Shown here: one piece after another, positions 1 to 64,000 of the stretch
How the letters are laid out: each line of letters opens with the position of its first letter
Numbering within the stretch: the stretch's first letter is position 1
Sequence record: OR228459.1
DNA length: 64,000 bases
Strand: one strand, 5' to 3'
Made by a program: the position numbers and the translations under genes
The notes under the pieces: model-generated
What the model saw: only the letters and a program-made list of their open reading frames with translations
Told to the model about the DNA's origin: nothing
Database searches by the model: none

Positions 1-2
1 AT

Positions 3-407
3 AATTCTGAATATGATCGTGCAGAAAAATTATTCAATGAATCATATGGGTGGTTATATAAGGCATGGCATAGTATTGATGGATATGAAGATTTACATCT
101 AATGTGGAATGGTACGTATCATGTTCCAATGTCAATGATTTGTAGCCATGTTAAAAAACTTGAAACTGTTCCACCACATATGGTTGAATACAGAAAGCGT
201 CTTATCTATGAATATCGTGACACCCGCGACACGCTACTAAAACGTTTACAACAGAAATGGGAACGTTATGCCGAGCAACCTTTCCAAATTCAGGAAGGTG
301 ATTTGGAAATGTATGAGAACTTAAAAGTATGGCATCAAGAACTTAAAAATGTACTCGTAGAGGGGGGCGTATACGATGAAACACTCGACTTGGATGAAGA
401 TTGCTAA
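3..407 (+). CDS. hypothetical protein, 5' end outside the window
   Basis: Frame is open from base 3 (NSEYDRAEKLF...) through the ORF-track start at 102 to the stop at 407. Confidence 0.7.
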   Translation, partial: NSEYDRAEKLFNESYGWLYKAWHSIDGYEDLHLMWNGTYHVPMSMICSHVKKLETVPPHMVEYRKRLIYEYRDTRDTLLKRLQQKWERYAEQPFQIQEGDLEMYENLKVWHQELKNVLVEGGVYDETLDLDEDC

Positions 408-849
408 AGATGTAGCTGATGAGAGTAAATGTATCTCTCATCACGTAGGAGCAGTAATTGTACAGAATGATCGCATTGTCAGTACTGGATACAATGGCAC
501 ACCAACGAAGCAGGTAAATTGTTGTGATGCAAATGCACATTTAGTACACAATGGTGAATTACAAAATTGGGTATCAGATGAAGCTAAAGTAGAACATCAT
601 AACTGGAGTCTAATGCATGAAATTCATGCTGAAATGAATGCATTGCTTTATAGTTCACCAAAAGACCGTATTGGTGCAACTCTTTACAGTACTCTTCAAC
701 CATGCTATACTTGTTCTCTATTGATTGCTGGAAGTGGCATTACGAAAGTAATCTACGAGAAAGAATATCCACGTACACCAGAACAAGCGATTAATGTTCT
801 ACGTAATGCTGGTATTCAAGTTCATAAATTATCAGATTTGGGAGAATAA
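376..849 (+). CDS. cd: dCMP deaminase
   Basis: VGAVIV..RIVSTGYNG, HAEMNA and PCYTCS zinc-deaminase motifs. Confidence 0.92.
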   Translation: MKHSTWMKIAKDVADESKCISHHVGAVIVQNDRIVSTGYNGTPTKQVNCCDANAHLVHNGELQNWVSDEAKVEHHNWSLMHEIHAEMNALLYSSPKDRIGATLYSTLQPCYTCSLLIAGSGITKVIYEKEYPRTPEQAINVLRNAGIQVHKLSDLGE

Positions 850-852
850 TAT

Positions 853-1128
853 ATGTATCTATTGTTTTCAGTACTTGTTATGATTGGAATATCTTTTGCT
901 ACATATATTATAATGAAAATTATCAATTATAGCGTAAATGTTGATATGAATGGTAATTCACGTAACTTTAAAGTTCGTTATAATCCATCAAACCATAAGT
1001 ACTACTTAACAAATGCATCACGCTTTGGTGATATTGATGTATGCAGATTTGGCCCATTCTTCCGTGTATATTACAAAAGTAAGATTGATGCTGATTTAGT
1101 AATGCAAAAATTAAATGATTATCAATAA
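853..1128 (+). CDS. hypothetical membrane-anchored protein
   Basis: GGAG SD upstream; N-terminal hydrophobic helix. Confidence 0.7.
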   Translation: MYLLFSVLVMIGISFATYIIMKIINYSVNVDMNGNSRNFKVRYNPSNHKYYLTNASRFGDIDVCRFGPFFRVYYKSKIDADLVMQKLNDYQ

Positions 1129-1152
1129 AAAGGAGGCCACTTGGCCTCCTTT
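1128..1152. terminator. bidirectional intrinsic terminator between convergent genes
   Basis: AAAGGAGGCC-ACTT-GGCCTCCTTT, with A-run and T-run flanks. Confidence 0.85.
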
Positions 1153-1260
1153 AATGTATACACTAATTAATTGGAAAAAATCTGTATTTCATTAATTATA
1201 TGTTTTTAGAGTAAATTAATATATGTAAAAATTCACCAATATATGAGTATTTTTTATATA

Positions 1261-1935
1261 TTATGATACGGTTACAGCAGCAATAGCTTGTTTTGCACCA
1301 TCAGTAGTTACTACAGTGATATTAGCAGTTCCGGTAGAGATGAATTTCACTAATCCGGTACTACTTATAGTAGCAACTTCAACATTATCCGATTCCCATG
1401 ATACTGATTTATCAGTTGCATTTTCTGGTAATATAGTAGCAACTAATTGTACATCAGGGTCACCGACTGCCCCAGAAACTGTACTTGGTTCAACTGAAAC
1501 ACTTTCAACATTCACAACGGTTGGTTCAGGTGGAACTGCTTCTGTGGTTTGTGCATTATAATCCACTATATCTACTTCTAAACCATTTGACAAAATGATT
1601 TTATGAGTGAAGAATTTGTATGCATAACCAAGTACATCACCAGATTCAAGATCATATACTTTCACGACATATTGATTCTTTCCAATAGATTGTTTAATTT
1701 CTTCCGCAGTAGCTGATAATGGTAGATCTTTGAAATTCTTATCTTTACTAACCATTTTCATGAAAGAATAGATTTTATCAGTTCCTTCATTAACTAGATC
1801 AAAAATACGGGTAGAACGTTCATTAATGATGAATAATTTATCATCAATTGGGTTTGCTTCATTATCTACTGCTGCAAATACATTAATGCCACCTACATTA
1901 AATGGCAATTCTCCAAATTTAGCGATAGGCTTCAT
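1261..1935 (-). CDS. Ig-like (Big_2) domain virion-surface protein
   Basis: C-terminal V.SVSV...L.ATILPENATDKSVSWESDNVEVATI...G.V...G.A.ITVVT.DG motif; start moved to MKPIAKF after AGGAG. Confidence 0.8.
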   Translation of the reverse strand: MKPIAKFGELPFNVGGINVFAAVDNEANPIDDKLFIINERSTRIFDLVNEGTDKIYSFMKMVSKDKNFKDLPLSATAEEIKQSIGKNQYVVKVYDLESGDVLGYAYKFFTHKIILSNGLEVDIVDYNAQTTEAVPPEPTVVNVESVSVEPSTVSGAVGDPDVQLVATILPENATDKSVSWESDNVEVATISSTGLVKFISTGTANITVVTTDGAKQAIAAVTVS

Positions 1936-1967
1936 TGGCTTTCTCCTATTATTAAAGTACTTTATAA

Positions 1968-1973
1968 TATTTA
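1968..1973 (-). promoter_or_regulatory. late promoter (TAAATA) for the Ig-like gene
   Basis: TAAATA about 33 nt upstream of the ATG; the same motif precedes the structural genes in this window. Confidence 0.6.
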
Positions 1974-1984
1974 CCAAAAAAGTC

Positions 1985-2013
1985 TTGACATATGGAACAA
2001 AACGTCATACAAT
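1985..2013 (+). promoter_or_regulatory. sigma70-type promoter
   Basis: TTGACA-17 bp-TACAAT. Confidence 0.8.
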
Positions 2014-2050
2014 GTACCTCATATCACGATAACCTCCCCTTGAAAAATCT

Positions 2051-2079
2051 TGGGACAAACTAAAAAAATGTGATATAAT
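2051..2079 (+). promoter_or_regulatory. GGGACA-class phage promoter
   Basis: TGGGACAAAC...TGTGATATAAT; one of six similar copies (16-bp spacer here). Confidence 0.7.
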
Positions 2080-2135
2080 AAAGATGTAGCCGATGATGTA
2101 GTCGGTGTTAAAATAGTAACTAAGGAGTACTTAGA

Positions 2136-3251
2136 ATGAAAGAAAAAGTCTATGTTTATATTGGTCGTTTTCAAATGACTCATGGTGGTCATGAAGCTGT
2201 CATTAAACATGCATCACAAAAAGCAGACCGTTTAGTATTGCTAGTGGGTTCTTCTGAACTAGCTCGTGATCCTAAAAATCCATTTACGTTTGAAGAACGT
2301 AAATCAGTGCTAGAAGCAATGTCACAACGTATCGTAAGTGAAGAGTGGTCTAAAGGTCGTTCTGTGAAAGTAGATATCCTACCAATTCATGACTATACTT
2401 ACAACAACACGAAATGGCTAAAGGAAGTACAAAACCAAGTACGTTCGGTTACTAACAGTACCGATATTACTCTTGCAGGTTGCCGTAAAAACGGTGATGA
2501 AAGTACATTCTATCTTGACTTCTTCCCACACTGGAAACAAGATTTTATTGAAGAAGTAACAAAAGTGAATCATGCGGTTCCAAAAGAATATCGCGAAATG
2601 GATTCTAAAGTAAATCCGAACCCTGCTATCAGCAGTACTGAATTACGCAATCAATTCTTCAGCACTAAGCAAGTACCAGTGAATCTTCCACCCGAAACTA
2701 CAGAGTTTCTAGAGAAGTTTAAAGTACGCAACGCAGACATTCTTGATAATCTAGTCAATGAGCACAACTTTGTAGTACGTTATCGTCAACAGATGAATGA
2801 ACAACTACCGTACACCAACATTCCATTTCTAACTGGTGATGCATTGGTTGTTTGTGCTGGACATGTATTACTAGTGAAGCGTCGTACTTATCCCGGTAAA
2901 GGTCTATGGGCGTTACCCGGTGGATTCTTTGATGCGTGGCAAGACCAAACTCAAGTAGATACTGCTCTACGTGAACTAAAAGAAGAAACAAAAATCGATG
3001 TTCGTTATAAAGAATTGAAAGGTTCAATTGATAAGGTAGAAGAGTTTGGCGACTTTAACCGTTCACTACGTTGGCGTATTATTACCAAGTGTGCTTATAT
3101 CAAACTCAATGGAAATAAACTACCAAAAGTTAAAGGTAGTGATGATGCTGAGAAAGCGTTTTGGGTTCCACTATCTGAAATTGCCAACAATCGTCACATG
3201 TTCTTTGAGGATCACCTAAGTATCATCGACACATTCCTTGGGATTCTATAA
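2136..3251 (+). CDS. natV: bifunctional NMN adenylyltransferase / ADP-ribose pyrophosphatase (NadM-Nudix)
   Basis: YIGRFQMTHGGH (HxGH), KNPFTFEER, ISST; C-terminal Nudix box GLWALPGGF..TALRELKEET and GSDDAEKAFW. Confidence 0.92.
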   Translation: MKEKVYVYIGRFQMTHGGHEAVIKHASQKADRLVLLVGSSELARDPKNPFTFEERKSVLEAMSQRIVSEEWSKGRSVKVDILPIHDYTYNNTKWLKEVQNQVRSVTNSTDITLAGCRKNGDESTFYLDFFPHWKQDFIEEVTKVNHAVPKEYREMDSKVNPNPAISSTELRNQFFSTKQVPVNLPPETTEFLEKFKVRNADILDNLVNEHNFVVRYRQQMNEQLPYTNIPFLTGDALVVCAGHVLLVKRRTYPGKGLWALPGGFFDAWQDQTQVDTALRELKEETKIDVRYKELKGSIDKVEEFGDFNRSLRWRIITKCAYIKLNGNKLPKVKGSDDAEKAFWVPLSEIANNRHMFFEDHLSIIDTFLGIL

Positions 3252-3793
3252 TGCTATATTGTCTCACGAGAGATGTATACAATGATTTGATGGCAATGCA
3301 AATGCATTTATCTGCCAAATACGATACAACGAACTGTAAATATCTTGACATTATCCCAAATAATGTTAGATTATGTAAAACGGAATCGTTAATCTTTAAA
3401 GCAGTTAGCAAACTGTACAGTAATGGTGATTACTATAATCACCATTTAATCATAAGGAACTGGTGTAGTACTATTCACCCGTTCACTAGTGATACAACTG
3501 ATATGCATTTTCAGTATCCAGAAAGTGATATTGGTTTTTGGGAATACACTTATGTTGCTCTTGGTGCTAAGAAAGTATTCATTAGTAATGCAATGTATTC
3601 CAAATATATTTCAGTTAATGGTGGAGTTCCATACTACCGGATAGACGATGGGCTATCGGAAAAAGAATATACATTAGCTGAGATAGCAGCGAGTAATCAA
3701 AAATTCAAATTGGATGCAGTTTTTCCTGCTGAACCAAATATGTTCTCAGAAACTAATCTTGAATATATGATTCCTTACTCACTTATAATCTGA
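3251..3793 (+). CDS. hypothetical protein between natV and nadV
   Basis: Translationally coupled (TAATG) 180-aa ORF. Confidence 0.75.
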   Translation: MLYCLTRDVYNDLMAMQMHLSAKYDTTNCKYLDIIPNNVRLCKTESLIFKAVSKLYSNGDYYNHHLIIRNWCSTIHPFTSDTTDMHFQYPESDIGFWEYTYVALGAKKVFISNAMYSKYISVNGGVPYYRIDDGLSEKEYTLAEIAASNQKFKLDAVFPAEPNMFSETNLEYMIPYSLII

Positions 3794-3839
3794 AAGGCGA
3801 AGTAGCTTTTCTTAACAACTTCCAAAGAGGTAATAAAAT

Positions 3840-5318
3840 ATGAAAAATCTAAATGTAAACTTCATCCTAAACGTAGATAGCTACAAAACCGCACATGGTA
3901 TGATGATGAAAGATGGTGTAATCGCACTAGAATCAAATATCATTGCACGTAAACCAACACCATACACTACTCACGTAGTAATGATGGGTCTACAAATCTA
4001 TCTACAAGAATACTTAGATATTACTATCACGGTAGATGATATCGATGAGGCTGAAGAAGAGACACATTCTCGTGGAGATTATTTCGACCGCCCATTCTGG
4101 GAACATATTGTAGAAGTGCATAAAGGTCGTGTACCACTACATATCCGTGCAATTCCTGAAGGTACAGTAGTACCAGTAGGGATGCCATTAGTACGCTCTA
4201 TGAGTACTGATCCAGCAGTTGTAGTTATTGCTAGCTATATTGAAACTCAACTTCAACGTGCAGTGCATTATCCTACAACCGTTGCAACCAATGCTCGTAG
4301 TATCAAATCCTTTTTAGCTGATACTATGGAACGTCATGCGGGCCATCGCAACGTTGACTATCATTTGCATAACTTTGGTGATCGTAGTGCTTCTAGCTAT
4401 GAATCCGCATGGTTAGCAGGTGTATCACACGCAGTAATGTTTAACGGTTCTGATTGTCTATTGGCAAATCGTTATATCAAACATTTCTATCACACTAAGA
4501 AAAATTATCTAAGCAGTGTAATGGCAACTGAGCATAGTGCAACCTGTTCAAACTCGGATGCAAACAAGCGTGATGATTTTAACATGGCCTTGAAAATGGT
4601 TCGTATTTGGGAAAAGATGTGTGATGATTATATTGCAAAAGGTTCAGTTGGTGTTCCACCAATCGTATCTATTGTAATTGATACTTATGATGCATATCGC
4701 TTTGTTCGTGAGTTTATCGGTACTCGTTTAAAATCAACTATCGAATCAATTGCTCGTAAATGTCCGGGTGCTAAACTAGTAATGCGTCCTGATAGTGGTG
4801 ACCCAACAACAATGCCAATCGAAATTCTAGAGATTCTAGCAGATAAGTTCGGTACTACTTTGAATGGAAAAGGTATGCGTGTACTACCACCATTTATTGG
4901 TGTAATTCAAGGTAATGGAATTATGGAAGAATCTATTCGTGACATTGTTTCGAACCTAGATAAACATAACCTATCACTTGAGAACATTGTGTTTGGTATG
5001 GGCGGTAAACTAGTACATCCACCAAAAGGCCGTGACCAATTCAGTTTTGCAATGAAAGGTTCTGCACAACAACTAGAAGATGGTACGTGGGAAGATCTAT
5101 TTAAAGACCCAATCACTGATGTAGGTAAACGTAGTCTTCGTGGTCGTGTAACTACTTTCAAATGTAAACAAAGTGGTAAAATTATGGCTGAACGTATCGA
5201 GCTAGCAGAAGTAAACCCTTTCTTAGAAGACATGATGGTTGATGTTTATAAGGATGGTGTAATTATGAACTTAAGTACTTTCGACGAAGTTCGTGAACGT
5301 GCTAACAAAGGTTTATAA
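3840..5318 (+). CDS. nadV: nicotinamide phosphoribosyltransferase (NAMPT)
   Basis: DSYKTAH, LHNFGDR, ATEHS, SIVIDTYD, MRPDSGDP, VIQGNG, FGMGG and KDPITDVGKRS motifs. Confidence 0.93.
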   Translation: MKNLNVNFILNVDSYKTAHGMMMKDGVIALESNIIARKPTPYTTHVVMMGLQIYLQEYLDITITVDDIDEAEEETHSRGDYFDRPFWEHIVEVHKGRVPLHIRAIPEGTVVPVGMPLVRSMSTDPAVVVIASYIETQLQRAVHYPTTVATNARSIKSFLADTMERHAGHRNVDYHLHNFGDRSASSYESAWLAGVSHAVMFNGSDCLLANRYIKHFYHTKKNYLSSVMATEHSATCSNSDANKRDDFNMALKMVRIWEKMCDDYIAKGSVGVPPIVSIVIDTYDAYRFVREFIGTRLKSTIESIARKCPGAKLVMRPDSGDPTTMPIEILEILADKFGTTLNGKGMRVLPPFIGVIQGNGIMEESIRDIVSNLDKHNLSLENIVFGMGGKLVHPPKGRDQFSFAMKGSAQQLEDGTWEDLFKDPITDVGKRSLRGRVTTFKCKQSGKIMAERIELAEVNPFLEDMMVDVYKDGVIMNLSTFDEVRERANKGL

Positions 5319-5324
5319 GTTATT

Positions 5325-5353
5325 GGGAGGCAAATTGCCTCCCCATTTTTTTT
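5325..5353 (+). terminator. intrinsic terminator
   Basis: GGGAGGCA-AAT-TGCCTCCC plus T-run. Confidence 0.85.
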
Positions 5354-5373
5354 AACTAATAAAAGGAAAAATA

Positions 5374-5796
5374 ATGTTGGATTTCCTTAAATGTCTTGAG
5401 CGTCAAAATTATTTGTACACTGAAATTCAAAAACAAACAACTACATATGATGACCGTCATCATTACTATACTCAATTATATGCACTAAAAAGGCAACAAG
5501 AATTTGTGAATGCTAAATTACCTTATAAATGTGGATTTGTTACTGCGAAGCGTAATACTGGTGATAGTGTATATTTTCAAGTTCAAGATGAATGGTACAA
5601 AATCGATACATCATTATTTTATCTAGAACGTTGTTATATAACAGATTACTATCAGTTTTGTGGAATTCTATATATTGTATACCAAGACGGCTCCGCTAGA
5701 AAGATTTACACGGTTGCGGCTGATATTGAAAAGATTGAAAATGATGCTTGCATTCCTGAGCAAGAAACTATATACTATTATTTCAATAGTAATTAG
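5374..5796 (+). CDS. hypothetical protein
   Basis: AAGGA SD; in the + strand gene run. Confidence 0.7.
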   Translation: MLDFLKCLERQNYLYTEIQKQTTTYDDRHHYYTQLYALKRQQEFVNAKLPYKCGFVTAKRNTGDSVYFQVQDEWYKIDTSLFYLERCYITDYYQFCGILYIVYQDGSARKIYTVAADIEKIENDACIPEQETIYYYFNSN

Positions 5797-5807
5797 AGGA
5801 TTAGAAA

Positions 5808-6047
5808 ATGGTAATTTCCCTGTCCGTAATATTCATGGTAATCTGGTGGTTTGGTGTTGGCCCGTTTCTTTTAGTACTTAATGCTATTGCACATAGCGAT
5901 ACTAACTTACTATTAGGTTATGCAAAGAAAGAACAGAAAAGTACTTTTAAGTTTCGCGTTTACCAAGTACTACACTGTATTGGTTATCTATCATGGGTGG
6001 TTGGTTTCATTTCCATATATCCACTCGTTTCACATTTTATGAAATAA
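5808..6047 (+). CDS. hypothetical membrane protein
   Basis: GAGG SD; two hydrophobic segments. Confidence 0.7.
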   Translation: MVISLSVIFMVIWWFGVGPFLLVLNAIAHSDTNLLLGYAKKEQKSTFKFRVYQVLHCIGYLSWVVGFISIYPLVSHFMK

Positions 6048-6056
6048 GGAATAACA

Positions 6057-6650
6057 ATGACTTGTATTATCGCATATACTAATGGGGAATCATCTTTCAT
6101 TGCTGGTGACAAACTAGGTTCTAACGGGTTTACTAAGTCCGTGATGGTTGAACCTAAAATCTTTGAAAAGAAATTCATCAAAGTACTTTCTGATGGTGTA
6201 CAACGTGAAGAACAAACAATCGCAATGGGTGGAACAACTTCTTTCCGTATGCTTCAACTTCTAGACCACAAATTGGTTCTACCAGTACAAGAAAAAGATA
6301 CAACAACCATTCAGTATTTGGTTCATCAGGTTATTCCTGAGATTCGTCGCCTCTTTAAAGAAGAATGGGGTTCTCGTGACAATACACAAGAAGTTGGTGG
6401 TGGGCAGTTCATTATTCTCCACAATCATGTGATTTATGAAGTTCAAGAAGACTTTTCAGTACTACAACCTAAAACTAATATTACATCTGTTGGTAGTGGT
6501 ACATATCATGCAATCGCTTCAATGCAAGCATTTTTGATTGCTGAAAAGGATAGTAAAGTAAAACTAATTGATCGTGTAACTGATGTATTTGAAATTGTAA
6601 GTGCTAACGTAACTAGTGTAAGTGCTGAATATGACATTTTCAAATATTGA
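6057..6650 (+). CDS. HslV/proteasome-beta-like Ntn hydrolase
   Basis: N-terminal (M)TCIIAY...IAGD..GS and SVGSG.YHA motifs. Confidence 0.6.
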   Translation: MTCIIAYTNGESSFIAGDKLGSNGFTKSVMVEPKIFEKKFIKVLSDGVQREEQTIAMGGTTSFRMLQLLDHKLVLPVQEKDTTTIQYLVHQVIPEIRRLFKEEWGSRDNTQEVGGGQFIILHNHVIYEVQEDFSVLQPKTNITSVGSGTYHAIASMQAFLIAEKDSKVKLIDRVTDVFEIVSANVTSVSAEYDIFKY

Positions 6651-6660
6651 TGATAGAAAT

Positions 6661-7059
6661 ATGCGTATACATTATTGGTTAAGATGGGCTTATGAAAGAA
6701 CGGAAATGGAAAAATCATTCCAGACACGTGCACAAGCAATTCATAAGTTAGTACATACCAATAAGGAAATTCATGATATTTTAATGGATTCAAAAACGCA
6801 TACAGTATCGTTTGATGTACTTGCTGGTGTTAGTCAGACAGCATCATTTGAAAGATATCTAACTATAATAGCTACGAGAAATTTCAAATATGAAATATCA
6901 TCTTCTGAGTTTTTTGAAGTTATGAAATTAAACAATAGAGGTACTTGGATTTTTTATTCCTTCAATGTACCCTGTGAAAACAGTAAACAAGAGTGTTTGC
7001 ACATTCTATCCAGTGATGGAGTTTACGTGTACCGGGGTGCACTAACCTTTGTCCAGTAA
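6661..7059 (+). CDS. hypothetical protein
   Basis: ORF; start moved to MRIHYW to avoid the overlap. Confidence 0.65.
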   Translation: MRIHYWLRWAYERTEMEKSFQTRAQAIHKLVHTNKEIHDILMDSKTHTVSFDVLAGVSQTASFERYLTIIATRNFKYEISSSEFFEVMKLNNRGTWIFYSFNVPCENSKQECLHILSSDGVYVYRGALTFVQ

Positions 7060-7062
7060 ATA
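7057..7062 (+). promoter_or_regulatory. possible late promoter (TAAATA)
   Basis: TAAATA about 30 nt upstream of the 2H gene. Confidence 0.5.
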
Positions 7063-7092
7063 CATATAGTTAACCAATTAAAGGAACACATT

Positions 7093-7539
7093 ATGTCAGG
7101 AAAAGGTTTTGTGGCATTGAAGTTAGATTCGGTGCAAGGAAAAGAAATTCAAAAAATATTTAAAACTGCTGGAATAAAATGCTTGACACCAGCAAAATTC
7201 CATGTTACCTTAGTATACGATGAGTCAGATCCAGAGATCGATCTTCCTTCCAACACTAAGGTATACAATGCGGAGATCGTCGGTGTCGAGCGATTGGGTA
7301 AGAAAGGATCGAAGTATGAAGCAATCGCTTTAATACTTCGTTCGCCAGAAATAGAGAAAAGACATAAAGAGTTGAAGAAGGCTGGTTTCAACCACAAACA
7401 TCCAAGTTTCAAATGTCACATGAGTGTAGTATACCAACCCGGTGAAACCGATGAAGACATTATAGATCTGATCTATAAACTTGGGGTACTTCCGAAAACT
7501 CTAAAATTTGGTAAGGAATATATGGGTACTACTAAGTGA
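7093..7539 (+). CDS. acb1: 2H phosphoesterase, T4 gp57B/Acb1-like (anti-CBASS)
   Basis: Two HxT/HxS motifs (FHVTLVY, CHMSVVY); GFVALK and ALILRSPEIEKRH resemble T4 57B as I recall it. Confidence 0.75.
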   Translation: MSGKGFVALKLDSVQGKEIQKIFKTAGIKCLTPAKFHVTLVYDESDPEIDLPSNTKVYNAEIVGVERLGKKGSKYEAIALILRSPEIEKRHKELKKAGFNHKHPSFKCHMSVVYQPGETDEDIIDLIYKLGVLPKTLKFGKEYMGTTK

Positions 7540-7547
7540 GGTAAAAG

Positions 7548-8309
7548 ATGGATTTACAAAAGTTTTTGGATAACGCAGGACAACGTAGAATTCTAGTTAT
7601 ATCTGGTGCTGGTCTTTCCGCAGAATCAGGGATAAGTACTTTCAGATATGACGAAGATGCTTTATGGGAAAACGTCAACGTTAACCACGTTTGTAATATA
7701 GCAAATCTCTCACAGTATTACCCAACCGTACATGCGTTTTACAACACATTGCGGGTAAATTTGAAAGACAAACAACCTAACGCTGCTCATCAATCAATTG
7801 CTGAATTAGAACAAAAGTACGGTGATGGGTTATTCTTACACATGACAACTAATGTTGATGATCTTTACGAAAGGGCTGGTGGTACTGCCATGCACTTGCA
7901 CGGAAATCTTCTAGAAGTCATTGAGAACTATTCACTTGCAGACAACGCATATACTGTTATAAATGTAGGTTATGAAGCCTATATTCCACAGGAAGGAGTT
8001 TATGCAAAACCAAATATCGTAATGTTTGGGGAATCCGAACGTTATGTAGATGGCAAACGCTTGCCACTATATGAAGATCGTAATAAAGTACTAGCATCCT
8101 TAACGGAGTTAGATACTGTTATTGTTGTAGGTTCTTCTGATACAGTAATCCAATGGTCTGCACTTGCTGGTACTTCACCTGCATATTCATACAACATCAA
8201 TATTCGCAAAAACGAATATGATTGGATGTTTACGGAGAAGATTTATGATCCAGCAAGTAAGGCTATCCCAAAATTAAAAGATACTATTTTACAAAGGATG
8301 GATTTATGA
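7548..8309 (+). CDS. Sir2/CobB-family NAD-dependent deacylase
   Basis: SGAGLSAESGISTFR, TTNVDDLYERAG, HLHG, KPNIVMFGE, VVGSS. Confidence 0.92.
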   Translation: MDLQKFLDNAGQRRILVISGAGLSAESGISTFRYDEDALWENVNVNHVCNIANLSQYYPTVHAFYNTLRVNLKDKQPNAAHQSIAELEQKYGDGLFLHMTTNVDDLYERAGGTAMHLHGNLLEVIENYSLADNAYTVINVGYEAYIPQEGVYAKPNIVMFGESERYVDGKRLPLYEDRNKVLASLTELDTVIVVGSSDTVIQWSALAGTSPAYSYNINIRKNEYDWMFTEKIYDPASKAIPKLKDTILQRMDL

Positions 8310-8674
8310 GCGAGATAGCAGCACAAACTTATGTATTGTACGGAACAGAGGTTGATGTTACTAAATTCGATAAGGAACGTTTTGAAAATTTCGAAGAGTA
8401 CATTGACCATGTTTATGACGTAATCAATAAAGAAAATTCACCATTTACTATGATTTATGATGAATTCAATAATAAACACTTTTTTGGTTATGTACTAGAT
8501 AGGGCCGAAGATACAAAATGGCAAACACAACATTTAAACACTGTTAGTTTTAAAAGTCTACAAAGCAAAATCACAATTGATGTACAAGAAGCACTAGACT
8601 GGATACTATTAGTTTATTTTGGAACCCGCTCACGCGATTGCAATGTAGATTTTTGGATCTTGTCAGTGTATTAA
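8306..8674 (+). CDS. hypothetical protein
   Basis: Coupled ORF (ATGA overlap). Confidence 0.7.
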   Translation: MSEIAAQTYVLYGTEVDVTKFDKERFENFEEYIDHVYDVINKENSPFTMIYDEFNNKHFFGYVLDRAEDTKWQTQHLNTVSFKSLQSKITIDVQEALDWILLVYFGTRSRDCNVDFWILSVY

Positions 8675-8686
8675 TAAGAAGGTATA

Positions 8687-9250
8687 ATGAGTTATAGAGA
8701 ATTACCATTCGGATTACGGTCAAAACGTGGCGACTGTGTATTCGTCTGGATATATGCGAAGAATTGTACACCATATGCTAATTATCCTTATAATGACATT
8801 CCCAACGTTACTTTAGTTTTATCTGAATTGCGTTGGGATGGACTTATGGGAGCAGTCGGTGGTGCCGTTGAAGATGATGATGTATCATTAGAAGCAGCAG
8901 TCAAAAGGGAAGCATACGAAGAGATTCATTATGACCTACCAATAGACCGTTTAGAACCACTGCTTACGTTAAAAAATGGAAATGGTTCACACAATCACAG
9001 TTTTTCATTAGAAGTTACATATGAAGAACTATTACAAATTCGAAATAATGCTCATTTGGGTGAGCATTTTAGTGCAGAGAATGCAGGTGTAAACCTAATG
9101 CATATCTGTAGATACCAGAAACCAAGCAAAGTTGAATGCGGATACAATATACTTCTTGGTCAAGATTTTATTGGTTCTGCTAAAATTGAGCTTCAACACC
9201 TAGTAAGTACTAAAGACTTATTAGTAAGTTACTTAGACAAGGATAACTAA
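8687..9250 (+). CDS. Nudix hydrolase, NUDT16-like
   Basis: LRWDGLMGAVGG..DDVSLEAAVKREAYEE Nudix box, TYEELL and FIGSAK motifs. Confidence 0.75.
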   Translation: MSYRELPFGLRSKRGDCVFVWIYAKNCTPYANYPYNDIPNVTLVLSELRWDGLMGAVGGAVEDDDVSLEAAVKREAYEEIHYDLPIDRLEPLLTLKNGNGSHNHSFSLEVTYEELLQIRNNAHLGEHFSAENAGVNLMHICRYQKPSKVECGYNILLGQDFIGSAKIELQHLVSTKDLLVSYLDKDN

Positions 9251-9251
9251 A

Positions 9252-9581
9252 ATGTATAAGTTGTTCCTAGATGATTTACGAGACGCAGAAAAATACTACC
9301 CGAATCAAGGGTTTGTAACTATGCGTACTTATTACGATGCTGTTCAATATGTCAAAGAGCATGGTGTTCCTTCTTTTATTTCGTTCGACCATGACTTGGC
9401 AGATGAATGCGAAGATGAGAAAACTGGTTACAGTTTTGCAAAATTTATCATTGACTTCATCATTGATAATGAGCTACAATGTGTTTTTGATTACGTGGTA
9501 CACAGTGCTAATCCAATAGGAAAGGCAAATATCGAGTGTTACTTGGAGAATGGTTTTAAATTTATCAGGGGCAACAAATGA
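9252..9581 (+). CDS. cyclic-phosphate-processing receiver-domain protein
   Basis: KLFLDDLR, ISFDHDL, VHSANPIG. Confidence 0.7.
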   Translation: MYKLFLDDLRDAEKYYPNQGFVTMRTYYDAVQYVKEHGVPSFISFDHDLADECEDEKTGYSFAKFIIDFIIDNELQCVFDYVVHSANPIGKANIECYLENGFKFIRGNK

Positions 9582-9880
9582 TTAAAGTTATCATCGCAGC
9601 AATGATCACGGCAGGAATTTCTTTTTTGGTTTCTTCTTGTAATGATCAAATCGAAAACACCCGGAAGCACGATATTTACTACAATACGGCTACTGTTATT
9701 GAAATCGGTCAGTGTAAAGAAAGTAAATGTTCTTTCAAGTACAAAACAAGTGATGGTGAAACTAAATTTGGTTTAGCTGACACACCAATGACTATCGGGC
9801 AACTAGTCTATCAGCAATGTTGGACTGAAAAGGTGAAAGGCGTACAGTGTTACGTTGATTATACACCTTCTAAAAGCTAA
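9578..9880 (+). CDS. putative lipoprotein
   Basis: Signal peptide ending LVSSC. Confidence 0.6.
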   Translation: MIKVIIAAMITAGISFLVSSCNDQIENTRKHDIYYNTATVIEIGQCKESKCSFKYKTSDGETKFGLADTPMTIGQLVYQQCWTEKVKGVQCYVDYTPSKS

Positions 9881-9944
9881 AAGTATCGTACCTAAATACG
9901 ATTGAAGAGACAAGGAAAGTCTCAATACATAGATAAGGATGTTT

Positions 9945-11402
9945 ATGAAAAAATATGCTCTAGACACTAACGTAATTCTTGGCGATCCATCTGCTATCCA
10001 AGCATTTGATGGAGCTACAGTAATTTTACCATTCACAGTACTAGAAGAGTTAGATTCTATCAAAGGCCGTAATGTCGATGTTAGCCGTGATGCTCGTATT
10101 GCTATCCGTAACATTTCCGATATTTTGGAAACTGCGACCCATGAAGAAATCTCAAGTACTGGAGTGGACGTTTCTAAGATCCATAAACACATGGATTCTC
10201 AGAGCCGTCTATTCGTTGCTACAGTGGAAGAAGCTGAAGCACTAATTCGAACCTCTATCAATGAAAGTGACGAAGAATTCCACAAAGTACAGACACTAAT
10301 TAATAGTACTGTACCAGACGATAAAATTATCCTAGTTGCAAAAGCTACTAAAGCTATCCTAGTAACTCGTGATATTAACATGCGTATCAAAGCACTAGCT
10401 TATGGTGTTGAAGTACAAGATTATCGTCATGATGTAACAATCGAAGACTCAGACCTAATTCACACAGGTCATCATGAACTAGAAATTGACTTATGGGAAA
10501 CTTTATCTAATAATAATGTTGAAGTTTATTGTGGTCAAGCTGGTCGTAAACTATTCCAGTATATTCCAGAAGATGCTATTAAGAGCCTACTTCCAGAAAA
10601 CATTTGCATTGGTGATTACATCTATGACCAAGCAGACGTAATGTTTGTATTTGAAGGTTGGGGCCATCGTGAAGAAATTGATGAAACCGCTGATGATGAT
10701 ACTACATATATGGTATTTCTAGATGTTGGTCAAGCTAAATCTTTACGTGCTAAAGTCTGGGATATTAAGGCTAAAAACATTCAACAAGCAATGGCGATTA
10801 ATAGTATTCTTGATCCTGATGTACATATTACAGTACTCCTAGGTTCTGCTGGTACAGGTAAAACACTAATCACCCTTGCAACAGCACTAGATTTAGTACT
10901 AAATCAGAAGACTGCATACCAACGTATCATCTTCTCAAAAACACAAGATTCACAATTCGAAGATATCGGATTCTTACCCGGTACTGAAATGGAAAAAGTA
11001 ATTCCATTCTGTGGAGCAGCAATTGATGCATTAGAATTCCTCCACAAAGATGATGCAAACCCACAAGGTAGTATCGAAGAAATCATGAAACGTAATGTAA
11101 TGCAATTCAAAGCATTGAACTTCATTCGTGGACGTAGTTTCATCAACACTATTCTAATCGTGGATGAGTTTCAAAACATTACACCTGCACAGGCAAAAAC
11201 TATCTTGACACGTGCTGGTGAAAACTGTAAAGTAATCATTATGGGTAACCTAAGTCAGATTGACTCTCGCTTTATTAGTCCTGTAAATAGTGGCCTAACC
11301 TACGTTACAGAAAAATTTAAAGATTGGATGGGTTGTCGTATAATTGAGTTAGAAGGTGTTGTACGCTCACCACTAGCAGCATTTGCAGAAGAAAACCTAT
11401 AA
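9945..11402 (+). CDS. phoH: PhoH-like ATPase with N-terminal PIN domain
   Basis: ALDTNVIL..P, VLEELD, LVTRDINMRIKA (PIN); GSAGTGKT, GFLPG, IRGRS, IVDEFQN, RAGENCK, RSPLA. Confidence 0.92.
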   Translation: MKKYALDTNVILGDPSAIQAFDGATVILPFTVLEELDSIKGRNVDVSRDARIAIRNISDILETATHEEISSTGVDVSKIHKHMDSQSRLFVATVEEAEALIRTSINESDEEFHKVQTLINSTVPDDKIILVAKATKAILVTRDINMRIKALAYGVEVQDYRHDVTIEDSDLIHTGHHELEIDLWETLSNNNVEVYCGQAGRKLFQYIPEDAIKSLLPENICIGDYIYDQADVMFVFEGWGHREEIDETADDDTTYMVFLDVGQAKSLRAKVWDIKAKNIQQAMAINSILDPDVHITVLLGSAGTGKTLITLATALDLVLNQKTAYQRIIFSKTQDSQFEDIGFLPGTEMEKVIPFCGAAIDALEFLHKDDANPQGSIEEIMKRNVMQFKALNFIRGRSFINTILIVDEFQNITPAQAKTILTRAGENCKVIIMGNLSQIDSRFISPVNSGLTYVTEKFKDWMGCRIIELEGVVRSPLAAFAEENL

Positions 11403-11409
11403 TAAGGAT

Positions 11410-11434
11410 AAGGGATATGAAAATATCCCTTTTT
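11410..11434 (+). terminator. intrinsic terminator
   Basis: AAGGGATAT-GAAA-ATATCCCTT plus T-run. Confidence 0.8.
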
Positions 11435-11439
11435 AATTT

Positions 11440-11964
11440 ATGAATTTAATGGAAGAATTTAAAAACAAAGCCAACTTGGTACACGATAACAAAAACAACT
11501 ATGATTCTGTTGTATATATTGATGGTATAACACCAGTAGATATAATTGGTTCAATACACGGTATTTTCAAACAGCAGCCGCATACACATTTAACGGATCA
11601 TGGTTGTCCTAAATGTTCTGTGTTTGGATTCGACAAAAAATCTCATGGATTTTTCTATATTCAAAAATTGTCAATTGATGGAAATACAATTGGGTTTAAA
11701 TATGGGATTGCGAAAAACATCACCAAACGGATGAAAAATCAATCATCGAAATCATCATGTCAACATGATATAGTATTTGAATATGGTGATGATGGTGAAA
11801 TAATTTTCGATCTCGAACGATTTGTTGTTGACAAACTTAAAAAATATGATACTATATCTAAAGAAATCGTTCCTGATGGATATACTGAAACTATACTTAG
11901 TGAAAATGGTTTATCAATAATAACAGAAGCGATAGAGGAATTTAAATGTCTAAACAAGTTATAG
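11440..11964 (+). CDS. putative free-standing homing endonuclease (GIY-YIG/T5orf172-like), possibly degenerate
   Basis: IHG.F.Q..H.HL..HGCPKC zinc repeat, then FYIQ..FKYGIAKNITKRM; very AT-rich. Confidence 0.6.
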   Translation: MNLMEEFKNKANLVHDNKNNYDSVVYIDGITPVDIIGSIHGIFKQQPHTHLTDHGCPKCSVFGFDKKSHGFFYIQKLSIDGNTIGFKYGIAKNITKRMKNQSSKSSCQHDIVFEYGDDGEIIFDLERFVVDKLKKYDTISKEIVPDGYTETILSENGLSIITEAIEEFKCLNKL

Positions 11965-12176
11965 TCTTCGGTTGTCCATTATGTGGGTCAAAAGCCTTCT
12001 GGACAAAGGGTAATGCAGAAACCAGAATGAATGATCGAGTACAATGCTTGACTTGCTTTCTAGAAATGGAAGGTGATTACGAACCCATGTCAGCGGTTTT
12101 GTCATGGAATATGCGAGTACACGATAATTATATTCAAGATTCCGTCTACAGCATTGACGGTGAAAGAATTGAATAA
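11946..12176 (+). CDS. Lar-like zinc-ribbon protein
   Basis: GCPLCGS...VQCLTC...A..SWNMR. Confidence 0.55.
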   Translation: MSKQVIVFGCPLCGSKAFWTKGNAETRMNDRVQCLTCFLEMEGDYEPMSAVLSWNMRVHDNYIQDSVYSIDGERIE

Positions 12177-12180
12177 AAGT

Positions 12181-12210
12181 TGGGACAAACACTCAACAAT
12201 GTGATATAAT
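12181..12210 (+). promoter_or_regulatory. GGGACA-class phage promoter
   Basis: TGGGACAAAC...TGTGATATAAT, 17-bp spacer. Confidence 0.75.
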
Positions 12211-12241
12211 ATAGATGTTATCTAAACAAGAGGAAATTAAA

Positions 12242-12490
12242 ATGGAAAAGAATAAAAAAGAAGCTCAGAACACCCGCCGTGCACAGATGGATAAAAACAC
12301 TGCTCTAGAGAGCTTCAAGAAGCTACGCCAACAGGGTATCCTAACCCGCCAGCAGTTCCGTACCATTACCTTTGATAAAGGTCTACAAGGTAGTACCAAA
12401 GGTTCCCCTCTAATCACCACATATGAAGTGGTCAAACAGGGCAAGAAAAAGGTGCTTGAGGTTAAAACCCAGCAATGGACTCGCATCTAA
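12242..12490 (+). CDS. small basic hypothetical protein
   Basis: GAGGA SD; start MEKNKK lies downstream of the predicted +1. Confidence 0.75.
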   Translation: MEKNKKEAQNTRRAQMDKNTALESFKKLRQQGILTRQQFRTITFDKGLQGSTKGSPLITTYEVVKQGKKKVLEVKTQQWTRI

Positions 12491-12564
12491 TTTGATGCCT
12501 GTTTCAAACAACATTGATAAATAATGTTATAACAATAATAACATTTTGACTCCATGTTGTTTTT

Positions 12565-12589
12565 AGGCCACTACTTTAGTGGCCTTTTT
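12565..12589 (+). terminator. intrinsic terminator
   Basis: AGGCCACTA-CTT-TAGTGGCCT plus T-run. Confidence 0.85.
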
Positions 12590-12602
12590 CTTTGGAGAAT
12601 GT

Positions 12603-13316
12603 ATGGATATTAAACACATCTTAACAACACTTGAAAAGTTCTTACTTGATGAATATGATGTAAATGTTTATATCATGTATGGTTCTTTCGCTGAGTACAG
12701 ATACGGTTTATTCACTGAACCAAAAGATATTGATATTAATGTATTTGGTATGAATGGTTGTACTGAACCATTCGAAGTTAATATTCCGGGTATTCCCATT
12801 CCAGTATCTATCACACCAATGACATTTTCTGATTTCGACAGAGAAATTGATGCATTTGAGCCTAAGTACTTTGTGTACTGGAATCATTCACTTGAAACAT
12901 CTCAGTATATTAGAAATAGACTCTATCAAATGCATTATGATACAAAACCAGATCATATACGTAAATGTGTTAGTTCATTCTCCAGTAAAGCATATAATAA
13001 GGGTAAGAAAAAACTCATAGTAAAAGATGATTATGATGAGTATCTAGGATTAAAAAATTTGTATCATGCATTTAAATTTGCAAGATTGGCAATAGATACT
13101 TTTGGTTCAAATAAACCTTTTGATATATCATTTGCGTTAATGCACAAACATCGTCTTATGTGGGATTTAAAAGATACATACGATCTCATTTTTGATACAT
13201 ATCATAATAGTACTGGAACATTAGAAGAAAGATTTAAACATCTTGACAACATCATAAAACCAAGATATAATGCACTCATGACAGAATTTCGTAAATACTT
13301 TCCGAAGGGGAATTAA
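12603..13316 (+). CDS. Pol-beta superfamily nucleotidyltransferase-like protein
   Basis: YIMYGS...KDIDI motif plus helical C-terminal part; GGAG SD. Confidence 0.6.
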   Translation: MDIKHILTTLEKFLLDEYDVNVYIMYGSFAEYRYGLFTEPKDIDINVFGMNGCTEPFEVNIPGIPIPVSITPMTFSDFDREIDAFEPKYFVYWNHSLETSQYIRNRLYQMHYDTKPDHIRKCVSSFSSKAYNKGKKKLIVKDDYDEYLGLKNLYHAFKFARLAIDTFGSNKPFDISFALMHKHRLMWDLKDTYDLIFDTYHNSTGTLEERFKHLDNIIKPRYNALMTEFRKYFPKGN

Positions 13317-13318
13317 TC

Positions 13319-13456
13319 TTGGCAGAACTAATAGAAGCTGTATTAGAATTTGTAGTTGCGATCCTAGCTAACACACGAAATGGTGGTAAGTGGATTTTAA
13401 TAATCATAGTATTATGTTTGTTAATATGGGTTTGTACTGTTTTATTCTGGAGTTAA
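13319..13456 (+). CDS. small membrane protein (not in the ORF track)
   Basis: TTG start after AAGGGG; MAELIEAVLEFVVAILANTRNGGKWILIIIVLCLLIWVCTVLFWS. Confidence 0.55.
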   Translation: MAELIEAVLEFVVAILANTRNGGKWILIIIVLCLLIWVCTVLFWS

Positions 13457-13523
13457 TATGAAAAAGAAACATAAAGGACGAATGACTTTCCATTAAGGTA
13501 CTTTAACTTAATAGGAGAATAAT

Positions 13524-14075
13524 ATGTTCTTTGATCAAACATTCGTGATCTACCACGATACAGGTAAAACTGAAATTGTAGATAATCTTTACGAATACAT
13601 CTATGCATTTGGTGGTATCAGACGTTTTCATTGTCTAATGAAATTCAACTTAGGTGCATTTCAGAAACATGAAGGTCGTGACTACTACCGAATCCACGGA
13701 TGGTGGTATTCCAGAAGTGATTGGGTTTACCACAACCATATGTCGTTCTTTCTATACACACAAAAAGGTATGATGATTTCTCCAGACCTCCTTCTAACAG
13801 AATTCAGTAATGAAAATGCAAGACGTTGGTACGGGAACACGAAAGCATCAAAACGGCAATATAAAGCTAGCCACACGTCTTATCATTTCAAACGTCCTAA
13901 GACACAACAATCCCGCCGCCTCGCAGCAGGAGTTGTTTCTGAGGAAGGGGAGCCAGAATTTCGTGGTGCTCGCAGATATGCACAATTACGTACCTATTGG
14001 GACGATGTACATGTACGCACAAGCTGTTCTTGGAAAGACTGTACAAAACGTAAACGACAATACAAAGGGAGCTAA
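13524..14075 (+). CDS. conserved phage hypothetical protein
   Basis: AGGAG SD; C-terminal SWK..KRKRQY motif common in phage hypotheticals. Confidence 0.75.
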   Translation: MFFDQTFVIYHDTGKTEIVDNLYEYIYAFGGIRRFHCLMKFNLGAFQKHEGRDYYRIHGWWYSRSDWVYHNHMSFFLYTQKGMMISPDLLLTEFSNENARRWYGNTKASKRQYKASHTSYHFKRPKTQQSRRLAAGVVSEEGEPEFRGARRYAQLRTYWDDVHVRTSCSWKDCTKRKRQYKGS

Positions 14076-14103
14076 TGCTCCCTATTTTTATGAGGATATA
14101 AAA

Positions 14104-14445
14104 ATGACTCAAAAACGTATATTATATCGTGAAGTATTGACAATGGATCTAGAAGATTGCACACTTGATGAAATGTTACAAAAGTTAAATGAATGCAAAC
14201 ACCAGCATCCAAATGAAGTTCTTCAAATAGAATTTGGTGGTGGATATAGTGGCCCAGATTGTATGAAAATTTGTTATTATAGTGAAGAAACTGATAAAGA
14301 ATTCACAATGCGTATGAATTATGAACGCGAGAAGTTAGAAGAAAAAGAACGCAAAGAGCTAGGTCGTTTAATATCTGCAAAGAAATTGAATCCAGCTAAC
14401 CAACAACGCCTACAAGAATTATTGGAGAAATATCATAATGGATAA
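14104..14445 (+). CDS. hypothetical protein
   Basis: GAGGA SD before MTQKRI; the upstream extension in the ORF track overlaps the previous gene. Confidence 0.7.
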   Translation: MTQKRILYREVLTMDLEDCTLDEMLQKLNECKHQHPNEVLQIEFGGGYSGPDCMKICYYSEETDKEFTMRMNYEREKLEEKERKELGRLISAKKLNPANQQRLQELLEKYHNG

Positions 14446-15286
14446 AGAGAAAATTCTGTACCATGCTAAACATAATGGTGCCTTTACTATTCGTTCGTGT
14501 GAATATCAAGGTAAATGGTCAGAGAATCTTGATTACTTAATTGAGAACAAAATGCTTAATTGGACTACTAGTGGCCTATGGGATGAGTACAATTCATGTG
14601 GTCAACAGGATTTGTACGATCAAGCATTGCATGAGTACAAGATTACTCCTGATGGTGAAGTACTACTATCGTTATATCGTCTTGCTTATGCACATAAGAA
14701 TCACTTAAACGAAGAGAAACATATTCGTCGTATTCAAGAGTTCGAACAACTACTAGAAGCCTGTGGCAAATCTTCTCATTATTTCGAAAAATATCTAACA
14801 AAGAATCAAAAGAAAGCACTTGAATATGCTCGCAAAGTGCGTGAACTACCTAAGTTTGATACTACTCTTTTAGATGAACCTGAACTCCGTCCATTCAACA
14901 TTGTACAACATGATGAATGGAGACAAATGGAAAAAGCCAATAGACTAGATAAAATTGATTTAGATGAACCAGTACTAACATCTATGTTCAATATGAGTGT
15001 TGGACTTGGCCCAAAGAATTCCGATTCTTACCGTTCTGAAAACTATGTTCTACGTAAAATAAATGAAGAACTCGGTGAAATGACATTAGAAATGAATATT
15101 GCTGATGGCTTATCATATAAAGAAGCTGGAACTGATGGTGTAAAAGGTGAAGCAGTTGACTTGGCAATTTGTGCTATGGATATGTTTGCATTACAATGTC
15201 CAACTATGAGTCCCGAAGAAATAGAGCGTGAATTCCTATCGTACATGATTGTTAAACTTAATAAATGGCGTAATACCTTAAAATAA
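14438..15286 (+). CDS. protein with C-terminal MazG-like (all-alpha NTP pyrophosphatase) domain
   Basis: RKINEELGEM...KGEAVDLAICAMD (EExxE...ExxD). Confidence 0.6.
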   Translation: MDKEKILYHAKHNGAFTIRSCEYQGKWSENLDYLIENKMLNWTTSGLWDEYNSCGQQDLYDQALHEYKITPDGEVLLSLYRLAYAHKNHLNEEKHIRRIQEFEQLLEACGKSSHYFEKYLTKNQKKALEYARKVRELPKFDTTLLDEPELRPFNIVQHDEWRQMEKANRLDKIDLDEPVLTSMFNMSVGLGPKNSDSYRSENYVLRKINEELGEMTLEMNIADGLSYKEAGTDGVKGEAVDLAICAMDMFALQCPTMSPEEIEREFLSYMIVKLNKWRNTLK

Positions 15287-15289
15287 ATG

Positions 15290-15318
15290 TTGACATGGGG
15301 TGTAGTTTTTGCTATACT
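15290..15318 (+). promoter_or_regulatory. sigma70-type promoter with extended -10
   Basis: TTGACA-17 bp-TATACT, TGn. Confidence 0.8.
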
Positions 15319-15346
15319 CCAAATTATCACATCTAAGGAGACAAAT

Positions 15347-15856
15347 ATGAAATTTTTAGTTGCTATTGATTCATCAGCTTCATTCATTTATGATTATCAG
15401 TGGGATTATATTAAGAACGTAGTAAATGAAACTGTACAATCACTATCATCACAAGGTGAAGTTCAATTAGCTAAGATTGGTCTTGAACTAAATCTATGTA
15501 CTCTAGAAGAATTCAATAATGGATGGAGTACTACAGATGGTGCTGGAATGGATGAAGATAAGTTACTGGAAGTAATTGATGAATACAATTCAGTACTTTT
15601 AGTTACTGATGGATTCGTTGATACCAAAGCACTAAAATCGAAAGTCTCTTTGATGATTCTAGAAGACCCAGAATATGTTGAAAATCCTTTACCTATTGTT
15701 GGATTTAAATGTAATAACTGTGGTCATGAAAAAAATGAGCACAGAGCAAAAACATTTGACTGTCCAGTAAAAGAGCGTTATAATGGGGTTACATTCAGTA
15801 ATAAAACCAAATTTACACCTGATATGTCCAAACCCATTCGTCGGAGAAATATCTAA
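15347..15856 (+). CDS. small vWA-domain protein with C-terminal Cys/His cluster
   Basis: VAIDSSAS (DxSxS) and LLVTDG; CNNCGH..H...C; AAGGAG SD. Confidence 0.6.
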   Translation: MKFLVAIDSSASFIYDYQWDYIKNVVNETVQSLSSQGEVQLAKIGLELNLCTLEEFNNGWSTTDGAGMDEDKLLEVIDEYNSVLLVTDGFVDTKALKSKVSLMILEDPEYVENPLPIVGFKCNNCGHEKNEHRAKTFDCPVKERYNGVTFSNKTKFTPDMSKPIRRRNI

Positions 15857-16041
15857 TGAAATATGTTATTCTAACACTATCAGTACTTCTTAGTGGTTGT
15901 GTAACCAACTTTACACCATCTAGTTATACTGAATATCACCCATTCAGTAAATCCGCACCTAAAAATTGTGCAGTTGTTGATAGTAACATCATTGTAATTA
16001 ATGGTGTACCATCATTTGAGTACATCTGCAATAAGGAATAA
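15856..16041 (+). CDS. small lipoprotein
   Basis: Lipobox LLSGC. Confidence 0.7.
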   Translation: MKYVILTLSVLLSGCVTNFTPSSYTEYHPFSKSAPKNCAVVDSNIIVINGVPSFEYICNKE

Positions 16042-16043
16042 TT

Positions 16044-16382
16044 ATGACTGAAAAAGATTTTCTAATTGAATACATGAAAGGTGTTGGTGAAAGTGAAATG
16101 CGTCATCTTTTTGAAGAAGACCGCATTATTGAAAGTGATTTCGCTAACGTTACAGAAGAATATGTATGGGTAGAAATAGATACCGATAGTCGTTCTGATG
16201 CCGATGTGCCGAATTTTGGTTTTGATTTAGATGGTGAATGCTATGATGTACAAATGAAAGATATTCGTAGCATTACTGAGTACTTCTTTGAAGATGATAC
16301 TGATTTTGATGGTGAAGTAGAAATTCAAGTACTTCGCATGAAAGATGGTACGTTCCTCATCGGTGACTTTGGTCGCAGATAA
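16044..16382 (+). CDS. acidic hypothetical protein
   Basis: AAGGA SD; ORF. Confidence 0.7.
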   Translation: MTEKDFLIEYMKGVGESEMRHLFEEDRIIESDFANVTEEYVWVEIDTDSRSDADVPNFGFDLDGECYDVQMKDIRSITEYFFEDDTDFDGEVEIQVLRMKDGTFLIGDFGRR

Positions 16383-16532
16383 AAAAATATGAAAGTACTA
16401 TAAGCCGTGCTTCTGGCAAAATCCAGTATAAGTCCGTACCTCATAGAGAATACATTGATATCCCTACTCAAGTGATACTACCAATCAATGGGCGATAGTA
16501 CTTTTCCTTTAATTAACACTAACGAGGTTACA

Positions 16533-16913
16533 ATGATTCACGCAAATAATGTACATGAAGCTGCCTGTAAACTTTATGAAGAAAGTACCGATAATATTTC
16601 AGAACAAAATATGGTCAAATTGAATAAACTTTTTGAAGAGAATTATTCTCTTTTTAAAGATTATACTTGTATCTTTTTAGATCACAGTAATGTAGATCCT
16701 GAACTATATGATGGTGATTATTATCCTTGTGGTAATAACAATGAAAGATTTTATATTGATAACAATACTGATGTTAGTCAGTACTTTAAAAGTTATGGGT
16801 ATTTTGTAGAAACAATCAGTGAGTATGATTGTGGTTTCTTGATTGCTACTCACCCAATCAGTGACGAAAATCGTGTTACACATCATACATTTACCCCACA
16901 CAACAAAAGGTAG
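16533..16913 (+). CDS. hypothetical protein
   Basis: GAGG SD before MIHANN. Confidence 0.7.
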   Translation: MIHANNVHEAACKLYEESTDNISEQNMVKLNKLFEENYSLFKDYTCIFLDHSNVDPELYDGDYYPCGNNNERFYIDNNTDVSQYFKSYGYFVETISEYDCGFLIATHPISDENRVTHHTFTPHNKR

Positions 16914-16922
16914 AGGTGTATA

Positions 16923-17561
16923 TTGAATACATGTGATAAGTACTGGTGGGTTATTGAACACCCTGCTTTCATAAACAAAGATGGTCAAATAGTTATAGTT
17001 GAAATTGAACCACATATGGTTTGTCCAATGACTAATCGTATAGAATCGTATGAACCACTCAATACCAAATTACAGTTATGGATTGAGCTTATGATCCCAT
17101 ACAAAGAAGAAGGTGAGACCAATTATACCCAAGCACATGATTGGGAATTAGATTGCGGTGGTTTCACATATGAAGAAGCAATTGAGAATTTATACGAAGG
17201 TGTAAAAGCAAAGTACGGAGACTATACCGAAGAAGAACGTCAAGAAAAGTACGATGCAGTATATAACCTCAAGACAAATCGTCAAAATATGTTCAATCAG
17301 TATTTCAAAAGTAAACTTTTAGCTACTAACAGAGCAGAACTAACAAAGTGGTCTAAAGATATCTTAGAAGATTATGAATATGAGAAATACCAACACGAAA
17401 TCAAAGAGATGAAAGATACAATTGCAGCCTTGACAGAGCACCGAAAAACGTGTAATATAGAAGAATATGATGAGATTGACAATCACATAGAATTGGAACG
17501 CTTCAAGATTTTCGAAGCTGAATTGTCTTTAAGATATTATATTGACTTGGTGAGGGTATGA
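16923..17561 (+). CDS. hypothetical protein
   Basis: GAGGTG SD, TTG start. Confidence 0.7.
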   Translation: MNTCDKYWWVIEHPAFINKDGQIVIVEIEPHMVCPMTNRIESYEPLNTKLQLWIELMIPYKEEGETNYTQAHDWELDCGGFTYEEAIENLYEGVKAKYGDYTEEERQEKYDAVYNLKTNRQNMFNQYFKSKLLATNRAELTKWSKDILEDYEYEKYQHEIKEMKDTIAALTEHRKTCNIEEYDEIDNHIELERFKIFEAELSLRYYIDLVRV

Positions 17562-17932
17562 CGGAGATTCAGAAATTAGTTAAAGTACTTAACAATATGC
17601 CTAAGTTGGAACAGAGCGGTGAACGTAGGCGTTTTCGCGTCATCGCTCGTGCTTTGGATAAGAAAGGCCGTGTTCTGGCAACTAAAACTAATTCCTATAC
17701 TTTGTCACATCCAGTACAGAAACACTTTGCAGTACTTGCGGGACGACCAGAGGCAATCTTTGTACATGCAGAGATTGCTACGCTGGTTGCAGCTAAAGCC
17801 AATAGAAAAGATGTACACACGTTATTAATAGCTCGTGTTGATAATGCTGGTAATCCAATTACTGCTGCTCCGTGTGAGATTTGTTCTATTGCTATAAAGA
17901 AATTCGGAGTAAAGGAAATTATTCACACATAG
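17558..17932 (+). CDS. second CDA-superfamily zinc deaminase
   Basis: FVHAEIA...APCEICS. Confidence 0.75.
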   Translation: MTEIQKLVKVLNNMPKLEQSGERRRFRVIARALDKKGRVLATKTNSYTLSHPVQKHFAVLAGRPEAIFVHAEIATLVAAKANRKDVHTLLIARVDNAGNPITAAPCEICSIAIKKFGVKEIIHT

Positions 17933-17941
17933 GAGTTATCT

Positions 17942-18382
17942 ATGAGATTAGATATTAATGATGTAGTAGGTTCTGAAAAGTATGTTGGTCAAAAGTTATG
18001 GGTTTGCGATTACCGTAAAGATATTGATAAAAAAGCAACCAGACATGTAAAGCCAACACAGGTATACATTGCCGGAAGTAGGGATTTTTGTGATGCAGGT
18101 TTAGAACCGCGAATCTATTATAGTTATGTTGGATTTGCCAAACTAAAGAAAAATGGCGAACCAAATCTAAAACAACTAATCCCACCATTCGATACATCTG
18201 GATATCGTTCATATGCTGGTATTGGAGTGGAAGTGTACGATAATGAAGAAGAATGTATTGAGGCTTATAACAAAGCAGTTGATGAAGTTGTAGAGAAGTA
18301 TGAGACGGAATTACGATATGTAATGCAACGTCTTGCGGCTGAAATGAACGAAATACGAAACCTTAAAATCACTAAGGAATAA
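17942..18382 (+). CDS. hypothetical protein (paralog of the next gene)
   Basis: AGGAG SD; shares VKP..V and YDNEEEC..AYN motifs with the next ORF. Confidence 0.75.
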   Translation: MRLDINDVVGSEKYVGQKLWVCDYRKDIDKKATRHVKPTQVYIAGSRDFCDAGLEPRIYYSYVGFAKLKKNGEPNLKQLIPPFDTSGYRSYAGIGVEVYDNEEECIEAYNKAVDEVVEKYETELRYVMQRLAAEMNEIRNLKITKE

Positions 18383-18383
18383 T

Positions 18384-18746
18384 ATGATTTATACAAGCCT
18401 TTCTCAATTTGTACAGATGGACATTGGTGCTGGAAAAGTATTCTACGTCAGCGGTTATGCTAATCCCAAATTACGTACTAAACCACTAGCAAATGTAAAA
18501 CCAGTACGTGTTACATTACACAACAATGACCCAGCCAATCCTTATCGTACTGGTATGTACTATCATGATAAACAATTAAAATTTTTATTAGCTAAAACCG
18601 ATGATGGTAAAGTAGTCAGTGCTGTTAGTGATGTTTTAGTCTTCGATACAGAAGAAGAAGCTAGAAGCTGGTACAATCAAGAAGTACAAAAAGTTGCTGA
18701 CCAATATAAAGAAAAATATGAAAAAGTATTAGGGAACTTACTATGA
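18384..18746 (+). CDS. hypothetical protein (paralog of the previous gene)
   Basis: VKPVRV and FDTEEEARSWYN. Confidence 0.75.
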   Translation: MIYTSLSQFVQMDIGAGKVFYVSGYANPKLRTKPLANVKPVRVTLHNNDPANPYRTGMYYHDKQLKFLLAKTDDGKVVSAVSDVLVFDTEEEARSWYNQEVQKVADQYKEKYEKVLGNLL

Positions 18747-19300
18747 AATCTACTACAATTGTAAATTTAGTCGGCGGCCCATGTTGCGGCAAAAGTACTA
18801 CCGCCGCTGGTCTATTTGCTGCTATGAAGCTAAAAACCAAACAAAAAGTTGAAATCGTCACTGAAGTAATCAAAGACTTTGTGTACGATGACAACAAAGG
18901 TGCAATGGCTGATCAGATTCTAATAACTGCACAGCAGAACCATCGTCTACGTCGCCTACAAGGTAAGGTTGATTTTGTTATCAGTGATGCATCTCTTCTT
19001 AATGCTGTCATTTATAATGAATTCTATAAAGATCCACACAACCTCAGTACTCAATTATCTAAAGATTTGTATGATGAGTTTGATGATAACGTTGTGTTCT
19101 TGCTACCTCGCAAACCAGAATATGACCAATATGGTCGTACTCAGAGTCTAGAAGAGGCCAAAGAGTTAGATCGCATTTTCGTTAATAAACTTAACGAATT
19201 AGAAATTGATTACTTTGATATGAGTGATTATACACACGAAATGATGCCAGAAAAGATTCTACACATTCTAGGTAGCGTCTACAAATTTGATATAAAATAA
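18743..19300 (+). CDS. P-loop AAA_28/NadR-type kinase/ATPase
   Basis: GGPCCGKSTT, VISDASLLN, YDQYGRTQSLEEA. Confidence 0.75.
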   Translation: MKSTTIVNLVGGPCCGKSTTAAGLFAAMKLKTKQKVEIVTEVIKDFVYDDNKGAMADQILITAQQNHRLRRLQGKVDFVISDASLLNAVIYNEFYKDPHNLSTQLSKDLYDEFDDNVVFLLPRKPEYDQYGRTQSLEEAKELDRIFVNKLNELEIDYFDMSDYTHEMMPEKILHILGSVYKFDIK

Positions 19301-19307
19301 TGAGGTC

Positions 19308-19496
19308 ATGATGAAAACTATCTTCCAAAAAGAGTATGATGGTGAAAGCATCCATGATGTTCAACGGGACGTAATGGAAGCATTTAATGCTAAATTTAAT
19401 CCAGTGGTTTCTGAGATACCCCAAGATGAGAATGGATTTCAAGAGGGACAATTTATGGTGACCGTCAAATGGAGTCCATATGCCGAGGAAGAATAA
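19308..19496 (+). CDS. hypothetical protein
   Basis: GAGG SD. Confidence 0.6.
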   Translation: MMKTIFQKEYDGESIHDVQRDVMEAFNAKFNPVVSEIPQDENGFQEGQFMVTVKWSPYAEEE

Positions 19497-19899
19497 TAAA
19501 TCTATTAACAAAAAAATGAAATTGCTCGCTAAAAAAGTGGCTTCAGTACTGAATATTGAACTCAATACTGAACCCACAAAGGAAATGGGTTTCCTTAATT
19601 ATGAGATTATGAGCAATAGTACTCTTAATATTGGCACTATTCATAATAGTAAATCCAAATCATTATACATCAATGTAGGTTCATATGATTTACTATCATA
19701 TAAAAGGAATGTGTTTGATGAATCAGACAAATCTTTTATTCCATCAGAAGAAGAGTACTTTATGCAAAGTACTTTGAGAGATCTTGTAATTTCTCGTGAA
19801 AAATTACAAGAACTTGAGAAATTGATGAATGAATACAAAGATAGTGTTTGTGTTGGAATTGGCCTACACGAAGAAGGATGTTATGCTACTACAGATTGA
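19480..19899 (+). CDS. hypothetical protein, FQxS-motif family
   Basis: C-terminal EEEYFMQSTLRDL. Confidence 0.7.
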   Translation: MPRKNNKSINKKMKLLAKKVASVLNIELNTEPTKEMGFLNYEIMSNSTLNIGTIHNSKSKSLYINVGSYDLLSYKRNVFDESDKSFIPSEEEYFMQSTLRDLVISREKLQELEKLMNEYKDSVCVGIGLHEEGCYATTD

Positions 19900-20326
19900 A
19901 GATCACATAGAAGTACCTCATTATTACATGTCACGATGTAAAAATGATGAACTGCTAGGATTTCTTCCAGTATTAGAGCCAGAACAGCATTCATACTACA
20001 CGGTAGAGAATATTTCACCATCAAGAGAATTTGATCGTGTTTCTCCCGTCTTTGGTTCATACAGTGATGTAATTACCGATTCTGAATATTGGTATCAGAA
20101 ACCCATTCATAAAAATGCTCGTGAAGAAGATAAACTACAGCACGAGTACTATAGAGATGAATTCTTAGAGCGTTTAGAAACTCACAAATACTGCGTATGG
20201 TTTGTGGGTTGTGATGATGGTGATAACTTCATACGCTTTGAAAGCAAAGATAAAGCACTAGAATATCTTTCTAGTATTGAATATTTTGAAGAAATATATA
20301 ATAATCCACACTGCCAGTTGTGGTAA
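19883..20326 (+). CDS. hypothetical protein
   Basis: AAGGA SD before MLLQIE. Confidence 0.7.
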   Translation: MLLQIEDHIEVPHYYMSRCKNDELLGFLPVLEPEQHSYYTVENISPSREFDRVSPVFGSYSDVITDSEYWYQKPIHKNAREEDKLQHEYYRDEFLERLETHKYCVWFVGCDDGDNFIRFESKDKALEYLSSIEYFEEIYNNPHCQLW

Positions 20327-20328
20327 TA

Positions 20329-20353
20329 AAAAGCACCCGATGGGTGCTTTTTT
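20329..20353 (+). terminator. intrinsic terminator (copy 1 of a repeat pair)
   Basis: AAAAGCACCC-GA-TGGGTGCTTTTTT. Confidence 0.85.
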
Positions 20354-20387
20354 CGTTTGGTTCTTTATTAGCCAATGTGCACTTTTC

Positions 20388-20401
20388 TTGATCTAGATCA
20401 A
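20388..20401. promoter_or_regulatory. FNR box upstream of nrdD
   Basis: TTGAT-CTAG-ATCAA, an exact match to the consensus TTGAT-N4-ATCAA, centred near -42 of the adjacent promoter. Confidence 0.75.
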
Positions 20402-20430
20402 GGGACAAACCGGGATATTGGTGATATAAT
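20402..20430 (+). promoter_or_regulatory. GGGACA-class promoter of the nrdD operon
   Basis: GGGACA-17 bp-TATAAT. Confidence 0.75.
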
Positions 20431-20477
20431 AATTGTGTACTATCTAAATAAATCACCACAATGACACGGAGAGTCGA

Positions 20478-22283
20478 ATGAAAAAAGATAATTTATATAA
20501 TGACGTTTCTGATTTTTTAAATCAAAGTAACCAAGATTTATTAAATGAAAACGCCAATAAAGATGCAAAGATAGTCAATACACATCGTGATTTACTAGCA
20601 GGAATACTTTCTAAACATTATGCAGAAGATGTTATTTCTGAAGATTTAATGAAATGGCATACAGATGGCTATGGTCACATTCATGATCTTGATTATTATA
20701 TTAGTCCATTAACTAATTGTTGTTTAGTAAACTATGAAGATATGTTAGAGAATGGATTTAAAATTGGAAATGCACAAGTTGGTACTCCCAATAGCATAGG
20801 TGTTGCAAGTACAATACTAACACAAATTGTTTTAGCAGTATCTGCTAGTCAATATGGTGGACAATCATTACCACATATTGACAAAGGCTTGGAACCATAT
20901 GTTGAAAAATCATATAAAAAACTTTTAAAACTTCAACAACAGTTCAATCTTAGTGATGATTTTGTAGAATATTCATTGAAAAAAGAAGTTTATGATGCAA
21001 TGCAAGCATTATTATATCAAGTCAATACAATAACATCTAGTAATGGACAAACACCTTTCGTTACTATAAGCCTAGGATTAAGCACTTCTAAATTTGGTAG
21101 AATGATAACAGATGCATATTTGGATGTGCATGAAAAGGGATTGGGAGTTGACGGTGCAACACCCGTTTTTCCAAAAGTTGTTTTCTTTTTACAAGAAGGT
21201 ATCAATATGAATAATAATGATATCAACTATGACTTGAAACAAAAAGCATTATCGTGTGCTGCTAAACGTATATACCCTGATTTTGTTTCAGTACCATTAA
21301 ATTTAAAAGTTACAAAAAGTACAAGTGAAGCAGTCACACCAATGGGTTGTCGTTCATTCCTTTCTCATTGGACTGATAATAACGGACACGAAAAATATAA
21401 TGGTCGATTTAATTTGGGTGTGGTTAGCATTAATCTTCCACTATTGGCCTTAGAATCATCATCTGATGGGGATTTTTTCACTAAAGTGGATTATCACATG
21501 CAAATGGCATATCGTGCACATATGAATCGTGTTGAACGTATCAAAAACATGAAAGCCAAGCAGAACCCAATTTTATTCACCGAAGGAGTACTAGCAAGAT
21601 TAAATCCAGAAGACACCATTGAATCATTGTTCTATGATGGTTATGCAAGTATTAGTATTGGTTATGTTGGTTTAGCAGAATGCTCCGAAATTTTAAAAGG
21701 AAATATTGATAAAACTTTTTGTAAATCAATTTTATCATATATGAAATCAAAATGTGAAGATTTCAAAGCTAAAAGTAAATTATCATTTAGTTTGTATGGA
21801 ACACCAGCAGAAAGTCTATGTTATAAATTCGCTAGAACAATTGAGAAAAAATACCCAGCAGTACTTAAACGAGATTTCATAACAAACTCATTCCACCAAC
21901 CAGTATGGATTGATAGTTCTCCATTTGAAAAATGGAATTATGAAGAAGGTTTTGCATTCTTGAGTAATGGTGGAAACATTAGCTACGTAGAAGCTCCAAA
22001 TCTATCCAACAATTTAAAAGCATTAGAAACACTAGTTGATTATGCATATGAACGAGTTCCTTATTTTGGTATAAACCAACCGGTAGATCGGTGTTATGAA
22101 TGCGGTTTTGAAGGTGAATTTGTAGTTGATAAAAACGGGTTCCACTGTCCGAATTGTAATAATAGAAATGACAAAACAATGTCTGTCATTAGGAGGGTTT
22201 CTGGATACCTAGGAAATCCATCTTCTAGAGGTTTTAACAAAGGAAAGCAACAAGAAGTAATTCAAAGAACTAAACATATATAA
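20478..22283 (+). CDS. nrdD: class III anaerobic ribonucleoside-triphosphate reductase, without ATP cone
   Basis: HIHDLDY, TNCCL, SQYGGQ, FPK, PMGCRSFL, GRFNLGVVSINL, YGTPAESL, CYECG..CPNC, RRVSGYLG. Confidence 0.96.
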   Translation: MKKDNLYNDVSDFLNQSNQDLLNENANKDAKIVNTHRDLLAGILSKHYAEDVISEDLMKWHTDGYGHIHDLDYYISPLTNCCLVNYEDMLENGFKIGNAQVGTPNSIGVASTILTQIVLAVSASQYGGQSLPHIDKGLEPYVEKSYKKLLKLQQQFNLSDDFVEYSLKKEVYDAMQALLYQVNTITSSNGQTPFVTISLGLSTSKFGRMITDAYLDVHEKGLGVDGATPVFPKVVFFLQEGINMNNNDINYDLKQKALSCAAKRIYPDFVSVPLNLKVTKSTSEAVTPMGCRSFLSHWTDNNGHEKYNGRFNLGVVSINLPLLALESSSDGDFFTKVDYHMQMAYRAHMNRVERIKNMKAKQNPILFTEGVLARLNPEDTIESLFYDGYASISIGYVGLAECSEILKGNIDKTFCKSILSYMKSKCEDFKAKSKLSFSLYGTPAESLCYKFARTIEKKYPAVLKRDFITNSFHQPVWIDSSPFEKWNYEEGFAFLSNGGNISYVEAPNLSNNLKALETLVDYAYERVPYFGINQPVDRCYECGFEGEFVVDKNGFHCPNCNNRNDKTMSVIRRVSGYLGNPSSRGFNKGKQQEVIQRTKHI

Positions 22284-22295
22284 GAGGTAATTATT

Positions 22296-22658
22296 ATGAC
22301 TATTAAAGCAAAACAAATTTTATCTGGTGAACATACTGGAACTATTCTAATTCATGATGGAGAAGTTGCACGTATTATTGTTTCAAAAACATTTTCAGAA
22401 AATGATGAAGTACTTTTGAATATTTTTGACAATGAAGAAATGCGTGATGTAATGATTGAAGAAACACCAAATGTCGAAGGCGGTCAACATTTAAATGTTA
22501 ATGTGTTATCACGTGAACAATTAGAAGATGCTCAAAAACATCCTGAGAAATATCCACAACTAACTATTCGTGTTTCTGGCTATGCAGTTCGTTTTAATTC
22601 CCTAACAAAAGAACAACAAGACGATGTTATTAGTCGTACATTTACAAAATCACTATGA
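22296..22658 (+). CDS. grcA: autonomous glycyl radical cofactor
   Basis: [12 protein letters not shown]...[35 protein letters not shown]. Confidence 0.95.
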
Positions 22659-23125
22659 ATTATCAAACAATAATTAAAGATGACTTAATAAATGGGGAGG
22701 GAGTTAGATGCTCCCTTTTTGTTTCAGGATGTAGTCATGGATGTGTAGGTTGTTTCAATGAAAAAGCATGGGATTATCGTTCAGGTCAAAAATTTAGTAC
22801 TGAAACAATAGAAATCATACGAAGCGAATTATCAAAACCACATGTATCTGGTTTATCGTTACTTGGTGGTGATCCACTTATGCCAAAAAATATAAGTACT
22901 GTTATAGATTTATGCAAACTCATTAAAGATGAATTTCCAGAAAAGAATATATGGTGTTGGAGTGGTTATACATTAGATGAAATACAAAATAATCATGCAA
23001 AATCTATTTTAAAATATATTGATGTTTTAGTTGATGGGAAATATATTGATAGTGAGAAAAATCTAAAACTTCCATATCGTGGTTCTAATAACCAACGCAT
23101 TTTGAAGAAAGATATAGATTATTAA
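22655..23125 (+). CDS. nrdG: anaerobic RNR activating enzyme (radical SAM)
   Basis: [51 protein letters not shown]. Confidence 0.96.
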
Positions 23126-23156
23126 ATACATAGACCTATTGTTATAAAATAAACTA

Positions 23157-23180
23157 AAAGCACCCATTGGGTGCTTTTTT
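23157..23180 (+). terminator. intrinsic terminator (copy 2 of a repeat pair)
   Basis: AAAAGCACCC-AT-TGGGTGCTTTTTT. Confidence 0.85.
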
Positions 23181-23188
23181 TATTTCCA

Positions 23189-23196
23189 TATAAATA
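23189..23196 (+). promoter_or_regulatory. T4-type late promoter
   Basis: TATAAATA upstream of the structural trio. Confidence 0.75.
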
Positions 23197-23228
23197 CAGT
23201 ATGGATACCTTTAATATAGGGATATAAT

Positions 23229-25922
23229 ATGACAAAGAAAATACATGGTGGCCTAGATGTTACACATAATGTAACAGCACAAGGTAAACGCACAGTACAA
23301 GGAATCAATAATCAAACATTCGACGATAGCGGAAATATGGATATTGATACTTATACAAAACAAGAATTATTAGATATAGTGAGTTTAATACCTTTATCTC
23401 ACTACGGTACACATAACTACTTACCAGCAGGTGTAAGTGGTTCTTTTGATGGTGCCGCTGAAAACCAAAACTATCGGTTCAATAAAGTATTTTTAGAAAA
23501 TGATGGTACTTTAGTAATATTACGTGCAGGTACTAATGGTAGTACTGAAGGTGTATACTATGCTTACTTGCAAAATGCTTTAAACGTAGTTGATATGAAT
23601 TTATCCGTTAACACAAATAAAGAATACCGTCCGGGATATTTCGGTTCTGATAAGTATGCAAAAGGTGTTATTAGTACTGATGATAAAATTGTTGTTGGTA
23701 TATATGGAAGTCGTACTACAACCGAAACTGGCGTATTTGTTTCAATTATGAAAGGAACACTTGATGATACGCAGCATTCTGGATTTTTTATTCCTTATTC
23801 AACCGTAGCACCTGATGGTGGTTTACAATTTGCAATGCAAGCGAACGATGGTTCTATATATTTCTTTGGATTGAATAGAAATTCCAATCGTTTAGAATCG
23901 TCAGTTGTTAGAGTAGTATTTAATGAATCGGCTGGAACATACACATCCACACGCATTACTGGTTGGAATAATAAAGTATTTTATAATAGTACTGAAAATG
24001 GCACTACCAATTTGGTGTTTTTGCAAAATGTTCTTTCAAAAGATATTTCACAAAAACCATACATGTATATACCACCATCATCAATAGGTGCTGATCCTTT
24101 CATGGTTGCAGTGGATATATTTGCAGCACAAGAACCAAATTCACAAAATATAAGGATTAAAATTAATGGTGATGCATGGTGTACCAGTACAACGTACAAT
24201 ACAAGACCACAACACGGTTTCAGTTATGTAATTAATGTATCAACAAAACAAAATACATTAGATGCAGGAAATGATATAACTAATACTCCAGCACCATTGA
24301 CTATTACTGATACTGGTTCTTCTTATACAGTTTCTGGAAATGTGTTGAACCAAGATCCATTATATGACCACAGTGGTGCAAGAAATATTGGAACTGTATA
24401 TAATTATCTTCCTACTGGTGTTGTTTTTGCATGTAGTTCTCCTAATTTATCGGAACCATTAATTATGCAATCATCAAAATTTCCCGAAGGAAATGTTTTT
24501 GATTTATTAAATGTTAGAAAATATATTTCTAGTGATTATAAATCTGGTAGATTAAAACCAACATTTGGTTCAGTAATCGGCTCTTACATACGTGGTATAG
24601 AATTGTTACCAAATAATAGTACTAAAACTTATTCCATCACAACAGGTGGTTCTATTAGACCAGCATATTCAGTACACAAGCCAACACCAACCTTTACATT
24701 TAAATCAATAGATTTAGGATCAATTAAAGGTTATGAACCAACGACTGATAGAAATTTTATTGCTGACAATATTGTTAATCAAGGTATTATAAGTACAGTA
24801 TCAGGAAATAATGTTGTTTCGAATGGTGGAATTTTTGCATGTGATCAAAGATATACCCAATCATTTTCATATGATTATAAAATGAATGGTGTTGGGACAA
24901 TATCAGTAGATAAAACAGTACTTGATAATTTTAGAAATTCTGAATATTCTAAAGTGGCTTCTTCTTGGAATTTATCTTCATCAGCAACAAAAGCATGTAT
25001 ACTTTATGTACCACAACAACCAGATATACCAGCTTTTGTATTATTAAGTACTATTACTACTGGATTAGCCAATTACACTAGAGTAGTTGAAGTTGATGTT
25101 AATACGCGAGTTGGAAATATCACATCCATAACTTCACGTAGAGTAATATTAGAAAGTGCTCAGGATGGTGATTTCTCATTGAATAGTGGGGCGTTTTTTG
25201 GACAAGCAACGGTTGGAATGACAATATATGACGGAGGTTCGTTCTATTTTATTGGTTTTTCAAATATACTTTTTCATAATACTATTGGGAATACAAATAC
25301 TCCAATGTTCCGTGGAATCGTTGATAAATCTAGTAGGCAATTTAGTAATATTGTTATTAATGGATATCATCCATCATATGCAATTGGTAACCAACCAGCC
25401 GCATTACCGGGTATAGGATTTGGGGATTTCACGTCTCTTGATCAATCTAATAAAGTTGTATTCCGTCCAGTTGGGACAACTATTGCTGAATATAATGCAT
25501 GGACATATAAAGGAGATCCAATATCAGTAATATCACAAGATGTAGCACAAGGATTTATTGTTTATTTTACGGAAGAAACACCAGTACTATTAAGTGGTAA
25601 ATCATTTACGTTACCAATTACTAATATTGATTTAAGAACTGTTAAATCAAATCCAGCCAATAGTACTTTTTTCATTTATGTTAAAATGAATCAAGGTAAT
25701 GCAGAATATCATATTACATCTGAAGTTATTTCTGAAACAGGAACGACAGCTTATAATATATTCTGGATTGGTACGATAAAAACAAACTCTATACAAATTG
25801 CATCAATCGATGTGTTTAAGAGATCTAGATTGGATGTATTTGGTGCTTCATTGGAAGCGGCTGGTTCATCATTCCCGGTTAGTTATGGTCTTCCATCAAA
25901 TAATGGCACAATAAACTGGTAA
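23229..25922 (+). CDS. large virion structural protein (tail fibre/baseplate-associated candidate), paralog 1
   Basis: Late promoter; beta-rich S/T/N/G composition; N- and C-terminal modules shared with the next two ORFs. Confidence 0.6.
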   Translation: MTKKIHGGLDVTHNVTAQGKRTVQGINNQTFDDSGNMDIDTYTKQELLDIVSLIPLSHYGTHNYLPAGVSGSFDGAAENQNYRFNKVFLENDGTLVILRAGTNGSTEGVYYAYLQNALNVVDMNLSVNTNKEYRPGYFGSDKYAKGVISTDDKIVVGIYGSRTTTETGVFVSIMKGTLDDTQHSGFFIPYSTVAPDGGLQFAMQANDGSIYFFGLNRNSNRLESSVVRVVFNESAGTYTSTRITGWNNKVFYNSTENGTTNLVFLQNVLSKDISQKPYMYIPPSSIGADPFMVAVDIFAAQEPNSQNIRIKINGDAWCTSTTYNTRPQHGFSYVINVSTKQNTLDAGNDITNTPAPLTITDTGSSYTVSGNVLNQDPLYDHSGARNIGTVYNYLPTGVVFACSSPNLSEPLIMQSSKFPEGNVFDLLNVRKYISSDYKSGRLKPTFGSVIGSYIRGIELLPNNSTKTYSITTGGSIRPAYSVHKPTPTFTFKSIDLGSIKGYEPTTDRNFIADNIVNQGIISTVSGNNVVSNGGIFACDQRYTQSFSYDYKMNGVGTISVDKTVLDNFRNSEYSKVASSWNLSSSATKACILYVPQQPDIPAFVLLSTITTGLANYTRVVEVDVNTRVGNITSITSRRVILESAQDGDFSLNSGAFFGQATVGMTIYDGGSFYFIGFSNILFHNTIGNTNTPMFRGIVDKSSRQFSNIVINGYHPSYAIGNQPAALPGIGFGDFTSLDQSNKVVFRPVGTTIAEYNAWTYKGDPISVISQDVAQGFIVYFTEETPVLLSGKSFTLPITNIDLRTVKSNPANSTFFIYVKMNQGNAEYHITSEVISETGTTAYNIFWIGTIKTNSIQIASIDVFKRSRLDVFGASLEAAGSSFPVSYGLPSNNGTINW

Positions 25923-25932
25923 GGAGAAAGTT

Positions 25933-26520
25933 ATGTCCATGAAATATATAACAGATGTTAATGCAGCATCACAAATTAAGGTACAAAATAAAAATACTGG
26001 TTTATCTATTACTGCTGGTACTGGTCAGGTTTTTAATACTAATTCATCCGGGGAAATCACATTCCCCGTTTTAACCACCGATGATGTTAACTATATAACT
26101 TCAGAATTACCACTTTCACAGTATGGCGAATTATATGATGATAATTCATTGAATATAACTGCTACTGGATTTAATTTGACTTTCAATAGAGAAATACCTC
26201 TCTTCATGAGTGGTAAGTATTTTAAAGTTCCTTTACAGTCTATACCTCTAGCACCTCCATCTGGTGGTTCATATACATATTATATATATGTAAGGCTAGT
26301 TTTAGGTGAACCAATCTATACAGCCTTACGTTCTGAGGGTCAAGAAACAGAAACTTCAATGTTTATTGGAACTGCAATCGTGAGCACCACTGGCATTACA
26401 AATATTAATGTAAATAGAGTATCGAGATTTAATATCTACAGACCTAATGTTACACAAAAAGGGGCATCATTCCCCGTCAGTACAGGGCATCCTGCTCAAA
26501 CTGGTACAATCAATTGGTAA
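25933..26520 (+). CDS. short paralog containing only the shared N- and C-terminal modules
   Basis: LPLSQYG and GASFPVSTGHPAQTGTINW. Confidence 0.6.
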   Translation: MSMKYITDVNAASQIKVQNKNTGLSITAGTGQVFNTNSSGEITFPVLTTDDVNYITSELPLSQYGELYDDNSLNITATGFNLTFNREIPLFMSGKYFKVPLQSIPLAPPSGGSYTYYIYVRLVLGEPIYTALRSEGQETETSMFIGTAIVSTTGITNINVNRVSRFNIYRPNVTQKGASFPVSTGHPAQTGTINW

Positions 26521-26529
26521 GGAATTTTT

Positions 26530-29295
26530 ATGTCATCCAAAAGAGTAATAGGAAATGTTGAGATATTAGGAAATTTATCAATCAACGGAAAGTACGCAAT
26601 GCGTACTTTCAATAATACAAATCCAGATCCTAATACTGGTATTATTACATATCCATTTTACACAAGAGGTGAAGTACAAGATATTTTAGATATGCTACCA
26701 ATATCAAGAATTGGTGAAATGGATTATCTTCCAATTAATATTAGTGGTTCTTTTAGTGGGGCAACATCGTATGCTAACGTAAAAAGAATACAACCAACTA
26801 TTTTGGAAGATGATGGAACATTTGTAATTCTTCGTCCGGGTACAAATGGTAGCCAGTTTAATTTTTATTATGCATATGTTAGAAATATTAGAAATATTGA
26901 AAAATTATCACAGTCTGATATAGTTCAAACAAATACTATATATAAACCATCATATATGTCTAATACTCAGAAAATTGAACAATTTTATGGTACAAATGGA
27001 TACGAACTATTATGGTACAAATTAAGTAATACAGAAGGTTCAGATTCATATTCAATTACATTAACTAATGGTTCATTTAACGAAGTTGGTCACCAAAATG
27101 TTTTGATTCCCATTTCATCGTTTCCCAATTATGCACCATCATATGCACATGTGGTTAATGGCATCGTATATATGTGGGGATATGATACAACACTTGGACA
27201 AGGTAGAGCTTTAGTACTTTATACTATTCCCGTTGACAGCATTCGTGCAGGTAATACAAATGGATTTGTTAAGGTTACTGGTTTTAACGGTTCATCTATT
27301 AGAGGTGAAGTATATACAAATTCTGACACTGCATTAATTTATACAAAATTTCAAAGTAGAAATGATACAGGTGATAATCTATTTTCTATTATGAGTGATT
27401 TAATAACAGGTGTCGATTATCATGAGTTTGCAATTACTAATGCTTTAGCATTTGTAAATCCAGAAGGTAATAAAATACGATTTGCTATGTTTCCAACATA
27501 TCGATATGGTACAAATTATAATTTTAGTGATGTAAGAACTTATTGTATTAGTATGGTATATGATATTAGTACTAAAACATTTACATATGATACACCATTA
27601 AGAAGTCCTATATCGATTGATGCAGAAATGCAAAATAGCTCATCAGTAAGATTTATTGAAAATAATCCTTACAAAGTTCAAAGTGTTGTTTGGCGTGGTT
27701 TTAATGAAACGTTAGGAAATTGTGGTACTATTTGTCAAGCCAACGATGGGTTTATGGTGGCGACACGTTCAAGATGGCCTAGTGATGCATCCTTTGGTAT
27801 TTCATCTAGTAAAATAAATTTATTTACAAACCAATTTGATTCAATTAATATGACTAATCGTGCTATTAGTTTCAATACCCAATTAAGAGCAAACCCAACA
27901 TATGGGTCGGCGGTTGGTGAGAACTTAATTGGGCCACGATTCATTAGTAAGTCTCGTATAATTTTAGCATGTTCCGGTACGTATGATGGTGTTACATATC
28001 CTAGTTATGATACAGTAGCTATTGCAGATGTTGGTACTGACACTAATTTTACATATGAATCTCTCACTCGTGGTACACTTCAAGGATATGCACCACAATC
28101 CTATCGTAAGATTTTAGCTAATCCGGGTTCTAAATTTAATGGTTTAGTTACTTTAGTTGATGAATCAGGTAATGTTGCTTCTCATAGTACTTCATTTTGG
28201 GGGTCTGGTGCAGGTAAAGATGCGGGTTTAAATATAAATCCTGATACATTAGAATATGATGGTAATACCGTTTCAGTGGGTGATGGTGTAATGGGTGCAT
28301 TACGCGATGCGATTATATCAAAAGCAGCAATACCAACTGATGCGTCAGCTACGATAGGTTTATATTATGTACCAGATCAATCTTTTTCCAAAAGTTTTGG
28401 CGTAGTCATGATTCGTTATCCTGATAACACAGGTAAGTTCGTTGTTGCTGAAGTTGATGTTACAACAAGCACTTCTAACAATCATGTTACAATAACAGGA
28501 ACAAGTGTTTATAGTACTAGAGTTTGGAATCGTCAAAATATTTCATCGGTTGGTTATGTAAATTTAGACCGTTATCCGGGAATATATGTAGGTAAGTATA
28601 ATGGTTTTAACTACGTCAGTGTTCACAGTGTTGCACAATTCGGTATTCCGGGTGATGCTAGAACGTATACAATGATAGGTAAAATAAAGAATGGTGTAAT
28701 ACAATCAAACTTCTTTAATGAATCATACTACTTAGATACTTATGGTCTTGTAGGTGGGGTATTACCGGGAATTGGATTTGGGTATTACGACAACGGAAAA
28801 GCAAATGACTATCAAACTAAATCAGTATTCCAGTTGTATGGAACAACTGAAGCACAAATGGATGCAATGATAGCAAGAACCGGAACCCCAATACGTGAAG
28901 TTGTTGTCATTTCTCAAGAAGTTCCTGAAGGTTTTGATGTATATTTCACACAAGAGTTACCAGTGTTTCTTGGTGGTTTATATTACAAATTACCAATTCA
29001 AACTATGAATTTAAGGTCTATTAAAGCTAATCCAGCCAATTCAACATTTTACATATACATAACAATGGATCGTTCAGAGAAAAAAGCCAATTATGTTATC
29101 AGTGAATCATTGTTGGATGAGACCTTGACAAGAGTCTATATTGGTCGTATAATAACAGGAAACGTTGGTATTGATACAATTGAATCTGAAAAGGTTACTC
29201 GATTTTTAACATACCGTCCAAGTACTACAAAACGTGGTTCGGCAATACCAGCAAGTACTGGTGTCCCGTCAGGAACTGGAGCACGCTGGAAATAA
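26530..29295 (+). CDS. large virion structural protein, paralog 3
   Basis: LPISRIG, LEDDGTFVILRPGTNGS, GSAIPASTGVPSGTGARWK. Confidence 0.6.
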   Translation: MSSKRVIGNVEILGNLSINGKYAMRTFNNTNPDPNTGIITYPFYTRGEVQDILDMLPISRIGEMDYLPINISGSFSGATSYANVKRIQPTILEDDGTFVILRPGTNGSQFNFYYAYVRNIRNIEKLSQSDIVQTNTIYKPSYMSNTQKIEQFYGTNGYELLWYKLSNTEGSDSYSITLTNGSFNEVGHQNVLIPISSFPNYAPSYAHVVNGIVYMWGYDTTLGQGRALVLYTIPVDSIRAGNTNGFVKVTGFNGSSIRGEVYTNSDTALIYTKFQSRNDTGDNLFSIMSDLITGVDYHEFAITNALAFVNPEGNKIRFAMFPTYRYGTNYNFSDVRTYCISMVYDISTKTFTYDTPLRSPISIDAEMQNSSSVRFIENNPYKVQSVVWRGFNETLGNCGTICQANDGFMVATRSRWPSDASFGISSSKINLFTNQFDSINMTNRAISFNTQLRANPTYGSAVGENLIGPRFISKSRIILACSGTYDGVTYPSYDTVAIADVGTDTNFTYESLTRGTLQGYAPQSYRKILANPGSKFNGLVTLVDESGNVASHSTSFWGSGAGKDAGLNINPDTLEYDGNTVSVGDGVMGALRDAIISKAAIPTDASATIGLYYVPDQSFSKSFGVVMIRYPDNTGKFVVAEVDVTTSTSNNHVTITGTSVYSTRVWNRQNISSVGYVNLDRYPGIYVGKYNGFNYVSVHSVAQFGIPGDARTYTMIGKIKNGVIQSNFFNESYYLDTYGLVGGVLPGIGFGYYDNGKANDYQTKSVFQLYGTTEAQMDAMIARTGTPIREVVVISQEVPEGFDVYFTQELPVFLGGLYYKLPIQTMNLRSIKANPANSTFYIYITMDRSEKKANYVISESLLDETLTRVYIGRIITGNVGIDTIESEKVTRFLTYRPSTTKRGSAIPASTGVPSGTGARWK

Positions 29296-29301
29296 TTAAT
29301 T

Positions 29302-29332
29302 TGAGGTTGTCTATTGACAGCCTCATTTTTTT
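29302..29332 (+). terminator. intrinsic terminator containing a TTGACA -35 element
   Basis: TGAGGTTGTC-TATT-GACAGCCTCA plus T7; TTGACA 29314-29319, 17 bp before TATTAT. Confidence 0.8.
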
Positions 29333-29362
29333 CGTGTATTATAATGTAAAAAAGGAGGGATT

Positions 29363-29938
29363 ATGGCAAAAGTGGTAAAATCCATCACACCCGAACAGGC
29401 ATATTTCAAGACCATCACACTATCACAAATTCCAGAAAATGAAGAATCTCAACTTTACACTTTGATGTGTGTGAAGAGTGTGGTCATGCTTAAAAAATTT
29501 GTCCAAAAATGGGGAGATTGTGGTCGCAAATTATTGGTAGAGGTTAAGTACAAGTTGAGTAATTGTCCTTTAACATATCTCATGATTAGGGATCTAGTAC
29601 AAGATACTGAAAGGTGGAACATTCCTGATGCACCACAATTTGGTTTCGTTCGTTATCGTTTTGTTGATACAAAAACCAAACATGATTTCACTCTTTACAA
29701 TCACAGTCGTGGTATACCACGTGGATATTACCGTGAAGAGAATGAAAAATATTCCAAATATGATTCTGCATATATTAAATTGTACTTCAATGGAGAACAT
29801 GAAATGTTCAATGACAATGAAAAAGTTATTGTTGCCAAAGTACTAGATACACATGCAGCCATGCGTGAAAACTTAAAAGAGTTAAAGCGTCAACAAAAGA
29901 TCATTAAAAGTACAGATACACTGAAGGAGCTATATTAA
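29363..29938 (+). CDS. hypothetical protein
   Basis: AGGAGG SD. Confidence 0.75.
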   Translation: MAKVVKSITPEQAYFKTITLSQIPENEESQLYTLMCVKSVVMLKKFVQKWGDCGRKLLVEVKYKLSNCPLTYLMIRDLVQDTERWNIPDAPQFGFVRYRFVDTKTKHDFTLYNHSRGIPRGYYREENEKYSKYDSAYIKLYFNGEHEMFNDNEKVIVAKVLDTHAAMRENLKELKRQQKIIKSTDTLKELY

Positions 29939-30558
29939 TGAGTTCAGTTACTGAAGTTCTTTCCAATATGATGTATTCAGATAACCCATTCGTTGTAAAA
30001 AAGATTTATGAATATGACGATGATACAAACGTAGATAATATTAGAAAGTGTGCAATAAACATTAAGTACTGGTATGCTTCTATGCCAGAGGAATGTAAGA
30101 GCATATTTCATAAAGTCATTGAGAATAAAACTTTTAGTATTCATGAAGGTTATACTCAGATTGATCTAAGGAACATAACACACGATATTGGTCTTAGTGG
30201 TCTATATCCACGTTATGAGAATGGGCCTAAAAAAGCCAAGTCATATAGTGAAGCACTTAATGATAAAACTCTTTTATGTCCAGATACACCAGATTATAAA
30301 AAATTCATGCTTTATGATGACGATAATAACTTCTATTTCTTGGTTACTATGAGTAAGATTTCTTTAGCTAATGCAGATGGAAGTGATATTGTAGTACTCA
30401 ATTCCGAACCGCGTCATGCATTGCTTATCTATTGTGCTATCCGTGGTGTTAAACTCATTGAAAATAATATCAGAGAATGGGAAGAAAAACAAAAAGAACT
30501 TGAATTAAAAAGGCAAATCGCGGAGACATACAATGTTCGGAAAAAAGAAAAAGCATGA
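29938..30558 (+). CDS. hypothetical protein
   Basis: Coupled ORF. Confidence 0.75.
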   Translation: MSSVTEVLSNMMYSDNPFVVKKIYEYDDDTNVDNIRKCAINIKYWYASMPEECKSIFHKVIENKTFSIHEGYTQIDLRNITHDIGLSGLYPRYENGPKKAKSYSEALNDKTLLCPDTPDYKKFMLYDDDNNFYFLVTMSKISLANADGSDIVVLNSEPRHALLIYCAIRGVKLIENNIREWEEKQKELELKRQIAETYNVRKKEKA

Positions 30559-31027
30559 GTATGATGATTACTTTTATGGATTAGTTATTTCTAAAAGTAA
30601 AGCTCTACTAAAATATGTTCAGGAACATCCTGAAGGTTCGGATTATGCACGTAAACAGATAGTAGATGCTAAGTACAATATTTCTAAAGTTCATCCAGTA
30701 CTTTATGGTTTGTACAAACGTGCATTGCATAAACCACGTATCATTGGAACACAGCATCAAAAATTTCTAATTAATATAGATACTATTGGTATTATGTTTA
30801 CAATATCAAATGGTAGTGATATTTTTACTTTACATTTCAATAATGATAAAATTAAGGCCAACAATCATTATGAATTGACAAGTGATGAATTAAATGCTAA
30901 AGTCTTCTTGAGTATCTACAAAGCAATTGATGTTAAAAAGGAAAATGCAGAAATGATTGATTTCAATATTCAAAGTAGATTGGTAATCAATTCATTAACA
31001 GAGAAATACACAAGGGATTATCCATGA
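30533..31027 (+). CDS. hypothetical protein
   Basis: GGAG SD. Confidence 0.7.
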   Translation: MFGKKKKHEYDDYFYGLVISKSKALLKYVQEHPEGSDYARKQIVDAKYNISKVHPVLYGLYKRALHKPRIIGTQHQKFLINIDTIGIMFTISNGSDIFTLHFNNDKIKANNHYELTSDELNAKVFLSIYKAIDVKKENAEMIDFNIQSRLVINSLTEKYTRDYP

Positions 31028-31332
31028 ATTATATTACACCAGTACTTGTAAATCGTCACAAAGACGAGTTTGATATCTATATTGGTCGGGGTACAAAATG
31101 GGGAAATCCATTTCCAATAGATAAAGCTAAGGGTCATACCCGGCAAGTTGTTGTTGAAATGTACAGGCAATATCTTTATGAAGGTTTAGAGAATGGTGCA
31201 TTTGAAATTGAGGACTTCTTAGAGCTTTCAGGTAAAAGAATTGGTTGTTCATGTGCACCGTTAGTTTGCCACGGTGATGTTATTATTGAAGTTTTCAATA
31301 CTATTGTTGAGATGCTAAATGACACAAAATGA
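31024..31332 (+). CDS. DUF4326-family protein
   Basis: DIYIGRGTKWGNPF...LSGKRIGCSCAPLVCHGDVI. Confidence 0.85.
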   Translation: MNYITPVLVNRHKDEFDIYIGRGTKWGNPFPIDKAKGHTRQVVVEMYRQYLYEGLENGAFEIEDFLELSGKRIGCSCAPLVCHGDVIIEVFNTIVEMLNDTK

Positions 31333-31708
31333 TGTTTATAGATTAATAAGGACAATTAAAAATTGCGAAAAGATTAAAGACGAAGATACGTTCTATAGTG
31401 TAGATGATAATCGTGTACTACTATTTGAGTATAGTCATACTGAAAATAGTTCTTTAAATTTCGTTTGTCCTAAAGACGAAAACGGTGACTTCATATTAGT
31501 TGAAATAACAGAAGAAGGAACTGAATTTACTAAAATTTCCAATAATGGAAGCAAATATGATATAATCGATTTAAGTACTGAAGATAATTTCTTCCAAGAA
31601 AGTACAGTATTAGATTTAGGATTTACTTATGATGAATACTGTTCTATCAGGATGGATTTTTTAAAGTACTATAATGGATTTCTAGATGGGATGACAATTT
31701 TTATATGA
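31319..31708 (+). CDS. hypothetical protein, FQxS-motif family
   Basis: EDNFFQESTVLDL. Confidence 0.7.
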   Translation: MTQNDVYRLIRTIKNCEKIKDEDTFYSVDDNRVLLFEYSHTENSSLNFVCPKDENGDFILVEITEEGTEFTKISNNGSKYDIIDLSTEDNFFQESTVLDLGFTYDEYCSIRMDFLKYYNGFLDGMTIFI

Positions 31709-32946
31709 GTGATAATTTTCTAAAAGGCCAGATCGTAAAACATTACGCTGGTTCACATGCATATGGAACTAGTACTCCAGAAAGTGATGTTGACTTTAGG
31801 GGTATTTTTATAGCTGACAAGAAGTATATTCTAACACCTTTCTTCAATGTACGCGAAGTGAATGATCCAAATGAAGAAGATACTAAATTCTTTGAACTTA
31901 ATCACTTCATGGAATTATGCGTAGATGCCAACCCAAACATCCTAGAAACTCTATGGGTAGATGATAAAGATATCGTAATGCGTACTGAAATGTACGATCA
32001 TCTTCGTTCTTATCGTGATGAATTTTTGAGTACTAAAATTGCTTACACTTATACTGGTTATGCTCACAACCAAGCAACACGTATGAAAAACCATCATGGT
32101 TGGATGGCTAAAGAACAAACAGGTGAACGCAGATTACGTGATATATTTGATAAGTATCCTTGCCAACAAGTAATTGATTGGATGTATAACTATTTCCCTG
32201 AATATGTAGTTGATCGGATCGACACGTCCAAAGGTAAAGGTGTATACATTAAAGGACTTATTGATTTTGATAAATTCCTTCGTGATATCTCACTCCAGCT
32301 TATTAGTACTGTACCATTAGCACAGCACCACTTCGTGCGTTTAGTTCATAACTATTTGCCAGAAAAAGTACTAGATCGCGATTTCAATTTAGCAAATTTC
32401 AATTACGATCATGAATTGATTCATTATGGTGATAACATTTTTGCTGTTGTTCCTAAGAAAAATAGTAAACTATTGGTGGGTTTGGGTGATTTACTATGGG
32501 ATAGCAAGAAAGAAAGAACCACAGAAGAATTAAAAGTAGTTCCTTCTATAATTGTTAAATTCAACAAGAAAGAGTATGAAGAACTAAATGAAAACCGTAA
32601 GCATTACCATGAGTGGAAGAAGAACCGTAACAGTAAAAGATCTGAATTGGAATCCATCAATGGTTATGATACAAAACATGCCATGCACGTTGTACGGTTG
32701 CTCCGCACAGCAGAAGAAGCATTAACAACAGGTCAAGTACAAGTACGTAGACCAGATGCAGAAGAACTACTTGCCATCAGAAATGGTGCTTGGAGTTATG
32801 AAGAAATGATGCAGTACTTTAGTGATAAGGAGAAGTATATCCGTGAAGTACTTGTAAAATCATCTCCATTACGCAAAAAAGCTGATATTAAAGTTGCAGC
32901 TAAAGTAATGGAAGAACTATATGAAATGTACTGGTATAAAAAGTGA
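31705..32946 (+). CDS. RlaP-like Pol-beta superfamily nucleotidyltransferase
   Basis: AGSHAYGTSTPESDVDFRGIF, ANPNILETL, GYAHNQ, YDTKHAMHVVRLL, ELLAIRNG. Confidence 0.8.
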   Translation: MSDNFLKGQIVKHYAGSHAYGTSTPESDVDFRGIFIADKKYILTPFFNVREVNDPNEEDTKFFELNHFMELCVDANPNILETLWVDDKDIVMRTEMYDHLRSYRDEFLSTKIAYTYTGYAHNQATRMKNHHGWMAKEQTGERRLRDIFDKYPCQQVIDWMYNYFPEYVVDRIDTSKGKGVYIKGLIDFDKFLRDISLQLISTVPLAQHHFVRLVHNYLPEKVLDRDFNLANFNYDHELIHYGDNIFAVVPKKNSKLLVGLGDLLWDSKKERTTEELKVVPSIIVKFNKKEYEELNENRKHYHEWKKNRNSKRSELESINGYDTKHAMHVVRLLRTAEEALTTGQVQVRRPDAEELLAIRNGAWSYEEMMQYFSDKEKYIREVLVKSSPLRKKADIKVAAKVMEELYEMYWYKK

Positions 32947-32953
32947 GGTGAAA

Positions 32954-33382
32954 ATGAGTTATATTCAAGATTACAGAATGCACGTTAACGCAGCAAAAGA
33001 ACTAGTGGAAAAGCACGGTAAAGAAATGGTACAATCATTTTTCGAAGACCTATTCAACAAATATCCAAATTTAGATATGGTTTTCATTTATGGTTATACC
33101 CCCGGCTTTAACGATGGTGAACCATGCTATCATATTCAATATAATATAATCGATTCTGATGAAATCCAAGATTATGTATATGATTATATTGATGATTTGG
33201 ATGAAGATATTGAAATTAACCATAAAATTTCCAATGAACAAAGTCGCGAAATTGACAAGGAAATAGATAGTATTGATGGCCTACTAGAAGAAGAGTACGG
33301 TACTGATTGGTACATCCTAGTAAAACGTAACGAAGATGGTTCAGTTGAGCTACAAGATGGAGATTATGACTGTGGCTACTAA
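32954..33382 (+). CDS. hypothetical protein (tandem paralog A)
   Basis: GAGGTG SD; GYTPGFNDGEPCYH. Confidence 0.75.
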   Translation: MSYIQDYRMHVNAAKELVEKHGKEMVQSFFEDLFNKYPNLDMVFIYGYTPGFNDGEPCYHIQYNIIDSDEIQDYVYDYIDDLDEDIEINHKISNEQSREIDKEIDSIDGLLEEEYGTDWYILVKRNEDGSVELQDGDYDCGY

Positions 33383-33845
33383 TATTGATAAAGAACTAAA
33401 AGAAATTGGCAAAAAGCGTGATCAACAAATCGAATATATAAAAGAGGATGCCCGTCAAAAGGGCATTCAATTAGTACAGCAATTCTTCCAAAGTCTATTT
33501 GCTGAAAATGAAAAACTAACTCACGTATATGTTACTGGTTATACTCCAGAATGGAATGACGGTGAAGAATGTGTACATGATACTCGTGTGTATATCTTCA
33601 ATGATATTAAAGGTTGGAGTGAAATGGGTGATCTTCTAGAATGTCATCTAGGATGGGATTTGGGTGATGAAGAGAATCCTAACCCAGAATATGCAGCAAT
33701 AAATGATGGCCTATCCAAGAGCCAATGTAATGATATTGAAGATCAAATTCCAGTACATGCAATGTCAGAAGCATTCGGTACTAACTGGATTGTAATTGCA
33801 ACAAGAGACAACGTTACTATTCAGGAGTTTGAGGTTGGCTACTAA
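33366..33845 (+). CDS. hypothetical protein (tandem paralog B)
   Basis: GGAG SD; GYTPEWNDGEECVH. Confidence 0.75.
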   Translation: MTVATNIDKELKEIGKKRDQQIEYIKEDARQKGIQLVQQFFQSLFAENEKLTHVYVTGYTPEWNDGEECVHDTRVYIFNDIKGWSEMGDLLECHLGWDLGDEENPNPEYAAINDGLSKSQCNDIEDQIPVHAMSEAFGTNWIVIATRDNVTIQEFEVGY

Positions 33846-33870
33846 TCTAAATCCAAAAGGTAGTGTATTG

Positions 33871-34392
33871 ATGAATGTGTTTCAATTTAAACCACCACAA
33901 CATACTATCGAAGATTTAGTTCTAAAGTACGAAAAACCTTCTAAAGTACTTTCGTTAGCCGATGATTCATTAAAACCCTTGATTGAAAGAATGATGAAAG
34001 TAATGAAACATTTTGATGATAGGGAAGTTGTTATTGACTATAAAGTACGTTCGTTGAAGTTGGGTGATAGTGGTAGTGGTATCTATGGCTATCACCTTGA
34101 CTGCTGTAATGATATATGGGATGATTTTGAGCCAGAAACGCATCTCATTTACAGTACTGTTATTGGGACTAAATTTATACTTGACGAGATCGATATTACG
34201 GGCTATAATACGATTCACGATGTGTTATCAAATATTTCTTTTGATGAATTTAATGCACCGGTAAATTGGGTACATAAGTACACTAGTAAAGTTCTTCACA
34301 GTTGTCCGATTGTGGAGAGTGATTGTCAACGCATATTAATCCGTGCTACTGCGGGTTTTAAAGACAGGATAAAACATGCAAAGGGTAAATGA
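33871..34392 (+). CDS. 2OG-Fe(II) oxygenase-like protein
   Basis: GYHLD (HxD)...VLH...RILIRAT arrangement. Confidence 0.55.
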   Translation: MNVFQFKPPQHTIEDLVLKYEKPSKVLSLADDSLKPLIERMMKVMKHFDDREVVIDYKVRSLKLGDSGSGIYGYHLDCCNDIWDDFEPETHLIYSTVIGTKFILDEIDITGYNTIHDVLSNISFDEFNAPVNWVHKYTSKVLHSCPIVESDCQRILIRATAGFKDRIKHAKGK

Positions 34393-34804
34393 ACTAATTG
34401 AAGCAATTATGGAAATCTATTTCGAAGAAGTAGATACCGTTAAACGTTATATGATTCTTGCTGAATTGGAAAAATCTATCAAAGAAGCACGTTCAGTTAC
34501 AATAGAACAGATTGAGAGTTTAGAACATTTTCGGGATATAGTAGATAATAAAGTACCACTAGAGATGCCACAACTTCCAGATGACTATTTTCTAGAAAAA
34601 ATGTCTGAGGTTGTTTCTAAAGTCGGTGGTAATAGAGTATTATTGTCTAAGACCTTTAAAATTGGTGATCTAACAGAACTAGAAAACATCGATTCACTTG
34701 ATGTAGTGGAAATTATCTTGGAATTCGAAGAAATTCTTGGAATTGATATTGATCTAGAGATCGATGATGACACAACCCTAGGTGATCTTCTAAATCTACG
34801 TTAA
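34376..34804 (+). CDS. acyl-carrier-protein domain protein with N-terminal extension
   Basis: IDSLDVVEIILEFEEILGIDI, with the phosphopantetheine-attachment Ser motif. Confidence 0.75.
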   Translation: MQRVNELIEAIMEIYFEEVDTVKRYMILAELEKSIKEARSVTIEQIESLEHFRDIVDNKVPLEMPQLPDDYFLEKMSEVVSKVGGNRVLLSKTFKIGDLTELENIDSLDVVEIILEFEEILGIDIDLEIDDDTTLGDLLNLR

Positions 34805-34809
34805 AAAAT

Positions 34810-34834
34810 AACCCAGCCATGTGCTGGGTTTTTT
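34810..34834 (+). terminator. intrinsic terminator
   Basis: AACCCAGC-CATGT-GCTGGGTT plus T-run. Confidence 0.85.
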
Positions 34835-34835
34835 C

Positions 34836-34879
34836 ATATGTCCTCCTAAATAATTATACATTAACTAAGGAGGATATAT
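34836..34879 (+). promoter_or_regulatory. late promoter TAAATA inside an RBS-sequestering hairpin (spanin)
   Basis: ATATGTCCTCCT pairs with AGGAGGATATAT (SD and start of the ATG); TAAATA at 34847-34852. Confidence 0.7.
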
Positions 34880-35231
34880 GGACTTTACCTTATTGCGTAA
34901 GTTTTGGAAACCTATTGCAGTATTAGTACTAGTAATCGGGTCATTTTTGGGTGGTTGGAAGGCTAATGAAGTATATCATGGCTATAAAGAAAATCTAGAA
35001 GCCAGAATTGAGAAGAAGTTTGATGAAGGTCTATCTAAGATCCAAGCACAAGGTGCACAGAACTTAATAGATACACAAGAACTTCTCAAGAAAAATAAAG
35101 CGGAAATCATTGAAAAAGAAGTTCCTATTATTATTGAGAGAAAAGTATATCAGAATCCATCACTTGATCAGGATGGTGTGGAAGTACTAAGAAAGCTCAA
35201 GGAAGAATCTGCTAAAAAGAGGACGAAATAA
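34878..35231 (+). CDS. i-spanin (Rz-like)
   Basis: N-terminal TM plus helical periplasmic domain; followed by a lipoprotein; late promoter. Confidence 0.7.
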   Translation: MDFTLLRKFWKPIAVLVLVIGSFLGGWKANEVYHGYKENLEARIEKKFDEGLSKIQAQGAQNLIDTQELLKKNKAEIIEKEVPIIIERKVYQNPSLDQDGVEVLRKLKEESAKKRTK

Positions 35232-35572
35232 TGAGAAAAATATTTCTAGCAATAATCACTGCTTTTGCTATAATATTTGCACTTACTGGATGTGCTGATA
35301 AAGTACGAGGTGATGTTAAGCCAATAATTGTACAAGAATCTCTTCTAAAGAAGTGTACTTCTGATACACCACTACCAGAAAACCCAGCACGGGATGCTAA
35401 TGGGAAAATTATGGTTGACGAAGAAGGTAGAGTACTGTATGATGGTAAGGAAACGATGAGAGTACTCATTAAATGGGATGATATTTACACAGATTGTGCA
35501 ACTACACATGATTCGTTAGTAGATACAATTCGTAAACTTCAAGAAACAAAAGAAATCCAAACCAAAAAATAA
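35231..35572 (+). CDS. o-spanin (Rz1-like lipoprotein)
   Basis: Lipobox ALTGC; Pro-rich segment; C...HD.LV C-terminus. Confidence 0.7.
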   Translation: MRKIFLAIITAFAIIFALTGCADKVRGDVKPIIVQESLLKKCTSDTPLPENPARDANGKIMVDEEGRVLYDGKETMRVLIKWDDIYTDCATTHDSLVDTIRKLQETKEIQTKK

Positions 35573-35584
35573 GAGGCGACTACT

Positions 35585-36223
35585 ATGCTAGGTTATACCG
35601 TTAAGAAAGTACTACCACTTGAAGTTCTGGAATCATTAGAAACTCATGGTTCTATGAAATCTGCAACTGTTGATGGGATTACATTTAATTATTTCCCAGA
35701 AAAGATTGCAACATTTCTTAAGAATAATAAATGTATTTGCTGTGGAATACAAGCACATGAAGTACGTTTAGAAGAAGGTAAAGGTACTCATGCCATCTAT
35801 GGTAATGTTCACCTTAACGTGTATGCTAAACATATCACGACTTGGGGAGAGTATTGGGATCTAATGACAATAGATCATGCCATTCTCAAATCAAGAAACG
35901 GCCCTGATATTCAAGAAAACTTTAATACTATGTGTCGGAAGTGTAATAAACTTCGCGGTTCGCGTTATCCCAATCTTCAAGACTTTCTATCTCGCTATGC
36001 AGAGCACGGAGAGTCTTTGATTACAAGTCGTGCTACATCTCTTCATCATTACCGTTTACGTAAACGTGAACAGGGTACAGAAGAATATAAAGCTATCGTG
36101 AAGCATCGTAATGAGATGCGTGAAGCAAAGGTCGCTGAGTATCTTAACGGTCTTTGTGCATCTCATGTAGGAGCTTACAATCGCCACAACAAAGCCTTGA
36201 AAAAAGCATTGACAGTAGGTTGA
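35585..36223 (+). CDS. HNH endonuclease
   Basis: CICCG...MTIDHAILKSRNG...NFNTMCRKCN..RG. Confidence 0.75.
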   Translation: MLGYTVKKVLPLEVLESLETHGSMKSATVDGITFNYFPEKIATFLKNNKCICCGIQAHEVRLEEGKGTHAIYGNVHLNVYAKHITTWGEYWDLMTIDHAILKSRNGPDIQENFNTMCRKCNKLRGSRYPNLQDFLSRYAEHGESLITSRATSLHHYRLRKREQGTEEYKAIVKHRNEMREAKVAEYLNGLCASHVGAYNRHNKALKKALTVG

Positions 36224-36239
36224 AAATACGATATTATAA

Positions 36240-36268
36240 AGGGAAATCCACATGGGTTTCCTTTTTTT
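36240..36268 (+). terminator. intrinsic terminator
   Basis: GGAAATCC-ACAT-GGGTTTCC plus T7. Confidence 0.8.
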
Positions 36269-36279
36269 ATGGAGAAAAT

Positions 36280-36633
36280 ATGAAGACAAAACGTTTCCCA
36301 CAAGATATAATGAAACAGATGGCATACGGTTGCAGTACTGTAACAATGTTTGGTGAATATAACGACAAGATGGGTTGCTTTGATGATGATGTAGAATTAG
36401 AAGTATTACATAATGAGGAATGCAATACTACTCGTTGGAATAGCGTTCATGACCTTGTGTTTGTTGACAAACAGACAGGAGAAGCGTATCATACACAGTA
36501 TGAAAAAGGTCTTACCGAATCACAGATGCTAGAACCATTTGACTACGATAAAGATGGTGTTGATTGCGATATTGTTGATGTTTGGGAAGAAGAAGTTACA
36601 TACAAAGTTATTAGGTGGAAAGATTCTAAATGA
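36280..36633 (+). CDS. hypothetical protein
   Basis: GGAG SD before MKTKRF. Confidence 0.75.
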   Translation: MKTKRFPQDIMKQMAYGCSTVTMFGEYNDKMGCFDDDVELEVLHNEECNTTRWNSVHDLVFVDKQTGEAYHTQYEKGLTESQMLEPFDYDKDGVDCDIVDVWEEEVTYKVIRWKDSK

Positions 36634-37019
36634 TTAAAGATATTGATTTTTCAGGACTTGAAATCGTTAGTGCAGTCAAGAACATTACTGACATGTATGA
36701 TGAAAAAGGGGTGATTTGTACTATTACTTTTTTAAAAGAGGAAGATAGTATTTCGCATCTAACGGGAATTGAAGAATTAGTAGCTAAATTAGATTTAGAA
36801 GAAAATAAGAAGTATATTAAACTTTCTTATTCTTATACTATGGTTGAAAAAGAGATCGATACCGACCGCCCGGTGAAGGTGATTTTTACAGGAATAAATA
36901 AACCGTACAAAAAAATCTCCCGGTGCACTGAGGACAGTACTGAACTGATGCAGGACATTAAATTCATTGATGAGGTCTTTGAACGTTCACCTAATGAACT
37001 CAAACGCACATATCTATAA
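36630..37019 (+). CDS. hypothetical protein
   Basis: Coupled ORF. Confidence 0.7.
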   Translation: MIKDIDFSGLEIVSAVKNITDMYDEKGVICTITFLKEEDSISHLTGIEELVAKLDLEENKKYIKLSYSYTMVEKEIDTDRPVKVIFTGINKPYKKISRCTEDSTELMQDIKFIDEVFERSPNELKRTYL

Positions 37020-37022
37020 TCT

Positions 37023-37052
37023 TGGGACAAACAGGTTTTTTTGTGATATAAT
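37023..37052 (+). promoter_or_regulatory. GGGACA-class promoter of the candidate ncRNA
   Basis: TGGGACAAAC..TTGTGATATAAT, 17-bp spacer. Confidence 0.75.
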
Positions 37053-37057
37053 ATATG

Positions 37058-37546
37058 ATGAGGGATTACCCTCAGTCATACCAATCCTGAATGGCATGTG
37101 AAAGCATGAAAAATAAAAACCTGATCCTATCGAAAAGTAGATGGCAGATGAGTAGTTCATTCAGTACGATGTGCAAAAGAAACCCGTCAGAAATAAAGCG
37201 TAAGTGTAGTCGATTCCAACGAGACGTAAATCACACGCATCACGGCAATGCGGCACAATAAAGGCGTTAAGAAAACATAATCGCCCTAGATAGACATATG
37301 AGGCATACTCACCTAGTTGAAAGGGAGTCTCTTTACGGAGAGACAGCAGTATTTGTTGCTGAATTAGCAAGTACTGTAAGCGTGTGAGGAACACGACCGT
37401 TGTATGCAGACTGTAGTAGCTGGAAACAGGACAACCCGCCAGCGATTACTTTTATTTCAAATGGATTGATCCGTCTGAAATTTGAGTGGAATCTACAAAT
37501 TCAGATTGGTATGACTACCAGTGTCAGGTTTATCCTGATTTTTTTT
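37058..37546 (+). ncRNA. candidate large structured non-coding RNA, family unassigned
   Basis: No credible ORF; perfect 13-bp end-closing helix 37074-86/37504-16; nested helices 37205-18/37487-97 and 37278-84/37442-48; GAAA and UACG tetraloop hairpins; flanked by promoter and terminator. Confidence 0.7.
37523..37546 (+). terminator. intrinsic terminator closing the candidate ncRNA
   Basis: TCAGG-TTTAT-CCTGA plus T8. Confidence 0.7.
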
Positions 37547-37712
37547 CGGCCCTCCCTTGTGGGGGGATGGAATTGGATCACAAACCGTGTCAATAATAAA
37601 AAGTACAAACAATATAATTTGAATTATTATTTCTATAAGCGAAGTATGAGCGTAAGAGAAATAATAATTCTTAGACAATCGAAGATTGGCTAATCAAAAA
37701 CAAGGATATGAC

Positions 37713-38189
37713 ATGAATTCACATGAATTAGCTAAAAAGCTATTAGAGTTGCCAGAACACGAAGTGTTTATTGAAGTACAAACACCATCATCTAATGGTG
37801 TTGGTTTTGAATACAAAACAATAAAAATTTCTGAAAAGAATCAAATCACTCCTTCTGGTATTTTCCTTAAGCCTGATGTTTTCTTTAACCATACTAATGT
37901 AAAATCTCCTAACAGTGAACCAGTTATTGGTTCATATGCATTATACTTCAAAGATAAAACGGTAGTGATTAATCGTTATGATGAAAGTCGAATTAGTACT
38001 GCAACAGTTAAATTGTTGAGTACTGGAGAAAGTCGTGTTCACGAATATGGTACTTATAATATGACTATTCATGACAATTTCCAACATTTCAATCGTGGAT
38101 TTGAAACTGATATTGTATTAGTAACTAATAAAGAAACATTTGGGGAAAAGAACAAAAGCTATATCCAAATGCAGAGATTAGACATTTAG
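37713..38189 (+). CDS. hypothetical protein
   Basis: AAGGA SD; N-terminal module shared with 39965..40501. Confidence 0.7.
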   Translation: MNSHELAKKLLELPEHEVFIEVQTPSSNGVGFEYKTIKISEKNQITPSGIFLKPDVFFNHTNVKSPNSEPVIGSYALYFKDKTVVINRYDESRISTATVKLLSTGESRVHEYGTYNMTIHDNFQHFNRGFETDIVLVTNKETFGEKNKSYIQMQRLDI

Positions 38190-38264
38190 AAGATGTTGAC
38201 TATGTTCGTGTATTAGTATCGTATGATAAAGATACATGGACACCAACTTATAAGAGAATGACTT

Positions 38265-38690
38265 ATGCAGAAGCAATCGAATTCGGTAAAAGTCTATGAT
38301 TTAACTATTGAAACTGATGAATTCAATGCTTTAATGAATATATACATATTGTTATCTGGAGATCCAGCAGACCATATTTTTACATCATGCGACGATAATG
38401 TTTCCTTAATGGAGACTTTGCGATTTTGTATTCATCAGGCCGAATGTGGTGAAAATGTTTATATAGTAGGTTTCCCAAGAAGTATTCCTATTGAAAAAAG
38501 ACCAAATACTCTTTTTTTCCTTAAAAGTTGGTATGAATTAATGGATGTGTCTGATGAAGAACATATGTTGGTTATAGCAATTAGAGATATCTATGGTAAT
38601 ACTGGTGAGTACTATAAAATGGATGAAACCTTTAAACATTTAACACGAAATATACGAAGTCTAGTAAGCATATCTTTATATGCGGTATAA
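38265..38690 (+). CDS. hypothetical protein
   Basis: ORF in the + strand run. Confidence 0.65.
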   Translation: MQKQSNSVKVYDLTIETDEFNALMNIYILLSGDPADHIFTSCDDNVSLMETLRFCIHQAECGENVYIVGFPRSIPIEKRPNTLFFLKSWYELMDVSDEEHMLVIAIRDIYGNTGEYYKMDETFKHLTRNIRSLVSISLYAV

Positions 38691-38718
38691 ATACCGGTAT
38701 GATTTAACTCTATAAGGA
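38673..38718 (+). promoter_or_regulatory. late promoter TATAAATA inside an RBS-sequestering hairpin
   Basis: TATAAATA 38686-38693; TCTTTATA pairs with TATAAGGA (SD). Confidence 0.6.
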
Positions 38719-38726
38719 AAAATTTT

Positions 38727-39167
38727 ATGGATGAATATGAAGATATGCGTAGTATGATGGACTACGTTGATAGTACTGAACAATCTGACGATATTGATGC
38801 TGAATTACTAACTTTTGTTGATAACAGTATCTTTATGGAATCCCAAGCCCATCATTGGCATCTGCAATGTAATTATTACTCTAAACATATGGAATTGGAC
38901 GAATTCTACGAAGATTTACCAGAATTAGTTGATACATTTGTCGAAGGACTAATGAATACACGTGGCCCACTACCTATTGGTATGGATGCACAATACACTT
39001 TTGTTCCATTGGAAGATGCTATCAGTACTTTGGAAGTGTATGTCGAACAAGCAAGACAGATTCATAGACTACTTGATGAACGAGAGGATTTCGGTTCTGT
39101 TAATAGTCTAGAAGATATTATTTCATTTGTAGAAGCTACACTCTACAAATTAAAACATTTACAATAA
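38727..39167 (+). CDS. Dps/ferritin-like protein
   Basis: QAHHWHL...KHMELDEFYEDL.ELVDTFVE four-helix metal-binding pattern. Confidence 0.65.
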   Translation: MDEYEDMRSMMDYVDSTEQSDDIDAELLTFVDNSIFMESQAHHWHLQCNYYSKHMELDEFYEDLPELVDTFVEGLMNTRGPLPIGMDAQYTFVPLEDAISTLEVYVEQARQIHRLLDEREDFGSVNSLEDIISFVEATLYKLKHLQ

Positions 39168-39170
39168 AAC

Positions 39171-39198
39171 AGGGACGCTTTTTGCGTCCTTTTCTTTT
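39171..39198 (+). terminator. intrinsic terminator
   Basis: GGACGC-TTTTT-GCGTCC plus T-run. Confidence 0.75.
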
Positions 39199-39209
39199 GG
39201 ACAAAAAAA

Positions 39210-39434
39210 ATGAAAGAATATGCATTTTATTCCGCAATGGAACAATCACCTCGAAAATTCAAACAAGCGGCCCATTCCTTGGCCTTTTTATGTAGATTTA
39301 CACCAGTAAGTCATACTAAAATGAAAAACTGGAGTTTACGTCAATGCGTTAAACAAGCAAAGAAATATGGATGGGATGAATCTAAAAACTGGCGAGACCA
39401 TCTTACTTTCAAAGGAGACGAATATGAGTATTGA
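39210..39434 (+). CDS. hypothetical protein
   Basis: ORF. Confidence 0.6.
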   Translation: MKEYAFYSAMEQSPRKFKQAAHSLAFLCRFTPVSHTKMKNWSLRQCVKQAKKYGWDESKNWRDHLTFKGDEYEY

Positions 39435-39624
39435 CGATCTATATGCACTAATTGAAGAAGTGGAACTAGAACAAAAATATTTGTTTGTAGTTTATGATAT
39501 AGCACAGGATGATATCGGTATTGATGTACTAGACTATGAATCCGAAGATTGTATAGATGGTGGATACTTTAATAGTATCGAAGAAGTAATTGAATTTGTA
39601 AAAGAACATAAGGGGAGTCTATAA
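39424..39624 (+). CDS. hypothetical protein
   Basis: AAGGAG SD before MSIDDL. Confidence 0.7.
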   Translation: MSIDDLYALIEEVELEQKYLFVVYDIAQDDIGIDVLDYESEDCIDGGYFNSIEEVIEFVKEHKGSL

Positions 39625-39965
39625 TGAGTTCTGATCGCGTAACTTATGGCCTAATGGCTGAACTACAATTTGAAGTACCTAAAGATAAACGAGATGAAGT
39701 ATATGATGAACTTGAAGAACAAAACCTATTCATTAACTATGAAGGTACTTTGATTTATCATAAACAATTTGATGGGGAACCTTGGGAAACCGGATTCCTT
39801 TATGGAACCAAATCGTTTGGGGATATGCAAAAATTCATTGACTTGTGCGATGAACATGGTATGATTGTTAAAGAAGAAACAGTTGAACCATTCCATGCAA
39901 TTTGGTATGACGGGTGTGATGCACCAATGAATATCATTACGGTTAAAGAATTCCGGGAGGATTAA
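39624..39965 (+). CDS. hypothetical protein
   Basis: Coupled ORF. Confidence 0.7.
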   Translation: MSSDRVTYGLMAELQFEVPKDKRDEVYDELEEQNLFINYEGTLIYHKQFDGEPWETGFLYGTKSFGDMQKFIDLCDEHGMIVKEETVEPFHAIWYDGCDAPMNIITVKEFRED

Positions 39966-40501
39966 TGACTGCCAAAGAATTAGCTGAATTACTATTACAA
40001 ACCCCTGATTTGGAAGTATACACTGAAGAATGTCATGTACCAGATTTTTCTGATGCATACTATTCAGTTGAAAAAGTTATTGGGGTAACTAAAACTCCTG
40101 ATGGTATTTTTATCAACAACGAGTACATTAGTGGTAAAGAACCACGTTCTCCATCACAGAAACCACAAATTGGTTCAGTACGAATTATGCTAAAAGATGG
40201 TCAATGGTTTCGTCAAGGTAATGATGGTCTAAGTGTCCATAATTTACATGATTTCATTGAATATGGTTTCTTCATCACTTACGGTGGATGGAATTCAGAA
40301 AATTGGTTAATGTATGATGAAAGTAGAGTAGATGATTACATTAGTAGTAAAATTGAAGACACTGAAACCGAACCATATAGCAGTATTGAAGTACAATACA
40401 TTGAAATTTTGACAGAAGTACATTCTGATACGTGGCATGAAACATGGCAGAAATTTTCTTTTGAAGAAGCACTTGAATTTGTAAAAGCGAGGATTATCTA
40501 A
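39965..40501 (+). CDS. hypothetical protein
   Basis: GGAGG SD; N-terminal module shared with 37713..38189. Confidence 0.75.
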   Translation: MTAKELAELLLQTPDLEVYTEECHVPDFSDAYYSVEKVIGVTKTPDGIFINNEYISGKEPRSPSQKPQIGSVRIMLKDGQWFRQGNDGLSVHNLHDFIEYGFFITYGGWNSENWLMYDESRVDDYISSKIEDTETEPYSSIEVQYIEILTEVHSDTWHETWQKFSFEEALEFVKARII

Positions 40502-40779
40502 TGGCAAAAGTATTAGTACTAGCATGTATGTCAGCATTCGATGATGAAACACATTTCCATATTGATAATATGGGTGTAGTTGAAAGTATTGATGAAATGA
40601 ATACATTTGTTAGAGATAATCGTGATCAAACCTTGGGTATTTATTTCAAGTACTTCTTTACTATAAACGAAAATTTGAATTTCGATTCTAGTATTGAAGA
40701 CCTAATGCAAGAACTAAAACATGCTGAAGAAATAAATTATGCCCTAGCACTTTTAATACTATGCAATAAGGTTCTATAA
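40501..40779 (+). CDS. hypothetical protein
   Basis: Coupled ORF. Confidence 0.7.
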   Translation: MAKVLVLACMSAFDDETHFHIDNMGVVESIDEMNTFVRDNRDQTLGIYFKYFFTINENLNFDSSIEDLMQELKHAEEINYALALLILCNKVL

Positions 40780-41279
40780 TGTATACAGTACTATTCACGA
40801 GAGAAGCGGGTGGGGAAACTGAAGAATATTATGGAACTTCGCCTAGTGTGTTTGAGGTGCATTACTTTAATACTGAATATGAAGTTAAAAACTATATTGT
40901 AACAGAAACGGCTTATCAGGAAAAGATAGCACATAACGATACTGTTTATAATAAACGCAGGTTCTATTATGGTACTTATAGTTATGCTGTTCTACTCGAT
41001 GGAGTACTAATCTCTAACGATTATAACTTTGATTGTTGTTTCAGTGAAGTAACACTTCCAGACGGCGATTATTATTTCAATGTTTATGATTTATGCGTTC
41101 AGGGTGTAAAACAATTTGATGAATATAAAAATTATCTTTTCAAATACATCAATGAAGAAGAAACTGCATATAAACGTGCATTGAAAAAAGAAACAGAAGA
41201 ACGACTCTTGAAAGAAAAAGAGCGTGAAGAAAAAGAGAAGTTAAAAGAACTTCTCAAGAAATATCCCGATATAAGGTAA
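40779..41279 (+). CDS. hypothetical protein
   Basis: Coupled ORF. Confidence 0.7.
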   Translation: MYTVLFTREAGGETEEYYGTSPSVFEVHYFNTEYEVKNYIVTETAYQEKIAHNDTVYNKRRFYYGTYSYAVLLDGVLISNDYNFDCCFSEVTLPDGDYYFNVYDLCVQGVKQFDEYKNYLFKYINEEETAYKRALKKETEERLLKEKEREEKEKLKELLKKYPDIR

Positions 41280-41287
41280 ATAAAAGT

Positions 41288-41656
41288 ATGGCTAGGGGAT
41301 ATTGGAGTAAGCGGGGTTATTCCCTAAATGGTTTAAACCCGAACGCTTATACATCAAAAACTGATAAAGATGGTAATCTTATCAACCTACCGAGTGCGTC
41401 TCTTATGAAGTTCTGGAAGATAAGAGATATGCCTTTTGGTTCTGAACGGAGACGAGCAGTAATCGAGTTGTTAAAAACTGGTTATTTGATTCCCGTAAAT
41501 GGTATTGGTCAAATTCAATTGAAATGTGATCCTGATTTACGGAAATTGCTTAAAGATGAAAAGATACAAATGTACAATGAACGGAATCGTACATTTAAAA
41601 GAACTATAATAAGGTATAATGATGGAAGCGAAAGACGTAAGCGGAAAAGAAGTTAA
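41288..41656 (+). CDS. basic hypothetical protein
   Basis: ORF. Confidence 0.65.
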   Translation: MARGYWSKRGYSLNGLNPNAYTSKTDKDGNLINLPSASLMKFWKIRDMPFGSERRRAVIELLKTGYLIPVNGIGQIQLKCDPDLRKLLKDEKIQMYNERNRTFKRTIIRYNDGSERRKRKRS

Positions 41657-41822
41657 AATTGATGATATCGTGGCATTTGGTCATGACAATGGTAGTACTC
41701 TTCTAATTGGTAAAATTTTCAAAGTAACCCCTAAAAAAGTTTGGATGTATCCAATTATAGAAGGTAAAGTTGTCGAAACTACCTACTGCCGCGATCATAA
41801 TCGTGTCAGTAAGGTGGGATAA
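41619..41822 (+). CDS. small SH3-like hypothetical protein
   Basis: KDVSGKEVKIDDIVAF...IGKIFKVT pattern. Confidence 0.6.
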   Translation: MMEAKDVSGKEVKIDDIVAFGHDNGSTLLIGKIFKVTPKKVWMYPIIEGKVVETTYCRDHNRVSKVG

Positions 41823-42004
41823 TGACAAAAGAAGAAATAGAAGATTATATCAAGGAATTGATTCTTAGTAATATGACAGTACAAGTTGATATTAGTCCTG
41901 AGCCATATAGTAACAATGAATCCTATAATGTGCGTGTTGTTATTGAATATGATGGCGAAGAGATTAGTAGTTATGGAGATTCAATAAGGGTGTCCAATGG
42001 CTAA
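41822..42004 (+). CDS. hypothetical protein
   Basis: Coupled ORF. Confidence 0.65.
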   Translation: MTKEEIEDYIKELILSNMTVQVDISPEPYSNNESYNVRVVIEYDGEEISSYGDSIRVSNG

Positions 42005-42566
42005 ATTGCATTTTAACTACGCTGCTATGAATAGTGGCAAAAGTACTGATCTATTGAGAAAGGCTTTTAGCTACAAAGAACGTGGTCATGAGGTGTTATA
42101 TCTAACATCATCACTTGACACTAGATATCATGAAGGAAAGATTACTTCAAGAATTGGTATAGAATCAGATGCATTTGTGATTAAACCAAATTCATTATTT
42201 GAACTTGATATATTTTACGATGAAATATCAAGATCTGATTATAAGGCTGTTTTTGTAGATGAATGTCAGTTCTTGACTAAGGAACAGGTTGACAAGCTAG
42301 CAGAAATAGTGGATAATCTAAATGTGGATGTATTTTGCTATGGACTCAGGACTGATTTCACAGGCAATCTATTTGAAGGTTCAAAGCATCTTATTGAGGT
42401 TGCTGATGAACTTGAAGATCTAAGTAGCATTTGTGATTGTGGAAACAAAGCTATAATGACTGCTCGTTTAGTATCCAGTACTGAACAAGTACTCATTGGT
42501 GGTAATGAAGCATACAAAAGCATGTGCAGAAAATGTCATAAACAACACATGAGGTCTAAAACATGA
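41997..42566 (+). CDS. tk: thymidine kinase (type II)
   Basis: AAMNSGKST, VFVDECQFL, VFCYGLRTDF, GSKHLIEVAD, CDCG, IGGNEAYKSMCRKCH. Confidence 0.95.
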   Translation: MAKLHFNYAAMNSGKSTDLLRKAFSYKERGHEVLYLTSSLDTRYHEGKITSRIGIESDAFVIKPNSLFELDIFYDEISRSDYKAVFVDECQFLTKEQVDKLAEIVDNLNVDVFCYGLRTDFTGNLFEGSKHLIEVADELEDLSSICDCGNKAIMTARLVSSTEQVLIGGNEAYKSMCRKCHKQHMRSKT

Positions 42567-42784
42567 CAGACGTAATTAAAGAAGTTGCTATTAAAGTTGC
42601 TACTACAGTTTGGGAGGGAGTACAAGATGTATTTTCTTCTGCTGCTGGTGCGTTAGTAGCTGTTGTAGTAGCAATTCTCCTAAGTATTGTTCCTACATTT
42701 CTTTTGATCGGTGTAGCTATTGTGCTATTTGTTGGAATTGTTTATTCACAAGTCCAAGAAAAACTTGACAAAGAATCAGAATAA
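42563..42784 (+). CDS. small membrane protein
   Basis: Long hydrophobic stretch. Confidence 0.7.
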   Translation: MTDVIKEVAIKVATTVWEGVQDVFSSAAGALVAVVVAILLSIVPTFLLIGVAIVLFVGIVYSQVQEKLDKESE

Positions 42785-42793
42785 TGTAATAAT

Positions 42794-42822
42794 AAGCTCC
42801 TATATACATAGGGGCTTTTTTT
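42794..42822 (+). terminator. intrinsic terminator
   Basis: AAGCTCCTAT-ATAC-ATAGGGGCTT plus T-run. Confidence 0.8.
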
Positions 42823-42835
42823 ATGGGAGATTTTT

Positions 42836-43291
42836 ATGTTAATTTTCTTGAATTTGGTAACAGCGGTAATCGTACTCACATACGCTGCATATTACGGTTG
42901 GTTGGGTGAATCCCTTCAATCACGTTTTGTGCTAGATGTTAATGAACAATATGACCGTGAATTGTTGATGGTCATGGCACAAGTCCAAGCGGGTAATGGT
43001 ACGGCTTCTATGAATGATGAAGGTATGATTGTTCTAGAAACTGGTAAGTATCGCTATAAGGTATATGCAACCAACTATAGTGATGAAAAATTTGGTATTT
43101 GCTATGTTCGTTATACATATCCATATGAAGACAAAATATCATATAGAACAGATAAGATTGATGGTGATCTATCTTTAAGTACTCGCAAGTACTTACTAGC
43201 ATTTAAAGAAGAATATTTAGGAATTAAAGACCCATCTTCTGTAAGAAAATCTATTTTTCAATTTAAAAAAGAGAAGGTAACAATTAAATGA
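42836..43291 (+). CDS. membrane-anchored hypothetical protein
   Basis: GGAG SD; N-terminal TM. Confidence 0.7.
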   Translation: MLIFLNLVTAVIVLTYAAYYGWLGESLQSRFVLDVNEQYDRELLMVMAQVQAGNGTASMNDEGMIVLETGKYRYKVYATNYSDEKFGICYVRYTYPYEDKISYRTDKIDGDLSLSTRKYLLAFKEEYLGIKDPSSVRKSIFQFKKEKVTIK

Positions 43292-43632
43292 GTTTTGAAC
43301 AAAAAAATTCTGTCCAAACATTTTATGTTAACATTCATATTGCAGGTGATTACAATACTTGCATTCGTAAGTGCCGCGAGATTGCATATTCTTTCGGATT
43401 TTGTTTCCAAGTACATGCAGTAGACTATGTTTATACTGGTGGTTCTGAAGCAGGAGTAATGGTTCGTGTTATTAACTATCCGCGTTTTCCACGAAATGAA
43501 GACGAAATAAAAAATCTTTGCATTCAGTTTGGTTCTCAACTTGCAACCGAAATGTGTCAAAAGAGCTTTACTGTTGAGACTAGTACTGATACAATGTATT
43601 TTGAAAGTACACATCCATTGCACAGCAAATAG
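43288..43632 (+). CDS. conserved phage hypothetical protein
   Basis: YTGGSEAGV.VRVINYPRFP motif. Confidence 0.7.
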   Translation: MSFEQKNSVQTFYVNIHIAGDYNTCIRKCREIAYSFGFCFQVHAVDYVYTGGSEAGVMVRVINYPRFPRNEDEIKNLCIQFGSQLATEMCQKSFTVETSTDTMYFESTHPLHSK

Positions 43633-43640
43633 GAGTTCAT

Positions 43641-44219
43641 ATGATTGATATTATTGTATCATGTGCAGTAACAGCAGTTGCATCCTTTGGTGTGCATTAT
43701 GCATATATGAAATATTTTCCACAAAAAAGTATTTTACCTAGAATAAGTAAAACAAATCCAGAACCACCGTCTGGGTTAAGTACGGTGGATTATAATATCG
43801 AAGAAACCGAAGAACAGTACTTAAATCGTTTAAAGTACATTCATAGTACTGCATGGCAAGAATATTCACAACATGCAGATCGGGCAATTCATATTGACGG
43901 TGATCGTCATGTAAACCTACTTATTTTGAATGCCAGTAAGGGGTATATATCGTATAATGTAGGTCATCATACTCTTAATTTTGGTAGTGGTGAGGAAATT
44001 TGGATTGCAAACAAATACTTTGCTTATGGTCATATTCATCGCTCATCGTCCAAACCACATTTGCGGTTTTCATACACCGACCATCGTCTATCACCTTATA
44101 CCTTCTTACGTTTAGTTGATTTTGAGTACGAACACACTAATCCATTGGAATGGAAGCGTAAACATGATGAATATGGTAGGTATAGTCACCGCAACAGATT
44201 AAAGGCCCGGTTAAAATGA
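43641..44219 (+). CDS. membrane-anchored hypothetical protein
   Basis: AGGAG SD; N-terminal TM. Confidence 0.7.
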   Translation: MIDIIVSCAVTAVASFGVHYAYMKYFPQKSILPRISKTNPEPPSGLSTVDYNIEETEEQYLNRLKYIHSTAWQEYSQHADRAIHIDGDRHVNLLILNASKGYISYNVGHHTLNFGSGEEIWIANKYFAYGHIHRSSSKPHLRFSYTDHRLSPYTFLRLVDFEYEHTNPLEWKRKHDEYGRYSHRNRLKARLK

Positions 44220-44719
44220 TTAGTCATAAAGCAATGTACGATATGGTAACGCAATTTATGTCCACGATTGTACCAAATAATCTTTTCTGGAGTTCAGAAA
44301 AAGAATATACGGTGTACATGATGGAATCAATGGGGTATACTTTAAAAGATTGGTCATGGTATGATGGCCCTCTTGTTAATTTCTATTATCATAAAATTGA
44401 TGGACATTCAACATCACTGTCATATGCAGCTACAACACATGGTTACCATTTTATAAATGAATGGTATTCAATTGCAGTACATGAGGTTCCAGTACTAGCA
44501 TCATCTGCTAGAAAGAAATTACATGACTTTGAAAATGTAAGTATTCATAAACTTTCATTAGCATCAAATCAAAAATTAACATATGAGAATTCGTCAGATG
44601 AATTCAAAAAAATGGTAAACGACTTCACCAATTGGCAAAAAACATTTGACATTGATGAAGATTATCAGTATAGTGTAGAGATATACTTAACAGCTAAGGG
44701 TAACGTCGATGAATTCTAA
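44216..44719 (+). CDS. hypothetical protein
   Basis: Coupled ORF. Confidence 0.7.
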   Translation: MISHKAMYDMVTQFMSTIVPNNLFWSSEKEYTVYMMESMGYTLKDWSWYDGPLVNFYYHKIDGHSTSLSYAATTHGYHFINEWYSIAVHEVPVLASSARKKLHDFENVSIHKLSLASNQKLTYENSSDEFKKMVNDFTNWQKTFDIDEDYQYSVEIYLTAKGNVDEF

Positions 44720-44867
44720 AGAATCTTTTAAATATGCATTTGCAATAATTCTAGCAGCTTTTGGTGGGTATGGTTTCATTGCTGGTAATCCACAATGGTT
44801 TTGGTGGCTTATTGCATCATTGGGTTACTTAACAGGAACTGCATTCTATAAAATACTAATGGACTAA
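44709..44867 (+). CDS. small two-helix membrane protein (not in the ORF track)
   Basis: MNSKESFKYAFAIILAAFGGYGFIAGNPQWFWWLIASLGYLTGTAFYKILMD fills the gap. Confidence 0.6.
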   Translation: MNSKESFKYAFAIILAAFGGYGFIAGNPQWFWWLIASLGYLTGTAFYKILMD

Positions 44868-44871
44868 TATT

Positions 44872-45237
44872 ATGGCATTGAGTAAAAAATTACTTAAAAA
44901 ACGTAATGTGAAATACCTTAATGGATTTGTTGCAACTCAATGGAAATTAAGACGTGCTATTCTAGGAATAGGTACATATTATGGTCAAATAGAAGCAGAA
45001 ATTCGTAAGAAACGTATTAGTAAAAAATGTATAACATATGTTGATTATGATGATCTAAGACCATTCCTATTTAGATGGAGTGTACCGGTGTATAGCACAA
45101 ATCCATGTAAAAGAAGTCGGATAAAGAAATTCTGCACTGGATACCAAATGATTCGTCGCGAAGATATGATAGGTACTGAACAAGAATACCGAAATGTTTA
45201 TGTTGCTAGAGGGGGAGAACAAGTTGACAGATTCTAA
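44872..45237 (+). CDS. basic hypothetical protein
   Basis: ORF. Confidence 0.7.
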   Translation: MALSKKLLKKRNVKYLNGFVATQWKLRRAILGIGTYYGQIEAEIRKKRISKKCITYVDYDDLRPFLFRWSVPVYSTNPCKRSRIKKFCTGYQMIRREDMIGTEQEYRNVYVARGGEQVDRF

Positions 45238-45829
45238 GAAAAAACATAAAATGGGTGTATTACACGTTGAACCACATATTCCAGAACCATATCGTACTGG
45301 AAATACTATTGTGGCGAATTGTTACGAAAAACGCGAAGAGATTTCTAAAGGTCTAATAGCAATTTGCACTTGTGTAGACTACAAGACCAAGAAAGGACAA
45401 TTGGTATCTGGATATGTACTTTCCATTAAGTACGAACAAACTGCTGAACGTCTTCCAAATACATCTGACCTACTAAACATGACACTGAAAGAAGTTGAGT
45501 ACTGGTGCTCTCCTGAAATCGAAAAAGAAGAACCAGCATTCGTTAAGAACATGGCACGTCCAGTTTATCAGCGTAAGTTTAAAGAAGCACACAAGATTCA
45601 CCGCACAAAATTAAAGTTGACACTCAACCCGATTTTGCGTAAAATACAATTCTGGACAAATGAACCATACGTTATCGCATCTAAGTTCAATAACGGTGAA
45701 TTTGTCTCATATACTATTCAGCGTGTAAAATACAGTAAGTACCCAGAACTATCCCGACGGGAAGTTTATAACTTTGAAGTGAAAAATCCTATACTTAAAA
45801 CTATTAAACATGTTTTTGGAGTGAAATAA
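45224..45829 (+). CDS. hypothetical protein
   Basis: GGAG SD before a TTG start (MTDSKK). Confidence 0.7.
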   Translation: MTDSKKKHKMGVLHVEPHIPEPYRTGNTIVANCYEKREEISKGLIAICTCVDYKTKKGQLVSGYVLSIKYEQTAERLPNTSDLLNMTLKEVEYWCSPEIEKEEPAFVKNMARPVYQRKFKEAHKIHRTKLKLTLNPILRKIQFWTNEPYVIASKFNNGEFVSYTIQRVKYSKYPELSRREVYNFEVKNPILKTIKHVFGVK

Positions 45830-47037
45830 TGGCAGAACTAATTAAAGAAGGTCGTAAACTAGTAACCATTCGTAAAATTAATGCTATCGACCCAATTGAG
45901 GGTGCTGATATGATTGTGAAAGCTACAGTTGATGGGTGGGATGTTGTTGTTAAAAAAGGTGAGTTCAATGTTGGTGATTTCTGTGTATTTCTAGAAATTG
46001 ATTCTTTTGTTCCTGTTGAAACTCCACAATTTGCATTCCTAACTGGTAGTGCGGATAAAATTGATGAAACTGGAGTACGTCGCTTCCGTCTACGCACCCG
46101 CAAACTTCGCGGAGTTGTAAGTCAAGGTCTAGCACTACCAACTTCTCATTTCCAGAATGAACTAGGACTAATTGCGGAATCATTAGAAGTACTAGAAGAA
46201 TCTCGTGATGGTATTGAGCAATTTCTAAACGTAACTAAGTATGAACGTCCTGATGAGCGTAATGGTGGAACTGGTGCACAGAAATGTAAGAGTGCTGGAA
46301 ACTTCCCAATTACCATTCCAAAAACTGATGAAGATCGTATTCAGAACGTATTTGGTAAGTTCTCACAAACTATGAAAGGTGTTGGCTTCCGTAAGTCTCT
46401 AAAACTAGATGGTTCTAGTCAGACTATTGCATTCTTTAACAATCCTAATTTCTTTGTTGAAAAAGTAGATGAAGAAGTACATGCGTGGAATGAAGAAAAA
46501 CAAGAACTAGAAATTGTGGAAGTTAAACCATATCCTTTCCAGTGGGCTGAATCTCAAATTGTGGTATGTTCTCGTAACCTAGCACTAAAATTTGATGCTG
46601 AATCTCACTTCTGGAAAGCAGCCCTAAAAGATGATATCCCTGCTCGCCTTAAAGAGTACTGTGAACGTCATGACCGCCAGCTTGCCCTCCAAGGCGAAGT
46701 TATGGGGCCGGGTATTCAAGGCAACCGCGAAGAACTAGAAGATCATCAGTTTTATCTATTCCGTGTGTGGGATATTGATAACAAGTGTTTCCTTGACGAT
46801 GCAGAATTTCAAGAATTAGCATCACTACTAGGCTTGACAACTGTCCCACAAGGTGATATTGTATATTTCTTTGATGAGTATGAGACTATTAAGGATGCAC
46901 TAGCATCTGCGGAACATGCTTCTATCAAACACAAAATCGCTGAAGGTGATGTATATAAGAGCGTAACTAAGGTAAATGGTCAAACTATTCACTTTAAAGT
47001 TATCAACAATAAATTCCTTCTAAAATGTGAAGACTAA
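45829..47037 (+). CDS. ATP-dependent RNA ligase, DRB0094/Rnl5 family
   Basis: N-terminal RKLVTIRKI..I.PIEGAD...VVVKKGEF..GD.CVFLEIDS; motif I KLDGSS; QGEVMGPGIQGN; FKVINNKFLL. Confidence 0.88.
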   Translation: MAELIKEGRKLVTIRKINAIDPIEGADMIVKATVDGWDVVVKKGEFNVGDFCVFLEIDSFVPVETPQFAFLTGSADKIDETGVRRFRLRTRKLRGVVSQGLALPTSHFQNELGLIAESLEVLEESRDGIEQFLNVTKYERPDERNGGTGAQKCKSAGNFPITIPKTDEDRIQNVFGKFSQTMKGVGFRKSLKLDGSSQTIAFFNNPNFFVEKVDEEVHAWNEEKQELEIVEVKPYPFQWAESQIVVCSRNLALKFDAESHFWKAALKDDIPARLKEYCERHDRQLALQGEVMGPGIQGNREELEDHQFYLFRVWDIDNKCFLDDAEFQELASLLGLTTVPQGDIVYFFDEYETIKDALASAEHASIKHKIAEGDVYKSVTKVNGQTIHFKVINNKFLLKCED

Positions 47038-47230
47038 GATGCGTAAACTATTGAATATCTATTGTGCTGGTGCACCAAATTATTTTATCTATGGTGTATC
47101 AGAAGATTTGGATACGTATTGCTTGATTGATAACCAGTACTGGATTATTGCTTCAATGGATATTTCCCGTGAAGAGTTATCAAAAATGATATTGGTTGAT
47201 AAAGGACGGATGTGTAACGTTCAAAACTAA
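47027..47230 (+). CDS. hypothetical protein
   Basis: ORF. Confidence 0.55.
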   Translation: MKTKMRKLLNIYCAGAPNYFIYGVSEDLDTYCLIDNQYWIIASMDISREELSKMILVDKGRMCNVQN

Positions 47231-47240
47231 AAAAAAATAC

Positions 47241-47289
47241 GCAGTTTGTTTCAAAAACTTGGGACAAACTGCTTTTTATGTGCTATAAT
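47241..47289 (+). promoter_or_regulatory. terminator hairpin overlapping a GGGACA-class promoter
   Basis: GCAGTTTGT...ACAAACTGC plus T5; GGGACA 47261-66, 17 bp, TATAAT 47284-89. Confidence 0.7.
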
Positions 47290-47351
47290 TAAATCATTAA
47301 GAAATGAGTCAACACTCAAACCTAATTATCCATTTCTGAGAGGTAGAATAT

Positions 47352-48869
47352 ATGTCCTTTAAACAAGCAGTTAATAATATGAACGTAAAAGCTGAAGATA
47401 ACGTGAGTAGCACCGCAAACGGTGCAGTATCTCTAGCGAGTTCACTAAACCCACTAGTTGATCTATTTGCAATCCTAGGTTCTGTTCGTGGTAAAGACTT
47501 TTCTACCTTTGAGAATCTTTTCGAACAAGCATATTCTATAAACCGTAAGCTAACGCTACAAATGGTTTTATGGTTACGTGATGTTCGTGGTGGTGCTGGT
47601 GAGCGTGAAACTACACGTCAAATCCTTCTCCATCTAGAAGCAAAACACCCACAAGATTTGATCGATATTATCCCTGTACTTGCAGAGTATGGTCGTTGGG
47701 ATGATCTATTAATCTTTACTATGCCTACTCTAAAAGAGATTGCATATAAAACCATTGCTGAAAATCTAAAAGCTGGTAACGGGCTTTGTGCTAAATGGAT
47801 GCCTCGCGTATATAAACTCAAAAAGAGTAAAGATGGTTCTGTAAACAAAGAATCTGTTGCAAACGTTAACCGTATCGCTAACAATCAAATTGCTCGTGAG
47901 CTAATGCAGGTGATGGGTCTTAACGAACGTCAGTATCGTAAACTACTATCTTCAACTAGTAATACAGTTGAACAAAACATGTGTGCTAAAGATTGGTCTA
48001 ACATTGAGTACTCACATGTACCTTCTGTTGCAATGAACCGTTATCGTAATGCATTTATGCGTAACGATGAAGAACGTTTCACTACGTTTGGTCAGAAAGT
48101 CGCGAGTGGGGAAGTATCGGTGAATGCAAGTGCATTATTCCCATATGATATTACGACCAAGATTCGTGGCGAACTTGATCCAGTACTAGTAGGTCAGTGG
48201 GATTCTCTACCGGACTATTTGAACGGAAGTAAAATTCTACCAATGTGTGATACCAGTGGTTCAATGGGTGTTAGTGCAGGTGGTGGTAAAATGTCATGTC
48301 TAGATGTGGCAAAATCACTAAGCCTATATACGGCTGATAAGCAAAAGGGTGCATTTAAGGATGTATTCTTGACTTTCAGTGAAGAACCAGATTTGTTTGT
48401 ACTTGAAGGTAATAACATCCATGAGAAATATCATGACCTTTGTCATTATGAAAATTATGAGTATTGGGGTGGTTCTACTGACATTGGTAAAGCATTTGAC
48501 AAAGTACTAGAAGTTGCTGTGAAGCAAAATGTACCACAAGAAGATATGCCAGAGTATCTAATCATTTATAGTGACATGGAGTTCAATGAAACTTATTGTG
48601 ATGGAAACAATGGTAACTGGAGTGTAACCGCACATGAATATGCGAAAGCTAAATTTGCTGCTGCTGGTTATGAACTACCGCATGTTATCTTCTGGAACTT
48701 GAACGGGCGTGTTGGAAACAACCCTGTTCGTTTCGATGAAACAGGAACGGCTATGGTATCCGGGTTCAGTCCTGCTGTACTAAAAGCAATTCTATCTGGT
48801 GAGCAAGTAGATCCTGTATCTATTATGCTAGCAGCCATTGATGTGCCACGTTACAAGGTCATCGCATAA
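47352..48869 (+). CDS. DUF2828 (TROVE-like helical + vWA) protein
   Basis: WLRDVRGGAGER, YGRWDDL, CAKWMPR, YRKLLS, VPSVAM, MCDTSGSM, SDMEFN, IFWNL, VSGFS. Confidence 0.85.
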   Translation: MSFKQAVNNMNVKAEDNVSSTANGAVSLASSLNPLVDLFAILGSVRGKDFSTFENLFEQAYSINRKLTLQMVLWLRDVRGGAGERETTRQILLHLEAKHPQDLIDIIPVLAEYGRWDDLLIFTMPTLKEIAYKTIAENLKAGNGLCAKWMPRVYKLKKSKDGSVNKESVANVNRIANNQIARELMQVMGLNERQYRKLLSSTSNTVEQNMCAKDWSNIEYSHVPSVAMNRYRNAFMRNDEERFTTFGQKVASGEVSVNASALFPYDITTKIRGELDPVLVGQWDSLPDYLNGSKILPMCDTSGSMGVSAGGGKMSCLDVAKSLSLYTADKQKGAFKDVFLTFSEEPDLFVLEGNNIHEKYHDLCHYENYEYWGGSTDIGKAFDKVLEVAVKQNVPQEDMPEYLIIYSDMEFNETYCDGNNGNWSVTAHEYAKAKFAAAGYELPHVIFWNLNGRVGNNPVRFDETGTAMVSGFSPAVLKAILSGEQVDPVSIMLAAIDVPRYKVIA

Positions 48870-48877
48870 GTAATAAC

Positions 48878-48902
48878 AGCCCCATACATTTTGGGGCTTT
48901 TT
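48878..48902 (+). terminator. intrinsic terminator
   Basis: AGCCCCA-TACATTT-TGGGGCT plus T-run. Confidence 0.8.
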
Positions 48903-48918
48903 CATACAAGGACTAAAT

Positions 48919-49059
48919 ATGAAAAATGTACGTAATTTTCTCTTCGCTTCGTACCTTAACTTTCAGGTGTCGATGAAATTAAATCCTATTTTAACTGTTG
49001 CACTAGGTGCAATGTGTGTGGTATTCTTGTTCTCAATCTTATCAATATTTGGACTATGA
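48919..49059 (+). CDS. small membrane protein (not in the ORF track)
   Basis: AAGGA SD; MKNVRNFLFASYLNFQVSMKLNPILTVALGAMCVVFLFSILSIFGL. Confidence 0.55.
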   Translation: MKNVRNFLFASYLNFQVSMKLNPILTVALGAMCVVFLFSILSIFGL

Positions 49060-49060
49060 C

Positions 49061-49477
49061 ATGAAAGAATACATTGAAATTGAGGGTGTAATTCGTTATG
49101 ATCCTCCACGTGTTGGTATGAAAAAGAACACGGATTTTTGGTGTATTCTTGAACTACCACACGAACTAGTAAAGTACTACCAGTACTTCGTGAAAACTGA
49201 TTTACATATCCCACTAGCAGATCCTTCATGGGGAGCACATGTTAGTATTGTACGTGGAGAAACACCACCAAAACCAGAGTTATGGAAAAAGTATGATGGT
49301 AAACGTGTGAAGATACGTTATTATCCTTATATTCATGTGAAGAAAGATCCGAAGAAAGCTGGATTGTACTGTTTTATTGATTTTGAAGTCCCGTTCTTTC
49401 GTAAAATCCGAGCAGAGCTAGGATTACAATCAAAATACACTTTCCACTTCACTATAGGAAGAACACATTATGACTGA
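49061..49477 (+). CDS. second 2H phosphoesterase
   Basis: WGAHVSIVRGE and FHFTIG (HxS/HxT). Confidence 0.7.
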   Translation: MKEYIEIEGVIRYDPPRVGMKKNTDFWCILELPHELVKYYQYFVKTDLHIPLADPSWGAHVSIVRGETPPKPELWKKYDGKRVKIRYYPYIHVKKDPKKAGLYCFIDFEVPFFRKIRAELGLQSKYTFHFTIGRTHYD

Positions 49478-50042
49478 GTATCGATACTGCTTGATGTATT
49501 CGGGTCAGCCGATTGAAGGTTTTTCGAGTTCCAACGGATATCCTATCTTTTCAGTACATGATAAGGTAATGCCAACATTATCTTTCACATCATTTGAAAG
49601 TGCACAAAGCTGTTTAGAATACATGTTATTAGAATCATTCAATACATTTACTATTGCTGATTTAGATTATAATAAATTGTCAGTTGGTATGATTGAAGTG
49701 AAATTCAATCAAATGTCACATATATCTGCATTTGATTCTATGTTCAAAAATGCATTGCTCGCAAACAATACAATAGCTTTAGCTAAAATTTTACATAAAT
49801 GTGTTCAATGTGGGTTTAGAAAAATTCTACCCATGCATTGCGAACAGTTATTGACAAATCCACAAATATTAGAGATTTACGAAAAGAATGTCCCTTACTA
49901 TGTGCAACAAAACATGGAAAGGTTCATGGATGTTGGAATTAGTACTTGCACTCCAGAAGAGTTTGGTGCTATAATTCTTACAACACCTGATGAGTTGCTT
50001 ACAGAGATTCAATTAGATAGATATAATAAAGTTTCGAAATAG
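49470..50042 (+). CDS. hypothetical protein
   Basis: AGGA SD. Confidence 0.7.
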   Translation: MTEYRYCLMYSGQPIEGFSSSNGYPIFSVHDKVMPTLSFTSFESAQSCLEYMLLESFNTFTIADLDYNKLSVGMIEVKFNQMSHISAFDSMFKNALLANNTIALAKILHKCVQCGFRKILPMHCEQLLTNPQILEIYEKNVPYYVQQNMERFMDVGISTCTPEEFGAIILTTPDELLTEIQLDRYNKVSK

Positions 50043-50143
50043 TCATTTGACTAGTGTAGAAAGTCCAAAGAGGCTTTGTGCAGAACTTGGCCTCACTGAG
50101 TGTCCAGAATGTACGGAGCTTCCACAACAAGAAGGAGAAATCA

Positions 50144-51067
50144 GTGAGAGCGTTACAAGAACTCAAAACTTATGTAATAGTAGGTTTTCTGTTACTTGCC
50201 GCTGCTATTGGATTTATTGGTTATAACAAAAATGATAGTACACCGTCATCGAATTTAGGTGTACAACAAAAACCACAAGTTATTCAAATTCAAAAGCAAC
50301 CGCCCGTTACCACATTGCCTATCCAAAGGGCAACGGTGTATAAGACGGAAAGCAGAAAACAGTATGTTGTACAAAAAGGTGATACCTTTTGGGTAATTGC
50401 TCAAAAGAAGAAACCTGATAACGTAGAAATGTATCCATACATTGACGTGTTTAAAAAAGTCAACAGGGGTATTAAAGTACTACATGTTAATAAAGAAGTA
50501 CAACTACCAAATGAGAATGATTTGAAGTCGGTTATTCTACCTGATGTGAAAATTCATTTTGAGATTTTAGATCAAGAAATAATTAACCACATCAAACAAG
50601 CTGAGGGTTCTAAAGAATCCCAAGCGACATTAAAAAGAAAACTACTAGGTGGGGTTACTGGCCCATCTTACAAGAATTCCAAGTTCTATCCTTACAAGGA
50701 TATGAAAGGTAACTATACTATTGGGTATGGTCACTATCTTGGAAAAAAGGATTCCGATGCAATCAAGTACAAACATGGTATTACTGAACGTGAAGCACAG
50801 AGGATGTTAGTAAAAGACATGAAACGTACTTATGATGACTTCACTTTACTATTGCAACGGAAGAATGCAGTTAACCTATCAAAAGAGCAACAACGTTTAT
50901 TATATGAAATGGCATTTACTTTAGGTGTTGACAAATTATCCACTTTCGAAAAGATGTGGACGAGTGTTAAACATGGTAATGATGTTAAATTTAAAAAAGA
51001 AATAGAAAATTCTTTGTGGTTCCGTCAAGTAGGTAAACGTGCACATATATTAGTTGATAATTTGTAA
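50144..51067 (+). CDS. membrane-anchored LysM + phage-lysozyme (GH24-like) protein
   Basis: AAGGAG SD with GTG start; TM helix; YVVQKGDTFWVIA (LysM); IKQAEG...YKDMKGNYTIGYGH; FTLGV. Confidence 0.8.
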   Translation: MRALQELKTYVIVGFLLLAAAIGFIGYNKNDSTPSSNLGVQQKPQVIQIQKQPPVTTLPIQRATVYKTESRKQYVVQKGDTFWVIAQKKKPDNVEMYPYIDVFKKVNRGIKVLHVNKEVQLPNENDLKSVILPDVKIHFEILDQEIINHIKQAEGSKESQATLKRKLLGGVTGPSYKNSKFYPYKDMKGNYTIGYGHYLGKKDSDAIKYKHGITEREAQRMLVKDMKRTYDDFTLLLQRKNAVNLSKEQQRLLYEMAFTLGVDKLSTFEKMWTSVKHGNDVKFKKEIENSLWFRQVGKRAHILVDNL

Positions 51068-51071
51068 TAAT

Positions 51072-51094
51072 AGGGATGATCTACATCCCTTTTT
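51072..51094 (+). terminator. intrinsic terminator
   Basis: AGGGATG-ATCTA-CATCCCT plus T-run. Confidence 0.8.
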
Positions 51095-51107
51095 AATTGG
51101 AGATGAT

Positions 51108-51724
51108 ATGGTTAATGGGTTTGGTATATATGATGGTGATTATGTTGGTAAAAACACCACAAATAAAATATATCAAGTATGGAGAAGTATGATAAAACGT
51201 TGCTATTCTAAAAACGTAACAGAATCATACAAAAACACAACAATACACGATGAATGGAAATATTATTCATCTTTTGAAAAATGGTATAATAATAACTATA
51301 AAGAAAATTATTCATTAGACAAAGATATAATAGGTGGTGAATTAAATCAATATTCATCAAGAACTTGTGCATTTGTGCCAAGAGAAGTAAACAATTGCAT
51401 TTTAGATAGCAACACTATTGGTAGTAAATATCCAATTGGCGTGTCATATCATAAAAAAGAAAAGATATGATTAATGAATATGCTAAACCATATTATTCAC
51501 AGATAACAAAATATAATAAAAGAATTTTTCTTGGTTCGTATTCTACTCCAGAAGAAGCTCATAGAGCATGGCAATATGCTAAAAAAGAATACATTGAAGA
51601 AATTATCACAAAATATTACAATGATGTTAGTTCGGAAATCATAGAAGGTTTGAAACGAAGAATAAAAATACTTGATAATGATATAAAATGTGGTAATATA
51701 ACCAAAACGGTTAATAAAATTTAA
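51108..51724 (+). pseudogene. HNH homing endonuclease with AP2-like C-terminus, split by a 1-nt frameshift near 51460
   Basis: ORF1 YQVWRSMIKRCY..EWKYYSSFEKW..LDKDII..TCAFVP.EVN; ORF2 (-1 frame) YSQI..RIFLGSYSTPEEAHRAW. Confidence 0.7.
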
Positions 51725-51735
51725 AGGAGTTGTGT

Positions 51736-52056
51736 ATGATTAATATTCAAGGTATCAATTTAGATGTGACTGACGCATTACGTGAACATGTTGAGCACTG
51801 TGCTGCTAAATTGAATAAATTCAACACAAAAAACGACCTTAACCTTAAAGTCAATCTTACTGTAACGGCTAAAGATACATTTGATGTTGATGTAATCGTT
51901 GTTGGTAAGAGCATCACTGGTAGTGCAGCAAGTGATAATATGTATGATGCTATCACCGTAGCTTTTGAGAACGTAGAAACTATTCTATCCCGGCACAAAG
52001 GTAAAGAACTAGCGAAACGTCATCAAAAAATTGACTTGACAGAATCTGACGAGTAA
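51736..52056 (+). CDS. hpf: ribosome hibernation promoting factor (HPF/RaiA family)
   Basis: INIQGINLDVTDALREHV...KL.KF...SDNMYDAI..AF..VE..L.RHKGK. Confidence 0.85.
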   Translation: MINIQGINLDVTDALREHVEHCAAKLNKFNTKNDLNLKVNLTVTAKDTFDVDVIVVGKSITGSAASDNMYDAITVAFENVETILSRHKGKELAKRHQKIDLTESDE

Positions 52057-52064
52057 CGTATAAT

Positions 52065-52094
52065 AAAGGACATTCAAATGAGTGTCCTTTTTTT
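52065..52094 (+). terminator. intrinsic terminator
   Basis: AAAGGACATTC-AAAT-GAGTGTCCTTT plus T-run. Confidence 0.85.
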
Positions 52095-52106
52095 ATTGGA
52101 GATACC

Positions 52107-52517
52107 ATGAAAGACGATTTGATCATTGTACTAGAAGATATTAAGCAAAGTGAAGTAAAAGGAATAGAACATGGATGGAAAAGGTTATCAGACCATGTAA
52201 CGGTAGCCTATTATCATCCTAGTACTGTATTTTTGTTTTCTTTTGTTTATCAGGATAACGAAGCCACATATAAAGATCAATTTCGTGTATATAAAAAGAA
52301 AATTATCTATACGAACTATATAATTGATAATCGTCAAGTGCCGTTTACAACAAAATGCAAAGAAGTTCATATTCGCAATAATATAAAGAGTGAAGAAGAG
52401 TACTTTCAAGAAAGTACATTATACGATTTGAATGGAATAGTTTACGATGATTACATTTATATCCAACAAATATCAGATGAAATTAGTAAATGGATGGGAG
52501 ATTTGTGGAATGATTGA
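52107..52517 (+). CDS. hypothetical protein, FQxS-motif family
   Basis: IKSEEEYFQESTLYDL. Confidence 0.75.
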   Translation: MKDDLIIVLEDIKQSEVKGIEHGWKRLSDHVTVAYYHPSTVFLFSFVYQDNEATYKDQFRVYKKKIIYTNYIIDNRQVPFTTKCKEVHIRNNIKSEEEYFQESTLYDLNGIVYDDYIYIQQISDEISKWMGDLWND

Positions 52518-52917
52518 TAACAAAAACATACAATCAGTACTTACCCATCTTCAGAATAATGATCTTTTGTATAATGCTGATGATTGGGAAAAAACCAATA
52601 GTTTAACAGAAGTATATGTAAACACCTTTGCACATAGAATTACCATAAACATTCATGTACCTGATGATAATACTTTAAGGGGAATTGCATTTTATTTGTT
52701 TAAAAACAAATTTGTATATATCTCTTACTATAACATTGATACAGCCACTTTGAAATGTGAAAAATCAAGAGACGTATCGATCCGTTCTGACATTGAAACT
52801 GAGGAAGAATTTTTCCAAGAGTCTTGTATTTCTGATTTAAATGATTTAGAATATTCAAACTATAAACTCCTTCGTGAAATAATTGATATGAACGAAGATT
52901 TTTTATGGAGTTCCTGA
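52510..52917 (+). CDS. hypothetical protein, FQxS-motif family
   Basis: GGAG SD; IETEEEFFQESCISDL. Confidence 0.75.
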   Translation: MIDNKNIQSVLTHLQNNDLLYNADDWEKTNSLTEVYVNTFAHRITINIHVPDDNTLRGIAFYLFKNKFVYISYYNIDTATLKCEKSRDVSIRSDIETEEEFFQESCISDLNDLEYSNYKLLREIIDMNEDFLWSS

Positions 52918-52918
52918 T

Positions 52919-53062
52919 ATGATACATGTACTAGAAGAAGATTGGGGTGTCAGCGATGATGATTTACGTCCAGACCGACGAACGGAATGGAATGAAGATG
53001 AATTGCGTGACCATCGTTCTTTATGGGAACGTGTAATAGATTGGTTAAATCAAAAATTCTAA
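52919..53062 (+). CDS. small acidic protein (not in the ORF track)
   Basis: GGAG SD; MIHVLEEDWGVSDDDLRPDRRTEWNEDELRDHRSLWERVIDWLNQKF. Confidence 0.55.
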   Translation: MIHVLEEDWGVSDDDLRPDRRTEWNEDELRDHRSLWERVIDWLNQKF

Positions 53063-53073
53063 TAGGAGTTAAA

Positions 53074-54198
53074 ATGAAAAAATATATTGTAGGTGGTTTC
53101 TGCCGTGATAAACTACTTGGTCTAAAGCCTAAAGATAAAGATTATGTATTAGTTGGTGCTAATCAGAAAGATATCGACTATCTCATTTCACAAGGCTACG
53201 AACAAGTAGGTGCTGATTTCCCTGTGTTCCTGTCTCCACAAGGTGATGAGTATGCTCTCGCACGTGTAGAACGTAAATCAGGTTCAGGTTACAAGGGTTT
53301 CACTGTTGAAACCGAAGGAGTAACTATTGAGCAAGATCTATTTCGTCGTGATTTGACAATTAACGCAATTGCATACGATCCAGTATTCCAGAAACACGTT
53401 GACCCATACAATGGCAAGACTGACCTAGCAAACAAAGTACTACGTCATGTTAGTGAACACTTTGCGGAAGACCCACTTCGTGTACTTCGTCTCGCACGGT
53501 TTGCTACACGTTATAGTGATTTTACTATTCATGAAAGTACAGAAGAAATGGTACGTAATATGGTATCCAGTGGTGATATTGATTCTCTAACACCAGAGCG
53601 TGTGTATGTAGAATTTGAAAAAGCATTTACTGAACGTCTTCCTAGTACTTTCATCTTTCATCTTAAAGCGTGGGGTGCTATTAAACGCCTCCTACCGGGT
53701 TTGGAGCGTTTTTCTAAGGCAGACGGGGAAACCATCAATAAATTTGCTACGTTAAGCACAGAGGCTTACACAGCGGATTTCATGTGGTCTTACCTACTAA
53801 GTCTAACCACGGCTGAGATCAAGAAAGATTACACTGTCGGTCAGATTAAACTACCTGCACGTTTTGTGAAGTTTCATAATTTCATTAAAACGCATGAAGA
53901 AAGTATTAAAAACTTCAGGAAGAAAACACCAGAACAGATGGTAGATATTCTTTCTAAGATGAATATTCATAATAACGGCGGTGAAGCATTCCTATACAAA
54001 GTACTTGAATACTTTAATATTCAGCGTGAAACTGATGGTGAATTAGAAGACCTAATTGTTAAAGTTTATGATCGTTATGAAAATACGGTTATTGGTGATA
54101 TTGATGCAATGGTCAAAGACGGCTTACTAGAGCCTAAAGAAATACGTTCCTACGTAGCAAACTTGCGTACTGTTGAGGTTGCAAAAATGTTCGCATAA
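53074..54198 (+). CDS. cca: tRNA nucleotidyltransferase (CCA-adding class II)
   Basis: YIVGGFCRD.LLG..PKDKDYV, VGADFPVFL, EYALARVERKSG.GY.GF, DLFRRDLTINAIA, EDPLRVLRLARF. Confidence 0.93.
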   Translation: MKKYIVGGFCRDKLLGLKPKDKDYVLVGANQKDIDYLISQGYEQVGADFPVFLSPQGDEYALARVERKSGSGYKGFTVETEGVTIEQDLFRRDLTINAIAYDPVFQKHVDPYNGKTDLANKVLRHVSEHFAEDPLRVLRLARFATRYSDFTIHESTEEMVRNMVSSGDIDSLTPERVYVEFEKAFTERLPSTFIFHLKAWGAIKRLLPGLERFSKADGETINKFATLSTEAYTADFMWSYLLSLTTAEIKKDYTVGQIKLPARFVKFHNFIKTHEESIKNFRKKTPEQMVDILSKMNIHNNGGEAFLYKVLEYFNIQRETDGELEDLIVKVYDRYENTVIGDIDAMVKDGLLEPKEIRSYVANLRTVEVAKMFA

Positions 54199-54201
54199 AT
54201 C

Positions 54202-54231
54202 TGGGACAAAAACATGAAAATGTGATATACT
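54202..54231 (+). promoter_or_regulatory. GGGACA-class promoter
   Basis: TGGGACAAAA...TGTGATATACT, 17-bp spacer. Confidence 0.7.
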
Positions 54232-54255
54232 ATAGGTATCTGATGATTTATTGAG

Positions 54256-54696
54256 ATGAAAAATATGCGATATACTTGCGGAATAATTTTTTATCGTGAT
54301 GGTCAGATACTTATAGGTCATACTACCGGGCAAGAGCATTGGGATTTACCAAAAGGTAAAACTGAAGGTACAGAGACCTATGCTGAGGCGGCTGTTCGAG
54401 AGTGTTATGAAGAAACTGGTTTTGAGATAGATGAAAAAGATCTACTCTTTATTGGTGACGTATCGTATAGAAAAGGAAAGAGGCTTATACTGTTTTATTA
54501 CACCGCTAAATATAAGCCTGATCCTAGTGAACTTAAATGTATTAGTACTTACACAAATAAGTACGGACAAACGAAACCAGAATTGGACAAGTTTAAATAC
54601 ATTGATGTTGAGGACTGTGAATTGTATTTGACTAAACGAATGTGTGGCAGTATTATTAAAGCTGTCAAACAATTCCAGAATATGAAAGGAAAATAA
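54256..54696 (+). CDS. Nudix hydrolase
   Basis: WDLPKGKTEGTETYAEAAVRECYEETG. Confidence 0.9.
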   Translation: MKNMRYTCGIIFYRDGQILIGHTTGQEHWDLPKGKTEGTETYAEAAVRECYEETGFEIDEKDLLFIGDVSYRKGKRLILFYYTAKYKPDPSELKCISTYTNKYGQTKPELDKFKYIDVEDCELYLTKRMCGSIIKAVKQFQNMKGK

Positions 54697-54698
54697 AA

Positions 54699-54965
54699 AT
54701 GAAAGTGAAGATTTATGGTCGGGCTGTCGGTTGCCCTTATTGCACTACAGCAAAACAAATCTGCGAACAGAATAAATTCGATATGGAATTTATCGATATG
54801 GAAGCTGTTGGAATGACTCGTGATGAACTAAGTGAAATTGTTGGTAAACCAGTTTCTACAGTTCCACAGATTTTTGTTGAAGGTGAATATATTGGTGGAT
54901 GTACTGAATTCATTAAACACCTAACAACACTAGCAGAGAAGAAAGATGACACAGATAATCAATGA
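54699..54965 (+). CDS. glutaredoxin
   Basis: CPYC, TVPQIF, IGGC. Confidence 0.92.
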   Translation: MKVKIYGRAVGCPYCTTAKQICEQNKFDMEFIDMEAVGMTRDELSEIVGKPVSTVPQIFVEGEYIGGCTEFIKHLTTLAEKKDDTDNQ

Positions 54966-55194
54966 TTTTCATGCCAAATGCACTTCACGTGCAGAACAGT
55001 TGGCAAAACAATTGGGTGTTGAATTCAAACCTTTAGATGTTTCAGCAATCGAAACATCTACTCGGAAGCGTATGGCAGCACTACAGAAGTACCGCGAACG
55101 TAAAGAAGAATATGATGCTCTACTTGAAGAAGTTTTCAAGGTTTGTACACCCCATGAGGTTCTAGAATTCATTAAGAATTCAAAAACTAAATAA
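54946..55194 (+). CDS. hypothetical protein
   Basis: ORF. Confidence 0.7.
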   Translation: MTQIINDFHAKCTSRAEQLAKQLGVEFKPLDVSAIETSTRKRMAALQKYRERKEEYDALLEEVFKVCTPHEVLEFIKNSKTK

Positions 55195-55244
55195 TTATGA
55201 AGGAACAATCCTTCATGTTATAAAAAAATTTGGGAGAAAAGACT

Positions 55245-55487
55245 ATGCTTAGTTTTCGTGAAAAATTAGCTCAAGGCATTTTTGAGAGCCAACCTAAAGT
55301 TGCAGACATTCCTCGCAAGTCAGCATTCTTAGGAACTATCACCAACGAAGGTTTCTGTGATTATGAAGTACCCGAAGATGATTGGTATCTTACTAAATCC
55401 ACAGAACGTAGCAATCGCCTCCACAAAAGTACAATAGCAAGAAAGCATCGCAAAGAAGTGAAGCGTATTCGTTTCGGTTCAGAATAA
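55245..55487 (+). CDS. hypothetical protein
   Basis: GGAG SD before MLSFRE. Confidence 0.65.
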   Translation: MLSFREKLAQGIFESQPKVADIPRKSAFLGTITNEGFCDYEVPEDDWYLTKSTERSNRLHKSTIARKHRKEVKRIRFGSE

Positions 55488-55493
55488 TAATTT

Positions 55494-55520
55494 AAAGGAC
55501 TCAATTAAGAGTCCTTTTTT
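55494..55520 (+). terminator. intrinsic terminator
   Basis: AAAGGACTC-AATTAA-GAGTCCTTT plus T-run. Confidence 0.85.
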
Positions 55521-55534
55521 CATCCGAGGATATT

Positions 55535-56008
55535 ATGGTTACAGAACACTTTGGTAATTTATTTGACAGATACAATGATGGATTTTCCGAAGGACATTTA
55601 CATATTATTGTACATGGTTGTAATGCTCAAGGTCGTATGGGTTCAGGATTTGCAAAAGAACTTCGTGCCAGATACCCGGATGCATATGAAACCTACAAAT
55701 CAGTACATGAATCTAGTGGTTTAAAACTTGGAAGTACTGTATATCACATTGTCGATGATAACTTGGTAATCGCTAATGCTATTACACAAGAGTATTATGG
55801 ATATGATGGTGACAAATATGTTAGCTATGATGCTATAGATACTGTCTTTAAAGACATGAATGATTTTATCGAACTAACAGGAAGGATGACGCACCTCCAC
55901 TTCCCACGTATTGGGGCAGACTTAGGTGGTGGTAATTGGTCAGTCATTAAGAATATTATTGACCACCGCATCACTAATGCGTCGAAACATCTATATATTT
56001 TGAAATAA
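55535..56008 (+). CDS. macrodomain (Appr-1-p processing) protein
   Basis: GNLF, IIVHGCNAQGRMGSGFA, IANAITQ, FPRIGADLGGGNW. Confidence 0.9.
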   Translation: MVTEHFGNLFDRYNDGFSEGHLHIIVHGCNAQGRMGSGFAKELRARYPDAYETYKSVHESSGLKLGSTVYHIVDDNLVIANAITQEYYGYDGDKYVSYDAIDTVFKDMNDFIELTGRMTHLHFPRIGADLGGGNWSVIKNIIDHRITNASKHLYILK

Positions 56009-56031
56009 AATGCACAAAAGGATTGACAAAA

Positions 56032-56355
56032 ATGACAATGAACGTTAAACTACTAAACATCACCAACATGGGGCCAGTACTAGCAGTTATGCAAGCACAC
56101 AATGAAGAACAAGTCATTGTAACGAACCCAGCAATCCTAGGCACTGATCCAGAAACTGGTGATCTAGCAATTAACGATTACCTAGGCGGTATTTCTGATC
56201 TAGATAAAGAAGTTGCTTTTATGAAGTACAACATTATCTCTATCAGTACCCCTGAAGCTGGTCTAGCTGCTGCATACATTGGTGCACTAGAACAAGCTAC
56301 TGAATCCCAACCTGAAATTTTCGTCCCAGACAATAAGATTGTCATTGCAAAATAA
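56032..56355 (+). CDS. hypothetical protein
   Basis: AAGGA SD; phage-typical CTA-rich codon usage. Confidence 0.7.
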   Translation: MTMNVKLLNITNMGPVLAVMQAHNEEQVIVTNPAILGTDPETGDLAINDYLGGISDLDKEVAFMKYNIISISTPEAGLAAAYIGALEQATESQPEIFVPDNKIVIAK

Positions 56356-56364
56356 GAGGTAACA

Positions 56365-56742
56365 ATGAACCAGACTAACGAACGCATTTATCAAGCAGTT
56401 GTAATTCTAAAAGACACTCCACAAGATGTAGTTGCCAAAGAACTAGTTCGTGGAACACAAGTCCTACTAGCACAATATACTCCCGGTAAAGCATCCAATC
56501 TTGGTAAGTTTGAAACTAAGCAGTTCCAAGAAACTTATCAGAAGTGGGTTGATGAAAACGAAGGTAATATTCGTGTATTCATCGCTGATGATCGTCTAGA
56601 ACTTGATAGTATTGAATATCAAGCCGTTAGTCTAGAAACTGTACCTGCAAGCGGATACGGTGAAGGTGAAAGCGTCCTAGTACTAGGCCCATTTGATGGT
56701 ACACGCTTAGACTTCCACCTTCAGAATTGTACTGAAGTCTAA
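56365..56742 (+). CDS. hypothetical protein, possible PTH2-like fold
   Basis: YQAVVILKD...KW..NIRVF...EL..I...VLVLGP...LD layout; catalytic DAG.T not evident. Confidence 0.4.
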   Translation: MNQTNERIYQAVVILKDTPQDVVAKELVRGTQVLLAQYTPGKASNLGKFETKQFQETYQKWVDENEGNIRVFIADDRLELDSIEYQAVSLETVPASGYGEGESVLVLGPFDGTRLDFHLQNCTEV

Positions 56743-56749
56743 TTAAATT

Positions 56750-56791
56750 GCACCCCTATAAATATTGTAGATAATACAATAATAGGGGTGC
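56750..56791 (+). promoter_or_regulatory. late promoter TATAAATA inside an RBS-sequestering/terminator hairpin (neck gene)
   Basis: GCACCCCTAT/ATAGGGGTGC perfect 10-bp stem; TATAAATA 56757-56764. Confidence 0.75.
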
Positions 56792-56795
56792 TTTT

Positions 56796-57584
56796 ATGTC
56801 TTATGATTATCAAGGCGGTGATCCTGAATCACCACAATACGACCATAGAGAAAAGTTGAAAGACAAAATCACACAAATGCTTGGTGCTGGTGCAGTAACT
56901 GTTGAAATTACTGACGGGCAGCTTGAAATTGCGATTGATAATGCCATTGAAAACTATCGTGCATGGTCAAGTGCTTCTAAAGAAGAAGCATTTCTACATA
57001 TGAAACTATACCCTTCTGAATCAGTGTATGTACTTCCTACTGAAGTTGAAATTGTTCGCAGAATCTATCGTCGAGGTAACGGTGTAGTATCTGGGGAAGG
57101 TTCAACTGTTGACCCATTCTCACTAGCATATAGTAATACTTATTTGCTAAGTGCTGTACGTGGTGCAACTGGTGGTGGGTTGTTAACATATGATCTCTAT
57201 CACCAATTCGACGAAACGGTTGCAAGACTATTTGGGCGTGAAATTATATTCCAATGGAATCCAGTTAATAAGAAACTACTTATTGACCGTGATATTCGTG
57301 GTACTGAAGAAGTACTTCTTCATGTGTACCAAAACGTACCAGAAGAAATGCTATTCAGACAACAAATGTCTTATCCGTGGATTCGTGATTGGACACTAGC
57401 AGAAGCTAAGATTATGTTGGGTACAAACCGTTCTAAATTCGCAACTCTACCGGGGCCACAAGGTACATTCTCAATGGATGGTGATACTTTACGCCAAGAA
57501 GGTTTTGCATTACAAGAAAAATTAGAACAGCAATTACGTAACTACAAAGATGGTGGTACACCTCTTGGTTTCATAATTGGGTAA
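56796..57584 (+). CDS. neck protein (T4 gp13-like)
   Basis: LKDKITQMLGA..V.VEIT..QLEIAIDNAIENYR; WIRDWTLAEAKIMLG..RSKF..LPG; late promoter. Confidence 0.75.
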   Translation: MSYDYQGGDPESPQYDHREKLKDKITQMLGAGAVTVEITDGQLEIAIDNAIENYRAWSSASKEEAFLHMKLYPSESVYVLPTEVEIVRRIYRRGNGVVSGEGSTVDPFSLAYSNTYLLSAVRGATGGGLLTYDLYHQFDETVARLFGREIIFQWNPVNKKLLIDRDIRGTEEVLLHVYQNVPEEMLFRQQMSYPWIRDWTLAEAKIMLGTNRSKFATLPGPQGTFSMDGDTLRQEGFALQEKLEQQLRNYKDGGTPLGFIIG

Positions 57585-57593
57585 TACAAACAT

Positions 57594-57622
57594 GGAAGTA
57601 CTTAACTGTACTTCCTTTTTTT
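57594..57622 (+). terminator. intrinsic terminator
   Basis: GGAAGTAC-TTAACT-GTACTTCC plus T7. Confidence 0.8.
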
Positions 57623-57633
57623 ATAGGTATAAC

Positions 57634-58278
57634 ATGGAAAGAATTATCGTAGCAATAAATGGAACAATTGGTTCTGGTAAAGACACATTTAGTGAAGAAT
57701 TCATTAAAGCTGGATATCACCGTATGTCCTTTGCAACAGCACTAAAAGATGCCGTTGCTGTAATCTTTGGATGGGATCGAGAAATGTTAGAGGGTAATAC
57801 ACCAGAAGCAAGAAAAATTAGAGAAACTAAAGATGAGTACTGGAGTGCTAAACTCGGTCGTGATATAACCCCACGATGGATACTCCAACATTTTGGTACG
57901 GATGTTGTTCGTAAGTACTTCGATGATAATACTTGGGTGTATTCCTTAGAAAACAAGATGCGTCAGATTGATGGTAATATTATCATTACAGATTGTCGCT
58001 TCCCTAACGAATTAAGAATGCTTCGTGAAAATAATGCAACAATTATTGAAGTACAACGAAATGTTCCAACATGGTATAATGATGCATATTCATATAATGT
58101 ACTATTGTCCAAGGGACGTGACGTGAAACTTCCCGAATCACTCAAAGGTATTCATCGTTCAGAATGGGCTTGGATTGGTATTAATAAACCTGATTACACC
58201 GTAAAGAATGATAGTACTGTAGAAAAGTTACACTGGAATGCATTTGTTATAAGACATGGTATAGAAGATTCAAAGTAA
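57634..58278 (+). CDS. deoxynucleoside monophosphate kinase (T4 gp1-like)
   Basis: GTIGSGKDT, SFATALKD, PRWILQHFGTDVVR, ITDCRFPNE. Confidence 0.88.
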   Translation: MERIIVAINGTIGSGKDTFSEEFIKAGYHRMSFATALKDAVAVIFGWDREMLEGNTPEARKIRETKDEYWSAKLGRDITPRWILQHFGTDVVRKYFDDNTWVYSLENKMRQIDGNIIITDCRFPNELRMLRENNATIIEVQRNVPTWYNDAYSYNVLLSKGRDVKLPESLKGIHRSEWAWIGINKPDYTVKNDSTVEKLHWNAFVIRHGIEDSK

Positions 58279-58300
58279 TCGCTTTCTATACATAAGTTTT

Positions 58301-58358
58301 AATCCTCCAATAAATAATGATATAACGAATATTCGAATACCAATTATTTTGGAGGATT
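58301..58358 (+). promoter_or_regulatory. late promoter TAAATA inside an RBS-sequestering hairpin (sheath gene)
   Basis: AATCCTCCAA/TTGGAGGATT perfect 10-bp stem; TAAATA 58311-58316. Confidence 0.75.
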
Positions 58359-58362
58359 TTAA

Positions 58363-61020
58363 ATGGCTGATTTATTATCACCCGGTGTAAGTGTAACCGT
58401 CACTGATGAATCGATTTCTGCACAAGCCGCACCCGGTACTGTGCCACTTTTCGTCATTGCAACTGCTCAAGACAAGCTAGTTCCCGGTAGTTCAGCTATC
58501 GCTTCTGGTACATTAAAGGCAAATGCTGGTAAGTTACAACTTATTACATCACAAAAAAACGCTCTTGATACTTTTGGAACACCAGTGTTTCAAAAACATC
58601 TAGGGTCTGTAGTTCAAGGTGATGAGCTAAACGAGTATGGCCTCCACGGTCTATACAGCTATATGGGAATTGCAAACCGTGCATATGTTGTACGTGCTGA
58701 CCTTGACCTAAACCAATTAACACCAAGTGCTACTGAGCCTACTGGTGATGTACCTAACGGTACTCTATGGTTTGATACTTTTGCTTCTCAAGTTGAAGCA
58801 TATGTAGCAAATGTGGAAAACCCACAAAGTTTCTATGACTGGACTCTAAAACCAGTTCGCATTGTAAGTGCTGAATTGATTACTGATGTAAGTACTGTAG
58901 GATTAAACGTTGACGATCTAGTAATCCGTCATGTTCCAAGTACTGGTCAAATGCTAGTTTACAAATTTGAAAGTGCTGGTCTAGTTCAGGTTGAAACCTA
59001 TCTATCACCAATCAACAAAGTACCTACTGGTACTGCTATCCATGCTGGTGATATCTGGCTACGTGATGGTTATGTGAAGAATGGTTCTAACTACTTCGGC
59101 ACTCGCTTTGTAATTAAGCGTTACGCTTCCCTAACTAAAACTTGGGTTCCTGTTGATACTTTCACTGGTACAAGTTTCTATGATATTGAAGCAAAAACTG
59201 GTGTATCTAGTAATGCATATATCGCTGCACTATTCGATTGGGATAGCTATAGTTTCTCATTATACATGAAAACTGGCAACATTCCAACTATCAGTGCTTC
59301 TGCAACTCCACTAGGTCAAATTAACCTAGATATTGCACAAGCTGATTGCTTCCTAACTATTAGCTATCTTAACAAATCTGCTAAAGTACTTGCAGTACCA
59401 AAAGGTCAAATCAAGAATGCAGAAACTATTGTTGCTAATCTTAACAAAGTGGCAGCATTGATCAATGATGGTTTTAGTTTTAGTGTACAAAACAATGGTG
59501 TAATTATCACCAACAAACTAGGCTATAGTTTTAAAGTAACTCAAAGTGGTGAAGCACTATTCGATGCAGCTAATATGAATAAACTATCTACTGATAGTAG
59601 TAACTATTCACAAATCAATCCACGTATTATTCGTGTTTCTGATTCTGCACCACGCTCTACTGCGTCTGAAGGTACATACTGGTACGATTTCAGTAATTCT
59701 GATAATCTAACTGTTACTCTTTATGTAGCGAACTTAAGTACTGAAGATTGGGATAAAGTACAATCCAACAACATGTATCTACAAGTTGATGAACCTGCCG
59801 CAGACCGTGATTTCTGGGTTCTCCCACTATCACAAGGTGTTGATGGTTATCAATTCTATCGTAATGTACGTGGTGAATGGGTTAAACTAGACCCAGCAGA
59901 CCAAAGTACCCTAAACGGTATGATCTTTGAAGATTTTAACGGTGAAGTTCCAAGTGCTAACCTATACCAAAATGGTATGCTTGCAATTGATATGGGTAAT
60001 ACTGAGGGTGTTGTTAAGCAAATGGTTAATGGAAAATGGGTTGTTGTTAGTGGCGTCGCCATTGACGGAAGCGGTCTATTTGGTCGTCATGCACAACGTC
60101 AAATCATCGTAGAAGCACTAGCTGCTGTAATCGTGGGTAACGAAGCAATTCGTTCTGAATTCATCGATTTCAACCTAATGTGTTCACCGGGCTATGTAGA
60201 ACTTCTAGATGAGTTTGTAACACTAAACACTGATCGCAAAGAAACTGCTTTCATCGTAACTGATGTTCCAGCACGTCTAACTCCAAGTGCTACTGCAATT
60301 CAAGAGTGGGCTACTAATGCTAATAATGCACCAAGTAATGGTGATATTGGACGTACTACTGCTTATGCTTATGCAGCACAATACATGGGTTGGTGCCTAA
60401 GTACTAACGTCGATGGTGAAGAAGTTGCAGTACCGGGTAGTACTATCGCGATGCGTACCTATGCTTATAGCGACAGCGTAAGTTATGTTTGGTTCCCACC
60501 TGCTGGTACACAACGTGGCGTTGTAAGTAATGCTGCTTCTGTAGGTTACATCACTGATGAAGGTGAATATGCTCCAGTAGTATATAACAACGGTCAACGT
60601 GATACCATGTACGTTAACAAGATTAACCCAATTGCGATGCGTCCAAGTCGTGGTCTATTAGTATTTGGTGACAAAACACTAGCTGCTGATGAAGGAAGTG
60701 CACTAAGCCGTGTAAACGTAGCACGTCTAGTTGTTTACATTCGTCGTCAACTAGAGATTCTAGCAGATCCATTCTTGTTCCGTCTAAACACTGCAAGTAC
60801 TCGTCAAGAGTTTACTGGTGTAGTTAACAGTTTCCTAGCTGAAATTCTACAACTAAATGGTCTATATGACTTCTTAGTAGTATGTGATGAATCAAACAAC
60901 ACCCCAACTCGTATCGATAGAAACGAATTGTGGATGGATATCGCGATTCAACCAGTACGTAGTATTAACTTTATCTACATTCCAATCCGTATTGAGAAAA
61001 CTGCTTCAGCAGGTGCTTAA
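58363..61020 (+). CDS. contractile tail sheath protein (T4 gp18-like)
   Basis: LLSPGVSVTVTDES, FGTP, NEYGL, AYVVRAD, VWFPPAG..RG, GDKTL, LSRVNVARL, VVCDESNNTP..IDRNEL..DIAIQP. Confidence 0.93.
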   Translation: MADLLSPGVSVTVTDESISAQAAPGTVPLFVIATAQDKLVPGSSAIASGTLKANAGKLQLITSQKNALDTFGTPVFQKHLGSVVQGDELNEYGLHGLYSYMGIANRAYVVRADLDLNQLTPSATEPTGDVPNGTLWFDTFASQVEAYVANVENPQSFYDWTLKPVRIVSAELITDVSTVGLNVDDLVIRHVPSTGQMLVYKFESAGLVQVETYLSPINKVPTGTAIHAGDIWLRDGYVKNGSNYFGTRFVIKRYASLTKTWVPVDTFTGTSFYDIEAKTGVSSNAYIAALFDWDSYSFSLYMKTGNIPTISASATPLGQINLDIAQADCFLTISYLNKSAKVLAVPKGQIKNAETIVANLNKVAALINDGFSFSVQNNGVIITNKLGYSFKVTQSGEALFDAANMNKLSTDSSNYSQINPRIIRVSDSAPRSTASEGTYWYDFSNSDNLTVTLYVANLSTEDWDKVQSNNMYLQVDEPAADRDFWVLPLSQGVDGYQFYRNVRGEWVKLDPADQSTLNGMIFEDFNGEVPSANLYQNGMLAIDMGNTEGVVKQMVNGKWVVVSGVAIDGSGLFGRHAQRQIIVEALAAVIVGNEAIRSEFIDFNLMCSPGYVELLDEFVTLNTDRKETAFIVTDVPARLTPSATAIQEWATNANNAPSNGDIGRTTAYAYAAQYMGWCLSTNVDGEEVAVPGSTIAMRTYAYSDSVSYVWFPPAGTQRGVVSNAASVGYITDEGEYAPVVYNNGQRDTMYVNKINPIAMRPSRGLLVFGDKTLAADEGSALSRVNVARLVVYIRRQLEILADPFLFRLNTASTRQEFTGVVNSFLAEILQLNGLYDFLVVCDESNNTPTRIDRNELWMDIAIQPVRSINFIYIPIRIEKTASAGA

Positions 61021-61026
61021 TACTTC

Positions 61027-61050
61027 AAAAGGGGCTTATAAGCCCCTTTT
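61027..61050. terminator. symmetric intrinsic terminator
   Basis: AAAAGGGGCT-TATA-AGCCCCTTTT. Confidence 0.85.
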
Positions 61051-61084
61051 ACTTTTGTAACTCCAAATATGGAAAGTAATCTAA

Positions 61085-61090
61085 TAAATA
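61085..61090 (+). promoter_or_regulatory. late promoter (TAAATA)
   Basis: Upstream of the tube gene. Confidence 0.6.
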
Positions 61091-61125
61091 TATTAAAGAT
61101 ATAATTCCAATTTTGGGAGAACAAT

Positions 61126-61812
61126 ATGGCAAATATGTTGGATAAATATGGTGTTCCACTATCTGGTGGTGGTCGTATTGCAATGAAACAACCTAAAGCG
61201 AAATATAAATTTCGTGTTATTTTCTTTGGCTTTGGTGCTGCGGAAGATGGTGATTTTATTACAATTGATACCAACACAGTAGCATCACCACACGTTTCAC
61301 ACGAAAACGTAACTGTTCACAGTTACAACAGTAGTGCACACTACAAAGGTAAGTATACTTGGAGTGAGATCGAACTTGCATTCCGTGATTCTGTAGGAAA
61401 CTCTTCTTTAAAAGCATTATATAACCAAATGCGTAAAGAATTTAACTACTATACTCAAGAATCTCGTATTGCCGATGTACAATTTAAGTTCGAAATGTGG
61501 ATTCAAGCTCTAGATGGTTCTAACAGTGAAAGTGTTACTAACCTGTTCCAAGGTACACAACACACATGGGTATGCCAAGGTTGTTTCATCACTGATACTA
61601 ACTTTGGTGATTGGGACTATTCCAGTTCTGATCCACAAGTAATCACAGCAACAATTCAACCTGATGCATGTGCATTACTAGGCCCAACTGGTCTACCACT
61701 AGGTGATGAAGTTTCTGGTAACGGTACTCCTGCTAATGCAAGTACTATTTCTGGTGCTCAAACCTCTATCAGTACTACATCTCTACCTGATAAAAACTTC
61801 TTTAATAACTAA
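61126..61812 (+). CDS. tail tube protein (T4 gp19-like), paralog 1
   Basis: Follows the sheath; QPKAKYKFRV.F, GKYTWSEIELAFRD, CFITDTNFGDWDYSSSD. Confidence 0.8.
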   Translation: MANMLDKYGVPLSGGGRIAMKQPKAKYKFRVIFFGFGAAEDGDFITIDTNTVASPHVSHENVTVHSYNSSAHYKGKYTWSEIELAFRDSVGNSSLKALYNQMRKEFNYYTQESRIADVQFKFEMWIQALDGSNSESVTNLFQGTQHTWVCQGCFITDTNFGDWDYSSSDPQVITATIQPDACALLGPTGLPLGDEVSGNGTPANASTISGAQTSISTTSLPDKNFFNN

Positions 61813-61829
61813 TATTAAAATAGATCACT

Positions 61830-61865
61830 GCCCTAGACTTGTCTGGGGCTTTTTTATGCTAAATA
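61830..61865 (+). terminator. intrinsic terminator followed by a TAAATA late promoter
   Basis: GCCCTAGAC/GTCTGGGGC plus T6; TAAATA 61860-61865. Confidence 0.75.
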
Positions 61866-61903
61866 ATAATATGATCCAAAAAATATTAAATAGGGGTTAA
61901 TTT

Positions 61904-62677
61904 ATGGCAAATATGCTAAACAAATATGGTGTTCCTCTACCAAGTGGTAGAAATAAAACCATGCTTCAGCCAAAATCAAAATATAAATTCAGGGTGGTTG
62001 TATATAACTTTGGTACTGATATCAATGATCGTGATCACATAGCTCTAGATGTGGATCAAGTAGATAGACCATCGGTGACATTCAACACACAAAAAGTAGA
62101 TATGTTCACTACTAATAGCTCATATGTTACTAAACATAACTGGAATCCTATTGTACTAACAATTAGAGATTCGGTAGGTAATGAATCCGCAAAAGCACTA
62201 TCAAGACAGCTTCAAAAACAATTAGATTTTCCACGTAGAATTACTTCTCGTTCTGAACAAAACTATTCGGGTTATAAATTTGGTTTAATCATTCAAATGC
62301 TTAATGGTAGAAATTCTGAAGATACATTAACTAATTTAGGAAGAGATACAGCAGTTGATATTTCTTCCGCATTAACAAATAACGAAGGGTTGACTAATGC
62401 AATTGATCAATTCATCGGTGGTTCTTCATATAATAGTGATGGTATCATGGAGTACTTTGTTTGTGTTGGATGTATTATTCAAGACATAAACTACGATTCT
62501 CTTGATTATAGTTCTTCATCTCCAGTAACTATGAAAATTACAATTAAACCTGATAATGTAGTACAGTATGATACTATTGCTGAAATGTACAATAGTCGTA
62601 TCAATTCTCTACTTCCTGATGAAGTTAACCAAGGGCTTGATATTATTGATAAAATTTTTGGACAAGCAGGACTATAA
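61904..62677 (+). CDS. tail tube-like protein, paralog 2
   Basis: Same start MANML.KYGVPL; QPKSKYKFRV, WNPIVLTIRDSVGN, CIIQDINYDSLDYSSS. Confidence 0.75.
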   Translation: MANMLNKYGVPLPSGRNKTMLQPKSKYKFRVVVYNFGTDINDRDHIALDVDQVDRPSVTFNTQKVDMFTTNSSYVTKHNWNPIVLTIRDSVGNESAKALSRQLQKQLDFPRRITSRSEQNYSGYKFGLIIQMLNGRNSEDTLTNLGRDTAVDISSALTNNEGLTNAIDQFIGGSSYNSDGIMEYFVCVGCIIQDINYDSLDYSSSSPVTMKITIKPDNVVQYDTIAEMYNSRINSLLPDEVNQGLDIIDKIFGQAGL

Positions 62678-62686
62678 GGAGATAGT

Positions 62687-64000
<1,314 letters not shown>

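What the first reader, a model, noticed from the sequence alone, without database searches (positions are those of the whole stretch)
20387..20430. Perfect host FNR box positioned at the phage anaerobic RNR promoter
TTGAT-CTAG-ATCAA (20388-20401), within a 16-bp palindrome, matches the FNR consensus TTGAT-N4-ATCAA exactly. Its centre lies 30.5 bp upstream of the TATAAT, i.e. about -42, close to the class II activation position of -41.5. It sits directly upstream of nrdD-grcA-nrdG, and the E. coli counterparts nrdDG and yfiD/grcA are FNR-regulated. None of the other five GGGACA promoters has such a box. Inference: the lytic phage reads host oxygen status through FNR to switch on oxygen-sensitive dNTP synthesis.
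Basis: partly seen in the sequence, partly recalled or inferred. Interest (0 to 1): 0.8.

Follow-up and report, generated by a model that had tools for sequence, protein, structure and literature searches.

The report
Host oxygen-sensor site controlling phage nrdD
A jumbo phage of Klebsiella carries a perfect binding site for the host oxygen sensor FNR in front of its oxygen-sensitive DNA-precursor genes; every relative examined keeps that site at a fixed position, so these lytic phages very probably read host oxygen status through a host protein.

Summary
TTGATCTAGATCAA lies at 20388-20401 inside a 16-bp palindrome. It directly abuts GGGACA-17-TG-n-TATAAT and sits between a terminator and nrdD-grcA-like-nrdG of Klebsiella phage fENko-Kae01.

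All 21 RaK2-like jumbo phage regions I read keep TTGAT-N4-(A/G)TCAA upstream of nrdD. Their hosts are Klebsiella, Salmonella, Escherichia, Cronobacter, Pectobacterium, Serratia, Erwinia and Yersinia. Nine of the 10 specified box positions are invariant, against 7 of 116 flanking columns (Fisher p 6.6e-9).

The spacer to a -10 hexamer is 22 or 23 bp, which predicts a site centre at -41.5 or -42.5, the class II FNR position. One-mismatch boxes at the same spacing recur in Stephanstirmvirinae and in one unrelated 128-kb contig. T4-like and rV5-like phages lack the box, and T5-like phages do not conserve it.

New here: a T4-late-type TAAATA element lies exactly 57 nt downstream of the box start in all 20 regions measured. 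That gives a second promoter and an unexplained rigid coupling.

No published description was found. There is no binding or expression evidence. I file it as a new member of a known kind; interest 0.6.

The parts
20328..20352 (+). Intrinsic terminator ending the upstream unit (stem GCACCC/GGGTGC, then a T run)
   Evidence: A homologous hairpin is present in most relatives.
20387..20402 (.). 16-bp palindrome holding the perfect FNR consensus TTGAT-CTAG-ATCAA (20388-20401)
   Evidence: Nine of 10 specified positions are invariant in 16 aligned phages, and the box is present in 21 of 21 RaK2-like regions.
20402..20407 (+). GGGACA, the -35-position element of the phage promoter class cTTGGGACAAAC
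   Evidence: There are six such promoters on the + strand of the window.
20422..20430 (+). Extended -10 element, TG-a-TATAAT. The predicted start of promoter P1 is near 20436-20437 (inferred, not mapped).
20445..20450 (+). TAAATA, a T4-late-type promoter element (P2). It is invariant in relatives and always lies 57 nt after the first base of the box.
   Evidence: The same motif stands 31-57 nt upstream of the tail sheath and tail tube genes and other virion-protein genes. It was described as the late promoter motif in phages CBB and GAP32.
20468..20473 (+). GGAGAG, ribosome-binding site of nrdD
   Evidence: nearly invariant in relatives.
20478..22283 (+). nrdD, class III (anaerobic) ribonucleoside-triphosphate reductase
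22296..22658 (+). GrcA-like spare glycyl-radical domain protein (120 aa)
   Evidence: The best hit is TIGR04365, which scores below its cut-off.
22655..23125 (+). nrdG, radical-SAM activase of NrdD
23156..23181 (+). Intrinsic terminator closing the operon, with the same GCACCC/GGGTGC stem as the upstream one
   Evidence: annotated as a terminator in phage Munch.

Best explanation
The nrdD-grcA-like-nrdG genes form a self-contained transcription unit between two terminators. In front of it lies a binding site for the host oxygen sensor FNR. In anoxic cells the pre-existing host FNR carries its [4Fe-4S] cluster and is a dimer. It would bind the box centred about 41.5-42.5 bp upstream of the start of a sigma-70-type promoter (P1, TG-n-TATAAT) and activate host RNA polymerase by the class II mechanism. 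In air FNR is inactive and this stimulation is absent. The phage would then not spend resources on an enzyme that oxygen destroys, and would rely on the aerobic class I reductase that the CBB paper attributes to RaK2-like phages. A second, phage-type late promoter (TAAATA, P2) lies 20 bp further downstream.

Shown here: the sequence, its geometry, its conservation and its uniqueness among intergenic regions of the window. Inferred: FNR binding, activation and oxygen dependence.
For: The box is a perfect consensus that abuts the -35 position and lies 23 bp from an extended -10. It is the only intergenic site among the 12 sites with at most 1 mismatch in 64 kb. It is present in 21 of 21 RaK2-like jumbo phages. 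Nine of 10 specified positions are invariant against 7 of 116 flank columns, Fisher p 6.6e-9, and the tenth position varies only between A and G. The spacer to the -10 is 22 bp with a perfect TATAAT in 6 regions, 23 bp with TG-n-TATAAT in 5 regions, and 23 bp with a weaker hexamer in the CBB clade. None of the regions outside the Kae01 clade has a -35 match, as expected for activator-dependent promoters. In E. coli, 19 of 23 FNR-activated promoters have sites at -41.5 +/-4, including yfiD, pflB, fnrS and ydhY at -40.5 to -42.5. Host nrdDG and yfiD are FNR-activated, and this holds across Enterobacteriaceae and Vibrionaceae. tblastn with E. coli FNR finds no homologue in 50,697 phage records apart from one Listeria fragment. 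One-mismatch boxes with 21-22 bp spacers recur upstream of nrdD in Stephanstirmvirinae (ESCO37 and two IMG/VR contigs) and in an unrelated 128-kb contig. The leader RNA has no predicted structure and no Rfam match above threshold, so the conserved elements act at the DNA level.
Against: There are no binding, start-site or expression data. In fENko-Kae01 the core promoter is already 10 of 12 with an extended -10 and belongs to a phage-wide class, so it may be largely FNR-independent. The late-type TAAATA promoter could express the operon whatever the oxygen level. In two CBB-clade members the hexamer at the class II distance lacks the key A (TTGAAT, TTTTTT), and in that clade a terminator-like hairpin fills the spacer. 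Three positions of the nominally free N4 (T, A, G) are also 94-100% conserved, which FNR alone does not explain. The strict 57-nt box-to-TAAATA spacing suggests a constraint beyond class II activation. It is not known whether infection modifies host polymerase or phage DNA in a way that blocks FNR; both half-sites contain GATC.
Confidence: 0.7

Rival explanations
1. FNR binds the box but acts mainly on the late-type TAAATA promoter, from a class I-like position. If TAAATA occupies -11 to -6, the box centre is at about -61.5. A host activator would then help a polymerase carrying the phage's gp55-like sigma factor, or would act on both tandem promoters.
For: The distance from box start to TAAATA start is exactly 57 nt in 20 of 20 regions. 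Meanwhile the 43 nt between them have diverged to near saturation, the -10 hexamer shifts by 1 nt between clades, and TAAATA-to-ATG varies from 31 to 47 nt. Neighbouring intergenic spacers of the same phages do show insertions and deletions. TAAATA is the only other fully invariant block. In two CBB-clade phages the class II -10 is defective but TAAATA is intact. A gp55-like sigma factor is reported in CBB.
Against: T4-type late promoters need no upstream element. In T4 the clamp occupies the upstream end of the complex, with the alpha C-terminal domains displaced and ADP-ribosylated. No precedent is known to me. Perfect TATAAT hexamers at the class II distance in 11 of 20 regions are hard to explain if P1 were irrelevant.
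Confidence: 0.15
2. The palindrome is the operator of a phage-encoded regulator unrelated to FNR, and only coincides with the FNR consensus.
For: The N4 positions T-A-G are conserved beyond what FNR requires. These phages encode hundreds of unannotated proteins and at least one predicted transcriptional regulator.
Against: The invariant positions are exactly the ten FNR-specified ones, and the one that varies is the position I recall as weakest in the FNR motif. A dedicated regulator with a single intergenic site in 64 kb, placed in front of precisely the genes that host FNR controls, would be a large coincidence. Similar boxes occur in unrelated phage lineages.
Confidence: 0.08
3. FNR binds but represses or blocks transcription. 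It could act as a roadblock to read-through from upstream or, in the CBB clade, as a repressor of a promoter-like element that ends 1 bp before the box.
For: In CBB-clade phages, TGAACAAACG followed by TAAAAT, 29 nt in total, resembles the phage's divergent RpoD-like promoters. It would place the box at about +1 to +15 of that promoter.
Against: That element is absent from the other clades, where a terminator precedes the box. It is not listed among the CBB promoters. Repressing an anaerobic enzyme under anoxia makes no physiological sense.
Confidence: 0.05
4. The box is a chance palindrome with no function.
For: One exact consensus per 64 kb is not rare: 0.33 are expected, and a second copy sits inside the tail sheath gene.
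Against: The box is invariant across 21 phages whose flanks are 41-59% identical, at a fixed position.
Confidence: 0.02

Closest known systems
[quoted passage not shown] 2008, as cited)
   Same: The same enzyme pair is placed under the same oxygen sensor through TTGAT-N4-ATCAA-type sites.
   Different: The host promoter has two imperfect boxes 31 bp apart (TTGAGCTACATCAA and TTGATGCAAAGCAC), which start about 249 and 218 nt before the ATG; NrdR boxes are reported at the homologous Salmonella promoter. The phage has one perfect box, a leader of about 40 nt and no full NrdR box by eye. Phage NrdD is the short 601-aa type (host 712 aa), so the promoter was not copied recently from the host.
Class II FNR promoters of yfiD/grcA, focA-pflB, fnrS and ydhY (Myers et al. 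2013)
   Same: A single FNR site lies at -40.5 to -42.5 and abuts or overlaps the -35 region. yfiD encodes the spare glycyl-radical protein whose phage look-alike sits in this operon.
   Different: Those are chromosomal genes with mapped starts and ChIP evidence. yfiD also has a second site at -93.5. The phage site is only predicted.
Host-regulator sites in front of phage metabolic genes, namely PhoB boxes upstream of cyanophage pstS/phoA and NtcA sites in cyanophage promoters (from my own knowledge, not checked here)
   Same: A lytic phage borrows a host environmental sensor to time an auxiliary metabolic gene.
   Different: The sensor, signal (oxygen), host group and gene are all different. 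To my knowledge and in the searches made, FNR has not been reported in this role.
T4 nrdD (sunY)/nrdG and rV5 nrdD
   Same: Homologous class III reductase genes in lytic coliphages.
   Different: In the T4-like and rV5-like loci read here, nrdD sits inside a longer operon with no intergenic promoter and no FNR-like box.

Membership tests
Class II FNR-activated promoter | Inverted repeat matching TTGAT-N4-ATCAA | tested here: met
   10 of 10 specified positions match at 20388-20401. The 21 relatives have 0-1 mismatch.
Class II FNR-activated promoter | FNR-type rather than CRP-type half-site (TTGA, not GTGA) | tested here: met
   The first T of each half-site is invariant in all aligned phages. 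That this position discriminates between the two proteins comes from established knowledge of CRP and FNR recognition.
Class II FNR-activated promoter | Site centred near -41.5 relative to the transcription start | tested here: inconclusive
   The spacer to the predicted -10 is 23 bp here and 22-23 bp in relatives, which implies -42.5 or -41.5 (the last column is off by one). No start site has been mapped.
Class II FNR-activated promoter | Weak or absent -35 hexamer, making the promoter activator-dependent | tested here: inconclusive
   Met in 15 relatives (GAGAAA, AGAAAA and similar). In fENko-Kae01 and its clade the position holds GGGACA, the phage's own promoter element, together with an extended -10.
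Class II FNR-activated promoter | FNR binds the site | not testable with these tools
   Needs EMSA, footprinting or ChIP.
Class II FNR-activated promoter | Transcription depends on fnr and anoxia | not testable with these tools
   Needs reporter fusions or RNA-seq in wild-type and fnr-deleted hosts. No transcriptome of these phages was found in the library.
Class III ribonucleotide reductase operon | NrdD and NrdG score above curated family cut-offs | tested here: met
   NF006732 scores 761 bits against 657, and TIGR02491 scores 196 bits against 126.
GrcA/YfiD spare glycyl-radical cofactor | Scores above the curated cut-off of TIGR04365 | tested here: not met
   137 bits against a cut-off of 170. 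It is the best hit, and the Pfam Gly_radical domain is present. It works like GrcA, but membership as an equivalog is not established.
T4-type late promoter | TATAAATA-like box about one helical turn before the start, no -35 element, found upstream of late genes | tested here: met
   TAAATA lies 31-57 nt upstream of the tail sheath gene, two tail tube genes and four other virion-protein genes. It is conserved upstream of the next gene in 11 phages and is described for CBB and GAP32.
T4-type late promoter | The phage encodes a gp55-like sigma factor | not tested
   Reported for CBB (CBB_244). Not looked for in fENko-Kae01, because it would lie outside the window.

The most novel reading that the evidence does not exclude
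The FNR box is locked to the late-type TAAATA element, 57 nt start to start in 20 of 20 phages, about five helical turns centre to centre. The reason would be that host FNR also activates, from a class I-like -61.5 position, a polymerase carrying the phage's gp55-like sigma factor. That would be a host oxygen sensor co-opted to work with a phage sigma factor, giving oxygen control throughout infection.
Probability: 0.15. Interest if true: 0.8.

Novelty: new member of a known kind. Interest (0 to 1): 0.6.

Why it matters
It would be a clear case of a strictly lytic enterobacterial phage using a host global regulator as an environmental sensor, matching expression of an oxygen-labile dNTP pathway to the oxygen state of the infected cell. 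The hosts live in oxygen gradients (gut, plant tissue, sewage), and these jumbo phages are being considered for therapy, so phage performance may differ between aerobic laboratory tests and anoxic sites of use. The prediction can be tested directly with standard genetics in E. coli K-12, for which closely related phages (121Q, Sharanji and others) exist. The fixed spacing to a late-type promoter raises a further, unanswered question about how host activators and phage sigma factors can cooperate.

Tried and rejected
- **T5-like phages.** One member has TTGACTCAGATCAA about 99 nt before nrdD. In most of the 20 IMG/VR relatives the box is degraded (…GATCAT, or TAGCACAGATCAA). By my hand count it would be centred near -69.5 of the strong TTGACA-17-TATAAT promoter, which is out of phase. 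I rejected it as evidence.
- **T4-like and rV5-like phages.** nrdD sits inside operons and no box is present.
- **Riboswitch or leader RNA.** No Rfam hit exceeds its gathering score; the hits are terminator look-alikes. The leader is unstructured, z = +1.3.
- **Phage-encoded FNR or CRP.** None was found by tblastn.
- **NrdR boxes.** By eye there is only a half-site overlapping the -10 region, and it is not conserved; I did not pursue this.
- **Restriction or Dam sites as the conserved feature.** The XbaI site and the two GATC sites of the box are lost in the E. coli and Klebsiella clades, which still keep TTGAT-N4-(A/G)TCAA.
- **Literature.** Six full-text searches for FNR together with phage nrdD, jumbo phages or phage genomes found no prior description. 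The fENko-Kae01 paper mentions neither promoters nor anaerobiosis. Boston and Atlung 2003 could not be read.
- **Correction.** The 'implied centre' column was off by one and was recomputed.

Full report
**Identity of the window.** The region is 100% identical to Klebsiella phage fENko-Kae01 (OR228459.1, 360 kb; window position = record position minus 62,000). It is 98.6% identical to Salmonella phages Munch, 7t3, SE_PL and PHA46. These are RaK2-like jumbo myoviruses.

**The observation.** TTGATCTAGATCAA lies at 20388-20401 inside the palindrome 20387-20402.
- It is followed directly by GGGACA (20402-20407), a 17-bp spacer and TG-a-TATAAT (20422-20430).
- An intrinsic terminator (20328-20352) lies just upstream.
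- nrdD (20478-22283), a 120-aa GrcA-like gene (22296-22658) and nrdG (22655-23125) follow. The unit closes with a second terminator that has the same GCACCC/GGGTGC stem (23156-23181).
- The box centre is 30.5 bp from the first T of TATAAT. That corresponds to -42.5 for a canonical -12 to -7 hexamer, or -41.5 if the start is one base closer.
- The exact consensus occurs twice in the window against 0.33 expected. The second copy is inside the tail sheath gene.
- Of the 12 sites with at most one mismatch, only the nrdD site is intergenic.
- The five other GGGACA promoters have no box.

**Conservation.** I read the nrdD upstream region in 20 further RaK2-like phages and contigs. They are Munch; five IMG/VR contigs; CBB, GAP32, XbC2 and Kaldavass; BF, pEa_SNUABM_47 and fHe-Yen9-04; Hallingskeid; EJP2, 121Q, ph0011 and A4; a sixth IMG/VR contig; and RaK2. 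Their NrdD is 66-99.7% identical to the window's.
- All 21 regions, including fENko-Kae01, carry TTGAT-N4-ATCAA or TTGAT-N4-GTCAA, 88-104 nt before the ATG.
- In a 16-sequence alignment, flank identity to fENko-Kae01 falls to 41-59% outside its own clade.
- Nine of the ten specified box positions are invariant, against 7 of 116 other ungapped columns (Fisher p = 6.6e-9). The tenth position varies only between A and G.

**Geometry.**
- The spacer from the box to the best -10 hexamer is 22 bp with a perfect TATAAT in Hallingskeid, EJP2, 121Q, ph0011, A4 and RaK2, giving a centre at -41.5.
- It is 23 bp with TG-n-TATAAT in the fENko-Kae01 clade, giving -42.5.
- It is 23 bp with weaker hexamers (TATTAT, TATTTT, and once each TTGAAT and TTTTTT) in the CBB/BF clade.
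- Outside the fENko-Kae01 clade nothing resembling a -35 follows the box.
- In E. coli, 19 of 23 directly FNR-activated promoters have sites at -41.5 +/-4. Examples are yfiD and focA-pflB at -40.5, and fnrS and ydhY at -42.5.

The phage sites therefore fall in the class II range.

**Who reads the box.** Every copy has the TTGA half-site typical of FNR rather than the GTGA of CRP. tblastn with E. coli FNR (taken from NC_000913.3) against 50,697 phage records finds only one Listeria fragment. These phages therefore encode no FNR or CRP relative at that sensitivity. From established knowledge, the isolation hosts apart from the Xanthomonas listed for XbC2 are Enterobacterales with FNR. Host nrdDG and yfiD are FNR targets, and this is conserved in Yersinia and Vibrionaceae.

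The host E. coli nrdD promoter looks different. It has two imperfect boxes 31 bp apart and a long leader. Phage NrdD is the short 601-aa form. The phage promoter is thus not a recent copy of the host's.

**Other phage lineages.**
- Among 80 IMG/VR loci encoding NrdD relatives, sites with at most one mismatch are 6.6-fold denser in the 310 nt around the gene start than elsewhere in the loci. Most of that enrichment comes from the jumbo phages.
- Independent cases with a one-mismatch box and a 21-22 bp spacer to a -10 occur in Stephanstirmvirinae (ESCO37 and two contigs) and in an unrelated 128-kb contig (L104, NrdD 40% identical), where the box follows a terminator.
- T5-like phages have a partial box that is not conserved and, by my hand count, out of phase.
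- T4-like and rV5-like phages have nrdD inside operons and no box.

**A second conserved element.** The only other fully invariant block in the alignment is TAAATA at 20445-20450.
- In the window this motif stands 31-57 nt upstream of the tail sheath gene, two tail tube genes and several genes whose products were found in virions.
- It is conserved upstream of the gene after the nrd operon in 11 phages.
- The CBB paper describes (A/C)TAAATA as the T4-late-like promoter of CBB and GAP32, and reports a gp55-like sigma factor in CBB.

The nrd operon therefore has tandem promoters.

Unexpectedly, the distance from the first base of the box to the first base of TAAATA is 57 nt in all 20 regions measured. 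Over the same set the intervening 43 nt are highly diverged, the -10 hexamer shifts by one base between clades, and TAAATA-to-ATG varies from 31 to 47 nt. Neighbouring intergenic spacers in these phages do show insertions and deletions. If TAAATA occupies about -11 to -6, the box centre is near -61.5, the class I position. T4 late promoters are not known to use upstream activators, so I treat this as an unexplained constraint and as the novel case, not as the main model.

**Mechanism proposed.** Active FNR dimers in anoxic host cells bind the box and stimulate host sigma-70 polymerase at P1. In air this stimulation is absent. In fENko-Kae01 itself P1 belongs to a phage-wide near-consensus class, cTTGGGACAAAC-N10-11-TG-n-TATAAT, with six copies in the window. 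FNR may therefore add to an already active promoter, whereas in most relatives the core promoter looks activator-dependent.

The GrcA-like protein fits the theme. By analogy with YfiD, it could repair an oxygen-clipped glycyl-radical enzyme. A plausible target is host pyruvate formate-lyase, which supplies formate, the reductant of class III reductases. This is inference only.

**Novelty.** Six full-text searches found no description of FNR sites in phage nrdD promoters or in jumbo phages. The fENko-Kae01 paper does not discuss promoters or anaerobiosis, and the CBB paper lists promoters but not this one. The principle of a lytic phage borrowing a host sensor is known to me from cyanophage PhoB and NtcA sites, which I cite from memory. 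Class II FNR promoters are textbook. I therefore file this as a new member of a known kind, well supported by comparative sequence evidence but without experimental proof. My confidence that host FNR binds and regulates is about 0.7.

Noticed in passing
window 2052, 12182, 20402, 37024, 47261, 54203 (+ strand): A phage-wide promoter class, cTTGGGACAAAC-N10-11-(T)GTGATATAAT, with a 16-17 bp spacer from GGGACA to TATAAT. It looks like the counterpart of the 'divergent RpoD-like' TGAAACG…TGGTATAAT promoters listed for phage CBB.
   Followed up: partly
window 20445-20450; also 7057, 9893, 23191, 34847, 38688, 51425, 55188, 56759, 58311, 61085, 61860: The TAAATA motif lies 31-57 nt upstream of gene starts, often right after a terminator. 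The genes include tail sheath, two tail tube genes and four virion proteins detected by LC-MS/MS. It is a T4-late-type promoter, and the nrdD leader carries one too.
   Followed up: yes
window 20388-20450 and the homologous stretch in 19 loci (L002-L018, L054, L061, L062): Box start to TAAATA start is exactly 57 nt in 20 of 20 regions, although the sequence between them is diverged and the -10 hexamer shifts by 1 nt. No explanation is established.
   Followed up: partly
window 20393-20396: Three of the four 'free' central positions of the box (T, A, G at 20394-20396) are 94-100% conserved, while their symmetry partner at 20393 is only 62% conserved. This asymmetric constraint is not predicted by FNR recognition.
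   Followed up: no
window 20390-20393 and 20396-20399: Each half-site of the box contains a GATC (Dam) site. The CBB/BF clade shares this; in the E. coli clades and RaK2 neither half-site retains GATC, and Hallingskeid keeps only one. Adenine methylation could modulate binding in some phages, and a phage adenine methylase gene lies nearby in BF (L007:1-412).
   Followed up: no
window 20328-20352 and 23156-23181: The nrd operon is bracketed by two near-identical terminators (AAAAGCACCC-N3-GGGTGCTTTTT). Apart from one variant, these are the only GCACC…GGTGC hairpins in 64 kb. The same stem is conserved at both positions in many relatives, which gives the unit a cassette-like look.
   Followed up: partly
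L006, L007, L009, L010, L011, L013, L054, L061 (about 20-45 nt after the box): In the CBB/BF/GAP32 clade the spacer between the box and the -10 holds a hairpin, (AT)ACCCC-N7-GGGG(TAT), followed by a T-rich run; it is terminator-like and overlaps the -10. Upstream of the box there is a conserved AAACGTTAAC element that forms part of a promoter-like TGAACAAACG…TAAAAT.
   Followed up: partly
L006-L018 (operon bodies): Gene content between nrdD and nrdG varies. EJP2 and Hallingskeid have nothing between them. fENko-Kae01 has only the GrcA-like gene. ph0011 and A4 have GrcA-like plus DUF4326; RaK2 has two small ORFs annotated vs.6 and NrdA.1, not typed here. The CBB and BF groups have up to four extra ORFs, including a 'structural protein'.
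   Followed up: no
window 59840-59853: A second exact FNR consensus, TTGATGGTTATCAA, lies inside the tail sheath gene (58363-61020). It is most likely chance.
   Followed up: yes
records MK773491.1 (7t3) and PP191103.1 (PHA46), region homologous to window 20375-20462: The promoter region is annotated as a 'hypothetical protein' CDS in these two records. This is probably a spurious small ORF, comparable to the minus-strand ORF 20271-20459 in the window.
   Followed up: no
L011 (Xanthomonas phage XbC2): XbC2 is listed with the strict aerobe Xanthomonas vesicatoria as host. Yet it carries the same box and class III reductase genes, and its nrdD regulatory region closely resembles that of Erwinia phage Kaldavass. 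The host assignment or natural host range may deserve a look.
   Followed up: no

What the first reader, a model, noticed from the sequence alone, without database searches (positions are those of the whole stretch)
37058..37546. Candidate ~490-nt ornate non-coding RNA with its own promoter and terminator
This is the only long ORF-free gap in an otherwise tightly packed window, and it looks more GC-rich than neighbouring spacers. It starts just after a GGGACA-17-TATAAT promoter and ends at a hairpin plus T8. By eye the pairings nest hierarchically: a perfect 13-bp end-closing helix AGTCATACCAATC (37074-86)/GATTGGTATGACT (37504-16); CTGAATG/CATTCAG (37087-93/37158-64); TGTA+GATTCCA/TGGAATC+TACA (37205-18/37487-97); TAATCGC/GCGATTA (37278-84/37442-48). 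Stable local hairpins include a 5' TGAGGG-ATTA-CCCTCA, CATGT-GAAA-GCATG, GTCTCTT-TACG-GAGAGAC, CAGTAT..TTGCT/AGCAA..GTACTG, CGTGT-GAGGA-ACACG and CTG-GAAA-CAG. Two pseudoknot or switch options exist: GTAGTC (37206-11) with GACTAC (37513-18), and AAACCTGA (37117-24) with the terminator arm TCAGGTTT. I cannot match it to tmRNA, RNase P or a group I intron. Large ornate phage RNAs (ROOL/GOLLD class) exist, so this could be a member or a new class. The same phage carries a TROVE-like protein, an RNA ligase and a CCA enzyme, which are possible partners (speculation).
Basis: partly seen in the sequence, partly recalled or inferred. Interest (0 to 1): 0.9.

Follow-up and report, generated by a model that had tools for sequence, protein, structure and literature searches.

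The report
Multi-copy structured RNA of giant phages
The gene-free gap holds a real, heavily folded RNA gene of about 540-650 bases from an apparently undescribed family that occurs two to five times, tens of kilobases apart, in the Rak2-like giant phage genomes examined; its function is unknown.

Summary
The window is Salmonella phage 7t3/Munch, identical to Klebsiella phage fENko-Kae01, a ~350-kb Rak2-like phage. The gap 37020-37712 holds a real plus-strand structured RNA.

- **Structure:** Sixty-one distinct homologues share a core of 62 base pairs. These show 259 same-branch paired changes, against 63 +/- 7 for matched random column pairs. G.U outnumbers A.C 333 to 29, which fixes the strand. 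Covariation suggests four pseudoknot-type pairings.
P1 and five local hairpins hold. The 13-bp closing helix exists only in close relatives. Two other long-range helices and both pseudoknot proposals fail.
- **Extent:** Conservation runs past the hairpin-T8 to 37593, and a further conserved 3' module reaches about 37690.
- **Copy number:** This is one of two to five old paralogues found per genome, mostly 55-85 kb apart and all on one strand. This phage has copies at 38.9, 99.1, 181.0 and 264.7 kb. Fifty-five of 61 copies carry a TGAAAC-type promoter.
- **Identity:** Rfam 15 and the literature searches give no match. No tRNA gene was found in the several kb held around any of 40 loci, and neighbouring genes differ between paralogues.

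It looks like a new family of large phage RNAs. Function is unresolved. I favour an RNA that acts through its fold, ahead of an antitermination leader or an origin RNA.

The parts
37024..37052 (+). Promoter: -35-like GGGACA (37024-29), 17-nt spacer, extended -10 TGnTATAAT (37044-52). Predicted start is about 37058-37060.
   Evidence: Consensus scan. TATAAT or TATACT is present in 60 of 60 copies with enough upstream sequence, and TGnTATAAT in 54 of 60. A TG(G/A)(G/A)AC(A/G) element lies 15-18 nt upstream in 55 of 61. This matches the TGAAACG-type promoter class described for CBB and GAP32 (PMC5259590). The start site is inferred, not mapped.
37059..37074 (+). 5'-terminal hairpin (UGAGGG-AUUA-CCCUCA).
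   Evidence: By my reading of the alignments, a hairpin of different sequence sits at the same place in most copy-A homologues (A1, A2). RNAalifold did not include it. Some other paralogue clades also have a stem, which in the 35-kb clade is followed by a U run (A3).
37074..37086 (+). Its partner is 37504-37516. Specific to the window's subclade.
   Evidence: It is perfect in the window and enters the MFE fold. By eye it is compensated in L016 and Hallingskeid (A2). Across the family only 15-71% of cells pair.
37087..37167 (+). 5' domain: P1 37087-94/37157-64; P1a hairpin 37095-99/37104-08; P2 hairpin 37121-23/45-47, 37126-27/43-44 and 37129-31/40-42; invariant GAUGAG joiner; P3 37152-54/37165-67, which wraps the 3' strand of P1 (pseudoknot-type).
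   Evidence: RNAalifold with compensatory counts. Mutual information and stem scan. Fitch counts on the tree, for example 37129/37142 with 16 and 15 column changes but 17 pair-state changes and 98% of cells paired.
37170..37297 (+). P4-P6 domain: P4 37170-74/37253-57; P5 37184-87/37242-45 (its 5' strand is direct repeat R0, 37181-90); variable insertion hairpin 37191-37239, found in a minority of copies; PKa 37248-50/37295-97; P6 hairpin 37263-67/37281-85; invariant CACGGCAAUGCGGC and GAUAGA.
   Evidence: P6 shows 8-15 pair-state changes per pair at 92-100% pairing. PKa pair 37250/37295 is G-C in 47 copies, A-U in 12 and C-G in 1.
37299..37395 (+). Central domain: L7 hairpin 37299-37311; invariant AAGGGA (37321-26); P8 hairpin 37327-32/37339-44; P9 hairpin 37347-76, whose apical loop 37359-65 forms PKb with 37498-504; P10 hairpin 37381-84/37392-95.
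   Evidence: P8 and P9 covary within copy A. P10 pair 37383/37393 shows 11 changes in each column, 11 pair-state changes and 100% pairing. PKb has 7 bp and up to four pair types per position at 95-100% pairing.
37399..37443 (+). Most conserved core, an H-type pseudoknot: P11 37399-403/37431-35 crosses P13 37419-23/37439-43. The 5' strand of P12 (37412-16) lies between them. It holds the near-invariant GACCGUUG and GAAAC-CAACCCGC blocks.
   Evidence: All 61 copies pair at every position of P11 and P13. Pair 37420/37442 has 9 and 10 column changes with 10 pair-state changes. These motifs retrieved all paralogues from the viral collection.
37446..37504 (+). P14 (37446-48/37487-89) encloses a variable arm that holds the GAUCCGUC element (37469-76). 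It is followed by the P12 3' strand 37493-97 and the PKb 3' strand 37498-504.
   Evidence: P12 pairs in 97-100% of cells with up to 13 pair-state changes. P14 is solid only in my L-INS-i alignment and at its first pair in A3. The GAUCCGUC element sits in a different arm in other paralogues (A3).
37516..37527 (+). Direct repeat R1 (UACCAGUGUCAG).
   Evidence: It changes in concert with R2: 14 shared-branch changes over 6 variable column pairs. The meaning is unresolved.
37523..37546 (+). Terminator-like hairpin (GUCAGG-UUUAU-CCUGAU) plus U8. Optional element.
   Evidence: Scan hit. The stem differs but is kept in most copy-A homologues, and a different hairpin plus U run stands here in the B and 260-kb types. 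It is absent in XaC1, L025 and the 35-kb and 341-kb clades (A2, A3).
37551..37570 (+). P15 hairpin, pyrimidine arm 37551-56 against G run 37561-66, with the near-invariant GGGGGGAUG.
   Evidence: At the four central pairs the 5' arm varies almost only between C and U against an invariant G (98-100% paired, 6-9 changes per column). This argues that the plus-strand transcript continues past the U8.
37583..37593 (+). Direct repeat R2 (AACCGUGUCAA) inside the near-invariant CAAAYC-NYGUCAR block. This is the minimal 3' limit of the conserved core.
   Evidence: nhmmer profile matches run to model position about 531 in all paralogues.
37594..37690 (+). A+T-rich linker (89% A+T over 37594-37620, with a UAUAA-like motif in 36 of 59 copies), then the 3' module: a 14-bp hairpin 37621-34/37657-70 with a GCGAAGU-type apical motif, and a short hairpin 37674-90 (CAAUC-GAA-GAUUG).
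   Evidence: Read by eye in the downstream sequences printed for the paralogue types, with different stem sequences. RNAalifold on that alignment found no consensus. At locus B it is followed by a strong terminator about 700 nt after the promoter in L037 and L049, and in the UE-S1 record. Whether it is part of the same transcript is inferred.
37713..38189 (+). First downstream gene, 158 aa with no Pfam match. It is not part of the RNA and marks the end of the gap.
   Evidence: Annotation and Pfam scan. Downstream genes are unrelated between paralogue loci.

Best explanation
This is a gene for a large structured RNA, not a protein and not a DNA repeat.

Shown:
- A promoter with a TG-extended -10 and a GGGACA/TGAAAC-type -35 element lies just upstream.
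- The plus-strand sequence from about 37059 to at least 37593 carries a conserved fold of some fifteen helices. Four of the pairings are pseudoknot-type: P3 around P1, PKa, P11 across P13, and the P9 loop with 37498-504.
- The same RNA exists as two to five old paralogues per genome in Rak2-like giant phages.

Inferred:
- Host RNA polymerase starts near 37059. The phage may modify it, as happens at T4 middle promoters.
- Part of the transcripts end at the hairpin-U8, giving about 490 nt. The rest continue through P15, R2 and the 3' module, giving about 630 nt or more, and at this locus may run on into the next genes.
- The RNA works through its three-dimensional fold. The most likely roles are a particle that binds a phage or host protein, or one that assembles with itself, as the large phage-associated RNAs ROOL and GOLLD do. 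It would be made in several diverged versions.

My confidence that it is a real structured RNA of a new family is about 0.95. My confidence in 'acts through its fold as a scaffold or assembly, rather than as a cis leader or origin RNA' is about 0.45. The confidence field below refers to this second, mechanistic claim.
For: - **Conservation of a non-coding gap:** it is conserved across genera, together with its promoter.
- **Covariation in copy A:** 37 of 104 RNAalifold pairs show double compensatory changes.
- **Covariation in all paralogues:** 62 core pairs show 259 same-branch paired changes, against a null of 63 +/- 7 with a maximum of 91. Individual pairs show up to 11-17 independent changes at 97-100% pairing.
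- **Strand:** G.U 333 against A.C 29.
- **No coding signal:** stop-free runs are as long as in shuffled sequence.
- **Independent gene:** at locus B the RNA is antisense to both neighbours and ends at its own terminator.
- **No common neighbour:** unrelated neighbours at the different loci argue against a dedicated cis target.
- **Selection on 3D shape:** a peripheral element has moved between arms while the core is kept, as in large ribozymes.
- **Transcript passes the U8:** P15 varies almost only between C and U against an invariant G.
Against: - I found no transcript data for these phages, so ends, abundance and stability are unknown.
- No partner protein, ligand or oligomeric state is known.
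- Four of the five paralogue loci sit promoter-first at the head of same-strand gene arrays. At the window locus no terminator separates the RNA from the next genes. This fits a cis-acting leader just as well.
- The 55-85 kb spacing on one strand asks for an explanation that a plain trans-acting RNA does not give.
- The concerted change of direct repeats R1 and R2 is unexplained.
Confidence: 0.45

Rival explanations
1. It is a cis-acting transcription-control leader. The nascent folded RNA stays with, or acts on, the polymerase that made it. This would resemble the put RNA of phage HK022 or the EAR element, and would let the polymerase read through the built-in hairpin-U8 and the many terminators of the next tens of kilobases. 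One such module heads each long block of same-strand genes.
For: - All copies lie on the majority gene strand, each directly after its own promoter. Four of five paralogue loci are followed by same-strand gene arrays.
- Most neighbouring copies are 55-85 kb apart.
- An internal terminator-like hairpin and U run is followed by further conserved RNA structure.
- There is no terminator between the RNA and the next genes at the window locus.
- CBB is predicted to carry 74 intrinsic terminators (PMC5259590).
Against: - At locus B the RNA faces opposite-strand genes and a strong bidirectional terminator.
- From my own knowledge, known antitermination RNAs are 70-120 nt, not about 550 nt with four pseudoknot-type pairings.
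- The internal terminator is missing in about 40% of copies by my reading of A3.
- Most genes are on that strand anyway, so orientation carries little information.
- No Rfam family matched.
Confidence: 0.22
2. The loci are replication origins of the T4 oriF/oriG kind. A phage-specific promoter fires a transcript that forms a persistent RNA-DNA hybrid in the A+T-rich stretch after the core and primes leading-strand synthesis. The fold and the G run would control hybrid formation, as in ColE1 RNA II.
For: - Two to five loci are spread around a ~350-kb genome. T4, at 169 kb, uses at least five origins, and oriF and oriG consist of a middle-mode promoter plus an A+T-rich unwinding element (PMC3016281).
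- The promoter class in front of the RNAs is the one enriched before DNA-synthesis genes in CBB (counts).
- The linker 37594-37620 is 89% A+T.
- T4 oriE carries direct repeats, and the direct repeats R0, R1 and R2 here could be DNA sites.
- From my memory of the T4 map, locus B sits beside the baseplate-hub gene, as T4 oriE does.
Against: - T4 R-loop formation needs no specific RNA sequence, whereas this RNA has a strictly conserved pseudoknotted fold.
- There is no GC-skew inflection at the window locus.
- The repeats are irregularly spaced.
- Strand-specific G.U pairing shows selection on the RNA, not only on the DNA.
Confidence: 0.13
3. It is a selfish or once-mobile RNA element, such as a degenerate self-splicing intron or another ribozyme-based element. 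It would have spread to several sites and then become fixed.
For: - It is multi-copy within one genome.
- Its architecture is ribozyme-like, with crossing helices and invariant joiners.
- An HNH homing-type endonuclease lies two genes upstream here and directly upstream in XaC1.
Against: - Each copy has its own promoter and interrupts no gene.
- The loci are orthologous across genera, so there has been no recent mobility.
- There is no match to group I or group II intron models, or to any other ribozyme family in Rfam.
- The HNH gene is absent at most loci.
Confidence: 0.05
4. It is not an RNA at all, but a short protein-coding region or a DNA-level repeat.
For: The fENko-Kae01, Hallingskeid and Yersinia phage records annotate small hypothetical ORFs inside the gap. 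The UE-S1 record calls part of copy B a repeat_region.
Against: - Those ORFs are not conserved, and stop-free runs equal those of shuffled sequence.
- Compensatory changes with a strong excess of G.U over A.C cannot be produced by coding or double-stranded-DNA constraints.
Confidence: 0.02

Closest known systems
ROOL and GOLLD (large ornate RNAs associated with phages and prophages)
   Same: Several hundred nucleotides long, many covarying helices, carried by phage genomes, function unknown. Cryo-EM shows that ROOL and GOLLD form RNA-only assemblies (bioRxiv 10.1101/2024.12.08.627333, listed). Covariation cannot tell an intramolecular pairing such as PKb from an intermolecular one.
   Different: No match to either Rfam model even at E <= 10. 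No tRNA gene was found in the several kb held around any of 40 loci; from my own knowledge, ROOL and GOLLD often sit beside tRNA genes. This RNA comes in two to five diverged paralogues per genome, each with its own promoter. The hosts are Enterobacterales and Xanthomonas phages.
HK022 put RNA and the EAR element (cis-acting processive antitermination RNAs)
   Same: Promoter-proximal, on the same strand as long downstream gene arrays, and followed by a terminator-like signal that must be passed.
   Different: About five to eight times larger (sizes of put and EAR are from my own knowledge). No Rfam family matched. One paralogue locus (B) has no same-strand operon behind it. Antitermination activity was not tested.
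Origin transcripts: T4 oriF/oriG R-loop RNA and ColE1 RNA II
   Same: A special promoter class, an A+T-rich stretch after the structured part, and several loci per genome. RNA II is about 550 nt and its fold decides primer formation (my own knowledge). T4 details are from PMC3016281.
   Different: T4 origin RNAs need no particular sequence. This RNA has a conserved pseudoknotted core. No origin activity is known for these loci.
Y RNAs bound by Ro60/TROVE proteins
   Same: Some jumbo phages are reported to carry ROT/TROVE proteins that work with a tRNA-like RNA partner (PMC7824862).
   Different: Y RNAs are about 100-200 nt with a tRNA-like module and lie next to the Ro gene (my own knowledge). 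This RNA is about 550 nt and has no tRNA-like hit. It lies 10 kb from the DUF2828 gene, and its paralogues sit in unrelated neighbourhoods.
Group I introns of T4-like phages
   Same: A phage-borne structured RNA of several hundred nucleotides with crossing helices, several copies per genome, and sometimes an HNH endonuclease nearby.
   Different: It has its own promoter and no exons. Locus B is antisense to its neighbours. No match to the Rfam intron model.
PA5oct ncRNA002 (451-nt 'putative lncRNA' seen by RNA-seq in a distantly related jumbo phage)
   Same: An abundant transcript without an ORF in a related jumbo phage, at 4.65-5.04% of phage reads early and in mid infection (PMC7318152).
   Different: No similarity: no nhmmer hit and none of the core motifs.

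Membership tests
ROOL RNA | Scores against the Rfam ROOL covariance model (sequence plus structure). | tested here: not met
   cmscan of the whole window at gathering threshold gave 0 hits. The 851-nt region at E <= 10 gave only unrelated weak hits. Paralogue loci at E <= 1 gave none.
ROOL / GOLLD | Frequent position beside tRNA genes in phages or prophages (my own knowledge of the family descriptions). | tested here: not met
   ARAGORN found no tRNA in the 64-kb window or in 40 homologous loci of 3-15 kb.
GOLLD RNA | Scores against the Rfam GOLLD covariance model. | tested here: not met
Group I intron | Match to the group I core (P3-P9) model. | tested here: not met
   No Intron_gpI hit, even at E <= 10.
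Group I intron | Interrupts a gene whose exons join into one reading frame. | tested here: not met
   A conserved promoter stands directly in front of the RNA. Locus B lies between genes of the opposite strand.
tmRNA / RNase P RNA | Match to the family models, or a tRNA-like domain with tag reading frame. | tested here: not met
   ARAGORN found no tmRNA. Rfam gave no hit.
Y RNA (Ro60 partner) | Small RNA next to the Ro/TROVE gene, with a tRNA-like module and a Ro-binding stem. | tested here: not met
   No Rfam hit. The RNA is about 550 nt and lies 10 kb from the DUF2828/DUF7788 gene. Binding itself cannot be tested here.
Processive antitermination RNA (put/EAR type) | Promoter-proximal, in cis, on the same strand upstream of a long operon. 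| tested here: inconclusive
   True at four of five paralogue loci and false at locus B.
Processive antitermination RNA (put/EAR type) | Makes RNA polymerase resistant to downstream terminators. | not testable with these tools
   Needs in vitro transcription or reporter assays.
R-loop replication origin (T4 oriF/oriG type) | Phage-specific (middle-type) promoter followed by an A+T-rich unwinding element. | tested here: inconclusive
   A TGAAAC-type -35 element is present in 55 of 61 copies. The linker 37594-37620 is 89% A+T. However, about 535 nt of conserved structured RNA lie between them, unlike the roughly 100-bp T4 minimal origins.
R-loop replication origin (T4 oriF/oriG type) | Origin activity, or a persistent RNA-DNA hybrid. 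| not testable with these tools
   Needs marker-frequency or hybrid mapping. The GC skew shows no inflection at the locus.

The most novel reading that the evidence does not exclude
The RNAs are a new functional class. A set of up to five diverged copies of one pseudoknotted RNA would be spaced around a 350-kb phage chromosome, each organising its own segment. Each copy would either load the transcribing polymerase for long-range read-through or seed replication. The direct repeats R0, R1 and R2 would compete for the invariant CACGG strand as the switch. Alternatively, the fold is a new ribozyme or a self-assembling RNA cage with paralogue-specific kissing codes at PKb.
Probability: 0.35. Interest if true: 0.9.

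Novelty: new variant of a known kind. Interest (0 to 1): 0.8.

Why it matters
Large, intricately folded bacterial and phage RNAs are rare. Each new class (OLE, GOLLD, ROOL, raiA) has opened its own line of structural and functional work.

This one has unusually strong comparative support: 61 distinct sequences, dozens of independent compensatory events and several candidate pseudoknots. It also has a feature I have not seen described for the others, namely two to five old paralogues per genome at fixed, widely spaced sites, each with a promoter of a phage-specific class.

It occurs in cultivable phages of laboratory hosts, for example 121Q and Sharanji on E. coli K-12. Its expression, structure, partners and deletion phenotypes can therefore be tested directly.

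If it controls long-range transcription or replication, it would show how a 350-kb phage genome that relies on host RNA polymerase is managed. The present records either leave these regions blank or fill them with spurious small ORFs, so annotation can be corrected at once.

Tried and rejected
- **Rfam at three settings**: only noise. The hits were the S15 leader, nqrA-II, whalefall-1 and, on the 3' hairpin, an S. pyogenes sRNA. All were far below their gathering scores.
- **ARAGORN**: no tRNA or tmRNA.
- **PA5oct ncRNA002** as a possible homologue with RNA-seq support: no similarity.
- **Pattern hits L028 and L030/L034** (a Nitrosomonas MAG): about 40% identity. L030 lies in what looks like coding sequence, and about one chance hit to a 21-base pattern is expected.
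- **RNAalifold helix P7** (GCAUAC 37303-08 with GUAUGC 37402-07): holds only in copy A. In other paralogues, by eye, the loop is complementary to the P12 5' strand instead. Left open.
- **A common partner for R1 and R2:** only short or promiscuous candidates turned up, namely ACG of CACGG, the G run and CUGAU.
- **A shared downstream protein gene:** none.
- **RNAalifold on the 3' module:** it failed because the stems differ in length, so that module rests on inspection by eye.
- **mafft-qinsi** was not installed.
- **The count of structure pairs and a covariance model:** I did not use them. The full structure string would have been several hundred typed characters, so I computed the same counts, plus a tree-based control, in scripts.
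- **Literature:** eight searches found no description of this RNA.
Full report
**Identity of the window.** The region 36950-37700 is 100% identical to Salmonella phages 7t3 and SE_PL and to Klebsiella phage fENko-Kae01, and 99.9% identical to Salmonella phage Munch. Window base 1 is base 62001 of fENko-Kae01. These are ~350-kb myoviruses of the Rak2-like group, related to Asteriusvirus, Mimasvirus, Eneladusvirus and Alcyoneusvirus.

**The observation.** The Munch record, which was annotated gene by gene with ribosome-binding sites, has no CDS between 37019 and 37713.
- A CDS-free or sparsely annotated gap of 580-780 nt stands at the same syntenic place in EJP2, Hallingskeid, fHe-Yen9-03, pEa_SNUABM_49, BF, GAP32, XbC2, CBB, Kaldavass and XaC1. 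That place lies after the spanin genes and before a Dps/ferritin-like gene.
- Some records place 30-60-codon ORFs inside the gap. These are not conserved, and the longest stop-free runs equal those of shuffled sequence.
- GC is 42.8% over 37059-37593 against 34.9% for the window.
- The plus strand folds to -144.5 kcal/mol with z = -5.24. The minus strand gives z = -4.73, so energy alone says little about strand.

**It is a structured RNA.** An alignment of 19 distinct copy-A homologues at 57-99% identity (A2) gave an RNAalifold consensus of 104 pairs. Thirty-seven of these keep pairing through changes on both sides.

I then found that the same RNA exists at other loci (see below). I aligned 61 distinct full-length copies (A3) and also made an independent L-INS-i alignment.
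- Mutual information with APC correction, and a scan for conserved complementary runs, recovered the helices without any energy model.
- As a control that respects relatedness, I counted changes by Fitch parsimony on a FastTree tree. For the 62 core pairs, 259 changes in one column fall on the same branch as a change in the partner column. Random column pairs matched for variability give 63 +/- 7, with a maximum of 91 in 300 trials.
- Single pairs are striking. Pair 37383/37393 has 11 changes in each column, 11 pair-state changes and 100% pairing. Pair 37420/37442 has 9 and 10 column changes with 10 pair-state changes. Pair 37129/37142 has 16 and 15 with 17.
- In 4233 paired cells there are 3782 Watson-Crick pairs, 333 G.U and only 29 A.C. 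The constraint therefore acts on the plus-strand transcript.

**The fold, in window coordinates.**
- A 5' hairpin at 37059-74.
- P1 37087-94/37157-64, stacked on the P1a hairpin.
- The P2 hairpin, 37121-47.
- P3 37152-54/37165-67, which encloses the 3' strand of P1.
- P4 37170-74/37253-57 and P5 37184-87/37242-45, with a variable insertion at 37191-239.
- PKa 37248-50/37295-97 and the P6 hairpin 37263-85.
- The L7, P8, P9 and P10 hairpins.
- P11 37399-403/37431-35, which crosses P13 37419-23/37439-43.
- P12 37412-16/37493-97.
- PKb, which joins the P9 loop 37359-65 to 37498-504.
- P15 37551-56/37561-66.

The joining regions are almost invariant. They include GAUGAG, ACCCGU, CACGGCAAUGCGGC, GAUAGA, AAGGGA, GACCGUUG, GAAAC-CAACCCGC and GGGGGGAUG.

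A peripheral element containing GAUCCGUC sits in the arm closed by P14 in copy A and the 260-kb type. In the B, 35-kb and 341-kb types it sits between P8 and P9. Moving a peripheral element between arms while the core is kept is what one sees in large ribozymes. I read it as selection on three-dimensional shape (inference).

- P1 and five local hairpins are right.
- The 13-bp closing helix is real in this sequence and in its closest relatives (L016, Hallingskeid), but it has no counterpart elsewhere.
- TGTA+GATTCCA/TGGAATC+TACA, TAATCGC/GCGATTA, CTG-GAAA-CAG and both proposed pseudoknots are contradicted by better-supported partners.

**Extent.** Conservation does not stop at the T8.
- P15, the block CAAAYC-NYGUCAR (R2, to 37593) and a UAUAA-like motif follow in all paralogues. 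Profile matches run to model position about 531 everywhere.
- The hairpin plus U run between R1 and P15 is present, with different stems, in most copy-A, B and 260-kb copies. It is absent in XaC1, L025 and the 35-kb and 341-kb clades. It is therefore an optional, probably leaky, terminator.
- At its central pairs the pyrimidine arm of P15 varies almost only between C and U opposite an invariant G run. This argues that transcripts pass the U run.
- Further downstream every paralogue type I inspected has an A+T-rich linker and a 3' module: a long hairpin with a CGAAGUGA-like apical motif and a short hairpin (window 37621-70 and 37674-90). This rests on reading by eye, because RNAalifold found no consensus on that alignment.
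- At locus B a strong bidirectional terminator follows about 700 nt after the promoter. At the window locus nothing separates the module from the next gene, which starts at 37713.

**A multi-copy family.**
- A profile of copy A finds a full-length homologue in 121Q between the endonuclease VII gene and the baseplate-hub gene. It lies on the strand opposite to both (E = 4.5e-54).
- A motif from the P11-P13 core retrieved 57 loci from the viral collection. Coordinates come:
  - GAP32: 35.1, 98.7, 177.5, 261.5 and 340.7 kb.
  - BF: about 30.5, 93.0, 174.5, 258.8 and 335.3 kb.
  - CBB: four copies by motif, plus a fifth at 258.4 kb by BLAST.
  - fHe-Yen9-04: four copies.
  - 121Q: three copies.
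  - RaK2: two copies.
- In the window's own phage the copies are at 38.9, 99.06 (this one), 180.96 and 264.7 kb. Only one copy lies inside the window.
- All copies in a genome share one strand.
- The tree separates about five paralogue clades that correspond to syntenic loci across genera. The duplication is therefore old.
- Fifty-five of 61 copies have a TG(G/A)(G/A)AC(A/G) element 15-18 nt before TATAAT. This is the 'divergent RpoD-like' promoter class reported for CBB and GAP32 and found mainly before DNA-synthesis genes (PMC5259590).

**Context.**
- Downstream and upstream genes differ between paralogue loci. They include unknown proteins, an ADP-ribosylglycohydrolase and DNA methylases.
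- No tRNA gene lies in the several kb held around any of 40 loci.
- The window's RNA-repair genes are an RlaP nucleotidyltransferase (31705-32946), an RNA ligase (45829-47037) and a DUF2828/DUF7788 protein (47352-48869). I saw none of them in the annotated genes next to the other copies that I inspected.
- Four of the five loci are embedded in same-strand gene arrays. Locus B is flanked by opposite-strand genes.

**What it is not.** Rfam 15 gives no hit at gathering thresholds and only noise at E <= 10 for the window copy and at E <= 1 for the paralogue loci. ARAGORN finds nothing. The RNA-seq-supported ncRNA002 of PA5oct is unrelated. Eight full-text searches found no description of this RNA. 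One record (UE-S1) marks part of copy B as an unexplained repeat_region.

**How it may work.** The following are shown: a promoter-equipped, plus-strand, pseudoknotted RNA whose core is under strong purifying and compensatory selection, kept in several diverged copies.

The mechanism is inferred. I rank the readings as follows.
- **(a) About 0.45.** The RNA acts through its fold as a protein-binding or self-assembling particle. This is the way the only comparable phage RNAs, ROOL and GOLLD, are now understood structurally. It fits the ribozyme-like core, the independence of locus B and the lack of a common neighbour.
- **(b) About 0.22.** It is a cis-acting read-through (antitermination) leader. 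This fits the promoter-first position on the gene strand, the internal terminator and the spacing. It fits badly with locus B and with the size.
- **(c) About 0.13.** It is an origin transcript of the T4 oriF/oriG kind. This fits the promoter class, the number and spread of loci and the A+T-rich linker (PMC3016281). However, T4 R-loops need no specific RNA.
- **(d) About 0.05.** It is a fixed selfish ribozyme.
- **(e) About 0.02.** It is not an RNA.

The remaining probability is for functions I have not thought of.

**Unexplained.** Three direct repeats share a YGU that is complementary to the invariant ACG of CACGG: R0 (37181-90, the 5' strand of P5), R1 (37516-27) and R2 (37583-93).
- R1 and R2 change together on the same branches, with 14 shared-branch changes over six variable column pairs.
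- Two lineages compensate the R0:ACGG pairing.
- The RaK2 lineage changed C37243 to A together with G to U in both R1 and R2, leaving R0 mismatched.
- Possible readings are a three-way strand competition, a protein site, or pairing of the RNA with the DNA at R2. I could not decide between them.

**Verdict.** The finding is real and more interesting than described. It is a new, multi-copy family of large pseudoknotted RNAs in giant phages. The boundaries are corrected to about 37059-37593, or to about 37690 with the 3' module, and the secondary structure is corrected. Function is open.

Noticed in passing
window 37594-37690, and the equivalent stretch in the homologous loci printed: A second conserved module lies after the core. 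It has an A+T-rich linker with a UAUAA-like motif that resembles the ATAAATA late-promoter motif reported for CBB. It then has a long hairpin with a CGAAGUGA-like apical motif and a short hairpin. In Mimasvirus and Eneladusvirus copy A, the loop GGAG of the short hairpin is the Shine-Dalgarno sequence of the next gene. The module could instead be a separate late transcript.
   Followed up: partly
window 37181-37190, 37516-37527, 37583-37593: Three direct repeats (R0, R1, R2). R1 and R2 change in concert on the same tree branches. All three can pair with the invariant CACGG at 37241-45.
   Followed up: partly
fENko-Kae01 record at 38.9, 181.0 and 264.7 kb (outside the window); L037:2506-2988: Three further paralogues of the RNA lie in the same phage. 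Copy B lies between an endonuclease VII gene and a baseplate gene, both on the opposite strand.
   Followed up: yes
window 37469-37476; A3 columns about 520-545 against 690-705: A peripheral element containing GAUCCGUC sits in different arms of the fold in different paralogues.
   Followed up: partly
   Followed up: partly
window 35585-36223: An HNH endonuclease gene lies two genes upstream of the RNA. In XaC1 an HNH gene lies directly upstream (L009:756-1391). It is absent at this place in most relatives, so it is probably a free-standing homing endonuclease.
   Followed up: partly
window 37020-37060, 47255-47289, 20402-20431: The promoter sequence of the RNA recurs elsewhere in the window (BLAST). 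It belongs to the TGAAAC/GGGACA -35 plus extended -10 class described for CBB and GAP32.
   Followed up: partly
window 37091-37261 and 37400-37693: The fENko-Kae01 record annotates two hypothetical proteins (ENKO_186 and ENKO_187) inside the RNA gene. The Hallingskeid, Kaldavass and Yersinia phage records do likewise. These are almost certainly spurious calls.
   Followed up: yes
L047, L056, L066 and the other copies of the 35-kb clade (A3 columns 1-60): In this paralogue clade the transcript would begin with a G+C-rich hairpin followed by U6, which is a terminator-like 5' end directly after the promoter.
   Followed up: no
window 36630-37019: The gene just upstream of the RNA is a full-length DUF7325 protein (E = 1.7e-52) of unknown function.
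   Followed up: no
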